This document shows, piece by piece, positions 1 through 6,265 of a DNA stretch of 6,265 bases. Source of the DNA: a virus (lineage: Duplodnaviria > Heunggongvirae > Uroviricota > Caudoviricetes); the IMG/VR virus record IMGVR_UViG_2737471834_000004; one strand, 5' to 3'. How positions within the stretch are numbered: position 1 is the first letter of the stretch; every line of letters begins with the position of its first letter. The notes beneath the pieces were generated by a model. It was given only the letters and a program-made list of their open reading frames with translations. It made no database searches and had not been told where the DNA came from. Both the position numbers and the translations under genes were made by a program.

Positions 1-82
1 GTAAGTTGGCAGCATCACCCATGCGCAATATATAGAACAGCGAAGAAATATGATGCAATTTTATAGTGATTTCATTTTAAAC

Positions 83-109
83 CTTCCCCTCTCTGAGTGA
101 GAAGGGAAG
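83..109 (-). terminator. Possible weak intrinsic terminator downstream of the 890-aa ORF
   Basis: Inverted repeat cttccc(c)tctc / gaga(a)gggaag at 83-109, 9 nt beyond the TAA stop. On the minus-strand RNA it is followed by UUUAAAAUGAAAU, an A/U-rich but short U-tract. Confidence 0.3.
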
Positions 110-117
110 TAGAGCGA

Positions 118-2790
118 TTACTGAATACCGTATTTCTTCTCGCGGACAGAAAACGCAATATGTCCGCCTTCAAGGATAGAGCAAATATGATGTCTTATAC
201 CTTGTTGCATTCTTATATTACCATCTTCTATTGCTCCCACTTCATAACTGATAACATCACCATCATAATTAGCAACAATTACTTGTTCTGAATCAGAGTT
301 AATAACCAGATTTGCATTGTGTGTAACAATGATTACTTGTCGATATTTTTTTATTTTTTTGAACAAAGGAACCAATTGCTTCATAATAAAACTATTATCA
401 AGATCATCCTCTGGCTGATCAAATACAAATGGGCTACCAAAAGGATCTGTTGCAAGTTTCAAGCTTACATAAAAAGTCCCACGCTGGCCAACTGATAGTT
501 GGTCAACAGTCTTACCTTTATAGGTAAATTCCGCATTAACATATAAATAATTCTTTATCTTTTCTGGAGAAAACAAATAATGCATTAATTCATATCGTCC
601 TCCTTGATTAAAGTACTCACTTTTCCAGAAAAAATCCTCTATTGTAATTAATTCACCATCTCCATCCGTGCTAATTACTTTATCATTGTTTAACAGCTTA
701 ACAAAATCAGTATATGATTGTACATTAAATGTATCCGTTAACTTTTGTCGTGTTGATTTTTCATTTGATGCTCTAAATTTCCCGCGATTAATACAACCTT
801 CTAATCCTGCATAGAACTTATCATTATCAAAGATAATTGACCCACGAATATTTATGTCGGATAAAATATCTCTAACAATCTGGTTTTGCTCTTTGTTCCA
901 ACTATCATTTTCAATATGAAGAGAATCGTATAAAGATTGTATTTCTGTAACTTGCTCTTCTATATATTTACTATATTTCACTGCAAAATCACTGCGCTCT
1001 CTTACATAAGCAAAGTATCGTTTTTTATTTTCCTCTATTTCTTTTATTTTAGCCTTCGCTTTATCTATGTTTTCTTGATATTCACTTAACTTACTTAACA
1101 ACGATGACACATCCTGATTAATACCTTGATCAAGGAAAGATTTTTTAATTTCTTCATTTTTTAACCTCACAGCCTCTATATCATCATTAATCACACGAGC
1201 ATTTTTTTCTAAAATCTCATAGTAAACAGAAGCATCTGTCAAAGGTAATTCAGGCACAATAACAGATAATTCATTGTAACTTTTAATACGTTCGTTAATT
1301 TCAGAAAAACCTCTTCGAATAAAAGCAATCAACTCTTGATTTCTACTCAATGCCAACTGGAGTTTGTTAATTGACTCAGAATTTTTCTGATATTCAACAA
1401 TGAGTTCTTTATTTTTAGGATTAGTTAATGTTTCAGTTAGCTTTTGATTTTCTTCAATAATTTTTGTCTGGAATGCATCAGTATTAATTCTATTTCCATA
1501 ATTATCTGATTGCGTCCAATAATCTACGAACGTTCTATATTTCGAAAGATTATCTAGCAATAAACTCATATTTGCAGAGTCATATTGTTTTTCTCTAATC
1601 CCAAGCATTCTTTTAATTTCACTGCTTAGGCTTTCTGGATTTTTTGCAAAATTAACAATGTCACCTTGTGAAACATGGAGATAACTATATGGTGATGAAT
1701 TCTCCGAGTTAAACAAAATAGAGGATTCTTCACCATAACCTTTATCTAAGAATACACTTACACCTTTAGCGACCACGTTTCTTTCCGATGTTAAAAAGGA
1801 ATCTGGCATTAATACTTTTTTCATTGCATCAAGGAATATACTTTTCCCAGTGCCTCTACCACCAATTATTGAAACCATATTCCTATTTAATGGTATTGTC
1901 TGTTCTTTAAAGGAAAGATTATTTCCCTCGAAAATATTACCTGATAAATTTATCTGACTAAAATACGGTTTAACGTATGATAAATCAATAAAATCATCTG
2001 ATTGTTGAACCCTTTCCGCTGGCTCAAATAGAGTTTGTCGTAACCCTTGGAATGACGGCTTTGCTTTTACCCAAGTATATTTACTACCAATCTGATTAAA
2101 ATCATGTGCATCAGAGCATACAAAAACTGGTTTTCTAGGAGCATCTTCATATCGTGTATCTGATAAAAAGAAATCACGATCTCTGGGCCGCCCCAATACA
2201 ATATCCCCTAATTTATCGATTTCTTTTGCAACAGCGACCGAACGCCCCTCTTTCTTCTCTGGGTGAAATCCACCATATCCATTAGGACAAATCGCTATAA
2301 AGAAATCCCTGCCAATAACAAAGTCATTTTTTAGGCCTTCGCACAATGTTTCATAATTGATAATTGCCTCATTAAAGTTAATACCCGACTCATCCATAGA
2401 ATCTTTACTACACCAAATAGTCTTTCCATCATCTGTGGTGTTTTGAAGTTTTATTCTTGATAACACCTTATTTATTTTTTCTGATGGTATATCTTCAGAA
2501 AAAATTGCATGTATATTTATCCACTCACCAGATTTATTGGGCTGCGCAATTCTAAATTCAATATTTGCCAATATACACACAGCATATTCTTTCTCAGAAA
2601 ATTTCTTGCGTATAGTTTCAAGCTCATCTTTTGCTAAAAACCAATAATTTGTCACAGCAATAAGTTTTAAATTATTTTTAATAACAGCATCAACATATAA
2701 ATCAATATCCTTTGGTTGATAGTTGTTATTGACATGCGTTAATGGTGAATGTATGTGAAGATCCCATTTATTCCAAGTTGAACCAATCAT
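118..2790 (-). CDS. PHP-domain phosphoesterase fused to SMC/Rad50-like ABC ATPase with coiled-coil insert; candidate anti-phage defence protein
   Basis: Uninterrupted 890-codon ORF, ATG at 2790-2788, TAA at 120-118, AGGA about 7 nt upstream of the ATG. Hand-counted motifs: PHP motif I DLHIHS (aa 10-15) and terminal SDAH (aa 226-229); Walker A GGRGTGKS (aa 309-316); K/E/Q/L-rich region aa ~440-650; ABC signature-like LSVGQ (aa 765-769); Walker B-like FVFDQPEDDLD (aa 788-798); H-loop VTHN (aa 822-825). Strongly AT-rich, Asn/Lys/Ile-rich codon usage unlike the flanking P4 core. Confidence 0.85.
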   Translation of the reverse strand: MIGSTWNKWDLHIHSPLTHVNNNYQPKDIDLYVDAVIKNNLKLIAVTNYWFLAKDELETIRKKFSEKEYAVCILANIEFRIAQPNKSGEWINIHAIFSEDIPSEKINKVLSRIKLQNTTDDGKTIWCSKDSMDESGINFNEAIINYETLCEGLKNDFVIGRDFFIAICPNGYGGFHPEKKEGRSVAVAKEIDKLGDIVLGRPRDRDFFLSDTRYEDAPRKPVFVCSDAHDFNQIGSKYTWVKAKPSFQGLRQTLFEPAERVQQSDDFIDLSYVKPYFSQINLSGNIFEGNNLSFKEQTIPLNRNMVSIIGGRGTGKSIFLDAMKKVLMPDSFLTSERNVVAKGVSVFLDKGYGEESSILFNSENSSPYSYLHVSQGDIVNFAKNPESLSSEIKRMLGIREKQYDSANMSLLLDNLSKYRTFVDYWTQSDNYGNRINTDAFQTKIIEENQKLTETLTNPKNKELIVEYQKNSESINKLQLALSRNQELIAFIRRGFSEINERIKSYNELSVIVPELPLTDASVYYEILEKNARVINDDIEAVRLKNEEIKKSFLDQGINQDVSSLLSKLSEYQENIDKAKAKIKEIEENKKRYFAYVRERSDFAVKYSKYIEEQVTEIQSLYDSLHIENDSWNKEQNQIVRDILSDINIRGSIIFDNDKFYAGLEGCINRGKFRASNEKSTRQKLTDTFNVQSYTDFVKLLNNDKVISTDGDGELITIEDFFWKSEYFNQGGRYELMHYLFSPEKIKNYLYVNAEFTYKGKTVDQLSVGQRGTFYVSLKLATDPFGSPFVFDQPEDDLDNSFIMKQLVPLFKKIKKYRQVIIVTHNANLVINSDSEQVIVANYDGDVISYEVGAIEDGNIRMQQGIRHHICSILEGGHIAFSVREKKYGIQ

Positions 2791-2838
2791 TTCTATTCCT
2801 TATCATTAATTGCTATATGTAAAAATAGATCCAGACGC

Positions 2839-2866
2839 ATTTTAAGCCAACAATAAAGATCTTCAA
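2839..2866 (-). promoter_or_regulatory. Candidate sigma70 promoter for the cargo gene
   Basis: On the minus strand: -35 TTGAAG (2866-2861), 16-nt spacer, -10 TAAAAT (2844-2839), about 45 nt upstream of the ATG at 2790. Pattern match only. Confidence 0.3.
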
Positions 2867-3023
2867 TAATAATCCACCCTATCGTCACTTTTTAAGCAGT
2901 TATATACTGATGAAACTGAACATTTCCATCTAATAACCCGAAAATTCGTTCATCTCCACATGTATGTAATGACAGGCTCCCCACGTAATGCCCTATAAAG
3001 TCTTTTTGGTAATAATACGCGCG

Positions 3024-3042
3024 GTGCTTTCCCCGCCTCGCC
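3024..3042 (-). other. cos: cos site (19-nt P2/P4-type cohesive end)
   Basis: Plus strand gtgctttccccgcctcgcc is the reverse complement of GGCGAGGCGGGGAAAGCAC, which I recall as the P2/P4 cohesive-end sequence. It lies downstream of psu, as in P4. Confidence 0.75.
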
Positions 3043-3066
3043 CGCCCGCTTTGCAGGGCGGTTTTA
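3042..3066 (+). terminator. GC hairpin plus T-tract abutting cos
   Basis: Stem ccgccc (3042-3047) / gggcgg (3056-3061), 8-nt loop, then TTTT (3062-3065) on the plus strand. Could terminate plus-strand transcription entering the cos/psu region or be a packaging-related structure. Confidence 0.3.
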
Positions 3067-3142
3067 ATGCAGTTGCACAGTCACGCTCAGGCCGTGCCGG
3101 GCGTGGCCTGGTCTGCAGGAAATGAGGCGGGAAAACGCATGC

Positions 3143-3176
3143 AAAGCCATGCACCTTATCGATGCATGGCTTTTTT
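3143..3176. terminator. Bidirectional intrinsic terminator between psu and cos
   Basis: Perfect 8-bp stem gccatgca (3146-3153) / tgcatggc (3163-3170), flanked by AAA upstream and TTTTTT (3171-3176) downstream on the plus strand. On the psu (minus) transcript the hairpin is followed by UUUGCAUGCGUUUU. Sits about 38 nt past the psu stop. Confidence 0.5.
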
Positions 3177-3207
3177 CAGTAAAAACGGGCGGATTTTTCG
3201 GGGAGTT

Positions 3208-3780
3208 TTACACAGACTGACGTGATGCCAGTTCTGCACTTTTACGCGAAAAAATCATGTTCTGCGCAGGGGTGAATTTTTCACGGCTGTCATCCACCGA
3301 AGCCGCGTCAGGCCTGAATCCGATGGTCGTTAAAATGTTGCTATCCTGTGCGGAATAATTAATTTTTTCCCCCTTCGCAAGCCAGGACAGAAGGGCTTCA
3401 CGCAGGGCATCTGTGGCACGCTGTATGGCACAGTTTCGGGCAATGGCCGTCAGCTCACTGTAGCCCATCAGCTCCGGTGCCAGTGCGGCCGCCAGTGCTG
3501 TGCCGTGCTGCTGCATAAAATCATTCAGCCGCTCGCGGATGCTGATGTGCTGAACGGCTTCATGCGAACGAACATAACGACCGGCGGCCTGATTCACCTG
3601 CCATTTTCTGACTTCGATAATATTGCGTAATTCGTCCAGGCGACTGACGTTTCTGCCTTCCCCGGACAGAAGCCGCAGATATTCCTGTTCGGCTGCCGCC
3701 AGTTCATTTTTGCGCTGAAGCCATGCCGCTTTGTTATTCTGGCAGACCTCAAAAGCCTGCTGTAATGACATTGTGGTCAC
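3208..3780 (-). CDS. psu: Psu (polarity suppression protein; Rho antagonist and capsid decoration protein)
   Basis: 190-aa ORF, the size I recall for P4 Psu, in the expected position after delta and before cos. The codon at 3780-3778 is GTG with AGGAGA about 7 nt upstream; an alternative ATG lies at 3771-3769. Identity asserted from memory, not searched. Confidence 0.85.
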   Translation of the reverse strand: MTTMSLQQAFEVCQNNKAAWLQRKNELAAAEQEYLRLLSGEGRNVSRLDELRNIIEVRKWQVNQAAGRYVRSHEAVQHISIRERLNDFMQQHGTALAAALAPELMGYSELTAIARNCAIQRATDALREALLSWLAKGEKINYSAQDSNILTTIGFRPDAASVDDSREKFTPAQNMIFSRKSAELASRQSV

Positions 3781-3794
3781 ACCCCGTCTCCTGA

Positions 3795-4040
3795 TTAATG
3801 GTTGAATGGTGAGCTGTAACAGCCTTTAACTTTTCGGACAACAGCCGGTGCTGTGCTTACCGGTGCTGGTTTTTCCTCCGTGACCGGAGAACGAATCACG
3901 GCACAAATTGACTCATGCGTTTTAAATGTCGCCGAACAGTAAATATTCTGGCACTGCAGATAACTTTCTTTGACATTGTCACTCACATACCGGCTGGTGC
4001 GGGTATGCGCTGAATGACGACAGAAAGGGCAGCGCATCAT
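3795..4040 (-). CDS. delta: Delta/Ogr-family zinc-finger late-gene activator, single-domain form
   Basis: 81 aa with C-x2-C...C-x4-C (CPFC ... CQNIYC) typical of the Ogr/Delta family. ATG at 4040-4038 overlaps the sid stop as ATGA (4037-4040). Located between sid and psu as in P4. Confidence 0.85.
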   Translation of the reverse strand: MMRCPFCRHSAHTRTSRYVSDNVKESYLQCQNIYCSATFKTHESICAVIRSPVTEEKPAPVSTAPAVVRKVKGCYSSPFNH

Positions 4041-4771
4041 GACAGCAGTCCTCTGGCCTTAAGCTCTGCTCCCTGCTGGTCTATTTTGTCCTGCCACACC
4101 TTGCGCTGTGCCGGTGTGCCTGCCACCTCATAATCCATGTGCGGGAGTGTTGCCGCTGACAGCCCGGTCAGCCGGAGAACCGGCTCGCCGCTGAGGCTGA
4201 TTTGTATCTGTTTAATTTTCTGTTCCAGCGATGATTTCACCTGCTGCATGACAGCCTTTTCCGGTGCGACGTAGCCCTGATGGCCGGTGGTGTTGGCGAG
4301 CGGATTTTCCTGTACCAGGATGCTCAGATGCATTGCCCGGACAAGCACCTCACAGGTTTCATTCAGGGCGTGTTCCAGCTCATGCTCTGCATACAGACTC
4401 AGAAGGTGATGATGTGCCTTCCGGTAGGCGGTGGCCGTGCTGTCACACGCCCCTTTCAGGCGTTCACGTTCGAAATTCAGCACCACGGCCAGATTGTCAT
4501 ATTCCTGTACCAGCTCCCGGCGTGCCACGCGCTCAATGTGGCGCTGTTTCAGCTCGTCGCTCAGGACACCACCGGCTGCACGAAAGGCCGTGCGCCAGTC
4601 GTCAGCGTCGTTTCCGTCGGCCTGCGTCAGCGCATTTTTTTCCTGCTCTGCCCGTTCAATGGCCGTGACGGTCTCATCCATCAGGCGGGCGTTCTCAAGA
4701 TGGGCGGCTCTGGACTTTTCCAGTTGTGCCAGTGCGGGTTGCAGATATTCAGGGATAGTGTGGTCAGACAT
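4037..4771 (-). CDS. sid: Sid (capsid size determination, external scaffold)
   Basis: Start placed at the ATG 4771-4769 (MSDHTIPEYLQ...), giving 244 aa, the size I recall for P4 Sid, with GAGGAG 8 nt upstream. The ORF-track start at 4837 is rejected because it lies upstream of the predicted Psid start site. First gene of the sid-delta-psu operon. Confidence 0.85.
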   Translation of the reverse strand: MSDHTIPEYLQPALAQLEKSRAAHLENARLMDETVTAIERAEQEKNALTQADGNDADDWRTAFRAAGGVLSDELKQRHIERVARRELVQEYDNLAVVLNFERERLKGACDSTATAYRKAHHHLLSLYAEHELEHALNETCEVLVRAMHLSILVQENPLANTTGHQGYVAPEKAVMQQVKSSLEQKIKQIQISLSGEPVLRLTGLSAATLPHMDYEVAGTPAQRKVWQDKIDQQGAELKARGLLS

Positions 4772-4861
4772 TTTCCGGCTCCTCGTCACTTCAGGTTGAG
4801 AAAATTGTGACGTACACCGGACAACAACACGACGCATTGCAGATGTGCCAGCCCTGACACA
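4772..4861 (-). promoter_or_regulatory. Psid late promoter with Delta/Ogr box
   Basis: TGT-N12-ACA dyad (tgtgccagccctgacaca) at 4844-4861. Placing its centre near -55, as for P2/P4 late promoters, puts the start site near 4797, downstream of the ATG at 4837 and upstream of the sid ATG at 4771. Confidence 0.55.
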
Positions 4862-4915
4862 GGAGACTCATCCTCAGACCGGCAAGCCAGGAAAAGGTCG
4901 CAGGAAAAACCGGCT

Positions 4916-5090
4916 TACTGTTTGTTTTTTTATATTTTACTGTTCACCTCTGTTCACCATAAGAAAAAAGATAAGTAATACAGTAAGTTAAAGGGTGAAC
5001 AATCGCAGTAATGACTGTTCACCGTCTGTTCACCACTGTTCACCCGTTGATGGGCTTTTTGTGCTGTTTATTACTGTTTGTTTTTATTAA
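4916..5090. repeat. crr-like iteron cluster (alpha-protein binding type I repeats, TGTTCACC)
   Basis: Direct copies of cTGTTCACC at 4940-4948, 4950-4958, 5015-5023, 5026-5034, 5036-5044 (10-11 bp phasing) and an inverted copy GGTGAACA at 4994-5001. Flanked by two copies of tactgtttgttttt(t)at at 4916-4933 and 5072-5087. TGTTCACC is the octamer I recall for P4 ori/crr. Confidence 0.65.
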
Positions 5091-5148
5091 TTCGTCGGGA
5101 ATGAATAAGAAAAAACGATTTGTATTTCACTATAAAAATTACGAATTG

Positions 5149-5178
5149 CTTTAAGTGGCTTTAAATGACTTTAAGTGG
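5149..5178 (+). promoter_or_regulatory. Three tandem 10-bp repeats upstream of PLL; candidate operator
   Basis: ctttaagtgg (5149-5158), ctttaaatga (5159-5168), ctttaagtgg (5169-5178), exactly contiguous and in helical phase, about 30 bp upstream of the PLL Delta box. Confidence 0.4.
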
Positions 5179-5203
5179 AGATGAACAAAAAACACACAAG
5201 CAT

Positions 5204-5275
5204 TGTAAGGCTGCCGGAACAAATCCCCCCTGTTGCGTCTGCTGAAAATATTCACAAAATAAAACGCTACCCGAA
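5204..5275 (+). promoter_or_regulatory. PLL (Delta-activated late-left promoter) with Delta/Ogr box
   Basis: TGT-N12-ACA (tgtaaggctgccggaaca) at 5204-5221. Predicted start site near 5268, about 55 nt upstream of the vis ATG and about 395 nt upstream of the candidate PLE start site, matching the ~400 nt PLL-PLE spacing reported for P4. Confidence 0.5.
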
Positions 5276-5323
5276 GCCGGACGGACTTATCCGGTGCTGT
5301 ATGGACATTAACGAGGTAGCCCG

Positions 5324-5590
5324 ATGCAAGCTGTTTTTTCTTCCCCGTCTCCTGCCCCTGTGACGCCACTGATGCCGCTGCCGGACATCACACAGGAGCG
5401 TTTTTTACGTCTGCCGGAAGTGATGCACCTGTGCGGCCTGTCACGCTCGACCATCTATGAACTCATCCGTAAGGGGGAATTTCCGCCGCAGGTGAGTCTT
5501 GGCGGTAAAAATGTGGCCTGGCTGCACTCTGAAGTCACCGCATGGATGGCCGGCCGCATTGCCGGACGCAAACGGGGGTATGACGCATGA
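5324..5590 (+). CDS. vis: Vis / AlpA-family helix-turn-helix regulator
   Basis: 88 aa with AlpA-like HTH core ([29 protein letters not shown] ... [12 protein letters not shown]). GAGG 7 nt upstream of the ATG at 5324. First ORF downstream of the PLL candidate, as for P4 vis; stop TGA overlaps the next ORF start as ATGA (5587-5590). Confidence 0.75.
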
Positions 5591-6177
5591 TGATGCCCGC
5601 TCTGCAAAAACTCCCTTTTTCTGGCTTGCCTTTTTCCGGCATTTGCGGATATAGTTTTTCCGTTGCCGCAAAATCGGCAGCCGGGCGTGAGAACCCGTGT
5701 AACTCGAAGGCGACATATGACGCGCCATGCGTCTTTTTTTGTGTCGCAATCAACGCCACAGAGCGCCAGATTATGGTGTGGCGTGTGGTTTGCCGTGCAG
5801 GTATGATCCTGTTCGCAATCGCATGTTATGCCACTGAGTCAATGGTAGCTCAGGCGGGGCAGCCTCCGGGCTGGCCGGTATTCTTCGAGGCCGGTATTCT
5901 CACCCCCGTCTGGGCTATCGCCATCGAGCGTGAGAACTCCGGCGATAGCAGTTATTTGCTACTCGAAGGAGGCTGCCTTATGGCTACAACCCTTACCCCC
6001 TCACACCCTGAATTTGTCTTTGTGTTTGCGGCTGTCCGTCGCGCAGACCGTCATCCCCGTATCTGCATGCTTCGCACCGTCGCCGGTGATGAACGCAGCG
6101 CCCGCCGTTCCCTTGTCCGTGACTATGTGCTCTCCCTTGCTGCCCGTCTGCCGGTGGTGGAGGTGTCCCGTGCGTAA
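5587..6177 (+). CDS. eta: Eta-like ORF (long nested ORF of the left operon)
   Basis: 196-codon ORF beginning with three consecutive ATGs (MMM) and overlapping the vis stop. P4 eta is described as 197-199 aa with three possible starts, beginning upstream of PLE and containing kil in frame. The amino-acid composition is unusual, so protein-level function is uncertain. Confidence 0.5.
5626..5655 (+). promoter_or_regulatory. Candidate PLE (constitutive early-left promoter) inside eta
   Basis: -35 TTGCCT (5626-5631), 18-nt spacer, -10 TATAGT (5650-5655). Located inside eta and upstream of kil, consistent with P4. Confidence 0.45.
5980..6177 (+). CDS. kil: Kil-like small protein (65 aa), nested in-frame in eta
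   Basis: ATG at 5980 preceded by AAGGAGG (5966-5972) with 7-nt spacing. The 65-aa product matches the reported size of P4 Kil. Ends with a double stop TAATAA (6175-6180). Confidence 0.6.
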
Positions 6178-6265
6178 TAAAAAAGCCCCTCAGACCGTCT
6201 CAGCACGTCATGACGCCCGTGAACACCTCAGCATTGAGGCTTACCATGCGTATTTTCATGAAAGG

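Follow-up and report, generated by a model that had tools for sequence, protein, structure and literature searches.

What lies immediately left of the cos packaging site in this satellite, and what does the abrupt change in base composition there mark? We analysed a 6,265-nt stretch of a viral record (IMG/VR IMGVR_UViG_2737471834_000004; hereafter the window), which represents a P4-like satellite prophage in its left half. Between 3043 and 6247 the window matched P4 with a mean identity of 96.3%, 85% of the query being aligned; it carries a cos site with its cohesive end, a sid-delta-psu late operon, and a CI/C4 RNA together with an AlpA-type regulator. From cos rightward, the features are:

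3015-3087, no strand: cos packaging site, with the cohesive-end 19-mer at 3024-3042 and the core common to helper phage P2 at 3018-3077/3087
3208-3780, minus strand: psu (polarity suppression / capsid decoration; Pfam Psu, E 1e-87)
3795-4040, minus strand: delta, a short 81-aa Ogr/Delta form (Pfam Ogr_Delta, E 1.4e-18)
4037-4771, minus strand: sid (capsid size determination), one of the P4 features under the match, with a 244-aa homologue in strain AF16 named Sid by RefSeq
4900-5300, no strand: AT-rich core stretch of 34-38% G+C between sid and orf88, a promoter/ori region and not cargo
5324-6177, plus strand: orf88 (AlpA-type regulator; Pfam Phage_AlpA, E 7e-21) and an Ash/Icd-like ORF (Pfam Phage_ASH)
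6248-6265, no strand: terminal 18 bases, not P4-like

The cohesive end of P4/P2 type, 19 nt long (GTGCTTTCCCCGCCTCGCC), agrees exactly with the ends of P4, whose record terminates at window position 3043, right at the cohesive end. P2-type phages align to 3018-3077, and about 2,100 E. coli genomes align only from 3012-3015 rightward. The first-pass annotation had placed cos here and called the DNA to its right P4 core, and on both points it was correct. Further right, the Ash/Icd-like ORF overlaps the P4 immunity RNAs isrK (5662-5739) and CI/C4 (5838-5925), with Rfam scores of 74.3 bits for C4, 67 bits for isrK and 49.5 bits for c4-a1b1. Complete genomes that carry the same cargo gene, trlF, share the order tRNA-Sec, int, trlF, cos, psu, delta, sid ... 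primase; the primase gene and an intact integrase gene beside tRNA-Sec are present in 11 of them, and both lie outside the present window. At the right-hand end, P4 and each of the 1,004 E. coli genomes that match stop at 6247. The final 18-mer was absent from every locus of the comparison set and had 26 scattered non-enterobacterial matches in GTDB genomes, about the number expected by chance.

The compositional break itself is sharp. In sliding 200-nt windows, G+C ran at 27-41% over 1-3000 and mostly at 48-62% from 3001 onward, and a single-change-point likelihood scan placed the break after 3017 (2-lnL support interval 2946-3021), with a mean G+C of 32.4% to its left and 53.4% to its right. 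The log-likelihood gain was 140.6, far stronger than in any of 200 shuffles (mean 2.75, maximum 11.6). Codon usage follows the same division: GC3 is 0.23 in trlF versus 0.46-0.64 in core genes, and synonymous codons are heterogeneous between trlF and the core (chi-square 325, 41 df). The discontinuity that had been judged by eye is confirmed, and it sits closer to cos than the 20-30 bp first estimated, with 6 bp separating it from the cohesive end. The accompanying statement that all DNA right of cos is GC-rich P4 core stands as to P4 core but not as to G+C, given the stretch at 4900-5300, which corresponds to about P4 9367-9767, within the annotated P4 replication origin. Because this part of the core is equally AT-rich, low G+C is not specific to cargo. 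The leftmost 200 nt, at 40% G+C, are not cargo either; they contain one end of IS1 and the 3′-terminal part of the integrase gene.

A break of this kind could in principle be an assembly chimera joining unrelated DNA at a repeat, and both ends of the window do run 18-19 nt into non-P4 sequence, as contig ends in repeats do. Against this, positions 19-3100, including the cos junction, are collinear and 99.5-100% identical in 11 complete E. coli chromosomes, and the same arrangement recurs in 10 further assemblies. We reject a chimera at the cos junction on the strength of this collinearity, and give the explanation next to no probability.

Left of the break, the features are:

1-19, minus strand: outer 19 nt of the left terminal inverted repeat of IS1 (reverse complement GGTGATGCTGCCAACTTAC), the IS1 body lying left of the window
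20-100, plus strand: last 26 codons and stop of a P4-type tyrosine integrase gene (int), the remainder of the gene being cut off by IS1
78-117, no strand: integrase-side cassette junction, where cassette-specific sequence supplies the final 7 codons of the integrase, with a hairpin of 11 bp at 83-109 and a 17-bp spacer
118-2790, minus strand: trlF, the sole cargo gene, whose 890-aa product belongs to the TrlF family and combines a phosphoesterase domain of PHP fold (about residues 1-270) with an ABC ATPase head of SMC/Rad50 type into which a coiled coil is inserted
2791-3014, minus strand: region upstream of trlF, AT-rich, containing the ribosome-binding site AAGGA and, as candidate promoter, the hexamers TTGAAG (-35, 2866-2861) and TAAAAT (-10, 2844-2839)

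The order of int, trlF, cos and psu is that of the P4 accessory hotspot, which lies between psu and int, adjoins cos, and holds many cassettes proven to be anti-phage (Rousset et al. 2022, PMC9122126). It is this known hotspot, between cos and the integrase gene, that the AT-rich block (about 78-3014) occupies. When satellites at the selC site were compared with one another and with P4 itself, four unrelated cargos were found to share a common start 6-9 bp left of the cohesive end: the elements are alike rightward from GCGCGCG and unrelated to its left, and all four cargos have 29-36% G+C versus 53-54% in the core. In reference P4 the same slot holds the gop-beta-cII region, which has an identical starting point left of cos and is also AT-rich (36% G+C), but its genes are unrelated to trlF and number three rather than one. 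The TrlF cassette was found in 11 of the 2,107 complete E. coli genomes that match the cos stretch, at a query coverage of at least 80%. The proposal of a horizontally exchanged cassette in the variable region of the satellite is upheld by this rarity and by the swapping of unrelated cargos at one site. The possibility that trlF is a conserved core gene of the satellite was ruled out by the same count.

The first-pass annotation had proposed to learn from homologous satellites whether the cassette is swapped as a unit. Cargo is replaced at a shared breakpoint on the cos side. The adjoining integrase allele reaches 99% identity or more in no genomes other than the 11 with TrlF, and elsewhere it does not exceed 89.5%, so that exchange independent of int is at best a possibility. 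Replacement would most likely proceed through homologous recombination between co-resident or co-infecting satellites, within the conserved sequences that flank the slot (cos-psu-delta-sid and int). The cassettes are drawn from AT-rich genes of high mobility, a pool also present on plasmids and chromosomal islands. The switch is sharp on the cos side because the cos core from about 3015 rightward, common to P2, must stay for packaging, while the DNA just to its left is free to change.

The low G+C might instead be a maintained property of this class of genes, for example through xenogeneic silencing of a toxic nuclease by H-NS, or through mutational bias in genes whose stay in any one host is short, rather than a sign of recent foreign origin; the switch would then mark a regulatory or functional domain and not a transfer event. 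The composition of the four P4 cargos agrees with this, as does that of TrlF homologues, which are AT-rich in every host examined (40% G+C in P. aeruginosa within flanks of 64-66%; 32% in a background of 56-62%). Such a property, however, fits alongside horizontal exchange rather than replacing it, and the cassette is rare, its place being demonstrably taken by unrelated genes in other satellites. We regard maintained composition as an unlikely account of the switch, though one with some weight, and read the G+C step at cos as the boundary of the interchangeable slot for defence genes that has already been described in P4-like satellites.

The cos-adjacent hotspot, the fast turnover of its cassettes and the defence role of many of them have been in print from 2022 onward, with an extension in 2026. 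The present element shares with the published satellites (PMC9122126, PMC13586616) its type, the cos-adjacent site, the succession of conserved cos-proximal sequence and variable cargo, and the swapping of single- or few-gene cassettes among otherwise similar satellites; degraded satellites that keep their cargo also occur, and nothing essential differs. A term search of the main text of both papers found no mention of G+C content or AT-richness. The compositional step is correct but ordinary, and matters little, because the hotspot phenomenon is already published. It places the cargo boundary within a few bases of the P2-shared cos core, and could be a cheap marker for pulling cassettes out of unannotated contigs.

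On the integrase side the cassette boundary is diffuse, with G+C falling gradually. Positions 20-100 translate to HAQYIEQRRNMMQFYSDFILNLPLSE followed by a stop, a sequence identical to the C-terminus of a 393-aa integrase encoded beside tRNA-Sec in strain AF16. In satellites with other cargos, the integrase alleles can be aligned as far as about window position 77 and are unrelated beyond it. As a separate observation, the breakpoint on this side falls inside the last 7 integrase codons. In the 11 complete genomes and in 10 further assembly loci with the identical protein, the trlF stop (118) is followed by 17 bp, the convergent integrase stop (98-100) and then tRNA-Sec. Further cargo or partner genes had been envisaged beyond position 1; the 17-bp spacing between the two stops, and the identity of 1-19 as an IS1 repeat, contradict this.

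The cassette had also been credited with a candidate promoter and terminator of its own. Upstream of trlF, 2791-3014 is cassette-specific and unrelated to the sequence at the same position in other satellites. Two candidate sigma-70 sites there, TTGAAG-16-TAAAAT and TTAAAA-18-TATTAT, each match 9 of 12 consensus positions, and an 86%-identical relative preserves both hexamers of the first and the 16 nt between them. This conservation hints at a promoter, but such sites are about as frequent in shuffled sequence (15 ± 4) as in the actual one (17). Past the stop codon of trlF, the hairpin at 83-109 (11 bp, -19 kcal/mol, z = -2.95) is significant and may serve as a terminator; the sequence after it is GUUUAAAAUGAAAU, and the terminator scan made no Rho-independent call at this hairpin because it is without a proper U-tract.

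What, then, does the cassette encode? TrlF, which in strain AF16 has the RefSeq accession WP_023352766.1, matched the NCBIfam TrlF model (NF045780) at 571.7 bits against a cutoff of 350, over residues 3-888 and model positions 2-944. Its match to NCBIfam Ppl (NF042955) reached 109.3 bits (E 1.4e-31), below the family cutoff of 1000, and PADLOC v2 gave weak matches only, to Ppl (85.7 bits, E 5e-25, best stretch at the C-terminus) and to mad3. Pfam PHP models matched weakly (PHP_C, E 0.033), and a PDB sequence search returned only a marginal ABC-transporter match. An N-terminal PHP domain and a C-terminal NTPase are fused in the one polypeptide, and the SMC/Rad50-type motifs are complete and invariant in 20 homologues: Walker A (GGRGTGKS, 310-317), Q-loop (Q375), signature (LSVGQRG, 765-771), Walker B with its catalytic glutamate (DQPE, with E794) and H-loop (H824). 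A coiled coil splits the set, and the predicted structure has helices over 405-643. Foldseek searches with the model gave the Smc head (E 2e-10), JetC (E 1.3e-09) and Rad50 as top structural matches.

These likenesses place TrlF among several known systems. Wadjet JetC, Lamassu LmuB, Rad50 and RecF have an ABC-type head with the same motif set and a long coiled-coil interruption; unlike in SMC/Rad50-type systems, the TrlF nuclease is fused in the same polypeptide, no kleisin, Mre11-like or effector gene is adjacent, and the coiled coil, at about 250 residues, is far shorter than those of SMC proteins. Ppl, in turn, was reportedly described by Gao and colleagues in 2020 as a single-gene PHP-ATPase anti-phage system. 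TrlF resembles it in being a single polypeptide of some 890 aa that joins a PHP-fold phosphoesterase at its N-terminus to a P-loop ATPase at its C-terminus, and in being carried on mobile elements, and its matches to the Ppl profiles are weak but significant; it differs in scoring far below the Ppl cutoff and in belonging to a separate NCBIfam family. E. coli Ppl is an NTP-inhibited 3′-5′ ssDNA exonuclease whose activators are nucleotide depletion and 3′-OH ends (PMC12904381). Toga, a single-protein system of the P4 hotspot that is Foldseek-similar to Gao_Ppl and SMC proteins, protected against phages when tested (PMC13586616). Going by its description, it has the same profile as TrlF, as a single hotspot gene with a Gao_Ppl/SMC-like structure that DefenseFinder and PADLOC do not recognise. 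Literature searches on the name TrlF returned only unrelated acronyms.

Elsewhere, TrlF homologues are solitary in islands and on conjugative plasmids, and in one case stand beside a SIR2 protein. A partner gene was considered and ruled out, with no conserved neighbour in the E. coli, Rosenbergiella, P. aeruginosa and Klebsiella plasmid contexts. From this architecture and distribution we infer that TrlF would provide single-gene anti-phage immunity of the Ppl type, with a PHP-fold nuclease under the control of an SMC/Rad50-like ATPase that may sense some property of incoming DNA, for instance its free ends. The account of the locus that we hold with high confidence is that the known P4 hotspot here holds a one-gene trlF cassette with a probable immunity role of this type. 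TrlF may represent a distinct branch of PHP-nuclease/SMC-ATPase single-gene immunity, sister to Ppl and spread over satellites, conjugative plasmids and islands of Gammaproteobacteria. The family is a widespread Ppl-related candidate immunity gene.

Another conceivable role is in the life cycle of the satellite itself, in cos end processing, P2 interference or DNA repair, rather than in defence against other phages. The gene adjoins cos and shares the orientation of the late operon sid-delta-psu, its SMC/Rad50-like fold is also that of machines that process DNA ends, and several databases call its homologues 'DNA repair protein'. Yet trlF is present in very few satellite-bearing genomes, near-identical cores elsewhere carry unrelated genes in its position, and its solitary homologues on plasmids and islands have no P4 context. 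The gene is therefore not required for the P4 cycle, and a life-cycle role appears quite improbable beside the anti-phage role.

The left edge of the window adds an event particular to this copy. Positions 1-19, read on the reverse strand, agree at 19 of 19 nt with the repeat GGTGATGCTGCCAACTTAC, the first 19 nt of the left end of IS1A; the 331-nt sequence of that end matches at least 5,000 plasmid records, at least 4,009 of them at 99% identity or more, and several of the top ones are annotated as IS1A transposase. Homology to the intact integrase gene of the 11 genomes begins at window position 19, the exact edge of the IS1 repeat. The identical TrlF protein is indexed in 1,048 blocks of the assembly collection, and the ten contigs retrieved for it are all without the insertion; the left (IS1) junction, searched as an exact pattern, had no match in GTDB genomes or metagenome contigs, and the right junction had none in viral contigs. 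Transposable elements are nearly absent from P4 hotspot elements in the 2026 survey (PMC13586616), whereas the present copy has IS1 in int.

We entertain only tentatively, and as a joint reading, that TrlF is a distinct immunity branch sister to Ppl, and that cassettes are bounded on one side by the minimal cos core, 6-9 bp left of the cohesive end, and on the other by a breakpoint inside the integrase gene. If so, every cassette swap would rewrite the last 7 integrase residues, and the IS1-cut integrase together with the recombinant core would show how a satellite becomes immobilised as a defence island of its host. The window is a mosaic: up to about 4045 it differs from the selC TrlF satellites at 0-1 positions per 100 nt, and in 5045-5245 and 5745-5835 at 13-28 per 100. 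By these alignments the window itself is a recombinant satellite, its divergent stretches being near-identical to an ssrA-integrated satellite with a different cargo and a different integrase.

In a 200-nt sliding profile, G+C content stayed at 27-41% across 1-3000 and rose mostly to 48-62% at 3001 and beyond, and a likelihood scan placed a single change point after 3017 (2-lnL support interval 2946-3021), with 32.4% G+C to the left of this break and 53.4% to the right. The log-likelihood gain of the break was 140.6, far above that of shuffled sequences (n=200; mean 2.75, maximum 11.6), so the compositional switch at cos described in the first-pass annotation is real, highly non-random and sharp. 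Rightward, 3043-6247 shared 96.3% identity with phage P4, the alignment covering 85% of the query, and the linear P4 record terminates exactly at window 3043; the 19-nt cohesive end GTGCTTTCCCCGCCTCGCC occupies 3024-3042, and the P4 left end runs on leftward from there. P2-type helper phages matched the window at 3018-3077/3087 only, delimiting the shared cos core. The annotation had also called the DNA right of cos GC-rich P4 core, which holds for its identity but not for its composition throughout: ~400 bp at 4900-5300 have only 34-38% G+C and map to the P4 promoter/origin region, in the sid-orf88 interval within the annotated origin. Because this stretch is AT-rich yet core, not cargo, low G+C by itself is no cargo marker.

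Features of the window
118-2790, minus strand: trlF, the sole ORF filling the AT-rich block
2866-2839, trlF strand: candidate sigma-70-like site TTGAAG-16-TAAAAT, 9/12 match
2895-2866, trlF strand: candidate sigma-70-like site TTAAAA-18-TATTAT, 9/12 match
Right of cos: psu, Pfam E 1e-87
3795-4040: delta, short form, Ogr_Delta
Right of cos: sid, ORF
Right of cos: orf88/AlpA, ORF
Right of cos: Ash/Icd-like ORF containing the P4 immunity RNAs
5838-5925: C4/CI RNA, P4 immunity RNA (Rfam)
5662-5739: isrK, P4 immunity RNA (Rfam)
5649-5701: c4-a1b1 target, P4 immunity RNA (Rfam)

Comparison with related satellites placed a homology breakpoint at the same position. Eleven complete E. coli genomes carry window positions 19-3100 at 99.5-100% identity, and ~2,096 other E. 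coli genomes matched only rightward of 3012-3015. In strain AF16 the order is tRNA-Sec, integrase, trlF, cos, psu, delta, sid ... primase, with trlF and the integrase convergent and their stops 17 bp apart, an arrangement repeated in 10 further assemblies with an identical TrlF protein. We retrieved five other satellites from the same selC (tRNA-Sec) site and aligned them, together with P4 and the window, on the cohesive end. The slot proved to hold unrelated cargo: in the selC satellites, an AAA/P-loop NTPase of 586 aa encoded on the opposite strand or else two genes forming a pentapeptide-repeat cassette, and in P4, gop-beta-cII. Similarity ran through all of them on the right as far as GCGCGCG, located 6-9 bp to the left of the 19-mer, with unrelated sequence farther left, and all cargos had 29-36% G+C versus 53-54% in the next 1.5 kb of core. 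The alignment breakpoint, the compositional step and the left edge of the P2-shared core (3018) thus fall within a few bases of one another, and the central reading of the first-pass annotation, that cos bounds the cargo in the variable region of the satellite, is correct. Purifying selection acting on the packaging site best accounts for the exact point at which cargo gives way to cos.

Such variable cargo next to cos is already known: a study of the P4 hotspot described conserved versus variable cos-proximal sequence with >300 gene arrangements, many shown to be anti-phage (PMC9122126), and a 2026 study reported rapid swapping of P4 cassettes (PMC13586616). The window adds small details, namely a breakpoint in the last integrase codons, an IS1 insertion, a mosaic core and an 18-nt non-P4 tail.

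On the integrase side, alleles aligned to about window 77, beyond which the sequence was cassette-specific, comprising the last seven integrase codons (from 78), the stop (98-100), a hairpin (83-109; 11 bp, -19 kcal/mol, z -2.95) and a spacer, so that satellites with different cargos encode different integrase C-terminal tails. G+C fell gradually along int, from ~47% to 35%, leaving this boundary diffuse in composition. The annotation had envisaged further cargo or partner genes beyond position 1; instead, 20-100 encodes the last 26 integrase residues, and 1-19, read in reverse complement, matches the first 19 nt of IS1 (its outer terminal inverted repeat) exactly. A 331-nt query for the IS1A left end matched at least 5,000 plasmid records, 4,009 of them at ≥99%, with several top matches annotated as IS1A transposase. 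Since homology to intact integrase starts precisely at position 19, the IS1 lies inside this gene, directly behind the ...RGIYN motif, with 26 codons left before the stop, and the integrase tail directly adjoins trlF, with no partner gene between them. Truncation of the integrase may have immobilised the element. This insertion differs from the near-absence of transposable elements from P4-like elements in a 2026 P4/P2 survey (PMC13586616).

The TrlF protein matched the NCBIfam model 'TrlF family AAA-like ATPase' over its full length (571.7 bits, cutoff 350); matches to anti-phage Ppl (NCBIfam 109 bits, cutoff 1000; PADLOC 85.7 bits), mad3 and SMC_N/AAA_29 were weak. Across 20 homologues of 50-89% identity, invariant residues comprised N-terminal H12-x-H14, H94 and D227-x-H229, a putative set typical of PHP metal sites, together with the Walker A motif GGRGTGKS (310-317), Q375, the ABC signature LSVGQRG (765-771), Walker B with E794, and H824. 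The cargo is a member of an annotated family and probably a Ppl-like defence gene. Ppl has been described as a 3'-5' ssDNA exonuclease that NTPs inhibit and that nucleotide depletion and 3'-OH ends trigger (PMC12904381), and it is the best available model for how TrlF would work. Among eight unannotated P4 hotspot loci picked at random, six were reported to give protection against phages, and 'Toga', one of the functional systems named there, is a single protein missed by current models and Foldseek-similar to Gao_Ppl and SMC proteins (PMC13586616); that description fits TrlF.

The promoter and terminator assigned to the cargo gene stand as candidates only. Sigma-70-like matches of 9/12 were not commoner than in shuffled sequence. 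In a relative of 86% identity, the TTGAAG/TAAAAT site, its spacing and the AAGGA ribosome-binding site are conserved. The 83-109 hairpin is significant but lacks a U-tract, and the scan did not call it a terminator. Since trlF runs in the same direction as sid-delta-psu, transcripts of the late operon may also extend into it. On the plus strand, terminator-like hairpins with T-runs lie inside the cos core (3042-3061, called by the scan) and just right of it (3146-3178, spotted by eye only); they could end transcription of plus-strand cargo reading toward cos, as in satellites L019-L023, and insulate psu from antisense.

Codon usage set trlF strongly apart from the core genes (synonymous codons, chi-square 325, 41 df): GC3 was 0.23 versus 0.46-0.64 in five core genes, CTG occurred 2 versus 55 times and ATA 29 versus 4 times per 1000 codons. 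TrlF homologues were AT-rich regardless of host, at 32% G+C in a 56-62% background and 40% within P. aeruginosa flanks of 64-66%, and 106 conjugative plasmid records covered at least 80% of the protein; both features fit a pool of mobile, never-ameliorated genes. No conserved trlF neighbour was found in Rosenbergiella (61% identity), P. aeruginosa (55%) or Klebsiella plasmids (44%). On the K. variicola conjugative IncF plasmid pNDM-IMP-2 (L051, 889-9676), a lone homologue of 44% identity lies beside a SIR2-family protein and site-specific integrases, in defence-island-like surroundings. The relative of 86% identity (L013, 7150-11810, and L014; metagenome assembly) lies next to yicJ. It has part of psu, a cos in decay, an undamaged trlF (89% protein identity) and pieces of the integrase gene, with the P4 core absent, and is thus a degraded satellite with its cargo retained. 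Retention of intact defence genes in defective satellites has been reported (PMC13586616).

The window is nearly identical to the selC TrlF satellites in the cassette, cos, psu and delta; it differed from them by 0-1 per 100 nt from 2900 to ~4045 and by 13-28 per 100 nt at 5045-5245 and 5745-5835, with the promoter/ori (5045-5245) and immunity region (5645-6035) 7-28% divergent. The short delta encodes 81 aa, a form seen in some other satellites, versus the duplicated 166-aa form of the P4 reference. In the divergent stretches the window was nearly identical to the ssrA-integrated satellite of strain LD39-1, whose integrase and cargo are both other than the window's. Near-identity to two different satellites in turn indicates that the window is itself recombinant, with a crossover in the conserved sid/promoter region. 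By this route, homologous recombination in the core flanks would move the cassette together with cos-psu-delta in a single block. A role for the cos ends in seeding recombination has been raised as a speculation by Rousset et al. (PMC9122126). For the integrase allele beside trlF, identity reached ≥99% in none but the 11 TrlF genomes and was ≤89.5% elsewhere, so that movement of the cassette apart from int would be hypothetical. Divergence from the other TrlF satellites peaks in the immunity RNA region (5649-5925), suggesting a different immunity type.

At the right edge, 6248-6265 (GCGTATTTTCATGAAAGG) matched no P4-like satellite: similarity to P4 and to each of the 1,004 E. coli genomes that match stops at 6247, ~70 nt into the epsilon/derepression gene, and the 18-mer occurred in GTDB genomes only at chance frequency. 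This tail may have arisen by another insertion or by rearrangement, or may reflect a join made in assembly.

Follow-up and report, generated by a model that had tools for sequence, protein, structure and literature searches.

A TrlF-family PHP-ATPase fusion in the psu-int hotspot of a P4-like element, a homologue of the anti-phage protein Ppl and probable single-gene defence cargo

Fusions of an ATPase with a PHP nuclease are represented among anti-phage systems by Ppl, which consists of a single gene (Gao et al. 2020). According to a 2026 review, Ppl is a 3'-5' exonuclease on ssDNA that is inhibited by NTPs on its PHP and NTPase domains and switched on by nucleotide depletion together with 3'-OH ends. 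A second point of reference is the temperature restriction locus (TRL) of Photorhabdus laumondii, a trlR-trlF-trlG operon (Front Microbiol 2020, PMC7554251). The phenotype published for it is restricted growth at 36 C, which maps to trlG; every one of the 30-odd suppressor mutations fell in that gene, and no phenotype could be attributed to trlF. Our literature search found neither a follow-up to that paper nor any paper treating TrlF and phage together. The psu-int hotspot of P4-like elements, finally, is an experimentally established anti-phage reservoir in which approximately one third of the cloned systems protected. The DNA analysed here, a stretch of 6,265 nt (hereafter the window), carries a sequence that is already catalogued for this hotspot as system #33, with 48 loci (Rousset et al. 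2022, Table S1). The entry is labelled AAA_13/SMC_N only and is absent from the table of tested systems, and the nuclease domain, hence the link to Ppl, is unremarked there.

The gene of interest is an intact minus-strand ORF of 890 aa with an ATG start (Table 1), and 890 codons without a stop would occur by chance with a probability of ~1e-35 (at ~0.087 stops per random codon). It is under strong purifying selection, with a dN/dS of 0.115 against a gap-free homologue of 89% identity. That the gene is a degraded remnant was considered and rejected in view of its intact ORF, this dN/dS and the invariance of the motifs described below. The foreign composition seen in the initial annotation is borne out by a GC content of 32% in the gene vs 53% in window positions 3200-6265. 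Its placement in the cos-proximal cargo slot of P4 also holds, as psu, an Ogr/Delta gene and cos lie upstream and the 3' end of the integrase gene downstream. No other gene is found between int and psu, and integrase and trlF are convergent with stop codons 17 bp apart. The 19-nt P2/P4 cos sequence has one exact match, at 3024-3042, vs none expected (200 shuffles). A comparison across P4-like elements, as had been proposed, placed the end of the sequence shared with thousands of other such elements at window position 3018. Thus, trlF sits in the variable psu-int hotspot segment of a P4-like element. The carrier is likely a P4-like satellite integrated at tRNA-Sec, with trlF as its single-gene defence cargo next to cos. 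In the region upstream of trlF, a promoter scan returned two sigma-70-like candidates (-35 at 2895 and at 2866), and such sites showed no enrichment over shuffles.

Table 1. Features of the trlF locus in window coordinates.
Position	Strand	Feature	Basis and remarks
1..100	+	3' end of satellite tyrosine integrase gene	RefSeq annotation mapped to the window; other flank of the hotspot
118..2790	-	trlF-family gene	ORF call and NCBIfam TrlF_fam_ATP match; single-gene cargo of the satellite hotspot
118..855	-	C-terminal half of ABC ATPase head, aa 646-890 + stop	LSVGQ 765-769, FVFDQPE 788-794, DDLD, H824; invariant in alignment
856..1590	-	Antiparallel coiled-coil insert, aa 401-645	Charged; lacks Cys and a CxxC zinc hook; AlphaFold2 helices
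1591..1974	-	N-terminal half of ABC ATPase head, aa 273-400	Walker A G310-S317 (K316), Q-loop Q375; Pfam AAA_29, motifs and fold
1975..2790	-	PHP-fold metal-dependent phosphoesterase/nuclease domain, aa 1-272	Conserved D10, H12, H14, E78, H94, D227, H229
2791..3017	-	AT-rich cargo-specific upstream region	AAGGA ribosome-binding site 7-11 nt before ATG; two sigma-70-like candidates
3024..3042	-	P2/P4 cos cohesive-end sequence GGCGAGGCGGGGAAAGCAC	Exact single 19-nt match; conserved hotspot boundary
3208..3780	-	psu, conserved satellite gene beside the hotspot	Pfam Psu 292.8 bits; RefSeq annotation of the identical locus

The encoded protein combines a PHP metal nuclease and an SMC/Rad50-type ATPase in one chain. 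The motifs named from the sequence alone were recovered: DLHIHS (D10, H12, H14) and SDAH (D227, H229), along with E78 and H94, are invariant or nearly so across 31 close and 105 distant homologues, and the LSVGQ, FVFDQPE and THN (823-825) motifs are fully invariant in the homologue alignment. The same is true of Walker A GGRGTGKS, which had been numbered one residue too low, as it spans 310-317 and its lysine is K316 rather than K315. The predicted coiled coil likewise exists as a charged region of AlphaFold2 helices (long helices at 405-425, 438-455, 458-506, 521-554, 561-624 and 633-643), and it extends over aa ~401-645, i.e. ~245 aa rather than the ~200 aa first estimated. Two positions depart from the PHP pattern: Y49 stands in for the His of motif II, and C168 for another canonical His. 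Two of the nine canonical PHP ligands are missing in TrlF, on the ligand numbering of YcdX, with which a weak YcdX alignment agrees.

Sequence profiles barely detect the PHP domain: Pfam PHP (PF02811) does not match the window protein, only PHP_C does so (E 0.033), and the best hit of the N-terminal domain profile against PDB sequences is YcdX at E 0.11. Because of this weak detection, the PHP assignment relies on the predicted structure plus the motifs. The fold check suggested at the outset supported both a PHP and a Rad50-like fold in that predicted structure. For the ATPase head, Pfam AAA_29 scores 30.4 bits, above its GA of 27, and SMC_N 37.3 bits, just under its GA of 40. Fold searches with the predicted structure identified an SMC/Rad50-type head with significant Rad50 matches; RecF and SMC heads also match, and JetC of Wadjet ranks among the best together with other SMC-like heads. 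In alignments to an ABC transporter (4fwi) and Smc (4i99), Gln792 occupies the usual position of the catalytic Glu of Walker B. A phmmer search against PDB sequences hit nothing but generic ABC/SMC heads (E values of 0.0015 or above) and no close relative with a solved structure. The fold searches of the PDB did not find a PHP-ATPase fusion, and therefore no Ppl structure is present in the PDB as searched. TOPRIM and DUF4435 had no match in Pfam or PADLOC, nor Metallophos in Pfam. The insert has no Cys and 32% K/R/E/D (residues 400-645), a search for CxxC across the whole protein found none, and the apex of the insert reads SYNELSVIVPELPLTDASVY. A TOPRIM/OLD-type nuclease, an Mre11-type nuclease and a Rad50 zinc hook are ruled out by the absent domain matches and the absent CxxC.

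The fusion had been described as unnamed and novel, without a counterpart among named PHP-ATPase systems. This is not supported, given its curated name (TrlF), a sister system (Ppl) and the listing as system #33; it is not a new kind of system. It matches the NCBIfam equivalog NF045780 (TrlF family AAA-like ATPase) with 571.7 bits (E 4.6e-171; curated cut-off 350 bits), and the end-to-end coverage that membership also needs is given by residues 3-888 aligning to profile positions 2-944 of 944. An identical protein, WP_023352766.1, bears the TrlF family name in RefSeq. The family features are all present, i.e. an N-terminal PHP fold with DxHxH / E / H / DxH ligands and a split ABC/SMC-type head with a DQPE Walker B and a helical insert (405-643).

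Comparison with a reference Ppl (WP_015059139.1, 891 aa, from E. coli IncF plasmid pM71901; models NCBIfam NF042955 and PADLOC PDLC02208) characterises TrlF and Ppl, at the sequence level, as colinear homologues and sister families of equal length. Both are single genes (890 vs 891 aa) with an N-terminal PHP followed by a split ABC ATPase with a helical insert, and both carry M-x-GS-x-W-x-K-x-D-x-H-x-H, SDAH, Walker A, S-x-GQ and the unusual DQPEDDLD Walker B/D-loop. Neither matches Pfam PHP, and both are found on mobile elements beside other defence genes. BLASTP aligned colinear segments 1-69, 221-335 and 766-886 (E 1e-16), with identity confined to these three patches (29%, 26% and 34% over 72, 116 and 123 aa) and highest in the C-terminal ATPase half; hhalign gave 99.9%. 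On the other hand, the window protein scores 109.3 bits with the NCBIfam Ppl model, whose cut-off is 1000. The PADLOC scan proposed by the initial annotation did return its Ppl model, at 85.7 bits and mostly over residues 763-883, whereas the genuine Ppl reaches 1826.2 bits end to end. The window protein has T-N-Y (Tyr49) and I-C-P (Cys168) where Ppl has the histidines of SDH and AHID, and since these His ligands are replaced, metal stoichiometry and substrate may differ from Ppl. Anti-phage activity and an exonuclease mechanism are published for Ppl, not for TrlF. Ppl is also the target of a counter-defence, Bas63 gp130. A match to an already named defence family, which had been set against a novel system from the beginning, thus applies at the level of architecture and homology (the Ppl superfamily) and not to strict Ppl membership.

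The resemblance to other described systems is more partial. The TrlF of Photorhabdus belongs to the same NCBIfam family and is annotated as ‘histidinol phosphatase’, i.e. PHP; its gene, however, is located on the chromosome between polA and dsbA and shares an operon with a gene for a small regulator and that for TrlG (AlbA_2 + HATPase_c_4), whereas the window gene is alone in a P4-like satellite. No ORF of the TrlG (SLFN_AlbA_2 + HATPase_c_4) or TrlR type was detected in the window. A TrlG-type partner accompanies a more distant TrlF on an IncC plasmid. The initially suggested SbcCD/Mre11-Rad50 logic applies to the ATPase head alone. Both cases pair a phosphoesterase nuclease that depends on metal with an SMC-type ATPase carrying a coiled-coil insert, but the nuclease here has a PHP instead of the calcineurin-like Mre11 fold, and the coiled coil is short and without zinc hook; moreover, the window protein is one chain rather than two and its gene is sporadically spread on mobile elements. 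The OLD family, GajA, PARIS AriA-AriB and Septu PtuA-PtuB similarly join an ABC-type ATPase to a nuclease and occur in defence hotspots, and weak HMM matches exist to JetC (window protein) and to AriA, GajA and PtuA (its relatives). In contrast to these, TOPRIM, DUF4435 and HNH are absent here and a PHP nuclease is fused N-terminally. The PHP proteins EndoQ, RNase AM (YciV) and the PHP domains of PolC, Pol III alpha and PolX share only ~12-16% identity, and none is fused to an ABC ATPase. PADLOC PDC-M49A and NCBIfam Spaf_1101 match in both the N-terminal PHP motif region and the C-terminal ATPase region, far below membership level (E 1e-6 and 149 vs 475 bits, respectively) and are probably further branches of a PHP-ATPase superfamily.

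The genomic surroundings of relatives and the sporadic distribution of the gene are consistent with the defence role for which the gene had been put forward as a candidate. One relative adjoins a bona fide Gabija system (GajA 721 bits, GajB 571 bits) and an Abi gene, another is flanked by Abi and PLD genes, one is located inside a type I R-M operon, and one from P. aeruginosa is found beside Fic and NERD genes. In every closer relative examined (43-89% identity; metagenome, Pantoea, P. aeruginosa, V. cholerae, an E. coli IncF plasmid and a Y. ruckeri plasmid) the gene is solo.

Taken together, we propose that the window gene probably encodes a stand-alone, Ppl-like, nucleotide-gated PHP nuclease defending against phage. 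By analogy with Ppl, two chains would pair by their ABC heads, with nucleotide held between the Walker A of one and the LSVGQ of the other, and the short coiled coil might serve as an arm or a DNA-binding scaffold. The N-terminal PHP metal centre would cleave nucleic acid, and its most likely activity is that of a 3'-5' exonuclease acting on ssDNA or on the ends of phage DNA. The D-Q-P-E Walker B suggests that nucleotide is bound, or turned over slowly, instead of driving a motor, and a nucleotide-filled head may keep the nuclease off in healthy cells. Infection could then free it through collapse of the nucleotide pool and/or the appearance of free DNA ends.

Other readings of a lone PHP-ATPase gene deserve consideration. 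The family takes its name from a trlR-trlF-trlG locus whose phenotype maps to trlG, and on an E. coli IncC plasmid the TrlF gene overlaps one whose product matches SLFN_AlbA_2 (75.8 bits) and HATPase_c_4 (50.5 bits), within a type I R-M operon. The window gene might accordingly be one member of a TrlF-TrlG gene pair that has been separated from its partner, with no or only partial function by itself. We find this quite unlikely: int and psu enclose no further gene, the closer relatives are solo as well, the reading frame is unbroken, strong purifying selection acts on it, all catalytic motifs are invariant, and Ppl, of like architecture, functions as one gene. An ordinary DNA repair enzyme of the SbcCD/Mre11-Rad50 or RecN/RecF type is very improbable. 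Fold matches to Rad50, RecF and SMC heads, and several database names that read ‘DNA repair protein’ (older annotations), would fit it, but a housekeeping role sits poorly with a gene that just 11 of 5426 complete E. coli genomes carry, each time within a satellite, with its foreign composition, with a PHP nuclease lacking both Mre11 character and zinc hook, and with Abi, Gabija and R-M genes as neighbours of its relatives.

It is also conceivable, if unlikely, that trlF serves the mobile element itself, as an anti-plasmid or anti-competitor nuclease, by interference with the helper phage P2, or as a growth-arrest/addiction module. In favour of this, the family is very common on conjugative plasmids (of 1148 matching plasmid records, 821 are predicted conjugative); anti-plasmid Wadjet JetC is one of the SMC-like heads among the top fold matches, the TRL operon arrests growth at high temperature, and the gene is 6-230 bp from cos. 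Yet kleisin or KITE partners as in Wadjet are absent at the locus, as is an antitoxin-like gene beside trlF, while the hotspot is known for its protective anti-phage systems and the nearest characterised homologue, Ppl, is itself anti-phage.

Within the preferred reading of an anti-phage nuclease, TrlF could be a distinct defence family beyond a divergent Ppl, which we consider possible but somewhat doubtful; because the PHP centre is reduced (Tyr49, Cys168), it may differ from Ppl in substrate, metal stoichiometry or trigger. If so, the Photorhabdus locus would be an abortive-infection/defence operon, a TrlF nuclease with a Schlafen-like TrlG, that was misread as a thermoregulatory device. 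The link to Ppl likewise suggests that this temperature-restriction locus be re-read as a defence-type operon. An anti-phage result for TrlF would carry Ppl biology over to thousands of genes. The family is very large, with more than 2000 clusters (50% identity) at E<1e-30. All 48 distant relatives tested match the TrlF, Spaf_1101 and Ppl models. The family is widespread on satellites and on plasmids of E. coli and Klebsiella, including conjugative plasmids, and also occurs within R-M operons.

The open reading frame at window 118-2790 (-), the single long ORF of the window, encodes 890 amino acids, as the initial annotation had proposed, and starts with ATG; its foreign composition is equally evident (32% GC vs. 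53% for window 3200-6265). Since an open frame of 890 codons would arise by chance with p near 1e-35 (with such a base composition, ~0.087 of random codons would be stops), and comparison with a metagenome homologue (89% identical, gap-free) gave a dN/dS of 0.115, the ORF is a real gene under purifying selection.

Fusion of PHP and ATPase in one chain was confirmed by motifs and by AlphaFold2/Foldseek folds. All motifs listed in the initial annotation are present (table below), but the Walker A lysine given there as K315 is K316, because GGRGTGKS spans residues 310-317. PHP and ATPase motifs are invariant across 31 homologues (50-89% identity), and in 105 relatives with identities as low as ~23% the core residues vary little or not at all. 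In the AlphaFold2 model of the whole protein (mean pLDDT 86), a beta/alpha N-terminal domain extends to approximately residue 272, and the two ATPase halves (276-395 and 646-886) are separated by long helices (405 through 643). Foldseek searches against PDB retrieved SMC, cohesin, condensin, JetC, MukB, Rad50, and RecF heads (E 2.6e-11 to 1e-6). PHP is barely visible to sequence profiles alone, i.e. PHP_C in Pfam (E 0.033) and YcdX in a profile search over PDB sequences (E 0.11). Judged from the predicted structure, the PHP assignment of the N-terminal domain is sound, and the folds nearest to it are ones acting on nucleic acids. A Rad50-type zinc hook is ruled out as the coiled-coil insert contains no cysteine and the entire protein no CxxC.

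Sequence motifs of the trlF product and RNA elements of the window
Feature	Position	Strand	Assignment
DLHIHS	D10, H12, H14		PHP motif
SDAH	D227, H229		PHP motif
GGRGTGKS	residues 310-317, lysine K316		Walker A
LSVGQ	residues 765-769		ABC signature
FVFDQPE	residues 788-794		Walker B
THN	residues 823-825		ATPase motif
c4 a1/b1 target element	window 5649-5701	+	Rfam
isrK	window 5662-5739	+	Rfam
C4 antisense RNA (P4 CI-type immunity RNA)	window 5838-5925	+	Rfam, 74.3 bits

The idea of an unnamed and unprecedented fusion could not be upheld, leaving the first interpretation partly supported: the protein is a curated TrlF member and a sister of the anti-phage protein Ppl, and it already figures in a catalogue of P4-hotspot cargo. 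It matches the NCBIfam equivalog “TrlF family AAA-like ATPase” end to end with 571.7 bits (cut-off 350), compared to 149 bits for the related Spaf_1101 family (cut-off 475) and 109 bits for Ppl (cut-off 1000). In PADLOC the best match was Ppl (E 5e-25), mainly over the C-terminal 120 residues. Because that model scores the Ppl reference WP_015059139.1 (891 aa, RefSeq-annotated, from an IncF plasmid) at 1826 bits and the window protein at 86, the latter is not a Ppl in the strict sense. Alignments nevertheless point to a colinear homologue of Ppl (BLASTP: residues 1-69, 221-335, and 766-886 in order, E 1e-16; hhalign: 99.9% probability). The window protein and Ppl have in common an N-terminal GS-x-W-x-K-x-D-x-H-x-H, SDAH, Walker A, and the unusual Walker B/D-loop DQPEDDLD, which TrlF relatives carry as well. 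On the IncF plasmid pM71901, the genuine ppl adjoins a gene for a DUF4238 protein (L006 1375-2376) near parM, an arrangement that resembles a small defence islet of the plasmid; a DUF4238-domain protein protects against T7 (Rousset et al.).

Alignment with an ABC transporter and with Smc puts Gln792 (within aa 790-792 = window 415-423) opposite the catalytic Glu of ABC ATPases, and Gln is nearly invariant here among TrlF relatives and also present in Ppl (L006:2679-5354). Replacing this Glu by Gln is the classic hydrolysis-dead substitution. From Gln792 we infer that the ATPase head works as a nucleotide-binding switch more than as a fast motor. The DQPE Walker B carries this E-to-Q change fixed by evolution, with a further Glu two residues on. 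The PHP sites differ: Ppl has the canonical histidines in SDH and AHID, whereas TrlF has Tyr49 and Cys168 or variable residues. Tyr49 (window 2644-2646) belongs to a motif II T-N/D-Y that is >90% conserved in TrlF, while Ppl and YcdX keep His (T-D-H in canonical form); at Cys168 (window 2287-2289) the A-H of Ppl and YcdX becomes I-C or variable. With these two histidines replaced, TrlF may bind fewer metals or act on another substrate.

The gene and its flanks occur at 99.3-100% DNA identity in 11 of 5426 complete E. coli genomes, all 11 with the RefSeq name “TrlF family AAA-like ATPase”. The best-match locus reads tRNA-Sec, int, trlF (convergent), psu, ogr/delta-like, sid, AlpA-type HTH, Icd-like, epsilon-like, and primase-helicase; the element is a P4-like satellite whose psu-int interval contains trlF and no other gene. 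On the window, Pfam confirmed Psu (292.8 bits), Ogr_Delta, and AlpA. An exact match to the 19-nt P2/P4 cos sequence at 3024-3042, together with psu and int flanking trlF, corroborates the proposed cos-proximal P4 cargo slot. Approximately 2200 other E. coli records are similar from window 3018 on, six bases from cos, and 3042-3061 carries a GC-rich hairpin with a trailing T-run; boundary, cos, and hairpin fit a cos-adjacent exchange of cargo. Window 1-18 departs from the E. coli locus (L001 8983-9000), to which the rest is ~100% identical; this suggests a recombination breakpoint in the integrase 3' end, where the exchanged cargo module would have its second edge. Rousset et al. 2022 defined the psu-int interval as a defence hotspot, and in their Table S1 the RefSeq protein WP_023352766 appears repeatedly, the window protein sequence being system #33 (label “AAA_13/SMC_N”, 48 loci). 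Their table of tested systems does not include it, nor is it one of the top 12 clusters in a later re-analysis.

TrlF relatives also reside in defence-type neighbourhoods elsewhere. One, on a Citrobacter plasmid, is the immediate neighbour of an Abi gene and a bona fide Gabija system (GajA 721 bits, GajB 571 bits); another, on a plasmid of Yersinia ruckeri, is flanked by Abi and phospholipase D genes; and in P. aeruginosa the neighbours are Fic and NERD genes. Closer relatives (43-89% identity) stand alone in every case, two of them again beside integrase or Ogr/Delta remnants.

According to a 2026 review, Ppl is an ssDNA 3'-5' exonuclease inhibited by NTPs on both its PHP and NTPase domains and triggered once phage depletes the nucleotides and phage homing endonucleases create 3'-OH ends. 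We consider it probable that the window protein is likewise a stand-alone, Ppl-like defence nuclease: its PHP metal centre would act on phage DNA, the ABC head would dimerise around bound nucleotide and thereby gate this activity, and infection would release it. What the analysis shows directly is the folds, motif conservation, Ppl homology, and context, whereas activity against phage, the substrate, polarity, and gating by nucleotide are inferences. A role for the benefit of the mobile element itself, such as anti-plasmid activity, helper interference, or growth arrest, is unlikely, and housekeeping repair is most improbable given a sporadic, mobile, and compositionally foreign distribution.

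TrlF was named after trlR-trlF-trlG, the temperature restriction locus of Photorhabdus laumondii, where trlF is annotated as histidinol phosphatase and all temperature-tolerant mutations fell in trlG, encoding an AlbA_2 + HATPase_c_4 protein. On the IncC plasmid pNDM-EcoGN568 (L008 2754-6541), a type I R-M operon with a further AAA ATPase before hsdM is interrupted between hsdR and hsdS by a TrlF gene that overlaps one of TrlG type (SLFN_AlbA_2 + HATPase_c_4), an arrangement suggesting that the Photorhabdus pair is a defence module. That the trlF of the window is the remainder of such a pair is slightly less likely still than a role for the element; consistent solo occurrence and strong purifying selection count against it.

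A profile search over 1.84 billion cluster representatives yielded 8260 clusters at E<=1e-3, of which 2062 reached E<=1e-30, so the family is very large; among the best 150 of the 8260, most matched end to end (~850-970 aa), the others being fragments or two-stretch matches. All 48 distant members scanned matched the TrlF, Spaf_1101, and Ppl models alike. Tentatively, this very large family might serve defence in a way of its own, with a PHP site that is reduced; the temperature-restriction locus of Photorhabdus would then have to be reinterpreted as an operon for defence. TrlF/Ppl-like proteins are also encoded in a few phage or phage-like records (PP438423.1, OM046624.1, PQ189346.1; Microcystis phage Mwe-JY31, Yersinia phage vB_YenM_42.18, and a 14-kb Vibrio element), annotated as hypothetical or ‘chromosome partition protein’.

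The satellite Delta at window 3795-4040 (-) is the short, 81-aa form with a single Ogr_Delta zinc finger (67 bits) and not double-length. The C4, isrK, and c4 elements all lie inside ORF 5587-6177 (+; 196 aa, RefSeq Icd-like, Pfam Phage_ASH); this ORF call, or its RNA/protein overlap, merits attention.

Follow-up and report, generated by a model that had tools for sequence, protein, structure and literature searches.

A probable cos site of the P2/P4 type between psu and the variable cargo slot of a P4-like satellite of Escherichia coli

Introduction

In the P4/P2 system, the terminase of the helper phage recognises the cos site on the satellite DNA, introduces nicks at a distance of 19 nt on the two strands and packages a genome length. 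The DNA is housed in a P2-derived capsid that is made small by the satellite protein Sid and is decorated by Psu. P4 is packaged by the terminase of P2 and P2-like phages (Rousset 2022, PMC9122126; PMC3931495). In P2-related phages, the cohesive end is a 5'-extruding sequence of 19 nt, GGCGAGGCGGGGAAAGCAC (PMC3931495), and a conserved cos region of 55 bp is needed for packaging (cited in PMC3931495). The defence hotspot of P4 directly adjoins cos (Rousset et al. 2022, PMC9122126).

The window considered here is the whole stretch of 6,265 bp that was analysed, belonging to the virus record IMGVR_UViG_2737471834_000004 of IMG/VR (Caudoviricetes). Its positions 3018-3077, with likely accessory sequence extending to ~3170, very probably form the cos site of an intact P4-like satellite of E. 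coli.

A 19-nt cohesive end between psu and a cargo gene

The original prediction had recognised the cos sequence of P2 and P4 at positions 3024-3042, which is correct. Indeed, the minus strand reads GGCGAGGCGGGGAAAGCAC there with 0 mismatches, which corresponds to bases 1-19 of the P4 record NC_001609 and to the published end of the P2 family. The alignment to the P4 and P2 cos regions, which had been proposed as a check, thus returns the 19-nt cohesive end exactly. The sequence is matched only once in the window, even when up to 3 mismatches are allowed, and in none of 200 dinucleotide shuffles of the window. The expectation for an exact 19-mer by chance is 4.6e-8 over 6,265 bp and both strands. 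The site had also been placed between psu and a cargo gene, which is where it stands, flanked by the psu stop codon (3208-3210) and by the cargo ATG (2790). The features concerned are the following:

3024-3042, minus strand: cohesive end, cleavage part of cos (exact match; P4 bases 1-19; published P2-family end)
3208-3780, minus strand: psu, 190 aa, for polarity suppression and capsid decoration (Pfam Psu, E = 1e-87)
118-2790, minus strand: cargo gene, TrlF-family AAA-like ATPase, 890 aa (NCBIfam NF045780, 571.7 bits vs a cutoff of 350)

The 19-mer at 3024-3042 is a well-known feature of cos, and both its sequence and its position next to psu are already published.

The satellite element and its relatives

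Besides psu, which shares 95% DNA identity with the psu gene of P4, the window includes other genes and RNAs typed by protein and RNA models or by comparison with P4 and with annotated relatives:

3795-4040, minus strand: delta, Ogr/Delta zinc-finger activator of late genes, 81 aa (Pfam Ogr_Delta, E = 1.4e-18)
4037-4837, minus strand: sid, capsid size-determining scaffold (region ~96% identical to that of P4 at the DNA level)
5324-5590, plus strand: alpA/vis-like regulator, counterpart of P4 ORF88 (Pfam Phage_AlpA, E = 7e-21)
5649-5925, plus strand: P4 immunity region (three Rfam matches above the gathering thresholds)
1-100, plus strand: int, satellite integrase, 3' end only, convergent to the cargo gene (position taken from the annotated locus L003)

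The identity of delta is in agreement with the annotation of the relatives, where the gene is named likewise. The sid reading frame is listed with 266 aa in the window vs 244 aa as annotated in the relatives and in P4, and the annotation of NZ_OZ547176 names the product 'capsid size-determining scaffold Sid'. The Rfam matches of the immunity region are C4 (CI RNA) at 5838-5925, the a1/b1 targets at 5649-5701 and isrK at 5662-5739. The position of int was transferred from L003 (98.3% identical to the window), in which the gene occupies 7901-9082 and base 9001 corresponds to window base 19. Overall, window positions 3043-6247 share ~96% DNA identity with P4, and the window contains psu, delta, sid, alpA and the CI RNA at full length.

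Two peculiarities of these genes can be mentioned. The delta protein of the window is an 81-aa single-domain form, whereas it counts 166 aa in P4 and in O157:H7 Z1815 (501 nt), and both forms are present among E. coli satellites that are otherwise very similar. The CI-RNA immunity region is located inside an ORF listed as encoding an Ash/Icd-like protein (5587-6177).

At least 95% of the window is found in 11 E. coli genomes, at 97.5-98.4% identity. The element of ECO8855 (98.3% identical) displays, in this order, tRNA-Sec, int, the TrlF-family ATPase gene, cos, psu, delta, sid and alpA. After alpA come an icd-like gene, two small ORFs, a DUF5375 gene and the alpha primase-helicase gene. The ORFs of the epsilon region are included, and the element carries the 120-bp crr repeats of the P4 type. 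It is located at tRNA-Sec and is delimited by 39-nt att repeats lying 11,467 bp apart, the P4 genome being 11,624 bp long. Its gene set, its att repeats and its P4-like size thus designate it as a complete P4-like satellite of packageable size. As the window covers about half of such an element, completeness is read from these near-identical relatives.

A conserved core that stops sharply before the cargo

The P4 record was closed end to end, and the resulting circularised junction was aligned to the reverse complement of the window. The alignment is uninterrupted over 426 columns, of which 406 are identical (95%). It starts inside psu, passes through the right end and the 19-mer, and ends at P4 base 25, that is, at window position 3018. 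Homology to P2 and to P2-like phages and prophages is confined to window positions 3018-3077, with 87-93% identity. Two features result from these comparisons:

3018-3077, no strand assigned: cos core of ~60 bp, common to P4-like satellites and P2-like phages (P2-like homology; conserved columns)
3018-3023, no strand assigned: flank on the left-end side with GCGCG, last conserved bases before the cargo (homology ends at P4 base 25)

On the minus strand, the core at 3018-3077 is composed of GTGCAACTGCATTAAAACCGCCCTGCAAAGCGGGCG, then the 19-mer, then CGCGCG. When positions are numbered relative to base 1 of the cohesive end, the conserved columns of 35 cos sites extend from about -36 to +25. Over this 62-bp core, the window differs from the P4 cos at two positions, -13 and +25, and the T found at -13 is common among other natural cos sites. 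The larger region from -130 to +25 (156 bp) counts 13 substitutions between the window and P4; 12 substitutions lie between -87 and -13, several of them within the palindrome at -67 to -49. The base immediately following the 19-mer is a C in the window and in P4, vs a T in all 33 other natural sites; the flank is thus not invariant, and this deviation is harmless for P4.

The same boundary is observed within E. coli, where 2,232 of 5,426 complete genomes match window positions 2900-3210. In a sample of 60 rows spaced evenly over the ranking of these 2,232 matches, the match starts at query base 119 (window 3018) in 55 rows and at query base 1, 114, 118 or 120 in the other five. About half of the sampled rows reach psu and are P4-like, and about half include the core of ~60 bp only and are P2-like. 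When cargo-bearing loci are aligned, divergence is total upstream of GCGCG(C) and identity is nearly complete beyond it. The comparisons with P4, with P2 and within E. coli therefore agree on a breakpoint at 3018, six bases past the cohesive end.

This breakpoint at +25/+26 is very sharp in essentially all elements, a feature that goes beyond the literature covered. From such an abrupt stop, the 60-bp core could serve as a recombination anchor by which satellites exchange defence cargo with one another and with helpers.

The cargo gene and the defence hotspot of P4

The TrlF-family ATPase gene is the sole gene between int and cos. The encoded protein displays an N-terminal HxH motif (WDLHIHSP) and an ABC/SMC-like C-terminus. 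The cargo of a 98.3%-identical element, WP_023352766, is referred to as a single-gene 'AAA_29' system in Table S1A of Rousset et al. 2022 (PMC9122126). In the literature and tables searched, no record was found of an anti-phage assay of the TrlF-family cargo. Assignment to the Ppl defence family was considered and rejected, as the Ppl model gives 109 bits vs a cutoff of 1000 and the protein belongs to the separate TrlF family of NCBIfam. Its hits to the Ppl models of PADLOC and NCBIfam are weak, and its relationship to the validated defence protein Ppl is no more than distant.

Counted from the predicted left end (base 3042, minus strand), the cargo gene extends from its ATG at nt 253 to its stop codon at nt 2,925. 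The gop gene of P4 starts at nt 247 from the left end, so that the cargo gene, which had been predicted to lie at the extreme end of the packaged linear genome, occupies that place by homology. The genes inserted between int and cos vary from one element to another:

P4: gop-beta-cII
EC-107: ATP-dependent nuclease and UvrD helicase (Gabija-like)
Ec55: HamA and DEAD/DEAH helicase (Hachiman-like)
O157:H7 Z1815: DEAD/DEAH helicase and a hypothetical gene
This window: TrlF-family ATPase

Despite these unrelated cassettes, homology resumes at 3018 in all compared elements. Judged from the sequence, the slot between int and cos is the defence hotspot that Rousset et al. 2022 described for P4.

Natural cos sites across genomes

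The exact 19-mer was searched for in GTDB with one genome per species, representing 596 Gb. Among the 38 loci retrieved, 33 display cos flanks and 5 are devoid of flanking similarity, vs 4.3 chance hits expected in 596 Gb. The five context-free loci (L010, L011, L027, L030 and L040) belong to GC-rich, non-enterobacterial genomes, namely of Phycisphaerales, Fretibacterium, Sphingomonas, Chloroflexales and Verrucomicrobiia. With 5 chance hits out of 38, the 19-mer alone is thus no proof of a cos site at database scale. The context common to the 33 other loci reads ATGCAnCTGCATTAAAACCGnCC...AAGCGGGC(A/G), followed by the 19-mer and TGCGCGC.

The record titles of the 33 genuine loci mostly designate isolates and MAGs of Enterobacterales. 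Genuine cos contexts are also found under the labels Bacillota, Clostridiales, Lachnospiraceae MAG or Vagococcus sp. (L009, L015, L025, L032 and L034), and these contigs may represent enterobacterial contamination or mis-binning.

The genuine loci were sorted into P4-like and P2-like by tblastn of the upstream 800 bp and by similarity of the flanking sequence. About 19 of the 33 are P4-like, including 11 with psu, 5 with delta without psu and 3 assigned by flanking sequence only; the 14 loci with neither psu nor delta were taken as P2-like. In the five delta loci (L007, L012, L019, L031 and L036), which come from three Kosakonia assemblies and two contigs of the soil MAG CTSoil_132, the gene adjoining cos is an Ogr/Delta-like gene and not psu. 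This suggests P4-like satellites without psu at the position adjacent to cos.

The 19-mer is identical in the 33 loci by construction, as they were fetched with the exact sequence. In E. coli EC-107 (L042, ~5007-5025), the cohesive end carries one substitution, GTGCTCTCC vs GTGCTTTCC, in a P4-like element which, starting at base 3018, shares 99.3% identity with the window. The cohesive end is thus not strictly invariant in nature.

Hairpins, palindrome and TGCA repeats

Two hairpins had been predicted between psu and cos. Both are real, at 3042-3061, with a T-run to ~3065, and at 3143-3176, the first one being weak. A third palindrome, absent from that prediction, stands between them. The elements of this region are the following, none being assigned to a strand:

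3042-3061: inverted repeat CCGCCC...GGGCGG touching the cohesive end (fold z = -1.9)
3068-3077: proximal TGCA pair, TGCAACTGCA on the minus strand (near-invariant columns, P2-like and P4-like)
3088-3110: palindrome CAGGCC-N11-GGCCTG (fold; counterpart CCGCGCC...GGCGCGG in P4 and many cos regions)
3139-3176: distal TGCAT cluster and strong hairpin (z = -4.8 and -5.3; motif in P2-like loci)

The hairpin at 3042-3061 forms 6-8 pairs with a folding energy of -8.5 kcal/mol and a z-score of -1.9. Among 35 natural cos sites, the full stem is found in the E. coli P4 clade only. The stem pair -18/-1 is mismatched in 26 of the 35 sites and the pair -16/-3 in 14-15 of them, and no compensatory change was found at either pair in this set. 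A conserved structure or a terminator was consequently rejected, the mismatched pairs being uncompensated and the z-score reaching only -1.9. A stem that is mostly broken without compensation points to conserved sequence within the cos core rather than to conserved structure, and positions 3042-3061 are most simply read as a protein-recognition element.

The hairpin at 3143-3176 is stronger, with 11-13 pairs, -11.5 to -12.8 kcal/mol and a z-score of about -5 (-4.8 and -5.3). It lies 32 nt downstream of the psu stop codon and is accompanied by a six-T run on the plus strand and by a weaker T-rich tail on the psu strand. By these T runs, it resembles a bidirectional terminator. However, P2-like loci devoid of psu likewise conserve the underlying motif GGTGCATGnnTTTGCATGCG (-125 to -95). 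A role as psu terminator only was therefore rejected as insufficient, since these TGCAT motifs are conserved where psu is missing. Thus, besides resembling a terminator after psu, 3143-3176 probably belongs to the extended cos region.

The palindrome at 3088-3110 has a folding energy of -8 kcal/mol and a z-score of -1.4. It is shifted and substituted relative to the CCGCGCC...GGCGCGG palindrome of P4. Most P4-like loci, and several P2-like ones, conserve the GGCGCGG arm of that palindrome.

The cos region of 156 bp contains 7 TGCA motifs vs 0.54 expected, a number reached by none of 5000 shuffles, and 5 of the 7 stand in columns conserved across P2-like and P4-like cos regions. Of the TGCA(T) repeats, three fall between about -124 and -98 and two between -35 and -26, corresponding to window positions 3139-3167 and 3068-3077. 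From this conservation, we infer that they are candidate protein-binding repeats belonging to an extended cos site, where they might form a cosB-like subsite. Together with the cos core as a recombination anchor for the exchange of cargo, this makes two tentative readings which, taken jointly, are possible but on balance unlikely.

No description of the TGCA(T) repeats of cos was found in the literature covered, to which Ziermann & Calendar 1990 does not belong, and a literature search on binding by the P2 terminase found no directly relevant work. The conserved TGCAT repeats go beyond the literature covered, as does a cos-adjacent hairpin devoid of structural conservation.

Packaging and alternative explanations

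The identity of the site, its conserved context, the satellite genes and the position of the cargo are observed in the DNA, and cleavage, the polarity of the overhang and packaging by a helper are carried over from P4/P2 biology. Along these lines, a P2-like helper would provide the terminase and the capsids, and circular or replicated satellite DNA would be recognised at cos. The nicks would be placed 19 nt apart, at 3042/3043 on the minus strand and at 3023/3024 on the plus strand if their position is that of P4, and being staggered they would leave 5' overhangs of 19 nt. A genome of ~11.5 kb would then enter the small capsid remodelled by Sid. The linear genome would start on its left side at window base 3042 (minus strand) with GGCGAGGCGGGGAAAGCAC-CGCGCG, the cargo gene following from nt 253. 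The right end would be base 3043, 165 nt past the psu stop codon, psu being the last gene. Nothing in the sequence argues against the function of the site.

The site might also be an intact-looking relic, carried by a cryptic and immobile satellite that is never packaged and kept in sequence by recent descent only. Many P4-like islands in E. coli are generally thought to be defective, only half of the element is visible in the window, and the cos region differs from that of P4 by substitutions between -87 and -37. However, all satellite genes of the window are full length, and the near-identical element of ECO8855 is complete in its genes, retains both att sites and is close to P4 in size. Moreover, ~2,230 genomes of E. 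coli, and several further genera of enterobacteria, retain the core beside totally divergent cargo, and such a sharp conservation argues for purifying selection on cos. A relic is thus improbable.

The cos of a P2-like helper prophage, instead of a satellite, is a still poorer candidate. The 19-mer and the 60-bp core are indeed identical or near-identical in P2-like phages, but psu, delta and sid stand on one side of the site, the cargo and the integrase genes on the other, and no portal, terminase or replication gene A is found nearby. In addition, identity to P4 extends over 3.2 kb from cos vs 60 bp for P2. Gene content rules this origin out, leaving it with hardly any probability.

Finally, a chance GC-rich sequence without packaging role, like the 5 context-free matches among the 38 exact ones in GTDB, is dismissed by the expectation of 4.6e-8 in 6.3 kb, by the lack of any match in the shuffles and by flanks homologous to P4 and P2 on both sides. 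The cos site of an intact P4-like satellite is the reading retained.

Significance

The cos site at 3024-3042 anchors the annotation of the element as a P4-like satellite and defines the predicted ends of its packaged genome. At base 3018, the conserved packaging signal gives way to the variable slot for defence cargo. These coordinates may help to delimit the cargo, here the TrlF-family ATPase gene, and to design experiments of mobilisation or transduction. No new biology is involved, as the cos sequence, its position adjacent to psu and the defence hotspot adjacent to cos are all published.

Comparison with known systems

The closest counterpart is the cos of P4 (NC_001609 / X51522, junction 11624/1), with which the 19-nt end and the next five bases (CGCGC) are identical. 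In P4 as in the window, cos is located between psu and the non-essential or cargo region, which is constituted of gop-beta-cII in P4, whereas the element of the window carries one TrlF-family ATPase gene. The element also differs from P4 in its integration site, which is tRNA-Sec in the relatives of the window.

With P2 and P2-like phages (Peduoviridae), the 19-nt end is identical and the core of ~60 bp is shared. TGCAT repeats are present ~95-125 bp to the right-end side of the P2-like cos, as in the window, whereas neither the rest of the flanking sequence nor the neighbouring genes are related. P2-like sites display a T after the 19-mer and mostly an A before it, where the window has a C and a G, respectively.

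The P4 hotspot described by Rousset 2022, with variable cargo next to cos and bounded by int, is organised as in the window, and nothing structural differs. The cos of lambda (cosN/cosB/cosQ) is comparable through the staggered nicks made by terminase, the 5' cohesive ends and the accessory sequence on one side; its overhang, however, is 12 nt long vs 19 nt here, its terminase belongs to another family and the two sites have no sequence relationship.

What the first reader, a model, noticed from the sequence alone, without database searches (positions are those of the whole stretch)
4844..4861. Delta/Ogr box TGT-N12-ACA upstream of sid defines Psid and argues against the longer sid ORF
The dyad tgtgccagccctgacaca lies about 80 bp upstream of the sid ATG at 4771. 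With the usual -55 placement the transcript would start near 4797, so the in-frame ATG at 4837 would not be transcribed. This supports the 244-aa Sid and an activator-dependent late promoter.
Basis: partly seen in the sequence, partly recalled or inferred. Interest (0 to 1): 0.4.

Follow-up and report, generated by a model that had tools for sequence, protein, structure and literature searches.

The report
Known P4 sid late-promoter activator site
The flagged 18-base inverted repeat is the already well-studied binding site for the Ogr/Delta activator in the late promoter (Psid) of a P4-type satellite prophage of E. coli, and it correctly shows that the capsid-size protein Sid is the ordinary 244-residue form, so the finding is right but ordinary.

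Summary
The dyad is real: TGTGTCAGGGCTGGCACA on the minus strand, 4861 to 4844. The window is a P4-like satellite prophage, 97.5% identical to phage P4. From the replication origin to the sid ATG it matches P4 Psid at every base except 4798.

A bare TGT-N12-ACA match is weak evidence (5 in the window, 1.5 expected). Conservation is decisive. In 23 of 23 sid loci, with Sid down to 56% identity, the dyad sits exactly 52 nt upstream of a CA[C/G]AAT -10 hexamer. Its arms are invariant, its centre varies, and its arms never become more complementary, which fits a protein site rather than a hairpin.

The predicted start is A4797, which puts the dyad centre at -55.5. That is the register annotated for P2 promoters PO and PP. 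The ATG at 4837 therefore lies at about -40, inside the promoter.

The 266-aa ORF exists only because C4798 replaces the T that gives P4 an in-frame TAA. The extension shows no codon periodicity. Its ATG is open and in frame in only 10 of 23 loci. All full-length homologues are 243-245 aa (one 257 aa, from an internal duplication). Only ATG 4771 has a conserved GAGGAG ribosome-binding site.

Verdict: observation confirmed, interpretation supported, already known, low interest. No transcript 5' end was measured here.

The parts
4844..4861 (-). Ogr/Delta activator-binding dyad of Psid, TGTGTCAGGGCTGGCACA. It lies at -64 to -47 (centre -55.5) from the predicted start.
   Evidence: sequence. (identical to P4). 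(23/23 loci; arms TGTG-CA / T--CACA invariant, four central bases variable, fixed 52 nt to the -10). (same register as P2 PO/PP).
4806..4823 (-). Second exact TGT-N12-ACA (TGTCCGGTGTACGTCACA), centred at -17.5 and overlapping the -10 hexamer. It may be a second, lower-order Delta site.
   Evidence: Present only in the window, P4 and L003; other clades have CAGAAT instead of CACAAT, so the ACA arm is lost. A Delta footprint at about -18 in Psid is my recollection of Julien & Calendar 1995 and was not verified here.
4804..4809 (-). -10-like hexamer CACAAT (CAGAAT in the other clades).
   Evidence: It starts exactly 52 nt after the first base of the dyad in 23/23 sequences.
4797..4797 (-). Predicted transcription start of the sid-delta-psu operon (an A, 7 nt after the -10). 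The leader is 26 nt.
   Evidence: Inferred from the -10 position and from the -55.5 geometry shared with the annotated P2 start sites. Not measured here.
4798..4798 (-). Single difference from P4 in the promoter: C here, T in P4. In P4 the T creates an in-frame TAA (4798-4796), 27 nt before the sid ATG. The C opens the frame up to ATG 4837.
   Evidence: C is the family majority: TCA at the predicted +1 in 20/23 sequences.
4835..4837 (-). Upstream in-frame ATG that gives the spurious 266-aa ORF. It lies at about -40 to -38, inside the promoter, with no Shine-Dalgarno sequence.
4779..4784 (-). Shine-Dalgarno sequence GAGGAG, 7 nt before the sid ATG.
   Evidence: Conserved as GAGGA[G/A] in nearly all loci.
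4037..4771 (-). sid, encoding the 244-aa capsid size-determining external scaffold.
   Evidence: P4 sid. (homologue lengths and N-termini). (RefSeq annotation).
3795..4040 (-). delta, an 81-aa single-domain Ogr/Delta zinc-finger activator. It is the cis-encoded protein expected to bind the dyad.
   Evidence: PF04606, E = 1.4e-18. (51% identical to the N-terminal half of the 166-aa P4 Delta). (about 47% identical to P2 Ogr).
3208..3780 (-). psu, the last gene of the Psid operon.
   Evidence: PF07455, E = 1e-87..
5204..5221 (+). Candidate activator dyad of the divergent late promoter PLL (TGTAAGGCTGCCGGAACA). A CAAAAT -10-like hexamer lies at 5255-5260, upstream of vis/alpA (ATG 5324).

Best explanation
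The dyad is the upstream activator site of Psid, the late promoter of a P4-type satellite prophage.

Proposed mechanism. Psid has a usable -10 hexamer (CACAAT, 4809-4804) but no -35 hexamer, so it is silent on its own. A zinc-finger activator of the Ogr/Delta family binds the two TGTG-CA half-sites, centred 55.5 bp upstream of the start. The activator can come from a P2-like helper (Ogr) or from the element itself (the 81-aa Delta). It recruits RNA polymerase through the C-terminal domain of the alpha subunit, as a class I activator does. Transcription then starts at about A4797 and runs leftward through sid, delta and psu. Delta therefore reinforces its own operon.

Consequence for sid. The mRNA starts 26 nt before ATG 4771, which carries a GAGGAG ribosome-binding site. 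The ATG at 4837 is promoter DNA, not message. Sid is the 244-residue protein.

What is shown here: identity to P4 Psid, conservation and fixed spacing of the dyad, absence of coding signal in the extension, and presence of the activator gene.

What is inferred or taken from established knowledge: the exact start site, binding by Ogr/Delta, and the alpha-subunit contact.
For: Identity and context
- the window is 97.5% identical to phage P4 over sid-delta-psu, the origin and ORF88.
- the 600-nt intergenic alignment is 99% identical, and the dyad, the -35 zone and the -10 are all identical to P4.
- delta (Ogr_Delta zinc finger), psu and alpA are confirmed.

Conservation
- the dyad is present in 23/23 loci. 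The arms are invariant, the central four bases vary, and the spacing to the -10 is 52 nt without exception, while the leader varies from 21 to 27 nt.
- position 5 of the two arms is non-complementary in all 10 dyad variants. Selection is therefore on half-site sequence, not on pairing.

Promoter geometry
- the P2 RefSeq annotation of start sites and activator sites puts the PO/PP half-dyad (TGTGTCAG...CCA) at -64 to -47. This is the same register as here.
- no sigma-70 consensus promoter in the region.
- (PMC3152322): Ogr binds conserved inverted repeats centred at about -55 and needs contact with the alpha subunit.
- (PMC3931495): the TGT-N12-ACA consensus is stated for P2 late promoters and Ogr dependence.

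Short Sid
Against: No transcript 5' end, binding assay or reporter data were available for this element. The start at 4797 rests on the -10 position and on analogy with P2.

The activator encoded here is only 51% identical to the N-terminal half of P4 Delta and has one domain instead of two. Its binding to this site is assumed from the known cross-reactivity of the family.

The motif alone is common by chance (1.5 expected per window).

None of the four P2 late promoters matches TGT-N12-ACA perfectly, so the consensus is loose.

The primary P4 papers (Dale 1986, Van Bokkelen 1991, Julien & Calendar 1995) could not be read here.
Confidence: 0.93

Rival explanations
1. The dyad is a chance TGT-N12-ACA match with no function.
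For: Only six bases are specified. About 1.5 matches are expected per 6.3-kb window, and four other matches occur in the window. At least one of them (2105-2122, inside the 890-aa ORF) is presumably chance.
Against: It is present at the same place in 23/23 loci whose Sid proteins are only 56-66% identical. The arms are invariant and the centre varies. The spacing to the -10 is exactly conserved. It is identical to P4 Psid.
Confidence: 0.01
2. The dyad binds a host factor rather than Ogr/Delta. The obvious candidate is CRP at a long-spacer site (TGTGT-N8-GCACA resembles TGTGA-N6/8-TCACA).
For: The arms TGTG...CACA resemble CRP half-sites on direct reading of the sequence. A centre at -55.5 is not far from class I CRP positions (-61.5).
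Against: There are 10 bases between TGTG and CACA, against 8 in the canonical CRP site. The fifth half-site base is T/C or G/C, not the A/T of CRP. The same half-site (TGTGTCAG) in the same register occurs in P2 PO/PP, where the record annotates an activator-binding site. The operon encodes an Ogr/Delta protein. Ogr is reported to bind such repeats at -55 (PMC3152322).
Confidence: 0.03
3. The inverted repeat acts as a nucleic-acid hairpin, either an RNA stem or terminator, or a cruciform belonging to the adjacent P4 replication origin, and not as a protein-binding promoter element.
For: It is a 7-of-9 palindrome. It lies about 60 nt from the type I iterons of the P4 origin (GGTGAACAG repeats at about 4925-5050). 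The origin feature annotated in NC_001609 overlaps it.
Against: No compensatory change is seen. The mismatch at arm position 5 persists in all 10 variants, and changes in the arms never restore pairing. There is no T-run after the repeat (one search lists no terminator there). The constraint is on distance to the -10, not to the iterons; indels occur upstream of the dyad.
Confidence: 0.02
4. The longer 266-aa ORF from ATG 4837 is translated in this variant. It would need a transcript that starts further upstream, and it would give an N-terminally extended Sid.
For: The frame is open from 4837 in the window, and in 10 of 23 relatives an in-frame ATG sits at -66. The C4798 variant is common in E. 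coli: 11 of 30 evenly sampled hits were 100% identical over the 101-nt segment.
Against: - The extension shows no codon periodicity.
- There is no Shine-Dalgarno sequence before 4837.
- No promoter-like site lies upstream on the minus strand.
- The ATG is absent or closed in 13 of 23 loci, and the leader has 1-nt indels in 4 loci.
- No 266-aa homologue appears among 88 database clusters.
- P4 has a stop codon there.
Confidence: 0.02

Closest known systems
Bacteriophage P4 late promoter Psid (X51522 / NC_001609, upstream of sid at 9583)
   Same: The sequence is the same from the origin iterons to the sid ATG, including the dyad, the second TGT-N12-ACA, the -10 and the Shine-Dalgarno sequence. 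The gene order sid-delta-psu is the same, and so is the divergent PLL/vis arrangement.
   Different: There is one base change at -1 (C4798 in place of T), which removes P4's in-frame TAA. The delta gene downstream encodes an 81-aa single-domain activator instead of P4's 166-aa two-domain Delta.
Bacteriophage P2 late promoters PO/PP, PF and PV (NC_001895, with annotated start sites and activator-binding sites)
   Same: The PO/PP activator site TGTGTCAGTGATAAGCCA occupies -64 to -47, exactly the register inferred here, and shares the half-site TGTGTCAG. These promoters also have a weak -10 with A at -11 and T at -7, and no -35.
   Different: The P2 sites are imperfect dyads: TGT-N12-CCA in PO/PP and PF, and TGT-N11-ACA in PV. 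The Psid site is a full TGT-N12-ACA. Psid also has a second match at -17.5 and a P4-family-specific conserved TCGTGTTGTTGT block at about -35 to -24.
Psid-type promoters of other P4-like satellites of Enterobacterales (loci L004-L024: Mangrovibacter, Scandinavium, Enterobacter, Citrobacter, Kluyvera, Tatumella, Klebsiella, Raoultella, Buttiauxella, Superficieibacter)
   Same: The architecture and spacing are the same: dyad, then 52 nt to the CA[C/G]AAT hexamer, then a 21-27-nt leader with GAGGAG, then sid of 243-245 aa.
   Different: The dyad is TGTGCCA-N4-TGCCACA with an AT-rich or other centre. The -10 is CAGAAT, so the second (-17.5) TGT-N12-ACA is absent.

Membership tests
Ogr/Delta-dependent late promoter of P2/P4-type elements | Inverted repeat of the TGT-N12-ACA type upstream of the core promoter | tested here: met
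   Exact match at 4861-4844 on the sid strand. Conserved in 23/23 sid loci.
Ogr/Delta-dependent late promoter of P2/P4-type elements | Dyad centred at about -55 from the transcription start | tested here: inconclusive
   The centre is at -55.5 from a start predicted from the -10 hexamer, the same register as the annotated P2 PO/PP start sites. The start site of this element was not measured, and the P4 mapping paper was not readable here.
Ogr/Delta-dependent late promoter of P2/P4-type elements | Weak core promoter: recognisable -10, no -35 consensus | tested here: met
   CACAAT lies at -12 to -7. The -35 position reads TCGTGT (2 of 6). The scan found no sigma-70 consensus promoter in 4600-5450.
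Ogr/Delta-dependent late promoter of P2/P4-type elements | Sequence homology to an experimentally characterised member (P4 Psid) | tested here: met
   Identical apart from one base at -1.
Ogr/Delta-dependent late promoter of P2/P4-type elements | An Ogr/Delta-family zinc-finger activator is available (in cis or from a helper) | tested here: met
   The 81-aa ORF at 3795-4040 matches PF04606 Ogr_Delta with E = 1.4e-18. It is about 47% identical to P2 Ogr.
Ogr/Delta-dependent late promoter of P2/P4-type elements | Transcription depends on the activator and on the RNA polymerase alpha C-terminal domain (the rpoA109 phenotype) | not testable with these tools
   This needs reporter or in vitro transcription assays. 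The literature statement for Ogr is in PMC3152322.
Sid, capsid size-determining external scaffold (244 aa) | Full-length homology to P4 Sid with the same N-terminus | tested here: met
   About 97% identical to the P4-type Sid cluster. 88 homologue clusters were found. The full-length ones are 243-245 aa (one of 257 aa with an internal duplication) and align from M-x-x-x-(x)-IP[D/E]YL.
Sid, capsid size-determining external scaffold (244 aa) | Position in a sid-delta-psu operon next to the P4 origin and vis | tested here: met

The most novel reading that the evidence does not exclude
The most novel reading still open concerns the second exact TGT-N12-ACA (4823-4806, centre -17.5), which overlaps the -10 hexamer. 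It exists only in the P4 clade, because only that clade has CACAAT rather than CAGAAT. It could be a clade-specific regulatory addition: a low-affinity Delta/Ogr site that caps or tunes Psid output at high activator levels. Satellites with CAGAAT would lack that feedback. A related minor possibility is that the C/T polymorphism at -1 (4798) changes start-site choice or promoter strength between P4 and the many E. coli prophages that carry C.
Probability: 0.2. Interest if true: 0.25.

Novelty: already known. Interest (0 to 1): 0.08.

Why it matters
It matters mainly for annotation. It fixes the sid start at 4771 (244 aa) and marks 4797-4861 as promoter DNA. Gene callers should therefore not extend sid in the many E. 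coli P4-like prophages that carry C at 4798 and so lack P4's in-frame stop codon.

The comparative data add a small confirmation to old biochemistry. Across P4-like satellites of at least ten genera, the activator site keeps invariant TGTG-CA half-sites and an unchanging 52-nt distance to the -10. That is what a helper-triggered class I activation switch predicts.

It opens no new question.

Tried and rejected
Literature. I tried to read the primary papers and none is held. These were Julien & Calendar 1995 (PMC177091 and PMID 7601839), Van Bokkelen et al. 1991 (PMC207153), and two PMC ids recalled from memory for Reiter et al. 1998 (PMC107552) and Christie & Dokland 2012 (PMC3518693). Full-text searches for Psid with Ogr or P2 found nothing useful, and searches were malformed. 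The experimental start site of P4 Psid and the Delta footprints (-55, and -18 as I recall it) are therefore cited from memory or through secondary statements (PMC3152322, PMC3931495).

Old GenBank annotation. Record X02534 marks a 'consensus -10 sequence' at L001 2246-2252. It falls inside the dyad itself (TGTCAGG). I treated it as a pre-mapping guess and did not use it.

Chance match: rejected on conservation.

CRP-type site: rejected on spacing (10 bases against 8 between TGTG and CACA) and on half-site sequence.

RNA or DNA hairpin: rejected because no compensatory changes occur and the arm mismatch persists.

Long Sid: rejected.

Counting the C and T alleles at 4798 across E. coli genomes: this could not be done exactly with the tools. 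I have only a rough estimate from evenly sampled rows.

Full report
**What is in the window.**
The window is a P4-type satellite prophage of E. coli.
- On the minus strand lie psu (3208-3780), delta (3795-4040, 81 aa) and sid (4037-4771), plus an 890-aa ORF (118-2790).
- On the plus strand lies the alpA/vis homologue ORF88 (5324-5590), followed by the P4 immunity region. Rfam finds the C4 antisense RNA at 5838-5925, and isrK and c4-a1b1 at 5649-5739.
- Megablast gives 97.5% identity to phage P4 (X51522 / NC_001609) over sid, psu, the origin and ORF88.
- Pfam confirms Ogr_Delta, Psu, Phage_AlpA and Ash.
- The same element is annotated in E. coli AF16 with the same 244-aa sid, 81-aa delta, psu, an 890-aa 'TrlF family AAA-like ATPase' and an integrase. 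About 155 complete E. coli genomes hold most of window 2800-4900.
- The 101-nt promoter segment occurs in 977 of 5426 complete genomes.

**The observation.**
The sid strand reads TGTGTCAGGGCTGGCACA from 4861 down to 4844, an exact TGT-N12-ACA. The motif alone is weak evidence. The window has five matches against 1.5 expected, and 4 of 200 shuffles reached five.

**Identity with P4 Psid.**
I aligned window 4740-5340 (minus strand) with P4. Everything from the last origin iterons to the sid ATG is identical except one base. The window has C at 4798 (ctCaacc) where P4 has T (ctTaacc). The dyad, the stretch between it and the -10, the -10 and the ribosome-binding site are unchanged. The flagged feature is therefore the P4 Psid upstream element itself, not merely something like it.

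**Comparative footprint.**
- Sid homologues form 88 clusters. An alignment of diverse members retrieved 22 genomic loci, in 20 of which Sid is 56-65% identical to the window's. They come from Mangrovibacter, Scandinavium, Enterobacter, Citrobacter, Kluyvera, Tatumella, Klebsiella, Raoultella, Buttiauxella and Superficieibacter. The analyses below used 23 sequences: the window, P4 and 21 of these loci.
- A TGT-N12-ACA begins 85-91 nt before the sid ATG in all 23 sequences.
- In the alignment the arms TGTG-CA and T--CACA are invariant or nearly so, while the four central bases differ freely: GGGC, TTTT, GAAC, TGAC, TGTT, TTTC, TGCC.
- The first base of the dyad lies exactly 52 nt before a CA[C/G]AAT hexamer in 23 of 23 sequences. 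The distance from that hexamer to the ATG varies, giving a leader of 21-27 nt.
- Position 5 of the two arms is non-complementary in every one of the 10 dyad variants. Selection therefore acts on half-site sequence and on helical phasing with the -10, not on hairpin formation. This is the signature of a dimeric protein site that works with RNA polymerase.

**Promoter geometry.**
With CACAAT at 4809-4804 taken as -12 to -7, the start is A4797. The dyad then spans -64 to -47, centre -55.5.
- The P2 RefSeq record annotates start sites and activator-binding sites for its four late promoters.
- Extracted on those start sites, the PO and PP site (TGTGTCAGTGATAAGCCA and its complement) also spans -64 to -47 and shares the half-site TGTGTCAG. 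PF lies within 1-2 nt of that register.
- The P2 sites are imperfect (TGT-N12-CCA, or N11 in PV), so Psid is the cleanest example of the consensus.
- No sigma-70 consensus promoter is found on either strand in 4600-5450. The -35 position reads TCGTGT.
- Open literature states that Ogr binds conserved inverted repeats centred at about -55 and needs contact with the RNA polymerase alpha subunit (PMC3152322). It also states that P2 late promoters share TGT-N12-ACA (PMC3931495).
- From memory, not verified here: Dale et al. 1986 mapped Psid, Van Bokkelen et al. 1991 mutagenised it, and Julien & Calendar 1995 footprinted Delta at -55 in all six P2/P4 late promoters and at a second site near -18 in Psid.
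- The window does contain a second exact TGT-N12-ACA at 4823-4806, centred at -17.5 and overlapping the -10.

**The long ORF.**
ATG 4837 lies at -40 to -38, between the activator site and the -10, so a Psid transcript cannot contain it. Other evidence agrees.
- In P4 and in L003 the frame is closed by TAA 27 nt before the sid ATG. The window's C4798 turns this into CAA and so creates the 266-aa ORF.
- C is in fact the family majority (TCA at +1 in 20 of 23 sequences), so many relatives also have an open frame. An open in-frame ATG at -66 exists in only 10 of 23. Four loci carry 1-nt indels in the leader.
- Column entropy by codon position is 0.53/0.48/1.03 in the first 147 nt after the sid start codon but 0.64/0.61/0.64 in -66..-1. 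The extension therefore evolves as non-coding DNA.
- GAGGAG sits 7 nt before ATG 4771 and is conserved. Nothing comparable precedes 4837.
- All full-length homologues are 243-245 aa, except one of 257 aa with an internal duplication, and they align from the same N-terminus.
- PGAP annotates the 735-nt gene even where the promoter segment is 100% identical to the window.
- The cryo-EM model of Sid covers residues 7-241 of 244 (PMC7552001).

**Rivals.**
- Chance is excluded by conservation.
- A CRP-type site is unlikely. Ten rather than eight bases separate TGTG and CACA, and the half-sites differ at the fifth base.
- A hairpin is unlikely, because there is no covariation, the arm mismatch persists and no T-run follows.
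- Translation of the long ORF is unlikely for the reasons given above.

**Verdict.**
The feature is the already characterised Ogr/Delta site of P4 Psid in an ordinary E. coli P4-like prophage. The only additions from this work are small.
- The 266-aa ORF is produced by a single-base polymorphism at -1.
- The dyad-to-(-10) spacing is invariant across P4-like satellites.
- The -17.5 site is restricted to the P4 clade.
- The promoter is unchanged although the resident delta is a divergent single-domain allele.

Interest is low.

Noticed in passing
window 4806-4823 (- strand): A second exact TGT-N12-ACA (TGTCCGGTGTACGTCACA) is centred at -17.5 of the predicted Psid start and overlaps the -10 hexamer. 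It is present only in the window, P4 and L003. All other sid loci have CAGAAT as the -10 and so lose the ACA arm.
   Followed up: partly
window 4798: This is the only difference from P4 in the Psid region: C here, T in P4. It converts P4's in-frame TAA into CAA and so creates the 266-aa ORF. C is the majority state across P4-like satellites (20 of 23 sequences).
   Followed up: yes
window 3795-4040 (- strand): delta encodes an 81-aa single Ogr_Delta zinc-finger domain. It is 51% identical to the N-terminal half of P4's 166-aa two-domain Delta and about 47% identical to P2 Ogr. The Psid site it should bind is nonetheless identical to P4's. Other E. coli prophages with the same promoter carry the 166-aa form.
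   Followed up: partly
window 118-2790 (- strand): An 890-aa ORF lies between psu and the integrase side, in the variable cargo position of P4-like elements. It starts with a PHP-like motif (WDLHIHS) and has an SMC_N/AAA ATPase region. Its best PADLOC match is the Ppl defence protein (E = 5e-25). RefSeq names the identical-length protein 'TrlF family AAA-like ATPase'.
   Followed up: partly
window 5204-5221 (+ strand): A TGT-N12-ACA (TGTAAGGCTGCCGGAACA) lies about 55 nt upstream of a CAAAAT hexamer and 103 nt before the vis/alpA ATG. It is presumably the PLL activator site. It differs from P4 at three spacer positions only. In divergent satellites the corresponding dyad has N11 or N13 spacing rather than N12.
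   Followed up: partly
window 5698-5715 (+ strand): Another TGT-N12-ACA (TGTAACTCGAAGGCGACA) lies inside the Rfam isrK / c4-a1b1 matches of the immunity leader. Matches recur at a similar distance (930-990 nt from the sid ATG) in seven divergent loci. It may be conserved for RNA structure rather than for activator binding.
   Followed up: no
window 4879-4909 (- strand; about -82 to -112 of Psid): A block just upstream of the dyad (TTTTCCTGCGACCTTTTCCTGGCTTGCCGG) is as conserved as the dyad itself across all 23 loci; GACCT, CTGGC and GCC are invariant. It shows no covariation that would suggest a hairpin. It lies between the origin iterons and the promoter, and its role is unexplained.
   Followed up: no
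window 4821-4832 (- strand): The motif TCGTGTTGTTGT, at about -35 to -24 of Psid, is almost invariant in all P4-like loci. A TGTTGC motif sits at a similar position in PLL. It is absent from the P2 late promoters, so it may be a satellite-specific core-promoter element.
   Followed up: no
L025 (P2 NC_001895) 3063-3080, 10239-10266, 17555-17583: None of the four P2 late promoters matches TGT-N12-ACA exactly. PO/PP and PF read TGT-N12-CCA, and PV reads TGT-N11-ACA. The textbook consensus is fully met only by P4-type promoters.
   Followed up: yes
L001 (X02534) 2246-2252: The 1984 GenBank record of the P4 essential region marks a 'consensus -10 sequence' that falls inside the activator dyad (TGTCAGG). 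This is inconsistent with the promoter geometry found here and is probably an outdated prediction.
   Followed up: partly
L003 (URND01000141.1) and L013 (NZ_JBQPOM010000030.1): P4-like sid loci sit on contigs labelled 'uncultured Clostridiales bacterium' (97% identical to the window) and 'Vagococcus sp.'. Both hosts are Firmicutes, so this is most likely contamination or mis-binning of enterobacterial DNA.
   Followed up: no

Follow-up and report, generated by a model that had tools for sequence, protein, structure and literature searches.

A TGTTCACC octamer cluster between sid and alpA of a P4-like prophage is very probably the P4 origin ori and not crr

Introduction

When TGTTCACC octamers are found clustered between sid and alpA in a P4-like satellite, which of the two iteron sites of phage P4 is it, the replication origin (ori) or the second site, crr? 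Both are required for the same replication reaction. The question arose for the 6,265-nucleotide stretch analysed here, hereafter the window, because the sequence-only reading of it had labelled positions 4916-5090 a crr-like element. We conclude with high confidence that about 4917-5178, with an iteron core at 4941-5044, is the ori (ori1) of a P4-like Escherichia coli satellite prophage. Judged by its sequence, the element is nearly the same as phage P4's own ori; it is already known and nothing new.

A textbook P4 origin in a very common class of E. coli prophages has little discovery value. The useful outcome is a correction: the label should be ori, not crr, and the extent should include the type 2 repeats at 5149-5178. 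The correct label is important for work that delimits or engineers P4-like satellites, as ori and crr are both needed for replication.

What genes surround the cluster?

Window positions 3043-6247 correspond to P4 (GenBank X51522) 8098-11624, in reverse orientation and at 96% identity, and bases 3018-3077 have a further match in the cos region of P2-type phages. The genes and the features of the intergenic region are collected in Table 1. The closest full-length relative is an E. coli ECO8855 prophage at tRNA-Sec (selC), which is 98.3% identical over window positions 19-6247 and is laid out as int, TrlF ATPase, psu, delta, sid, alpA, icd-like, epsilon, ORF151, ORF106, and alpha (777 aa).

Table 1. 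Genes, repeats, and candidate sites in the window, with the corresponding P4 (X51522) coordinates where available
Feature	Position	Strand	Basis or remark
890-aa ORF, TrlF family AAA-like ATPase	118-2790	-	NCBIfam 571.7 bits, cut-off 350
psu	3208-3780	-	
delta, 81 aa, single Ogr/Delta zinc-finger domain	3795-4040	-	same form in many relatives
sid, 244 aa, left neighbour	4037..4771	-	homology to P4 sid 9583-10317; same gene in relatives
Equivalent of P4 rep_origin (9086-9809)	4545..5268	.	coordinate transfer; overlaps 5' part of sid
Second TGT-N12-ACA dyad, sid side	4806-4823	.	pattern match
TGT-N12-ACA dyad, sid side, putative delta/Ogr activator site of Psid	4844..4861	.	pattern match
T-rich 14-mer TACTGTTTGTTTTT, left copy	4917..4930	+	repeat search
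Type 1 iteron 1 (TGTTCACC)	4941..4948	+	exact; = P4 "ori type 1 repeat" 9406-9413
Type 1 iteron 2	4951..4958	+	exact; = P4 9396-9403
AT-rich spacer, 35 bp, between iterons 2 and 3	4959..4993	.	7/35 G+C (20%)
Type 1 iteron 3, inverted copy	4994..5001	-	exact; = P4 9353-9360
Type 1 iteron 4	5016..5023	+	exact; = P4 9331-9338
Type 1 iteron 5	5027..5034	+	exact; = P4 9320-9327
Type 1 iteron 6	5037..5044	+	exact; = P4 9310-9317
T-rich 14-mer TACTGTTTGTTTTT, right copy	5072..5085	+	repeat search
Three tandem 10-bp "ori type 2 repeats" (CTTTAAGTGG / CTTTAAATGA / CTTTAAGTGG)	5149..5178	+	P4 9176-9205, identical
TGT-N12-ACA dyad, alpA side, putative delta/Ogr site of PLL	5204..5221	.	pattern match
ORF88 / alpA (vis), 88 aa, right neighbour	5324..5590	+	Pfam Phage_AlpA in relatives
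Icd-like ORF, 196 aa	5587-6177	+	overlaps P4 immunity RNAs
epsilon, start only	right end, homology to 6247		

Some observations on the flanking genes can be added. The P4 delta protein has 166 residues, and the short form found here explains most of the difference in length from P4 in this stretch. The 890-aa ORF fills the variable slot between int and psu, where sister elements carry SIR2, OLD-TOPRIM plus UvrD, a ResIII helicase, and other cargo; it has distant similarity to the anti-phage protein Ppl, and is probably an anti-phage cargo gene. Rfam places the P4 immunity RNAs (c4-a1b1 targets at 5649-5701, isrK at 5662-5739, and the C4/CI antisense RNA at 5838-5925 on the plus strand) entirely inside the Icd-like ORF; no Rfam family overlaps the octamer region at 4916-5090. 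Two small ORFs between sid and alpA (4845-4991 and 5011-5154) were set aside as chance occurrences, and the P4 record has no gene there.

Elements of this kind are widespread. Of 5426 complete E. coli genomes, 1069 have a match to the sid-alpA intergenic region, and all of these matches are chromosomal; the count is consistent with the abundance of P4-like satellites described in one paper (PMC8628076).

What repeats make up the cluster?

Exact matching recovered six copies of TGTTCACC, five direct and one inverted, where 0.18 copies would be expected by chance and none of 200 dinucleotide-preserving shuffles reached six. The direct copies are spaced by 10 bp in the first run and by 11 and then 10 bp in the second, that is, at offsets of 0, 10, 75, 86, and 96 from the first copy; arithmetic on these coordinates puts all of them about 2 bp or less off one face of a helix with 10.5 bp per turn. 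The sequence-only reading had described this same set of octamers at 10-11 bp phasing, as well as a duplicated motif and AT-rich tracts on either side, and both descriptions were borne out. The 14-mer TACTGTTTGTTTTT is present twice, its duplication extending to 22 nt at 86% identity in a repeat search, and the G+C fraction falls to 0.23-0.32 over about 4930-5019 and 5050-5199, compared with 0.55-0.60 in the flanking genes. Around the spacer at 4959-4993 it is locally 0.27-0.30, and this spacer is the probable unwinding region.

Iterons 3 (inverted) and 4 (direct) together form an 11-bp imperfect, hairpin-capable inverted repeat at 4994-5023. A terminator-like match at the same position is most likely just this iteron pair.

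Both a repeat search and Tandem Repeats Finder also recovered a second kind of repeat further right, the tandem type 2 decamers. The boundaries first given to the element, 4916-5090, take in the whole iteron core but stop short of these decamers, which belong to the same annotated element in P4.

Is the cluster ori or crr?

In X51522 a rep_origin ("origin of DNA replication") spans 9086-9809, between ORF88 and sid; its annotated repeats are six of "ori type 1" at 9310-9413 and three of "ori type 2" at 9176-9205. The window matches P4 9024-9554 at 97.7% identity over 531 bp in the equivalent place, and all nine annotated repeats are present and identical. The order, orientation, and spacing of the six octamers are unchanged, and the same 35-bp spacer and three decamers accompany them. 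Over 4916-5090, 172 of 175 positions agree with P4 ori, the three substitutions (4959, 4963, and 5071) falling outside every repeat; over 4838-5330 there are twelve substitutions, again none of them in a repeat. P4 coordinates were transferred to the window as 4800 + 9554 minus the P4 coordinate.

The octamer by itself does not distinguish the two sites, since X51522 annotates it in both, and the sequence-only reading was right to recognize it as the alpha-protein iteron of ori and crr. What it had swapped were the two sites. [quoted passage not shown] This is just downstream of alpha and about 4.7 kb from ori. A published P4 map likewise has crr bordering the nonessential gop-beta-cII-int block.

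Could the cluster nevertheless be crr, serving a P4-like element as its second, auxiliary site for alpha binding? Besides the shared octamer there is a loosely similar order of parts (a T-run, two adjacent octamers, and an inverted octamer), and the best local alignment to crr scores 24, a modest excess over shuffled sequences (12.5 +/- 1.9, maximum 21). That alignment is anchored on the shared octamers, however, and has 71 identical columns out of 113, against the 172 of 175 for ori; on this comparison the crr label fails. P4 crr comprises two 120-bp direct repeats with 60 bp between them, each with five type 1 repeats in alternating orientation, and it has no type 2 decamers. Such a pair of 120-bp direct repeats is absent from 4780-5330, where the longest direct repeat is 22 nt, and the decamers specific to ori are present. 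The octamers of the window run ++-+++ over 104 bp, which is the ori pattern.

The same distinction holds among relatives. Our comparison set comprised 22 complete records, namely P4 and 21 loci (strain ECO8855 was fetched twice). A 104-bp ++-+++ cluster lies between sid and alpA in every one of the 22, and every one has a 777-aa alpha primase-helicase gene further on in the rightward direction. A second cluster, of about 264 bp and mostly of alternating orientation (+-+-+), follows some 50-60 bp past the alpha stop codon in 21 of the 22.

Alignment, annotation, repeat structure, and octamer orientation are the reasons for which we call the element ori and not crr. The window has the iteron array, AT-rich spacer, type 2 decamers, sid-alpA location, and P4 homology that characterize ori, and lacks the 120-bp repeats, the location downstream of alpha, and any similarity to crr beyond the octamers. 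No observation spoke against the identification as ori, and a crr at this position is, in our estimation, extremely improbable.

How might alpha act at this origin?

The following steps, including the function of crr, are those reported in the older literature on P4, and they would apply here by homology. Alpha would be a single polypeptide combining a DnaG-type primase, an SF3 helicase, and a C-terminal winged-helix origin-binding domain. The latter domain would bind the helically phased type 1 iterons, six in ori and others in crr, which would be needed in cis although it is about 4.7 kb away; alpha would bridge the two sites and melt the adjacent AT-rich DNA. Primers would then be made by the N-terminal DnaG-like domain, and the SF3 domain would unwind the DNA in the 3'-5' direction. 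Replication is expected to be bidirectional and theta-type, and to proceed independently of host DnaA, DnaB, and DnaG, with Cnr (ORF106) restraining the copy number via alpha. The minimal ori1 reportedly spans 123 bp, with six iterons and an AT-rich region of 35 bp; deletion of an iteron or insertion of 6-10 bp is said to abolish its function. The spacer in the window, exactly 35 bp at 20% G+C, agrees with this account, an agreement that should not be read as an independent test.

Alpha from the ECO8855 relative and P4 alpha are 99% identical; the C-terminal region, which corresponds to the solved origin-binding winged-helix domain (PDB 1KA8), differs by one substitution, two residues from the end. 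PMC2777425 describes that domain as origin-binding, citing Yeo et al. 2002. That alpha binds and unwinds the origin of the window, and that this origin is active in the present host, is inferred. Binding and alpha-dependent initiation have indirect support from the conservation of the region and from the presence of the octamers alongside alpha-type C-terminal domains.

A different mobile element carries the same octamer. In E. coli CREC-629 (locus L035), nine exact copies of TGTTCACC and one with a single mismatch (locus positions 575-796, or about 3802524-3802745 of NZ_CP024815) lie directly downstream of a different primase gene. Its product is a 605-aa "DNA primase family protein" with a C-terminus 50% identical to alpha residues 629-771, and an ssb gene is nearby. 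Because these octamers adjoin an alpha-like primase C-terminus, the octamer travels with the alpha-type DNA-binding domain. With its position 3' of the primase gene and its mixed octamer orientations, the CREC-629 cluster is more crr-like than ori-like. It represents a replicon family of its own that employs the same iteron.

It is also worth comparing the P4 origin with the iteron plasmids. [quoted passage not shown] As in the origins of pSC101, R6K (gamma), P1 (oriR), and RK2 (oriV), the phased direct repeats of the window adjoin an AT-rich region. The differences, as they are generally reported, are that P4 iterons are 8 bp long and those of the plasmids about 17-22 bp; that the P4 initiator is itself primase and helicase and dispenses with host DnaA, DnaB, and DnaG, unlike the plasmid systems; and that P4, again unlike them, needs a distant second iteron site, crr, in cis.

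Are the octamers instead promoter operators?

The origin would share the sid-alpA intergenic region with two divergent late promoters activated by delta/Ogr. TGT-N12-ACA is the pattern that we take to be the delta/Ogr activator site, and we assign its occurrences to Psid and PLL from the late-promoter architecture of P2 and P4. It occurs five times in the whole window, where 1.5 are expected (4 of 200 shuffles reach five), and three of the five matches fall within the 420-bp stretch between sid and alpA. Scanning this intergenic region for sigma-70 promoters returned no match, as expected for activator-dependent promoters. The placement of the octamers between divergent late promoters, as originally proposed, is reasonable: the cluster lies between sid-side and alpA-side dyads of this pattern.

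This setting, a regulatory intergenic region with a dyad of late-promoter type on each side, raises the possibility that the octamers are primarily operators for a late-promoter regulator, either delta or Vis/AlpA, and not origin iterons. P4 Vis has been reported to bind near PLL. The delta/Ogr motif, however, is different from the octamer, and the dyads flank the octamers with no overlap. The octamer recurs downstream of alpha, far from the late promoters, and its presence beside the otherwise unrelated primase of CREC-629 indicates that it tracks a replication protein and not promoters. The GenBank annotation of these octamers is ori. We regard a primary role as operators as very improbable, and retain the reading as origin iterons.

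Which parts of the origin are conserved?

The intergenic region was aligned across seven elements, ranging from 97% down to 81% identity. The inverted iteron 3 is invariant in all seven. In the most distant relative (81%), iterons 4-6 are 93% and iterons 1-2 are 78% conserved with their spacing kept, and the 35-bp AT spacer is 86% conserved (86-96% across the relatives). The segments between these conserved parts drop to 43% (5002-5015) and 15% (5045-5071), and the type 2 block to 17%. Constraint thus falls mainly on the octamers and the AT-rich spacer, the pattern one would expect of initiator sites with an unwinding region.

The left copy of TACTGTTTGTTTTT is completely conserved in all aligned relatives, the 81% one included, whereas the right copy is only 57% conserved in that relative and is probably under less constraint. 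The same relative keeps the sid-side TGT-N12-ACA pattern with a different inner sequence.

The type 2 decamers are more changeable. Elements of the 90-93% lineage (L031-L033, at about 410-440) have three different decamers instead, resembling CTTCAGAACC, with the type 1 iterons invariant. One might suppose that the type 2 block is a swappable, lineage-specific module that binds a second lineage-specific factor. If so, the firing of the origin or the activity of the neighbouring PLL would be tuned by this factor, which would also determine incompatibility among P4-like satellites sharing a host. Residues 1-33 of AlpA, the part compared, are identical in both decamer groups, and over these residues no covariation with the swap was seen. 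We consider the idea of a second factor improbable.

Is this copy still a working origin?

Unlike P4, the present copy is chromosomal and sits in an IS1-interrupted element. Positions 1-19 of the window are an exact outer IS1 terminus, as checked against the annotated IS1A of K-12; this end cuts int 82 bp before its stop codon, leaving an int 3' remnant at 19-100. On the right, the similarity to P4 and to all relatives breaks off at 6247, near codon 26 of epsilon, and the last 18 bases (6248-6265, GCGTATTTTCATGAAAGG) differ from P4 and from every relative.

A 30-mer across the right junction had no match among the genome contigs searched. The 18 bases were not found in enterobacterial reference genomes, and their 26 matches are all in unrelated environmental genomes, where a rough estimate gives about 17 by chance. 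Elsewhere in the window, and in P4 and the closest relative, they have no site at up to four mismatches, the sole exception being one site with three mismatches in L003. They may stem from an insertion or a rearrangement, or mark the end of an assembly. Two views of the whole are open: an element hit by many insertions, or a window that is a short contig with its ends in repeats.

Alpha and crr may be displaced or absent in this copy, in which case ori would be inert unless given alpha and a crr in cis. Taken further, the element would be ori by descent but a dead relic, part of a satellite decaying through IS insertions with alpha or crr missing or separated. The IS1 terminus inside int and the departure from every relative at 6248 fit such decay, and the junctions were seen in none of the 20 contigs with exact window proteins; exact matches to the 196-aa and 890-aa proteins came from intact elements only. 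Set against this is the intact ori itself, with nine of nine repeats identical to P4. The two breaks may be simple IS insertions with alpha and crr continuing beyond them, or contig ends in repeats, as many contigs with the 890-aa protein are only 2-10 kb long, and the right-end bases point to no particular source. We therefore think a dead relic unlikely, and treat the element as a P4-type ori.

Going by the intact relatives, a compatible alpha should start about 1.1 kb, and the real crr about 3.5 kb, to the right of the point where homology ends in the window. In one relative (L043; GCA_048004435.1, 14174-16736), an insertion of about 2.3 kb, with a HAD-type hydrolase gene and a DCD-domain gene, interrupts the octamer cluster of crr.

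What the first reader, a model, noticed from the sequence alone, without database searches (positions are those of the whole stretch)
5149..5178. Three perfectly phased tandem decamers upstream of PLL
ctttaagtgg / ctttaaatga / ctttaagtgg are contiguous 10-bp units, so successive sites lie on the same helical face. This is typical of a multimeric regulator operator. Vis is reported to repress PLL and stimulate Psid, so these may be Vis sites, though other binders such as IHF or alpha are possible. I do not recall this motif being described.
Basis: inference. Interest (0 to 1): 0.4.

Follow-up and report, generated by a model that had tools for sequence, protein, structure and literature searches.

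The report
Helper-phage Cox boxes upstream of P4 PLL
The three tandem 10-bp repeats are real but already catalogued in satellite phage P4 as "ori type 2 repeats", and they match the binding boxes through which helper phage P2's Cox protein switches on the satellite's late promoter, not a site for the satellite's own Vis protein.

Summary
CTTTAAGTGG/CTTTAAATGA/CTTTAAGTGG lie contiguously at 5149-5178, and 0 of 2000 shuffles reach this periodicity. The window is a P4-type satellite prophage, about 98% identical to P4 here. The decamers are base-for-base the three "ori type 2 repeat" features of GenBank X51522, so the motif has been described.

Read on the minus strand, the units are TTAAAGTCA, TTAAAGCCA and TTAAAGCAA. 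These match the published P2 Cox "cox-box" TTAAA(G/C)NC(A/C) at 9/9, 9/9 and 8/9, 10 bp apart and facing away from PLL. They form the best Cox-box chain in the window and in the whole P4 genome. Published work places the Cox site upstream of PLL.

The Vis reading is not supported. Across 40 relatives the Vis helix-turn-helix region is nearly invariant while this array changes completely. Alpha iterons, IHF and Int arm sites do not match either.

New comparative point: the slot is a divergence hotspot between conserved flanks. Other satellites carry phased arrays there that match phage 186 Apl operators (TTGCCA; 20 of 40 loci) or, tentatively, WPhi-type Cox repeats. This suggests an exchangeable sensor for the helper's excisionase/regulator.

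The finding itself is already known; the sensor-swap reading is inferred and untested.

The parts
5149..5178 (+). Three contiguous decamers, identical to the P4 'ori type 2 repeats' (X51522 9176-9205).
   Evidence: 100% identical to P4. 0 of 2000 shuffles reach the periodicity.
5166..5174 (-). cox-box 1, TTAAAGTCA (9/9 to TTAAASNCM). Closest to PLL and facing away from it.
   Evidence: consensus from PMC3936717.
5156..5164 (-). cox-box 2, TTAAAGCCA (9/9).
5146..5154 (-). cox-box 3, TTAAAGCAA (8/9).
5121..5185 (-). Possible extended Cox-protected stretch with weaker boxes (7/9): TTCATCTCC at 5177-5185, TTATAGTGA at 5127-5135, TGAAATACA at 5121-5129.
   Evidence: This is inferred; the literature says at least 6 boxes and at least 70 nt are protected, but the footprint coordinates could not be retrieved.
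5204..5221 (+). TGT-N12-ACA dyad, the presumed Delta/Ogr activator site of PLL.
   Evidence: The role of the motif is established knowledge of P2/P4 late promoters; its assignment here is inferred.
5256..5272 (+). Inferred PLL -10 (TAAAAC, 5260-5265) and start region. No sigma-70 consensus, as expected for an activator-dependent promoter.
   Evidence: The block is conserved in all relatives. The position is inferred from the -55 rule for TGT-N12-ACA.
5324..5590 (+). vis (AlpA family, 88 aa), the first gene downstream of PLL.
4941..5044 (.). ori type 1 iterons TGTTCACC (the alpha-protein sites in P4): 4941-4948, 4951-4958, 4994-5001 (inverted), 5016-5023, 5027-5034, 5037-5044.
   Evidence: Arrangement and sequence are conserved across genera.
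5045..5148 (.). A+T-rich spacer between the type 1 iterons and the type 2 array.
4844..4861 (+). TGT-N12-ACA dyad on the Psid side (divergent late promoter for sid-delta-psu).
   Evidence: the assignment is inferred.

Best explanation
The three decamers are the 'type 2 repeats' of the phage P4 ori-PLL control region. Read on the minus strand they are three head-to-tail cox-boxes, the recognition units of the helper phage P2 Cox protein. Cox is a winged-helix excisionase/repressor that polymerises into a filament, with one protomer per helical turn.

Proposed mechanism: when a P2-type helper infects a cell carrying this satellite, Cox from the helper's early operon nucleates on these boxes. It spreads away from the promoter and wraps or bends the DNA just upstream of the Delta/Ogr site. 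This activates PLL. PLL transcription then expresses vis, epsilon and alpha, which leads to excision, replication and helper exploitation.

Shown here: the identity with P4's annotated repeats; the match, phasing, orientation and uniqueness of the cox-boxes; and the lack of fit to Vis, alpha, IHF and Int.

Taken from the literature: Cox binds upstream of PLL and activates it.

Inferred: that these three boxes are the core of that footprint, and the exact PLL start.
For: 1. The window is 97.6% identical to P4 over 4700-5697. The decamers coincide exactly with three 'ori type 2 repeat' features.

2. The published cox-box consensus is TTAAA(G/C)NC(A/C), with boxes spaced 10-11 bp, at least 6 copies and at least 70 nt protected. 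[quoted passage not shown]

3. The only two exact consensus matches in the 6265-bp window lie inside the array. The third unit is a 1-mismatch box in 10-bp register, and all three are on the minus strand, facing away from PLL.

4. A PWM built only from P2's own Pc/attP boxes scores the array at 25.6 bits. That is z=7.6 within -280..-61 and z=5.8 within the 110-bp slot. It is the top 3-box chain in the whole window and in the whole 11.6-kb P4 genome; the next best scores 20.3.

5. P2's own Pc operator has the same design: TAAAAGGCA/TATAAGACA/TTAAACGCA at 9-10 bp.

6. The RefSeq P2 cox annotation states that Cox activates the P4 late promoter.

7. Comparative support for a helper-specific binder. 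The array is a divergence hotspot between nearly invariant flanks. Relatives carry annotated-type 186 Apl operators in the same slot. WPhi Cox, which recognises a different repeat, is reported not to activate P4.
Against: The primary footprinting paper (Saha et al. 1989) and the Vis footprinting papers were not held, so I could not confirm base by base that the protected region covers 5146-5174.

The published consensus was derived partly from P4's own boxes, so agreement with it is partly circular. This is mitigated by the P2-only PWM.

Only three strong boxes are visible, whereas the literature speaks of at least six.

Counting loci with z>4, the P2-Cox PWM is not better than column-permuted decoys (3 loci versus 0-3), because few sampled elements belong to this class.

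GenBank labels the repeats as part of ori, so a replication role is not excluded. The two roles could coexist.
Confidence: 0.8

Rival explanations
1. Replication-origin element. The type 2 repeats would be a structural or protein-binding part of P4 ori (bound by alpha, a host factor or a bending protein) that is needed for initiation rather than for transcription.
For: GenBank X51522 and NC_001609 annotate them as 'ori type 2 repeat' inside the rep_origin feature. They sit about 100 bp from the alpha iterons, across an A+T-rich spacer. A dual role alongside Cox binding is possible.
Against: crr, the second cis-acting replication region bound by alpha, has ten type 1 repeats and no type 2 repeats. 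Across genera the type 1 iterons keep their sequence and arrangement, while the type 2 slot changes to unrelated units. That is not expected for a site read by the conserved alpha protein or by a host factor. The decamers contain no TGTTCACC.
Confidence: 0.12
2. Vis operator. The satellite's own AlpA-family Vis protein would bind the decamers to repress PLL and stimulate Psid.
For: Vis is a recombination directionality factor, a class that typically binds phased direct repeats (PMC7498355). From my own knowledge of Polo et al. 1996, which I could not retrieve, Vis regulates PLL and Psid. The window's Vis differs from the non-E. coli Vis proteins at the end of the recognition helix ([13 protein letters not shown] versus YDLISREAFPKQI).
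Against: Array class does not co-vary with Vis. Near-identical Vis proteins sit next to TTGCCA-, GGCCAAT-, GTGCGAGG- and CCCTTA-type arrays. E. coli elements with a swapped array have identical downstream leader and vis-start sequence, and two of them (L215 with the P2-type array, L216 with a different one) share one vis protein accession with the O157-type L209. No decamer-like cluster lies in the P4 int-attP interval, where Vis binds (PMC2603039).
Confidence: 0.06
3. A host architectural protein site (IHF or Fis), or a chance or slippage repeat with no function.
For: The region is A+T-rich, and phased A/T tracts can bend DNA.
Against: No WATCAANNNNTTR match, even with one mismatch, lies between 5100 and 5230. 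The periodicity exceeds all 2000 shuffles. The array is 100% conserved between this prophage and P4, and 441 E. coli genomes carry the 73-bp segment containing it at 95% identity or more. Every relative keeps a phased array at this position.
Confidence: 0.02

Closest known systems
Phage P4 'ori type 2 repeats' (GenBank X51522/NC_001609, nt 9176-9205)
   Same: Identical 30-bp sequence. Identical position between the type 1 iterons and ORF88/vis. Identical flanks.
   Different: Nothing in the array itself. This copy is in a prophage relative with a different cargo (a Ppl-like defence gene) and a single-domain 81-aa Delta.
P2 Cox operator arrays (cox-boxes) at P2 Pc/Pe, at P2 attP and upstream of P4 PLL
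   Same: 9-bp box TTAAA(G/C)NC(A/C). Direct repeats one helical turn apart. Directional. Located upstream of PLL and facing away from it.
   Different: At P2 Pc the boxes overlap the -10/-35 and repress. Here they lie upstream of the activator site and activate. The three boxes here are closer to consensus than P2's own.
Phage 186 Apl operators (TTGCCA hexamers at 10-11 bp; 7 at pR-pL, 5 at attP)
   Same: Same logic: a phased array of direct repeats for a filament-forming excisionase/regulator. Apl-type arrays occupy the equivalent slot in many P4-like satellites.
   Different: Different recognition sequence. This window scores null for Apl (z about 0).
WPhi Cox 12-nt direct repeats (CCTAGAA(A/G)GGAC) in the WPhi Pe-Pc region
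   Same: A heteroimmune P2-family Cox with its own repeat. The O157-type satellites have (A/G)AAGGG(A/T)C units in the slot.
   Different: WPhi Cox is reported not to bind cox-boxes and not to activate P4. The resemblance of the O157-type array to the WPhi repeat is only partial (9/12 at best; z=4.7).

Membership tests
P4 ori type 2 repeats | Three contiguous 10-bp direct repeats with the P4 sequence CCACTTAAAG/TCATTTAAAG/CCACTTAAAG (P4 + strand) | tested here: met
   30/30 identical in the alignment to X51522. Feature coordinates map to window 5149-5178.
P4 ori type 2 repeats | Location between the six type 1 iterons and ORF88/vis, inside the annotated rep_origin | tested here: met
   Same order and spacing as in P4.
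P2 Cox operator (cox-box array) | Match to the consensus TTAAA(G/C)NC(A/C) | tested here: met
   9/9, 9/9 and 8/9 on the minus strand. These include the only exact matches in the window.
P2 Cox operator (cox-box array) | Direct repeats 10-11 bp apart | tested here: met
   Box starts at 5174, 5164 and 5154 give 10-bp spacing.
P2 Cox operator (cox-box array) | At least six boxes and at least 70 nt protected | tested here: inconclusive
   Three strong boxes plus three 7/9 boxes span 5121-5185. The footprint coordinates could not be retrieved.
P2 Cox operator (cox-box array) | In P4: upstream of PLL, with the first box facing away from the -10/-35 | tested here: met
   The array is at about -120..-90 from the inferred start, on the minus strand.
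P2 Cox operator (cox-box array) | Physical binding by Cox and Cox-dependent activation of PLL | not testable with these tools
   Reported for P4 in the literature (PMC3936717 citing Saha 1989). Not measured for this copy, but the sequence is identical to P4.
Vis (AlpA-family RDF) operator | Repeat sequence co-varies with the Vis DNA-binding region across relatives | tested here: not met
   The HTH/wing is invariant across at least 5 array classes.
Vis (AlpA-family RDF) operator | Similar repeats at the P4 int-attP interval, where Vis binds | tested here: not met
   No decamer (2 or fewer mismatches) between 3900 and 4100 of P4. The actual Vis box sequences could not be retrieved, so this test is indirect.
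Alpha-protein iterons (type 1) | Octamer TGTTCACC, present in both ori and crr | tested here: not met
   The decamers lack the octamer, and crr has no type 2 repeats.
IHF site | WATCAANNNNTTR | tested here: not met
   No match with 1 or fewer mismatches in 5100-5230.
Int arm-type sites | P4 arm repeat TTGGGGGCAT | tested here: not met
   Unrelated sequence.

The most novel reading that the evidence does not exclude
The 'type 2 repeat' slot of P4-like satellites may be a modular, exchangeable sensor for the helper phage's excisionase/regulator (Cox or Apl). The ori iterons, the PLL core and Vis stay conserved. The 30-60 bp array between them has been swapped repeatedly for phased operators of different helper specificities: P2 Cox boxes (this window; 441 E. 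coli genomes), WPhi-like repeats (O157-type; 280 genomes), 186 Apl hexamers (most non-E. coli Enterobacterales; 45 E. coli genomes), and several unassigned types. On this reading the array sequence determines which helper can wake a given satellite. I found no description of this in the held literature; the large P4-like survey, PMC8628076, does not mention Cox.
Probability: 0.55. Interest if true: 0.6.

Novelty: already known. Interest (0 to 1): 0.25.

Why it matters
For this window the result is a clean-up. The repeats are a catalogued P4 feature, and the most probable binder is the helper's Cox, not Vis. This corrects the proposed experiment: footprint with P2 Cox first.

The wider value lies in the comparison. 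If the slot is a swappable helper-RDF sensor, then helper range at the induction step could be read directly from satellite sequence. That step is distinct from capsid hijacking and late-gene cross-activation. It would explain why WPhi Cox does not activate P4. It would also give a simple handle for predicting or engineering which P2-family phage mobilises which of the very common P4-like islands and their defence cargo.

Tried and rejected
- **Primary papers.** The papers with footprints (Saha 1989, PMC287370; Eriksson 2000, PMC111415; Lindqvist 1993, PMC372931; Lewis and Hatfull 2001, PMC55702; Polo 1996; Cali 2004; Liu 1999, PMC113030) are not held. Exact Cox and Vis footprint coordinates therefore remain unverified.
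- **Full-text searches.** Searches for the type II repeats and for TGTTCACC gave only noise.
- **Viral-contig scans.** Scans with 186 Apl and P2 Cox returned almost only identical copies, so they added no operator diversity.
- **IHF.** No consensus match near the array. Rejected.
- **Int arm sites.** Unrelated sequence. Rejected.
- **Alpha iterons.** Different motif, and absent from crr. Rejected.
- **Vis.** No co-variation with the array. Rejected as the main binder.
- **Sigma-70 promoter scan.** Nothing found in 4780-5340. This is consistent with activator-dependent promoters but is no help in fixing the PLL +1.
- **Decoy control for the P2-Cox PWM.** Not discriminating by locus count (3 versus 0-3).
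- **WPhi and P88 PWMs.** They rest on 3-4 sites and cross-react on the GGCCAAT class, so those assignments are tentative.
- **Co-residence of array class with helper type.** This could not be tabulated, because search outputs list only a subset of records.

Full report
**What the window is.** ORFs and Pfam hits identify Psu (3208-3780, minus strand), an 81-aa Ogr/Delta protein (3795-4040, minus), Sid (4037-4771, minus) and an AlpA-family Vis (5324-5590, plus). An exact P2/P4 cos site lies at 3024-3042. The C4/isrK immunity RNAs lie at 5649-5925. BLAST of 4700-5700 gives 97.6% identity to phage P4, X51522/NC_001609. The window is therefore a P4-type satellite prophage. The plus strand here corresponds to the leftward (PLL) direction of P4.

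**Observation.** The three decamers are present exactly as described. Tandem Repeats Finder and the repeat finder both detect them. Lag-10 identity is 17/20; none of 2000 shuffles reached that value, and the highest was 16. The array lies 25 bp upstream of a TGT-N12-ACA dyad at 5204-5221. That dyad is the hallmark of Ogr/Delta-dependent late promoters (established knowledge). The array also lies 146 bp upstream of the vis ATG. Using the usual -55 position of the dyad, the PLL start falls near 5268-5272 and the array at about -120 to -90 (inference). No sigma-70 consensus promoter is present, as expected.

**Already described.** In X51522 and NC_001609 the three units are annotated individually as 'ori type 2 repeat' (9176-9185, 9186-9195, 9196-9205). 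They sit beside six 'ori type 1 repeats' (TGTTCACC) inside the rep_origin feature. A pairwise alignment shows the 30 bp are identical and in register with window 5149-5178. The older record X02534 also marks 'imperfect direct repeat 3/3'' there.

**What binds it.**
- P2 Cox activates the P4 late promoter PLL and is required for derepression of P4 prophage. [quoted passage not shown]
- Cox protects at least 70 nt containing at least 6 cox-boxes of consensus TTAAA(G/C)NC(A/C). Box starts are spaced 10-11 bp, one protomer per helical turn of a Cox filament.
- In P4 the first box faces away from the -10/-35 (PMC3936717; PMC5009727).
- On the minus strand the decamers read TTAAAGTCA (5174-5166), TTAAAGCCA (5164-5156) and TTAAAGCAA (5154-5146). 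These match at 9/9, 9/9 and 8/9, sit exactly 10 bp apart, and point away from PLL.
- The two exact matches are the only ones in the whole window.
- To avoid circularity, I built a PWM from P2's own Pc and attP boxes only. That includes the Pc operator TAAAAGGCA/TATAAGACA/TTAAACGCA, which overlaps the annotated Pc -10/-35.
- With that PWM the array scores 25.6 bits, which is z=7.6 (z=5.8 in the narrower slot). It is the best 3-box chain in the window and in the entire P4 genome; the next best scores 20.3.
- I could not retrieve the original footprint paper. The step 'these three boxes are the core of the Cox footprint' is therefore a strong inference, not a reading of the data.

**Rivals.**
- *Alpha.* Its iterons are the separate TGTTCACC array at 4941-5044. 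crr, the other alpha-binding region, has ten type 1 repeats and no type 2 repeats.
- *IHF.* No consensus match lies near the array.
- *Int arm sites.* These are TTGGGGGCAT, which is unrelated.
- *Vis.* See the comparative test below.

A Vis-based scan of one genome per species returned 42 loci from many Enterobacterales genera.
- The layout is conserved in all loci with enough upstream sequence: Psid dyad, type 1 iterons (2 + 1 inverted + 3), A+T-rich spacer, a phased repeat array, PLL core, vis.
- The type 1 iterons and the roughly 100 bp next to the promoter keep their sequence. The array does not.
- Only the window, P4 and L004 have the CTTTAAGTGG type. L207 has a related cox-box-like array.
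- Most others have (T/A)TTGCCA units every 10-11 bp, with 3-6 copies. In two loci (L014, L040) these are inverted.
- The annotated Apl operators of coliphage 186 are exactly of this kind. At attP they read ATTGCCAttgTTTGCCAataATTACCtattATTCGCCA. At pR-pL there are seven TTGCCA-like hexamers on the other strand.
- A PWM from the 12 annotated Apl sites gives z>4 chains in 20 of 40 satellite slots, against 0-3 for 25 column-permuted decoys. The chains fall at -134 to -187 from the vis ATG, which is the same slot.
- The two classes are mutually exclusive: the window is null for Apl, and the Apl-type loci are null for Cox.

**Within E. coli.**
- 1069 of 5426 complete genomes carry this ori-PLL region.
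- Only 441 carry the 73-bp decamer segment.
- 280 carry the array of the O157-type element instead, and 45 carry an Apl-type array.
- Alignments show nearly invariant flanks with the differences concentrated in the array columns. For example, CTTTAAGTGG/CTTTAAATGA/CTTTAAGTGG is replaced by CCTTCAGAAC/CCTTTGAGAC/CCTTCCAGTC, still 3 x 10 bp. A further variant occurs in L216.
- Read on the minus strand, the O157-type units share an (A/G)AAGGG(A/T)C core with the 12-nt direct repeats CCTAGAA(A/G)GGAC in the WPhi C-cox region (z=4.7; 9/12 at best). L015 matches the WPhi-derived PWM better (z=6.3).
- The literature states that WPhi Cox recognises a 12-nt direct repeat, does not bind cox-boxes and does not activate P4.
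- These WPhi-type and P88-type assignments rest on 3-4 sites and are tentative. About seven loci remain unassigned.

**Vis excluded as the specific reader.** The Vis HTH/wing ([38 protein letters not shown]) is essentially invariant across loci with TTGCCA-, GGCCAAT-, GTGCGAGG-, TGCA- and CCCTTA-type arrays. L022 and L027 differ by a single residue. E. coli elements with swapped arrays have identical leader and vis-start sequence. L215 (P2-type array), L216 (a different array) and the O157-type L209 even share one vis protein accession. No decamer cluster occurs in the P4 int-attP interval, where Vis is reported to bind. A reader that varies independently of every satellite-encoded DNA-binding protein, and that matches operators of three helper lineages, is best explained as the helper's own Cox/Apl.

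**Verdict.**
- The general idea of a phased operator for a multimeric regulator is right.
- The proposed binder (Vis) and the claim of novelty are not supported.
- The element is the known P4 type 2 repeat array. It most probably forms the core cox-boxes through which a P2-type helper activates PLL (confidence about 0.8).
- A replication role implied by the GenBank label is not excluded, but the comparison does not favour it.
- The by-product, that this slot is an exchangeable helper-RDF sensor, is not mentioned in the held literature, including the main survey of P4-like elements. It is inferred from sequence only. The sampled loci are phylogenetically related, so counts of loci are not counts of independent events.

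Noticed in passing
window 118-2790 (-): An 890-aa ORF. The strongest PADLOC hit is Ppl (E=5e-25, C-terminal part). Pfam finds SMC_N/AAA_29 ATPase motifs. This looks like an anti-phage defence cargo gene in the variable region next to cos of this P4-like element.
   Followed up: partly
window 3024-3042 (-): Exact 19-nt P2/P4 cohesive-end (cos) sequence GGCGAGGCGGGGAAAGCAC, between psu and the cargo gene.
   Followed up: partly
window 3795-4040 (-): Delta is only 81 aa with a single Ogr_Delta zinc-finger domain. P4 Delta is annotated as 166 aa.
   Followed up: no
window 5649-5925 (+): Rfam hits above the gathering score: c4-a1b1 (5649-5701), isrK (5662-5739) and C4 antisense RNA (5838-5925). This is the P4-type RNA immunity system downstream of vis.
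   Followed up: no
window 4806-4823 (+): A second TGT-N12-ACA dyad, 38 bp from the one at 4844-4861 on the Psid side. It lies upstream of the P4-type Sid start codon (4771), in the region read by the extended 266-aa ORF. Its role is unclear.
   Followed up: no
L209:600-640; L216:345-395; L207 about -190..-140 from vis: E. coli P4-like prophages with nearly identical flanks carry completely different 3 x 10-bp arrays in place of the decamers. The slot is a divergence/recombination hotspot. The L216 variant matches no helper operator that I tested.
   Followed up: partly
L009, L022, L042, L031, L038, L028, L037 (slot -220..-110 from vis): Phased arrays of other unit types (GCTTCT, GTGCGAGG/TGCAC, TGCA-type) that match none of the four helper-derived PWMs. 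They may correspond to uncharacterised P2-family Cox/Apl specificities.
   Followed up: no
L214 (P4) about 10870-10899 (-) and 4060-4075: The second-best Cox 3-box chain in P4 (20.3 bits) lies near the start of psu and is not conserved in this window. A single TTAAAGGGA lies in the int-attP interval. Significance unknown.
   Followed up: no
L212:385-425 (phage P88_4B11 C-cox region) versus L013/L020/L032/L035: The P88-type phage has AAATAAGCCG/ATATAAGCCA/TTTTGAGCCA boxes upstream of cox. The GGCCAAT-class satellites carry similar units: AATAATGGCCA in all four, plus ATATAAGCCA in L013 and ATATAGGCCA in L020/L032/L035. This may be a fourth helper class.
   Followed up: partly

Follow-up and report, generated by a model that had tools for sequence, protein, structure and literature searches.

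A TGT-N12-ACA dyad lies upstream of vis in the stretch of viral DNA analysed here, which is 6,265 nt long and is referred to below as the window. The dyad, TGTAAGGCTGCCGGAACA, occupies positions 5204–5221 with its centre at 5212.5, and a pattern scan of the 6265-bp window returns this segment, tgtaaggctgccggaaca, as an exact match. The original prediction took it for a Delta/Ogr box of the late promoter PLL. The question raised by the locus is whether the dyad is such a box, and how it relates to the corresponding sites of phage P4, of the helper phage P2 and of other P4-like satellites.

Control of PLL, the late leftward promoter of satellite phage P4, has been textbook P4 biology since the late 1980s. 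Work attributed to Deho et al. in 1988 and to Julien and Calendar in 1995 and 1996 is said to have placed P4 PLL about 400 nt upstream of PLE and to have found it Delta-dependent. The same work reportedly located Delta footprints centred at −55 at all six late promoters, and phiR73-type single-domain activators are said to work on PLL as well. The P4 GenBank records contain no annotated promoters. Activators of the Ogr type are zinc-finger proteins that bind inverted repeats centred around −55 of the P2 late promoters and activate transcription through contact with the α subunit of RNA polymerase (PMC3152322). The consensus of Ogr-dependent promoters is TGT-N12-ACA (PMC3931495). P4 Delta is a homologue of Ogr, and both proteins promote late genes of P2 and P4 (PMC8628076).

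The window carries a large part of a P4-type prophage. Positions 3043–6247 are 96.3% identical to phage P4 (X51522 / NC_001609), and positions 4700–5800, which include the dyad, are 96.8% identical to P4 over 1101 bp without indels. The two sequences are collinear through the 5′ end of sid, the type 1 iterons, the type 2 repeats, the box, ORF88/vis, PLE and the cI region. [quoted passage not shown] The window contains psu, delta, sid, alpA/vis and an Ash-family ORF, arranged as in P4. A match to the 211 bp around the box is found in 1060 of the 5426 complete E. coli genomes, in every case on the chromosome, in line with the abundance of P4-like satellites in Enterobacterales. One of these genomes, NZ_CP043217, contains a copy of positions 5120–5330 that is 100% identical, together with int and alpha, both of which lie outside the window here. 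Its cargo between int and psu, a nuclease and a UvrD-type helicase, is unlike that of the window. The coordinates of the features are collected in Table 1.

Table 1. Genes, RNAs and regulatory sites of the P4-type element, in window coordinates.
Feature	Position	Strand	Remarks
psu	3208–3780	-	Pfam Psu, E = 1e-87
delta	3795–4040	-	81 aa, single-domain Ogr/Delta zinc finger; Pfam Ogr_Delta, E = 1.4e-18
sid	4037–4771	-	244 aa from ATG at 4771; stop codon 4037–4039
Proximal Psid TGT-N12-ACA	4806–4823	.	Overlaps predicted −10 (CACAAT, minus strand, 4809–4804)
Distal Psid activator box	4844–4861	.	TGTGCCAGCCCTGACACA; about −55 from predicted sid start at ~4797
P4 ori type 1 iterons	4941–5044	.	TGTTCACC, five direct copies (4941, 4951, 5016, 5027, 5037) and one inverted (4994)
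Three phased P2 Cox boxes	5146–5174	-	TTAAAGTCA, TTAAAGCCA, TTAAAGCAA; about −93 to −121 from PLL start
Weak PLL −35 region	5230–5236	+	CTGTTGC here, TTGTTGC in most relatives; kept in nearly all 50 aligned sequences
Predicted PLL −10	5255–5260	+	CAAAAT here; CATAAT or GAAAAT in other clades
Predicted PLL transcription start	5266–5268	+	Inferred from −10 position (~7 nt downstream)
vis (P4 ORF88)	5324–5590	+	AlpA-family excisionase/regulator; Pfam Phage_AlpA, E = 7e-21
PLE, constitutive early promoter	5626–5655	+	TTGCCT-18-TATAGT; only sigma-70-like site in 4700–5800; identical in P4
PLE transcript start	5662–5739	+	Rfam isrK RF01394, 67 bits, model position 1 at 5662
CI immunity RNA	5838–5925	+	Rfam C4 antisense RNA, RF01695, 74.3 bits

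The gene downstream of the box, vis, is collinear with P4 ORF88 and belongs to a PHROG family described as excisionase and transcriptional regulator. It would be the first gene of the PLL transcript. Further downstream, the a1/b1 targets of the C4/CI RNA overlap with the beginning of the PLE transcript, and RF03163 has a match at 5649–5701. A 196-aa ORF on the plus strand (5587–6177) has a Pfam Phage_ASH match and overlaps the Rfam isrK and C4/CI RNA matches. Thus, as in P4, the segment 5587–6177 encodes RNAs and also bears an ORF. RefSeq annotates the Phage_ASH ORF of a related E. coli element as an Icd-like cell division inhibitor.

At the other end of the element, positions 3018–3087 match the cos region of P2-like phages with 88–93% identity. 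Lying between psu and the cargo gene, this match marks the satellite's packaging site. To the left of cos, where P4 has other genes, the minus strand (118–2790) encodes as cargo an 890-aa TrlF-family AAA-like ATPase (NCBIfam NF045780, 572 bits). The protein shows weaker similarity to the anti-phage protein Ppl and occupies the variable cargo position.

The presence of TGT-N12-ACA alone says little, since the pattern has just six fixed bases. The whole window contains five matches, against 1.5 expected, and at least five matches are found in 4 of 200 shuffles. Three of the five matches (starting at 4806, 4844 and 5204) fall within the 552-bp intergenic region that extends from the sid start at 4771 to the vis start at 5324. 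In 20,000 dinucleotide shuffles of this region, the mean number of matches is 0.27 and the probability of three or more is 0.0019. The chance that a match starts within ±2 nt of 5204 is 0.002, again by dinucleotide shuffling of the 552-bp region. On both the count within the 552 bp and the position, the dyad is real and beyond chance in its context.

Two of the three intergenic matches belong to the sid promoter Psid. The dyad at 5204–5221 is therefore the third TGT-N12-ACA of the region and not the second, as had been proposed. The spacing of about 360 bp given for the pair holds when measured from the distal Psid box (5204 − 4844 = 360 bp). The proposed arrangement, a divergent pair of promoters bracketing the iterons, agrees with the order found in the window, namely the Psid boxes, the TGTTCACC iterons and the PLL box. 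About 20 divergent loci have a displayed sequence long enough to include the distal Psid box (TGTGCCA...GCCACA), and nearly all of them show an exact TGT-N12-ACA there.

The core promoter was located by aligning 50 distinct upstream regions. They comprise the window, P4, 11 copies from E. coli genomes, one metagenomic copy and about 36 loci from other genera that were retrieved through Vis. A single −10-like hexamer, (C/G)A(A/T)AAT, is kept in all 50 sequences, from E. coli as well as from other Enterobacterales. Relative to the start predicted from this invariant −10, the dyad is centred at −54.5 (range −53.5 to −55.5). An alternative −10, AAATAT at 5246–5251, would shift the dyad centre to near −46. 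The predicted PLL start lies 394–396 nt upstream of the PLE start at about 5662, and the predicted distance of about 395 nt is reproduced when the PLL start is taken as ~5267. Transcription of the plus strand into vis had been attributed to the orientation of the box. The direction stands, on account of the conserved −10 at 5255–5260, but the dyad itself has no orientation and cannot set it.

A scan of positions 4700–5800 for the sigma-70 consensus returned PLE only and no site at PLL. That PLL goes unscored as a sigma-70 promoter fits an activator-dependent promoter. A second activator site was also sought at PLL. Only candidates with one mismatch were present, near −19, −28 and −77 to −88, and none is convincing.

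Between the −10 and vis lies a leader (5261–5323; GCTACCCGAAGCCGGACGGAC...CCGG..CTGTATGGAC) that is almost invariant across genera and more conserved than the activator box. It contains a CCGGA/TCCGG hairpin at 5277–5294. The leader could hold Vis operator sites or an RNA element.

Within the P4 clade, both arms of the box are conserved. P4 has TGTAAGACAGCCTGAACA at the homologous place, with both arms retained and three of the 12 spacer bases changed. The TGT and ACA arms are invariant in 13 E. coli/P4 copies, and the only variable columns of these copies in 5202–5242 are the spacer positions 5210, 5212 and 5216. Other changes occur just upstream of the left arm, at 5199–5201. The flanks are highly conserved too, so the invariance of the arms is only weakly discriminating within this clade. 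IMG/VR was scanned with the conserved flanks as the pattern and the entire box masked as N, which yielded 34 contigs. Although the arms were masked, TGT is kept in 33 of the 34 and ACA in all of them. The spacer again varies at 5210, 5212 and 5216, and the allele of the window is the commonest (25/34). The one contig with a mutated left arm (TATAAGACTGCCGGAACA) is locus L070 (IMGVR_UViG_2740892487_000003, 7263–7311), which would make a natural test case for loss of PLL activation.

Outside the P4 clade the box takes a different form. Upstream of vis in 40 divergent loci, whose Vis proteins are 65–81% identical, the exact TGT-N12-ACA occurs once, inside iterons, and not at the homologous position. 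Across the alignment, 35 of the 50 distinct sequences, the distant clade included, have TGT at the offset from the −10 seen in the window. ACA is at the N12 offset in 12 sequences and one base further downstream in 19. Most of the distant loci read TCTGTTGTGTGGTGGGCCACTACAAAA, in which the right arm is displaced by one base (N13, or N11 from the next TGT). In loci L005–L044, from other genera, the segment 45–70 nt upstream of the −10 is mostly TGTTGTGTGG-N-CTACAAAA (TGT-N13-ACA or N11), as at ~1669–1690 of L025. A subgroup (L005, L006, L028, L030 and L034) has a different palindrome, GTCAATGTTT-N-AAACATGAC, at PLL. The view that the box is unconserved in distant relatives, which the lack of an exact N12 match would suggest, was dropped because the alignment displays the shifted N13/N11 dyad at the homologous place.

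These shifted dyads, together with the inexact sites of P2 described below, show the strict TGT-N12-ACA to be a P4-clade form of a looser recognition rule. The box of the window fits this rule by its sequence as well as its position. The strict pattern is a reliable guide only within the P4 clade.

The candidate ligand encoded by the element itself is the 81-aa Delta, whose gene is part of the neighbouring sid operon and which contains the cysteine motif CX2C-X22-CX4C. Its sequence identity is 47% to P2 Ogr and 51% to the N-terminal domain of P4 Delta. Single-domain Deltas of 66–87 aa are present in nearly all other P4-like loci examined, and among these loci the tandem form is restricted to P4 (166 aa) and one metagenomic copy. 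Derivation of the window Delta from the tandem P4 Delta by deletion was considered and rejected, as the gene shows no relationship to that of P4 at the DNA level and the identity of the protein to the N-terminal domain reaches only 51%. Co-evolution of box type with Delta type was likewise rejected, because the window Delta is 78–80% identical to the Deltas of Citrobacter, Enterobacter and Scandinavium elements, which have N13 boxes. The independence of box type from Delta type is in line with the known cross-activation within the Ogr/Delta family. In the window, a single-domain Delta is thus paired with P4-type boxes.

A second set of sites lies upstream of the box. P2 Cox activates P4 PLL from upstream sites, and the Cox box consensus there is TTAAA(G/C)NC(A/C), with box starts 10–11 bases apart (PMC3936717). 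Three matches to this consensus are present on the minus strand of the window, at 5174–5166, 5164–5156 and 5154–5146. The P4 record lists them as "ori type 2 repeats" (three repeats of 10 nt, 5148–5177).

The segment that holds the Cox boxes (5136–5183, ~45 bp) is swapped for unrelated cassettes in 6 of the 12 E. coli loci fetched. The replacement cassettes, of which there are at least two versions, contain phased TTCCAG-type repeats; they are found in L048 (NZ_CP142590.1, ~417–464), L049, L050, L051, L053 and L054. From the 80–90% identity band, cassette replacement is inferred for 489 of the 1060 matching E. coli genomes. In the swapped loci, the type 1 iterons and the sequence from ~5187 to vis, box included, are unchanged. 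The PLL control region might accordingly be modular in design, with a constant box, core promoter and vis leader joined to an interchangeable ~45-bp helper-sensing cassette, although we regard this as a tentative idea that is rather unlikely to hold. If it were true, with the cassettes being Cox/Apl-type binding arrays of different helpers, the cassette would set which helper wakes the satellite.

The conserved and swapped segments bear on other ways of explaining the dyad. It might bind Vis, in autoregulation, a spreading P2 Cox filament or the α replication protein, and its match to TGT-N12-ACA would then be incidental. The surroundings of the box lend this some appeal. It falls within the stretch that is annotated as the P4 origin, the Cox boxes are just 30 bp away, and the gene for Vis follows a short distance downstream. 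Protection by Cox covers 70 bp or more and spreads beyond this at high concentration (PMC3936717). However, neither a Cox box nor the α iteron TGTTCACC is found within the box, the box stays unchanged in the roughly half of E. coli P4-clade copies whose Cox cassette is swapped, and it agrees in position and arms with the Ogr-type sites at Psid and in P2. Binding by one of these other regulators is therefore very unlikely. Still less probable is a box shared by two divergent promoters, one of which would send a leftward transcript into the origin for ori activation or as an antisense RNA. Such sharing has a precedent in P2, where the PO/PP site serves two starts, 55 and 56 nt to either side, and TAAAGT at 5173–5168, a −10-like hexamer on the minus strand, would predict a start near 5161, with the box centred about 51 nt upstream of it. 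That distance is several bases off, though, and TAAAGT, the only −10-like hexamer on that side, lies within the Cox cassette that is replaced in about half of the relatives. No gene precedes sid on that side, and sid has its own boxes and −10. We know of no report of a leftward transcript from the PLL box into ori in P4.

Least probable of all is a chance match without function, conserved merely because the region is young and nearly identical among P4-clade elements. The low information of six specified bases (1.5 matches expected per window), the P4-clade flanks that vary no more than the arms and the lack of the exact pattern in distant relatives would all be compatible with it. Yet the substitutions among P4-clade copies spare the arms, with the single IMG/VR exception in 34, and are found instead within the spacer and immediately before the left arm. 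In addition, TGT and ACA recur at the fixed or one-base-shifted offsets counted above, and a match at the 5204 offset has a chance of only ~0.002. This substitution pattern and the positional statistics contradict pure chance.

Identification of the dyad as a Delta/Ogr box of PLL is thus supported by the collinearity with P4, the geometry of the P2 sites and the published consensus. Positions 5204–5221 are very probably the counterpart of the upstream activator site of P4 PLL, here in a P4-type prophage. At this promoter, an Ogr/Delta zinc-finger activator would bind the TGT and ACA half-sites centred ~55 bp upstream of the start. The activator may be the 81-aa Delta of the element or the Ogr of a P2-like helper. 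Contact with the α subunit would recruit RNA polymerase to a core promoter whose −10 (CAAAAT, 5255–5260) is usable and whose −35 is poor. The transcript, starting from ~5267, is predicted to encode Vis and to read through the PLE/CI-RNA region into the replication operon. The phased Cox boxes (5146–5174) may serve as a second, helper-dependent input. PLL and Psid, 360 bp away on the opposite strand, would be two divergent late promoters flanking the replication origin. We infer the PLL start site, the binding, the activator dependence and the read-through from the sequence.

The box would accordingly belong to the late promoter that turns on vis and the replication genes in response to a P2-type helper or to the Delta of the satellite itself. 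With it, the regulatory map of the prophage is fixed and comprises Psid, ori, the Cox boxes, PLL, vis, PLE and the CI RNA.

The PLL box can be compared with its neighbour in the same intergenic region. In P4 and in the window, Psid and PLL both have an exact TGT-N12-ACA about 55 nt upstream of the predicted start, a site for the same activator family. The two promoters differ in that Psid has a second dyad overlapping its −10. The distal Psid box also keeps its exact N12 spacing in nearly all of the distant loci displayed there, whereas the PLL box does so only in the P4 clade.

The late promoters of P2 (PO/PP, PV and PF; NC_001895) likewise depend on an Ogr-family zinc-finger activator that contacts the α subunit of RNA polymerase (PMC3152322; PMC3931495). 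Each has a partial dyad beginning with (T)TGT and centred at −55 to −58. Measured from the annotated starts, the centres of the annotated activator sites are at −55 (PO), −56 (PP), −55.5 (PV) and −58 (PF). The annotated sites in the P2 record (locus L057, NC_001895) span 3057–3087, 10239–10266 and 17555–17583. Unlike the PLL box, the P2 sites read TGT-N12-CCA (PO/PP and PF) or TGT-N11-ACA (PV), so an exact TGT-N12-ACA scan would miss all four P2 late promoters. The P2 promoters also differ in driving structural and lysis operons and in having no Cox boxes.

Other P4-like satellites, from Citrobacter, Enterobacter, Klebsiella, Kluyvera, Raoultella and others, have the same sid/intergenic/vis architecture as the window. 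They share the −10, the nearly invariant vis leader and a TGT at the same offset from the −10. In contrast, their right arm is shifted by one base, or replaced by the other palindrome in the subgroup, and their iterons are different.

The closest relative is P4 PLL itself (X51522, ~9133–9150). As in the window, it lies between the ori repeats and ORF88/vis, with 96.8% identity in the surrounding 1.1 kb, and has the same arms, the same −10, the same distance to PLE and Cox boxes upstream. The two boxes differ in three spacer bases (GGCTGCCGG vs GACAGCCTG) and two bases just upstream of the left arm. The elements around them differ in that P4 encodes a 166-aa tandem Delta in place of the 81-aa single-domain Delta and has no match to the TrlF-family ATPase cargo next to cos. 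The PLL activator box is already known from P4, and its identification here, in a P4 variant, is correct but ordinary.

Follow-up and report, generated by a model that had tools for sequence, protein, structure and literature searches.

The immI operon of P1 and P7 comprises the c4 antisense RNA, the a/b target sites, icd and ant, and the anti-immunity region of N15 and PY54 comprises the cA RNA, icd and antA. In the Salmonella system of Gifsy-1 IsrK, STnc1160 and anrP we know of no description of a nested eta-like open reading frame (ORF). The closest of the described systems is that of P4, whose nested genes eta and kil, together with PLE, the CI RNA, seqA and seqC, and timm, were reportedly described by Forti et al. 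in 1999 (J Bacteriol 181:5225); Sabbattini et al. (1995) is said to be a further source for the eta/kil and CI RNA system.

According to the summary of Forti et al. 1999 in PMC10111431, PLE lies inside eta, the 65-aa product is named Kil and is a truncated form of the longer one, eta is coupled to an alpA/vis homologue and its translation prevents termination; published data on eta nonsense mutants are summarised there as well. The P4 CI/seqA/seqC model is summarised in PMC4825925, which also calls IsrK a structural homologue of the P4 SeqA RNA and describes, for the IsrK system, an antirepressor-like toxic protein controlled through the dual function of an sRNA/mRNA. For promoter activity, Rho dependence, Kil toxicity and the effects of eta nonsense mutations we draw on the P4 literature as it is summarised in these two sources (PMC10111431, PMC4825925), while our own data concern homology, anatomy, RNA family membership, covariation and evolutionary signatures.

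We analysed a stretch of 6,265 nucleotides (the window) from the IMG/VR virus record IMGVR_UViG_2737471834_000004. Its ORF list and matches to Pfam and NCBIfam identify it as the right half of a P4-like satellite prophage, with the following features upstream of the long ORF.

118-2790, minus strand: cargo gene of 890 aa
3024-3042: match of 19 bases to the cos cohesive-end sequence of P2/P4
3208-3780, minus strand: psu
3795-4040, minus strand: delta
4037-4771, minus strand: sid
5324-5590, plus strand: vis (orf88), AlpA-family regulator/excisionase of 88 aa (Pfam Phage_AlpA, E=7e-21)

A tRNA scan of the window found none. The gene order is that of P4, sid-PLL-vis-eta(PLE, seqA, cI, seqC, kil)-epsilon, and over positions 5100-6247 (1148 nt) the DNA is 94.6% identical to that of phage P4. 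The vis product differs by a single residue from that of P4 orf88, which the P4 record annotates as an excisionase and transcriptional regulator. A DNA search matched the locus in 1004 of 5426 complete E. coli genomes, and the identical 196-aa ORF is already in RefSeq (WP_021570267.1, from E. coli LD39-1, named 'Icd-like protein'). The locus is the eta/kil pair already known from P4, carried by an E. coli P4-like satellite prophage, and it teaches no new biology, the eta/kil device with its immunity-insensitive readthrough having been known from P4 since 1999. It is very probably the immunity and early-operon switch of the satellite, working as described for P4, and by analogy the window copy would be expected to behave in the same way. 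For comparison we codon-aligned 80 IMG/VR loci, at least five loci from other genera and P4, which gave 68 distinct sequences.

The long ORF and the elements near its start are as follows.

5587-6177, plus strand: eta, 196 codons (MMMPALQ...), aligned end to end with the 199-aa frame of P4
5587-5595, plus strand: triple ATG ATGATGATG, the first ATG overlapping the vis stop
5626-5655, plus strand: PLE, TTGCCT-18-TATAGT, inside eta, recognised by identity to P4 and conservation

The 196-codon ORF, the triple ATG and the overlap with the vis stop, all reported in an initial annotation made from the sequence alone, are exactly where that annotation placed them. Over a full-length alignment Eta is 88% identical to the P4 frame, which likewise starts MMMPALQ; the two loci also have in common the ATGA junction with vis, PLE and a Kil-equivalent product. 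The deposited P4 records carry no eta annotation, only an obsolete 137-aa 'cI/ash' sub-ORF of the same frame. Eta in the window has 196 residues against 199 in P4 through a 9-nt deletion in a spacer, and a compensated +1/-1 frameshift around seqC rewrites nine residues (an 11-residue stretch set against SVICYSQEAAI). The TGA at 5581-5583, in frame and two codons ahead of the triple ATG, rules out an earlier eta start here, whereas in P4 the frame continues open for another 18 codons. The vis stop (TGA, 5588-5590) overlaps the first eta ATG as ATGA, which is predicted to couple translation of the two genes. The triplet ATGATGATG is present in 63 of the 68 distinct relatives and is thus not universal; an A/GTGA overlap of vis with eta is found in all 68.

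Eta begins where vis ends, ahead of PLE, and shares its frame and stop with kil, so that it spans PLE, the seqA leader, the CI RNA, seqC and kil. PLE, a putative constitutive immunity promoter by analogy to P4, is base for base the same as in P4 from -35 through -10, its -10 lies at the position corresponding to the 'consensus -10' feature of X02534, and all 68 relatives keep the 18-nt spacing (-35 TTGC[CTA]T, -10 TA[TC]AGT). It is the sole such site in 4700-6265, a count without significance alone given that 1.0 sites are expected in shuffles; what supports PLE is therefore its identity to P4 and its conservation rather than the scan statistics. The promoter inside the ORF that the initial annotation had called strong is thus present, but with a 9/12 match it is not strong by consensus.

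The eta-only part of the ORF holds the entire RNA immunity cassette, consisting of the seqA leader, the CI RNA and a seqC that overlaps the kil ribosome site. It has three Rfam matches, all on the plus strand and all above the gathering score (GA).

5649-5701, plus strand: c4-a1b1 (Rfam, 49.5 bits, GA 46.7)
5662-5739, plus strand: PLE leader RNA, SeqA/IsrK-like (Rfam isrK, 67 bits, GA 50; fold)
5703-5710, plus strand: seqA target core CTCGAAGG, covarying with seqB
5719-5733, plus strand: terminator-like hairpin, followed by a T7 run to 5740 (terminator scan, fold)
5740-5837, plus strand: variable spacer from leader to CI, without recognised element
5838-5925, plus strand: CI immunity RNA, C4 antisense RNA family (Rfam RF01695)
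5879-5889, plus strand: seqB loop of the CI RNA TATTCTTCGAG, covarying with seqA and seqC
5962-5970, plus strand: seqC, target of the CI RNA CTCGAAGGA, overlapping the kil AAGGAGG

The leader folds into two 5' hairpins followed by seqA and then the terminator-like hairpin, which is conserved in the relatives, including a compensatory G/C swap. The CI RNA matches RF01695 over model positions 1-87 of 87 (74.3 bits, GA 45, E=1e-13) and has a minimum free energy of -48 kcal/mol (z=-5.35 against shuffles). The CTTCGAG of its loop (5883-5889) is complementary to both seqA CTCGAAGG and seqC CTCGAAGGA, so that the CI RNA gene, with one target upstream and one downstream, lies wholly within eta. The spacer at 5740-5837 is the most variable of the stretches without a recognised element. 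The odd composition that the initial annotation attributed to Eta arises because its eta-only codons overlie PLE, the seqA leader, the CI RNA and seqC.

At the 3' end of eta the features change from RNA elements to a coding sequence and the start of the next gene.

5966-5972, plus strand: AAGGAGG, the kil Shine-Dalgarno sequence, 7 nt before the ATG at 5980
5980-6177, plus strand: kil, 65 codons, nested in frame at the 3' end of eta, Icd-like cell-division inhibitor
5980-6057, plus strand: C-rich, G-poor stretch, candidate Rho loading site for timm (composition scan)
6170-6265, plus strand: start of epsilon (GTG at 6170), overlapping the eta/kil stop by 8 nt

The 65-aa in-frame ORF and its AAGGAGG are thus as first described, with a spacing of 7 nt, which the compensated frameshift has shortened from the 8 of P4; as seqC overlaps it, the 'perfect AAGGAGG' is partly an antisense target. 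The full motif is present in only 9 of the 68 relatives, its GGAG core in all 68. The initial annotation, which read the arrangement as a copy of the P4 kil/eta logic, had singled out alignment with P4 as the comparison on which this depended: the 65-aa product is 100% identical (65/65 aa) to that of the corresponding P4 ORF, which carries no kil annotation in the P4 records, and together with the similarity of Eta this agrees with the published logic as summarised in PMC10111431. The product matches NCBIfam NF033153 (Icd-like) over positions 1-48 of 48 (E=1.6e-21, 76.1 bits, cut-off 25). From its identity to the P4 ORF product and its Icd-like family membership, overexpressed Kil would probably be lethal to the host. 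The interval 5980-6057 is a C-rich/G-poor peak (37% C, 19% G), and it may correspond to timm, whose placement here follows a secondary summary of the P4 work. In the P4 annotation, too, the start of epsilon overlaps the last 8 nt of the old 'cI' ORF.

The systems outside P4 share parts of this arrangement. P1/P7 and N15/PY54 have in common with the window the RNA family (Rfam C4, c4-a1b1), an Icd-like small toxic protein downstream and the principle that termination becomes possible once an antisense RNA has shut off translation of the first ORF. In N15 and PY54, where relatives of Kil adjoin C4-type RNAs, an isrK-like leader, C4 and icd follow each other in the same order as in the window, and the likeness to the Salmonella IsrK system lies in the leader at 5662-5739, with its score of 67 bits on the Rfam isrK model. 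In contrast to the window, the open frame of N15 starts at the 5' edge of the C4 RNA (100 aa), short of the leader and promoter, so that it comprises C4 and icd only and its length is explicable by chance; the downstream cargo is an antirepressor and not replication genes. As N15 also lacks a coupled upstream gene, the eta device, i.e. a second promoter plus a long coupled ORF, is absent there. We see this device only in P4-like elements, N15 being the one non-P4 locus examined for it.

In the proposed mechanism, which follows that of P4, PLE would in the immune state yield an untranslated leader from which the CI RNA (5838-5925) is cut. Its seqB loop (5879-5889) would then pair with seqA (5703-5710) and seqC (5962-5970) on nascent transcripts. 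Since seqC overlaps the kil ribosome site, kil would remain untranslated in this state, and the naked C-rich RNA at the kil start would allow Rho-dependent termination at timm, leaving the replication genes from epsilon onward switched off. PLL would be the regulated promoter upstream, with a transcript that includes vis. On this transcript ribosomes that reach the vis stop codon (TGA, 5588-5590) would reinitiate at the ATG it overlaps (5587) and continue in the eta frame through the leader, CI, seqC and kil, eta thus being translated only from transcripts begun at PLL. Because the translating ribosomes would block RNA folding, CI pairing and Rho loading, readthrough would occur whatever the immunity state, and epsilon would be the first gene whose transcription requires it. 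If the passage of ribosomes is what prevents termination, the 131 eta-specific codons are to be understood as a ribosome track.

The specificity of the antisense pairing varies among the relatives. SeqA, seqB and seqC covary three ways, and at least seven types are found among the 68 sequences. The window seqA and loop (CTCGAAGG and CTTCGAG) differ from those of P4 (TTCACAGG and CCTGTGAA) by matched substitutions, and these compensatory changes in the seqA/seqB/seqC triplet suggest a predicted immunity type, and hence a CI specificity, different from that of P4. The calculated duplex of seqB with seqC in the window is more stable for the cognate target (-20.8 kcal/mol) than for non-cognate targets (-12.3 to -17.7 kcal/mol), and the cognate seqB-seqC duplex is the most stable for 6 of the 7 seqB types tested, the window included. 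When flanking stem bases are included, cognate and non-cognate seqB-seqA pairs are not cleanly separated. We consider the covariation table to be better evidence than the duplex energies.

In the codon alignment the two parts of the ORF evolve differently. Pooled over the 68 relatives, kil has a dN/dS of 0.18, compared with 0.80 in the eta-only part as a whole and 0.76 in the element-free spacer. Codon-position entropy rises at the third position in kil (0.10, 0.08 and 0.35 for positions 1, 2 and 3, respectively) and is flat in every eta-only segment, the spacer included (0.48, 0.45 and 0.50). Protein-like evolution is confined to the kil part, but the eta-only part too keeps an open frame. 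The eta frame is open in 81 of 83 related loci, which were retrieved by protein-derived patterns and hence with a bias to intact ORFs; despite this bias two frameshifted copies were recovered (L085 and L088), and they are the two exceptions. Eta is also intact in all four of the most diverged E. coli copies from the DNA search. Stops are polymorphic at 17 positions in frame 2 and at 15 in frame 3, but absent from frame 1; with at least 359 substitution events, and with a stop arising from 3.6% of all possible substitutions, about 13 stops would be expected in the eta-only frame. Insertions and deletions in the spacer measure 3, 9, 12, 27 or 33 nt, all multiples of three, and the one-base indels near seqC always occur in -1/+1 pairs, these compensated frameshifts rewriting six to nine residues. 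A 131-codon open frame of such composition arises in only 0.7% of shuffles. The same layout with a long ORF is found at about 55% identity in Kosakonia, Enterobacter and Kluyvera loci; in Phytobacter and Mixta an additional small ORF stands between vis and the long ORF, which is reduced in length, and Klebsiella, Serratia and Yersinia have proteins of matching length and domains.

From these observations, we consider it highly likely that the 131 eta-specific codons are a ribosome track rather than a selected protein sequence, and that the last 65 encode a real protein, the Icd-like Kil. The maintenance of frame without amino-acid selection is consistent with a Rho-dependent timm that is suppressed by translation of kil or eta. 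The suggestion in the initial annotation that Eta may matter more for being translated than for its function is upheld by the same signatures, i.e. the unequal dN/dS of the two parts, the flat codon-position variability and the maintained frame. We stress that RNA constraint on all three codon positions could be part of the reason why dN/dS approaches 1 in the eta-only part, and it would then mask weak selection on the protein.

The long ORF might instead be kept mainly for an N-terminally extended Kil isoform in the lytic or plasmid phase, with an unstructured extension that tunes Kil toxicity, stability or localisation and with anti-termination as a secondary effect. That Eta and Kil share 65 C-terminal residues under purifying selection agrees with such a role, and a disordered extension would likewise produce a dN/dS near 1 and a low predicted confidence of structure; we find, however, no sequence support for a role of the extension, PMC10111431, in its summary of the P4 literature, credits readthrough to eta translation itself, and the conserved coupling to vis is explained no better by the isoform than by a ribosome track. 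We regard this explanation as unlikely, although it is compatible with the ribosome-track model and not exclusive of it.

That Eta should be a true two-domain protein, in which an N-terminal 'Ash' domain (PF10554) with a function of its own precedes Icd/Kil and the ORF is kept for the protein, we consider very unlikely, even though Pfam Phage_ASH (PF10554) matches Eta residues 22-143 well above its threshold (E=1e-21, 77.6 bits against 26), PHROG families of 'transcriptional repressor/regulator' match Eta and Ash+Icd proteins of 174-199 aa occur across Enterobacterales. The Ash match corresponds to nucleotides 5650-6015, that is to PLE, the seqA leader, the variable spacer, the CI RNA, seqC and the first Kil codons, and the conserved blocks of the Eta peptide fall on RNA hairpins. 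We found no amino-acid-level selection on the Ash segment: the eta-only part, including its element-free spacer, combines the high dN/dS given above with the lack of a third-position bias, and the compensated frameshifts rewrite their residues without penalty. In AlphaFold2 models built on a shallow alignment of 31 sequences, pLDDT is 63-76 for Kil compared with about 33 (below 50) over Eta residues 1-140. In the Klebsiella-type relatives the peptide encoded by the CI segment is nearly unchanged while Kil is down to about 45% identity, which is the pattern expected under RNA constraint. We conclude that PF10554 probably models an RNA gene.

It is exceedingly unlikely that kil is the sole gene, with the 131 codons before it an untranslated leader open by chance and the long ORF a gene-caller artefact, as the missing eta annotation of the P4 records and an inconsistent PGAP annotation (for L089 it lists an 'ash family pseudogene' and, separately, an Icd-like CDS) might suggest, since a frame so rarely open in shuffles is kept in nearly all loci, including those of three other genera and, in shorter form, two further ones, with none of the expected stops, with indels that are all frame-preserving or compensated and with a conserved overlap of its start with the vis stop, and since effects of eta nonsense mutants in P4 are published, as summarised in PMC10111431.

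E. coli copies annotated as 'ash family protein (pseudogene)' plus an Icd-like protein had been considered as candidates for a broken eta. The one fetched (L089) has an intact 184-codon ORF, and its pseudogene label is therefore an annotation quirk.

Returning to the ribosome track, we hold a more comprehensive hypothesis to be rather more probable than not: that the 131 codons are purely such a track, with frame, start coupling and length, though not amino acids, selected across the P4-like satellites of Enterobacterales; that PF10554 is the in-frame translation of a promoter/leader/C4-RNA cassette and no protein domain; and that the window copy is one of the at least seven co-varying CI/seqA/seqC specificities.

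The practical value of the analysis lies in annotation. The ORF is labelled inconsistently in the databases, as 'Icd-like', as 'ash family', as 'transcriptional repressor' and once as a pseudogene, and these labels hide a promoter and three RNA elements inside it. With a frame that is kept and a sequence that is not, eta is a clear example from nature of an ORF whose translation as such is under selection.

The complementarity of seqB, in the loop of the CI RNA, to seqA and to seqC, which overlaps the kil Shine-Dalgarno sequence, is maintained by change at all three sites:

seqA, 5703-5710, covarying with the other two sites
seqB, 5883-5889, likewise
seqC, 5962-5970, likewise

Among P4-like elements we observed at least seven seqA/seqB/seqC combinations, of which the loci L001 (P4 itself), L028, L043, L079, L084 and L003 provide examples, and the type found in the window, CTCGAAGG/CTTCGAG, differs from that of P4. 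Three loci have the appearance of recombinants: in L044 and L075 seqA does not match, and in L034 the set is degenerate. Compared with P4, the window has an indel on each side of seqC, one of +1 and one of -1, with about 27 nt between them (approximately 5950-5977); together they restore the frame and bring the spacing between the Shine-Dalgarno sequence and the ATG from 8 nt in P4 to 7 nt in the window. Of the 68 distinct relatives that were aligned by codon, about 30 show the same pairing around seqC.

The eta frame is broken by a frameshift, with kil intact, in two of 80 IMG/VR copies (L085 and L088), which represent either decayed prophages or sequencing errors. A different layout is seen in Phytobacter and Mixta elements, where the eta-like open reading frame begins 10-14 nt past the stop of an inserted one and does not overlap vis:

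L005, 1919-2143, and L007, 1909-2157, extra open reading frame of 74-82 aa between vis and the eta-like open reading frame

Elsewhere, the window holds four further features:

118-2790, minus strand, gene for an 890-aa protein at the variable cargo position beyond cos
3024-3042, minus strand, exact 19-base match to GGCGAGGCGGGGAAAGCAC, the sequence that we used as the query and take to be the P2/P4 cos cohesive end, located between psu and the cargo gene
3795-4040, minus strand, delta, whose 81-aa product has just one Ogr/Delta zinc-finger domain
6170 to the end of the window at 6265, epsilon, with a GTG start, overlapping the eta/kil stop by 8 nt

In P4, delta is 166 aa long, and the 166-aa form is present too in E. 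coli LD39-1, whose eta locus is otherwise identical to that of the window; therefore, we regard the element as mosaic. Similarity to P4 runs out at about 6247, within epsilon, so the C-terminal part of this protein is unlike that of P4. The 890-aa protein combines a PHP-like motif at its N-terminus with an ABC/SMC-type ATPase, and it matches the NCBIfam TrlF-family ATPase over its full length (572 bits, cut-off 350). Its likeness to the anti-phage protein Ppl is weak, at 109 bits against an NCBIfam cut-off of 1000, and the PADLOC match to Ppl (E=5e-25) is confined to its last 120 residues. The protein is probably a defence cargo of the P4 hotspot, but it is not a member of any recognised system.

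N15 (L093, 1264-1671) and PY54 (L094, 1269-1671) share with the window the order isrK-like leader, C4 RNA and icd. The N15 open reading frame annotated as a 'repressor' (gene 32) begins where the C4 RNA has its 5' edge, and its frame relative to that RNA is the same as in P4 (MVAQ...). In the window, the match to the Pfam 'Ash protein family' (PF10554; 5650-6015, Eta residues 22-143) overlies PLE, the SeqA leader, the CI RNA and seqC, as do matches to several PHROG families labelled 'transcriptional repressor/regulator'. When translated, the RNA hairpins yield three conserved peptide blocks in Eta, of 18, 14 and 16 residues. PF10554 probably models an RNA cassette rather than a protein domain. 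In E. coli HCP8S3_I1 (L089, 356-955), PGAP calls an 'ash family protein' pseudogene and a separate 65-aa Icd-like coding sequence; we reject the pseudogene call, as the 184-codon eta frame is intact. The annotation of the eta locus varies from genome to genome.
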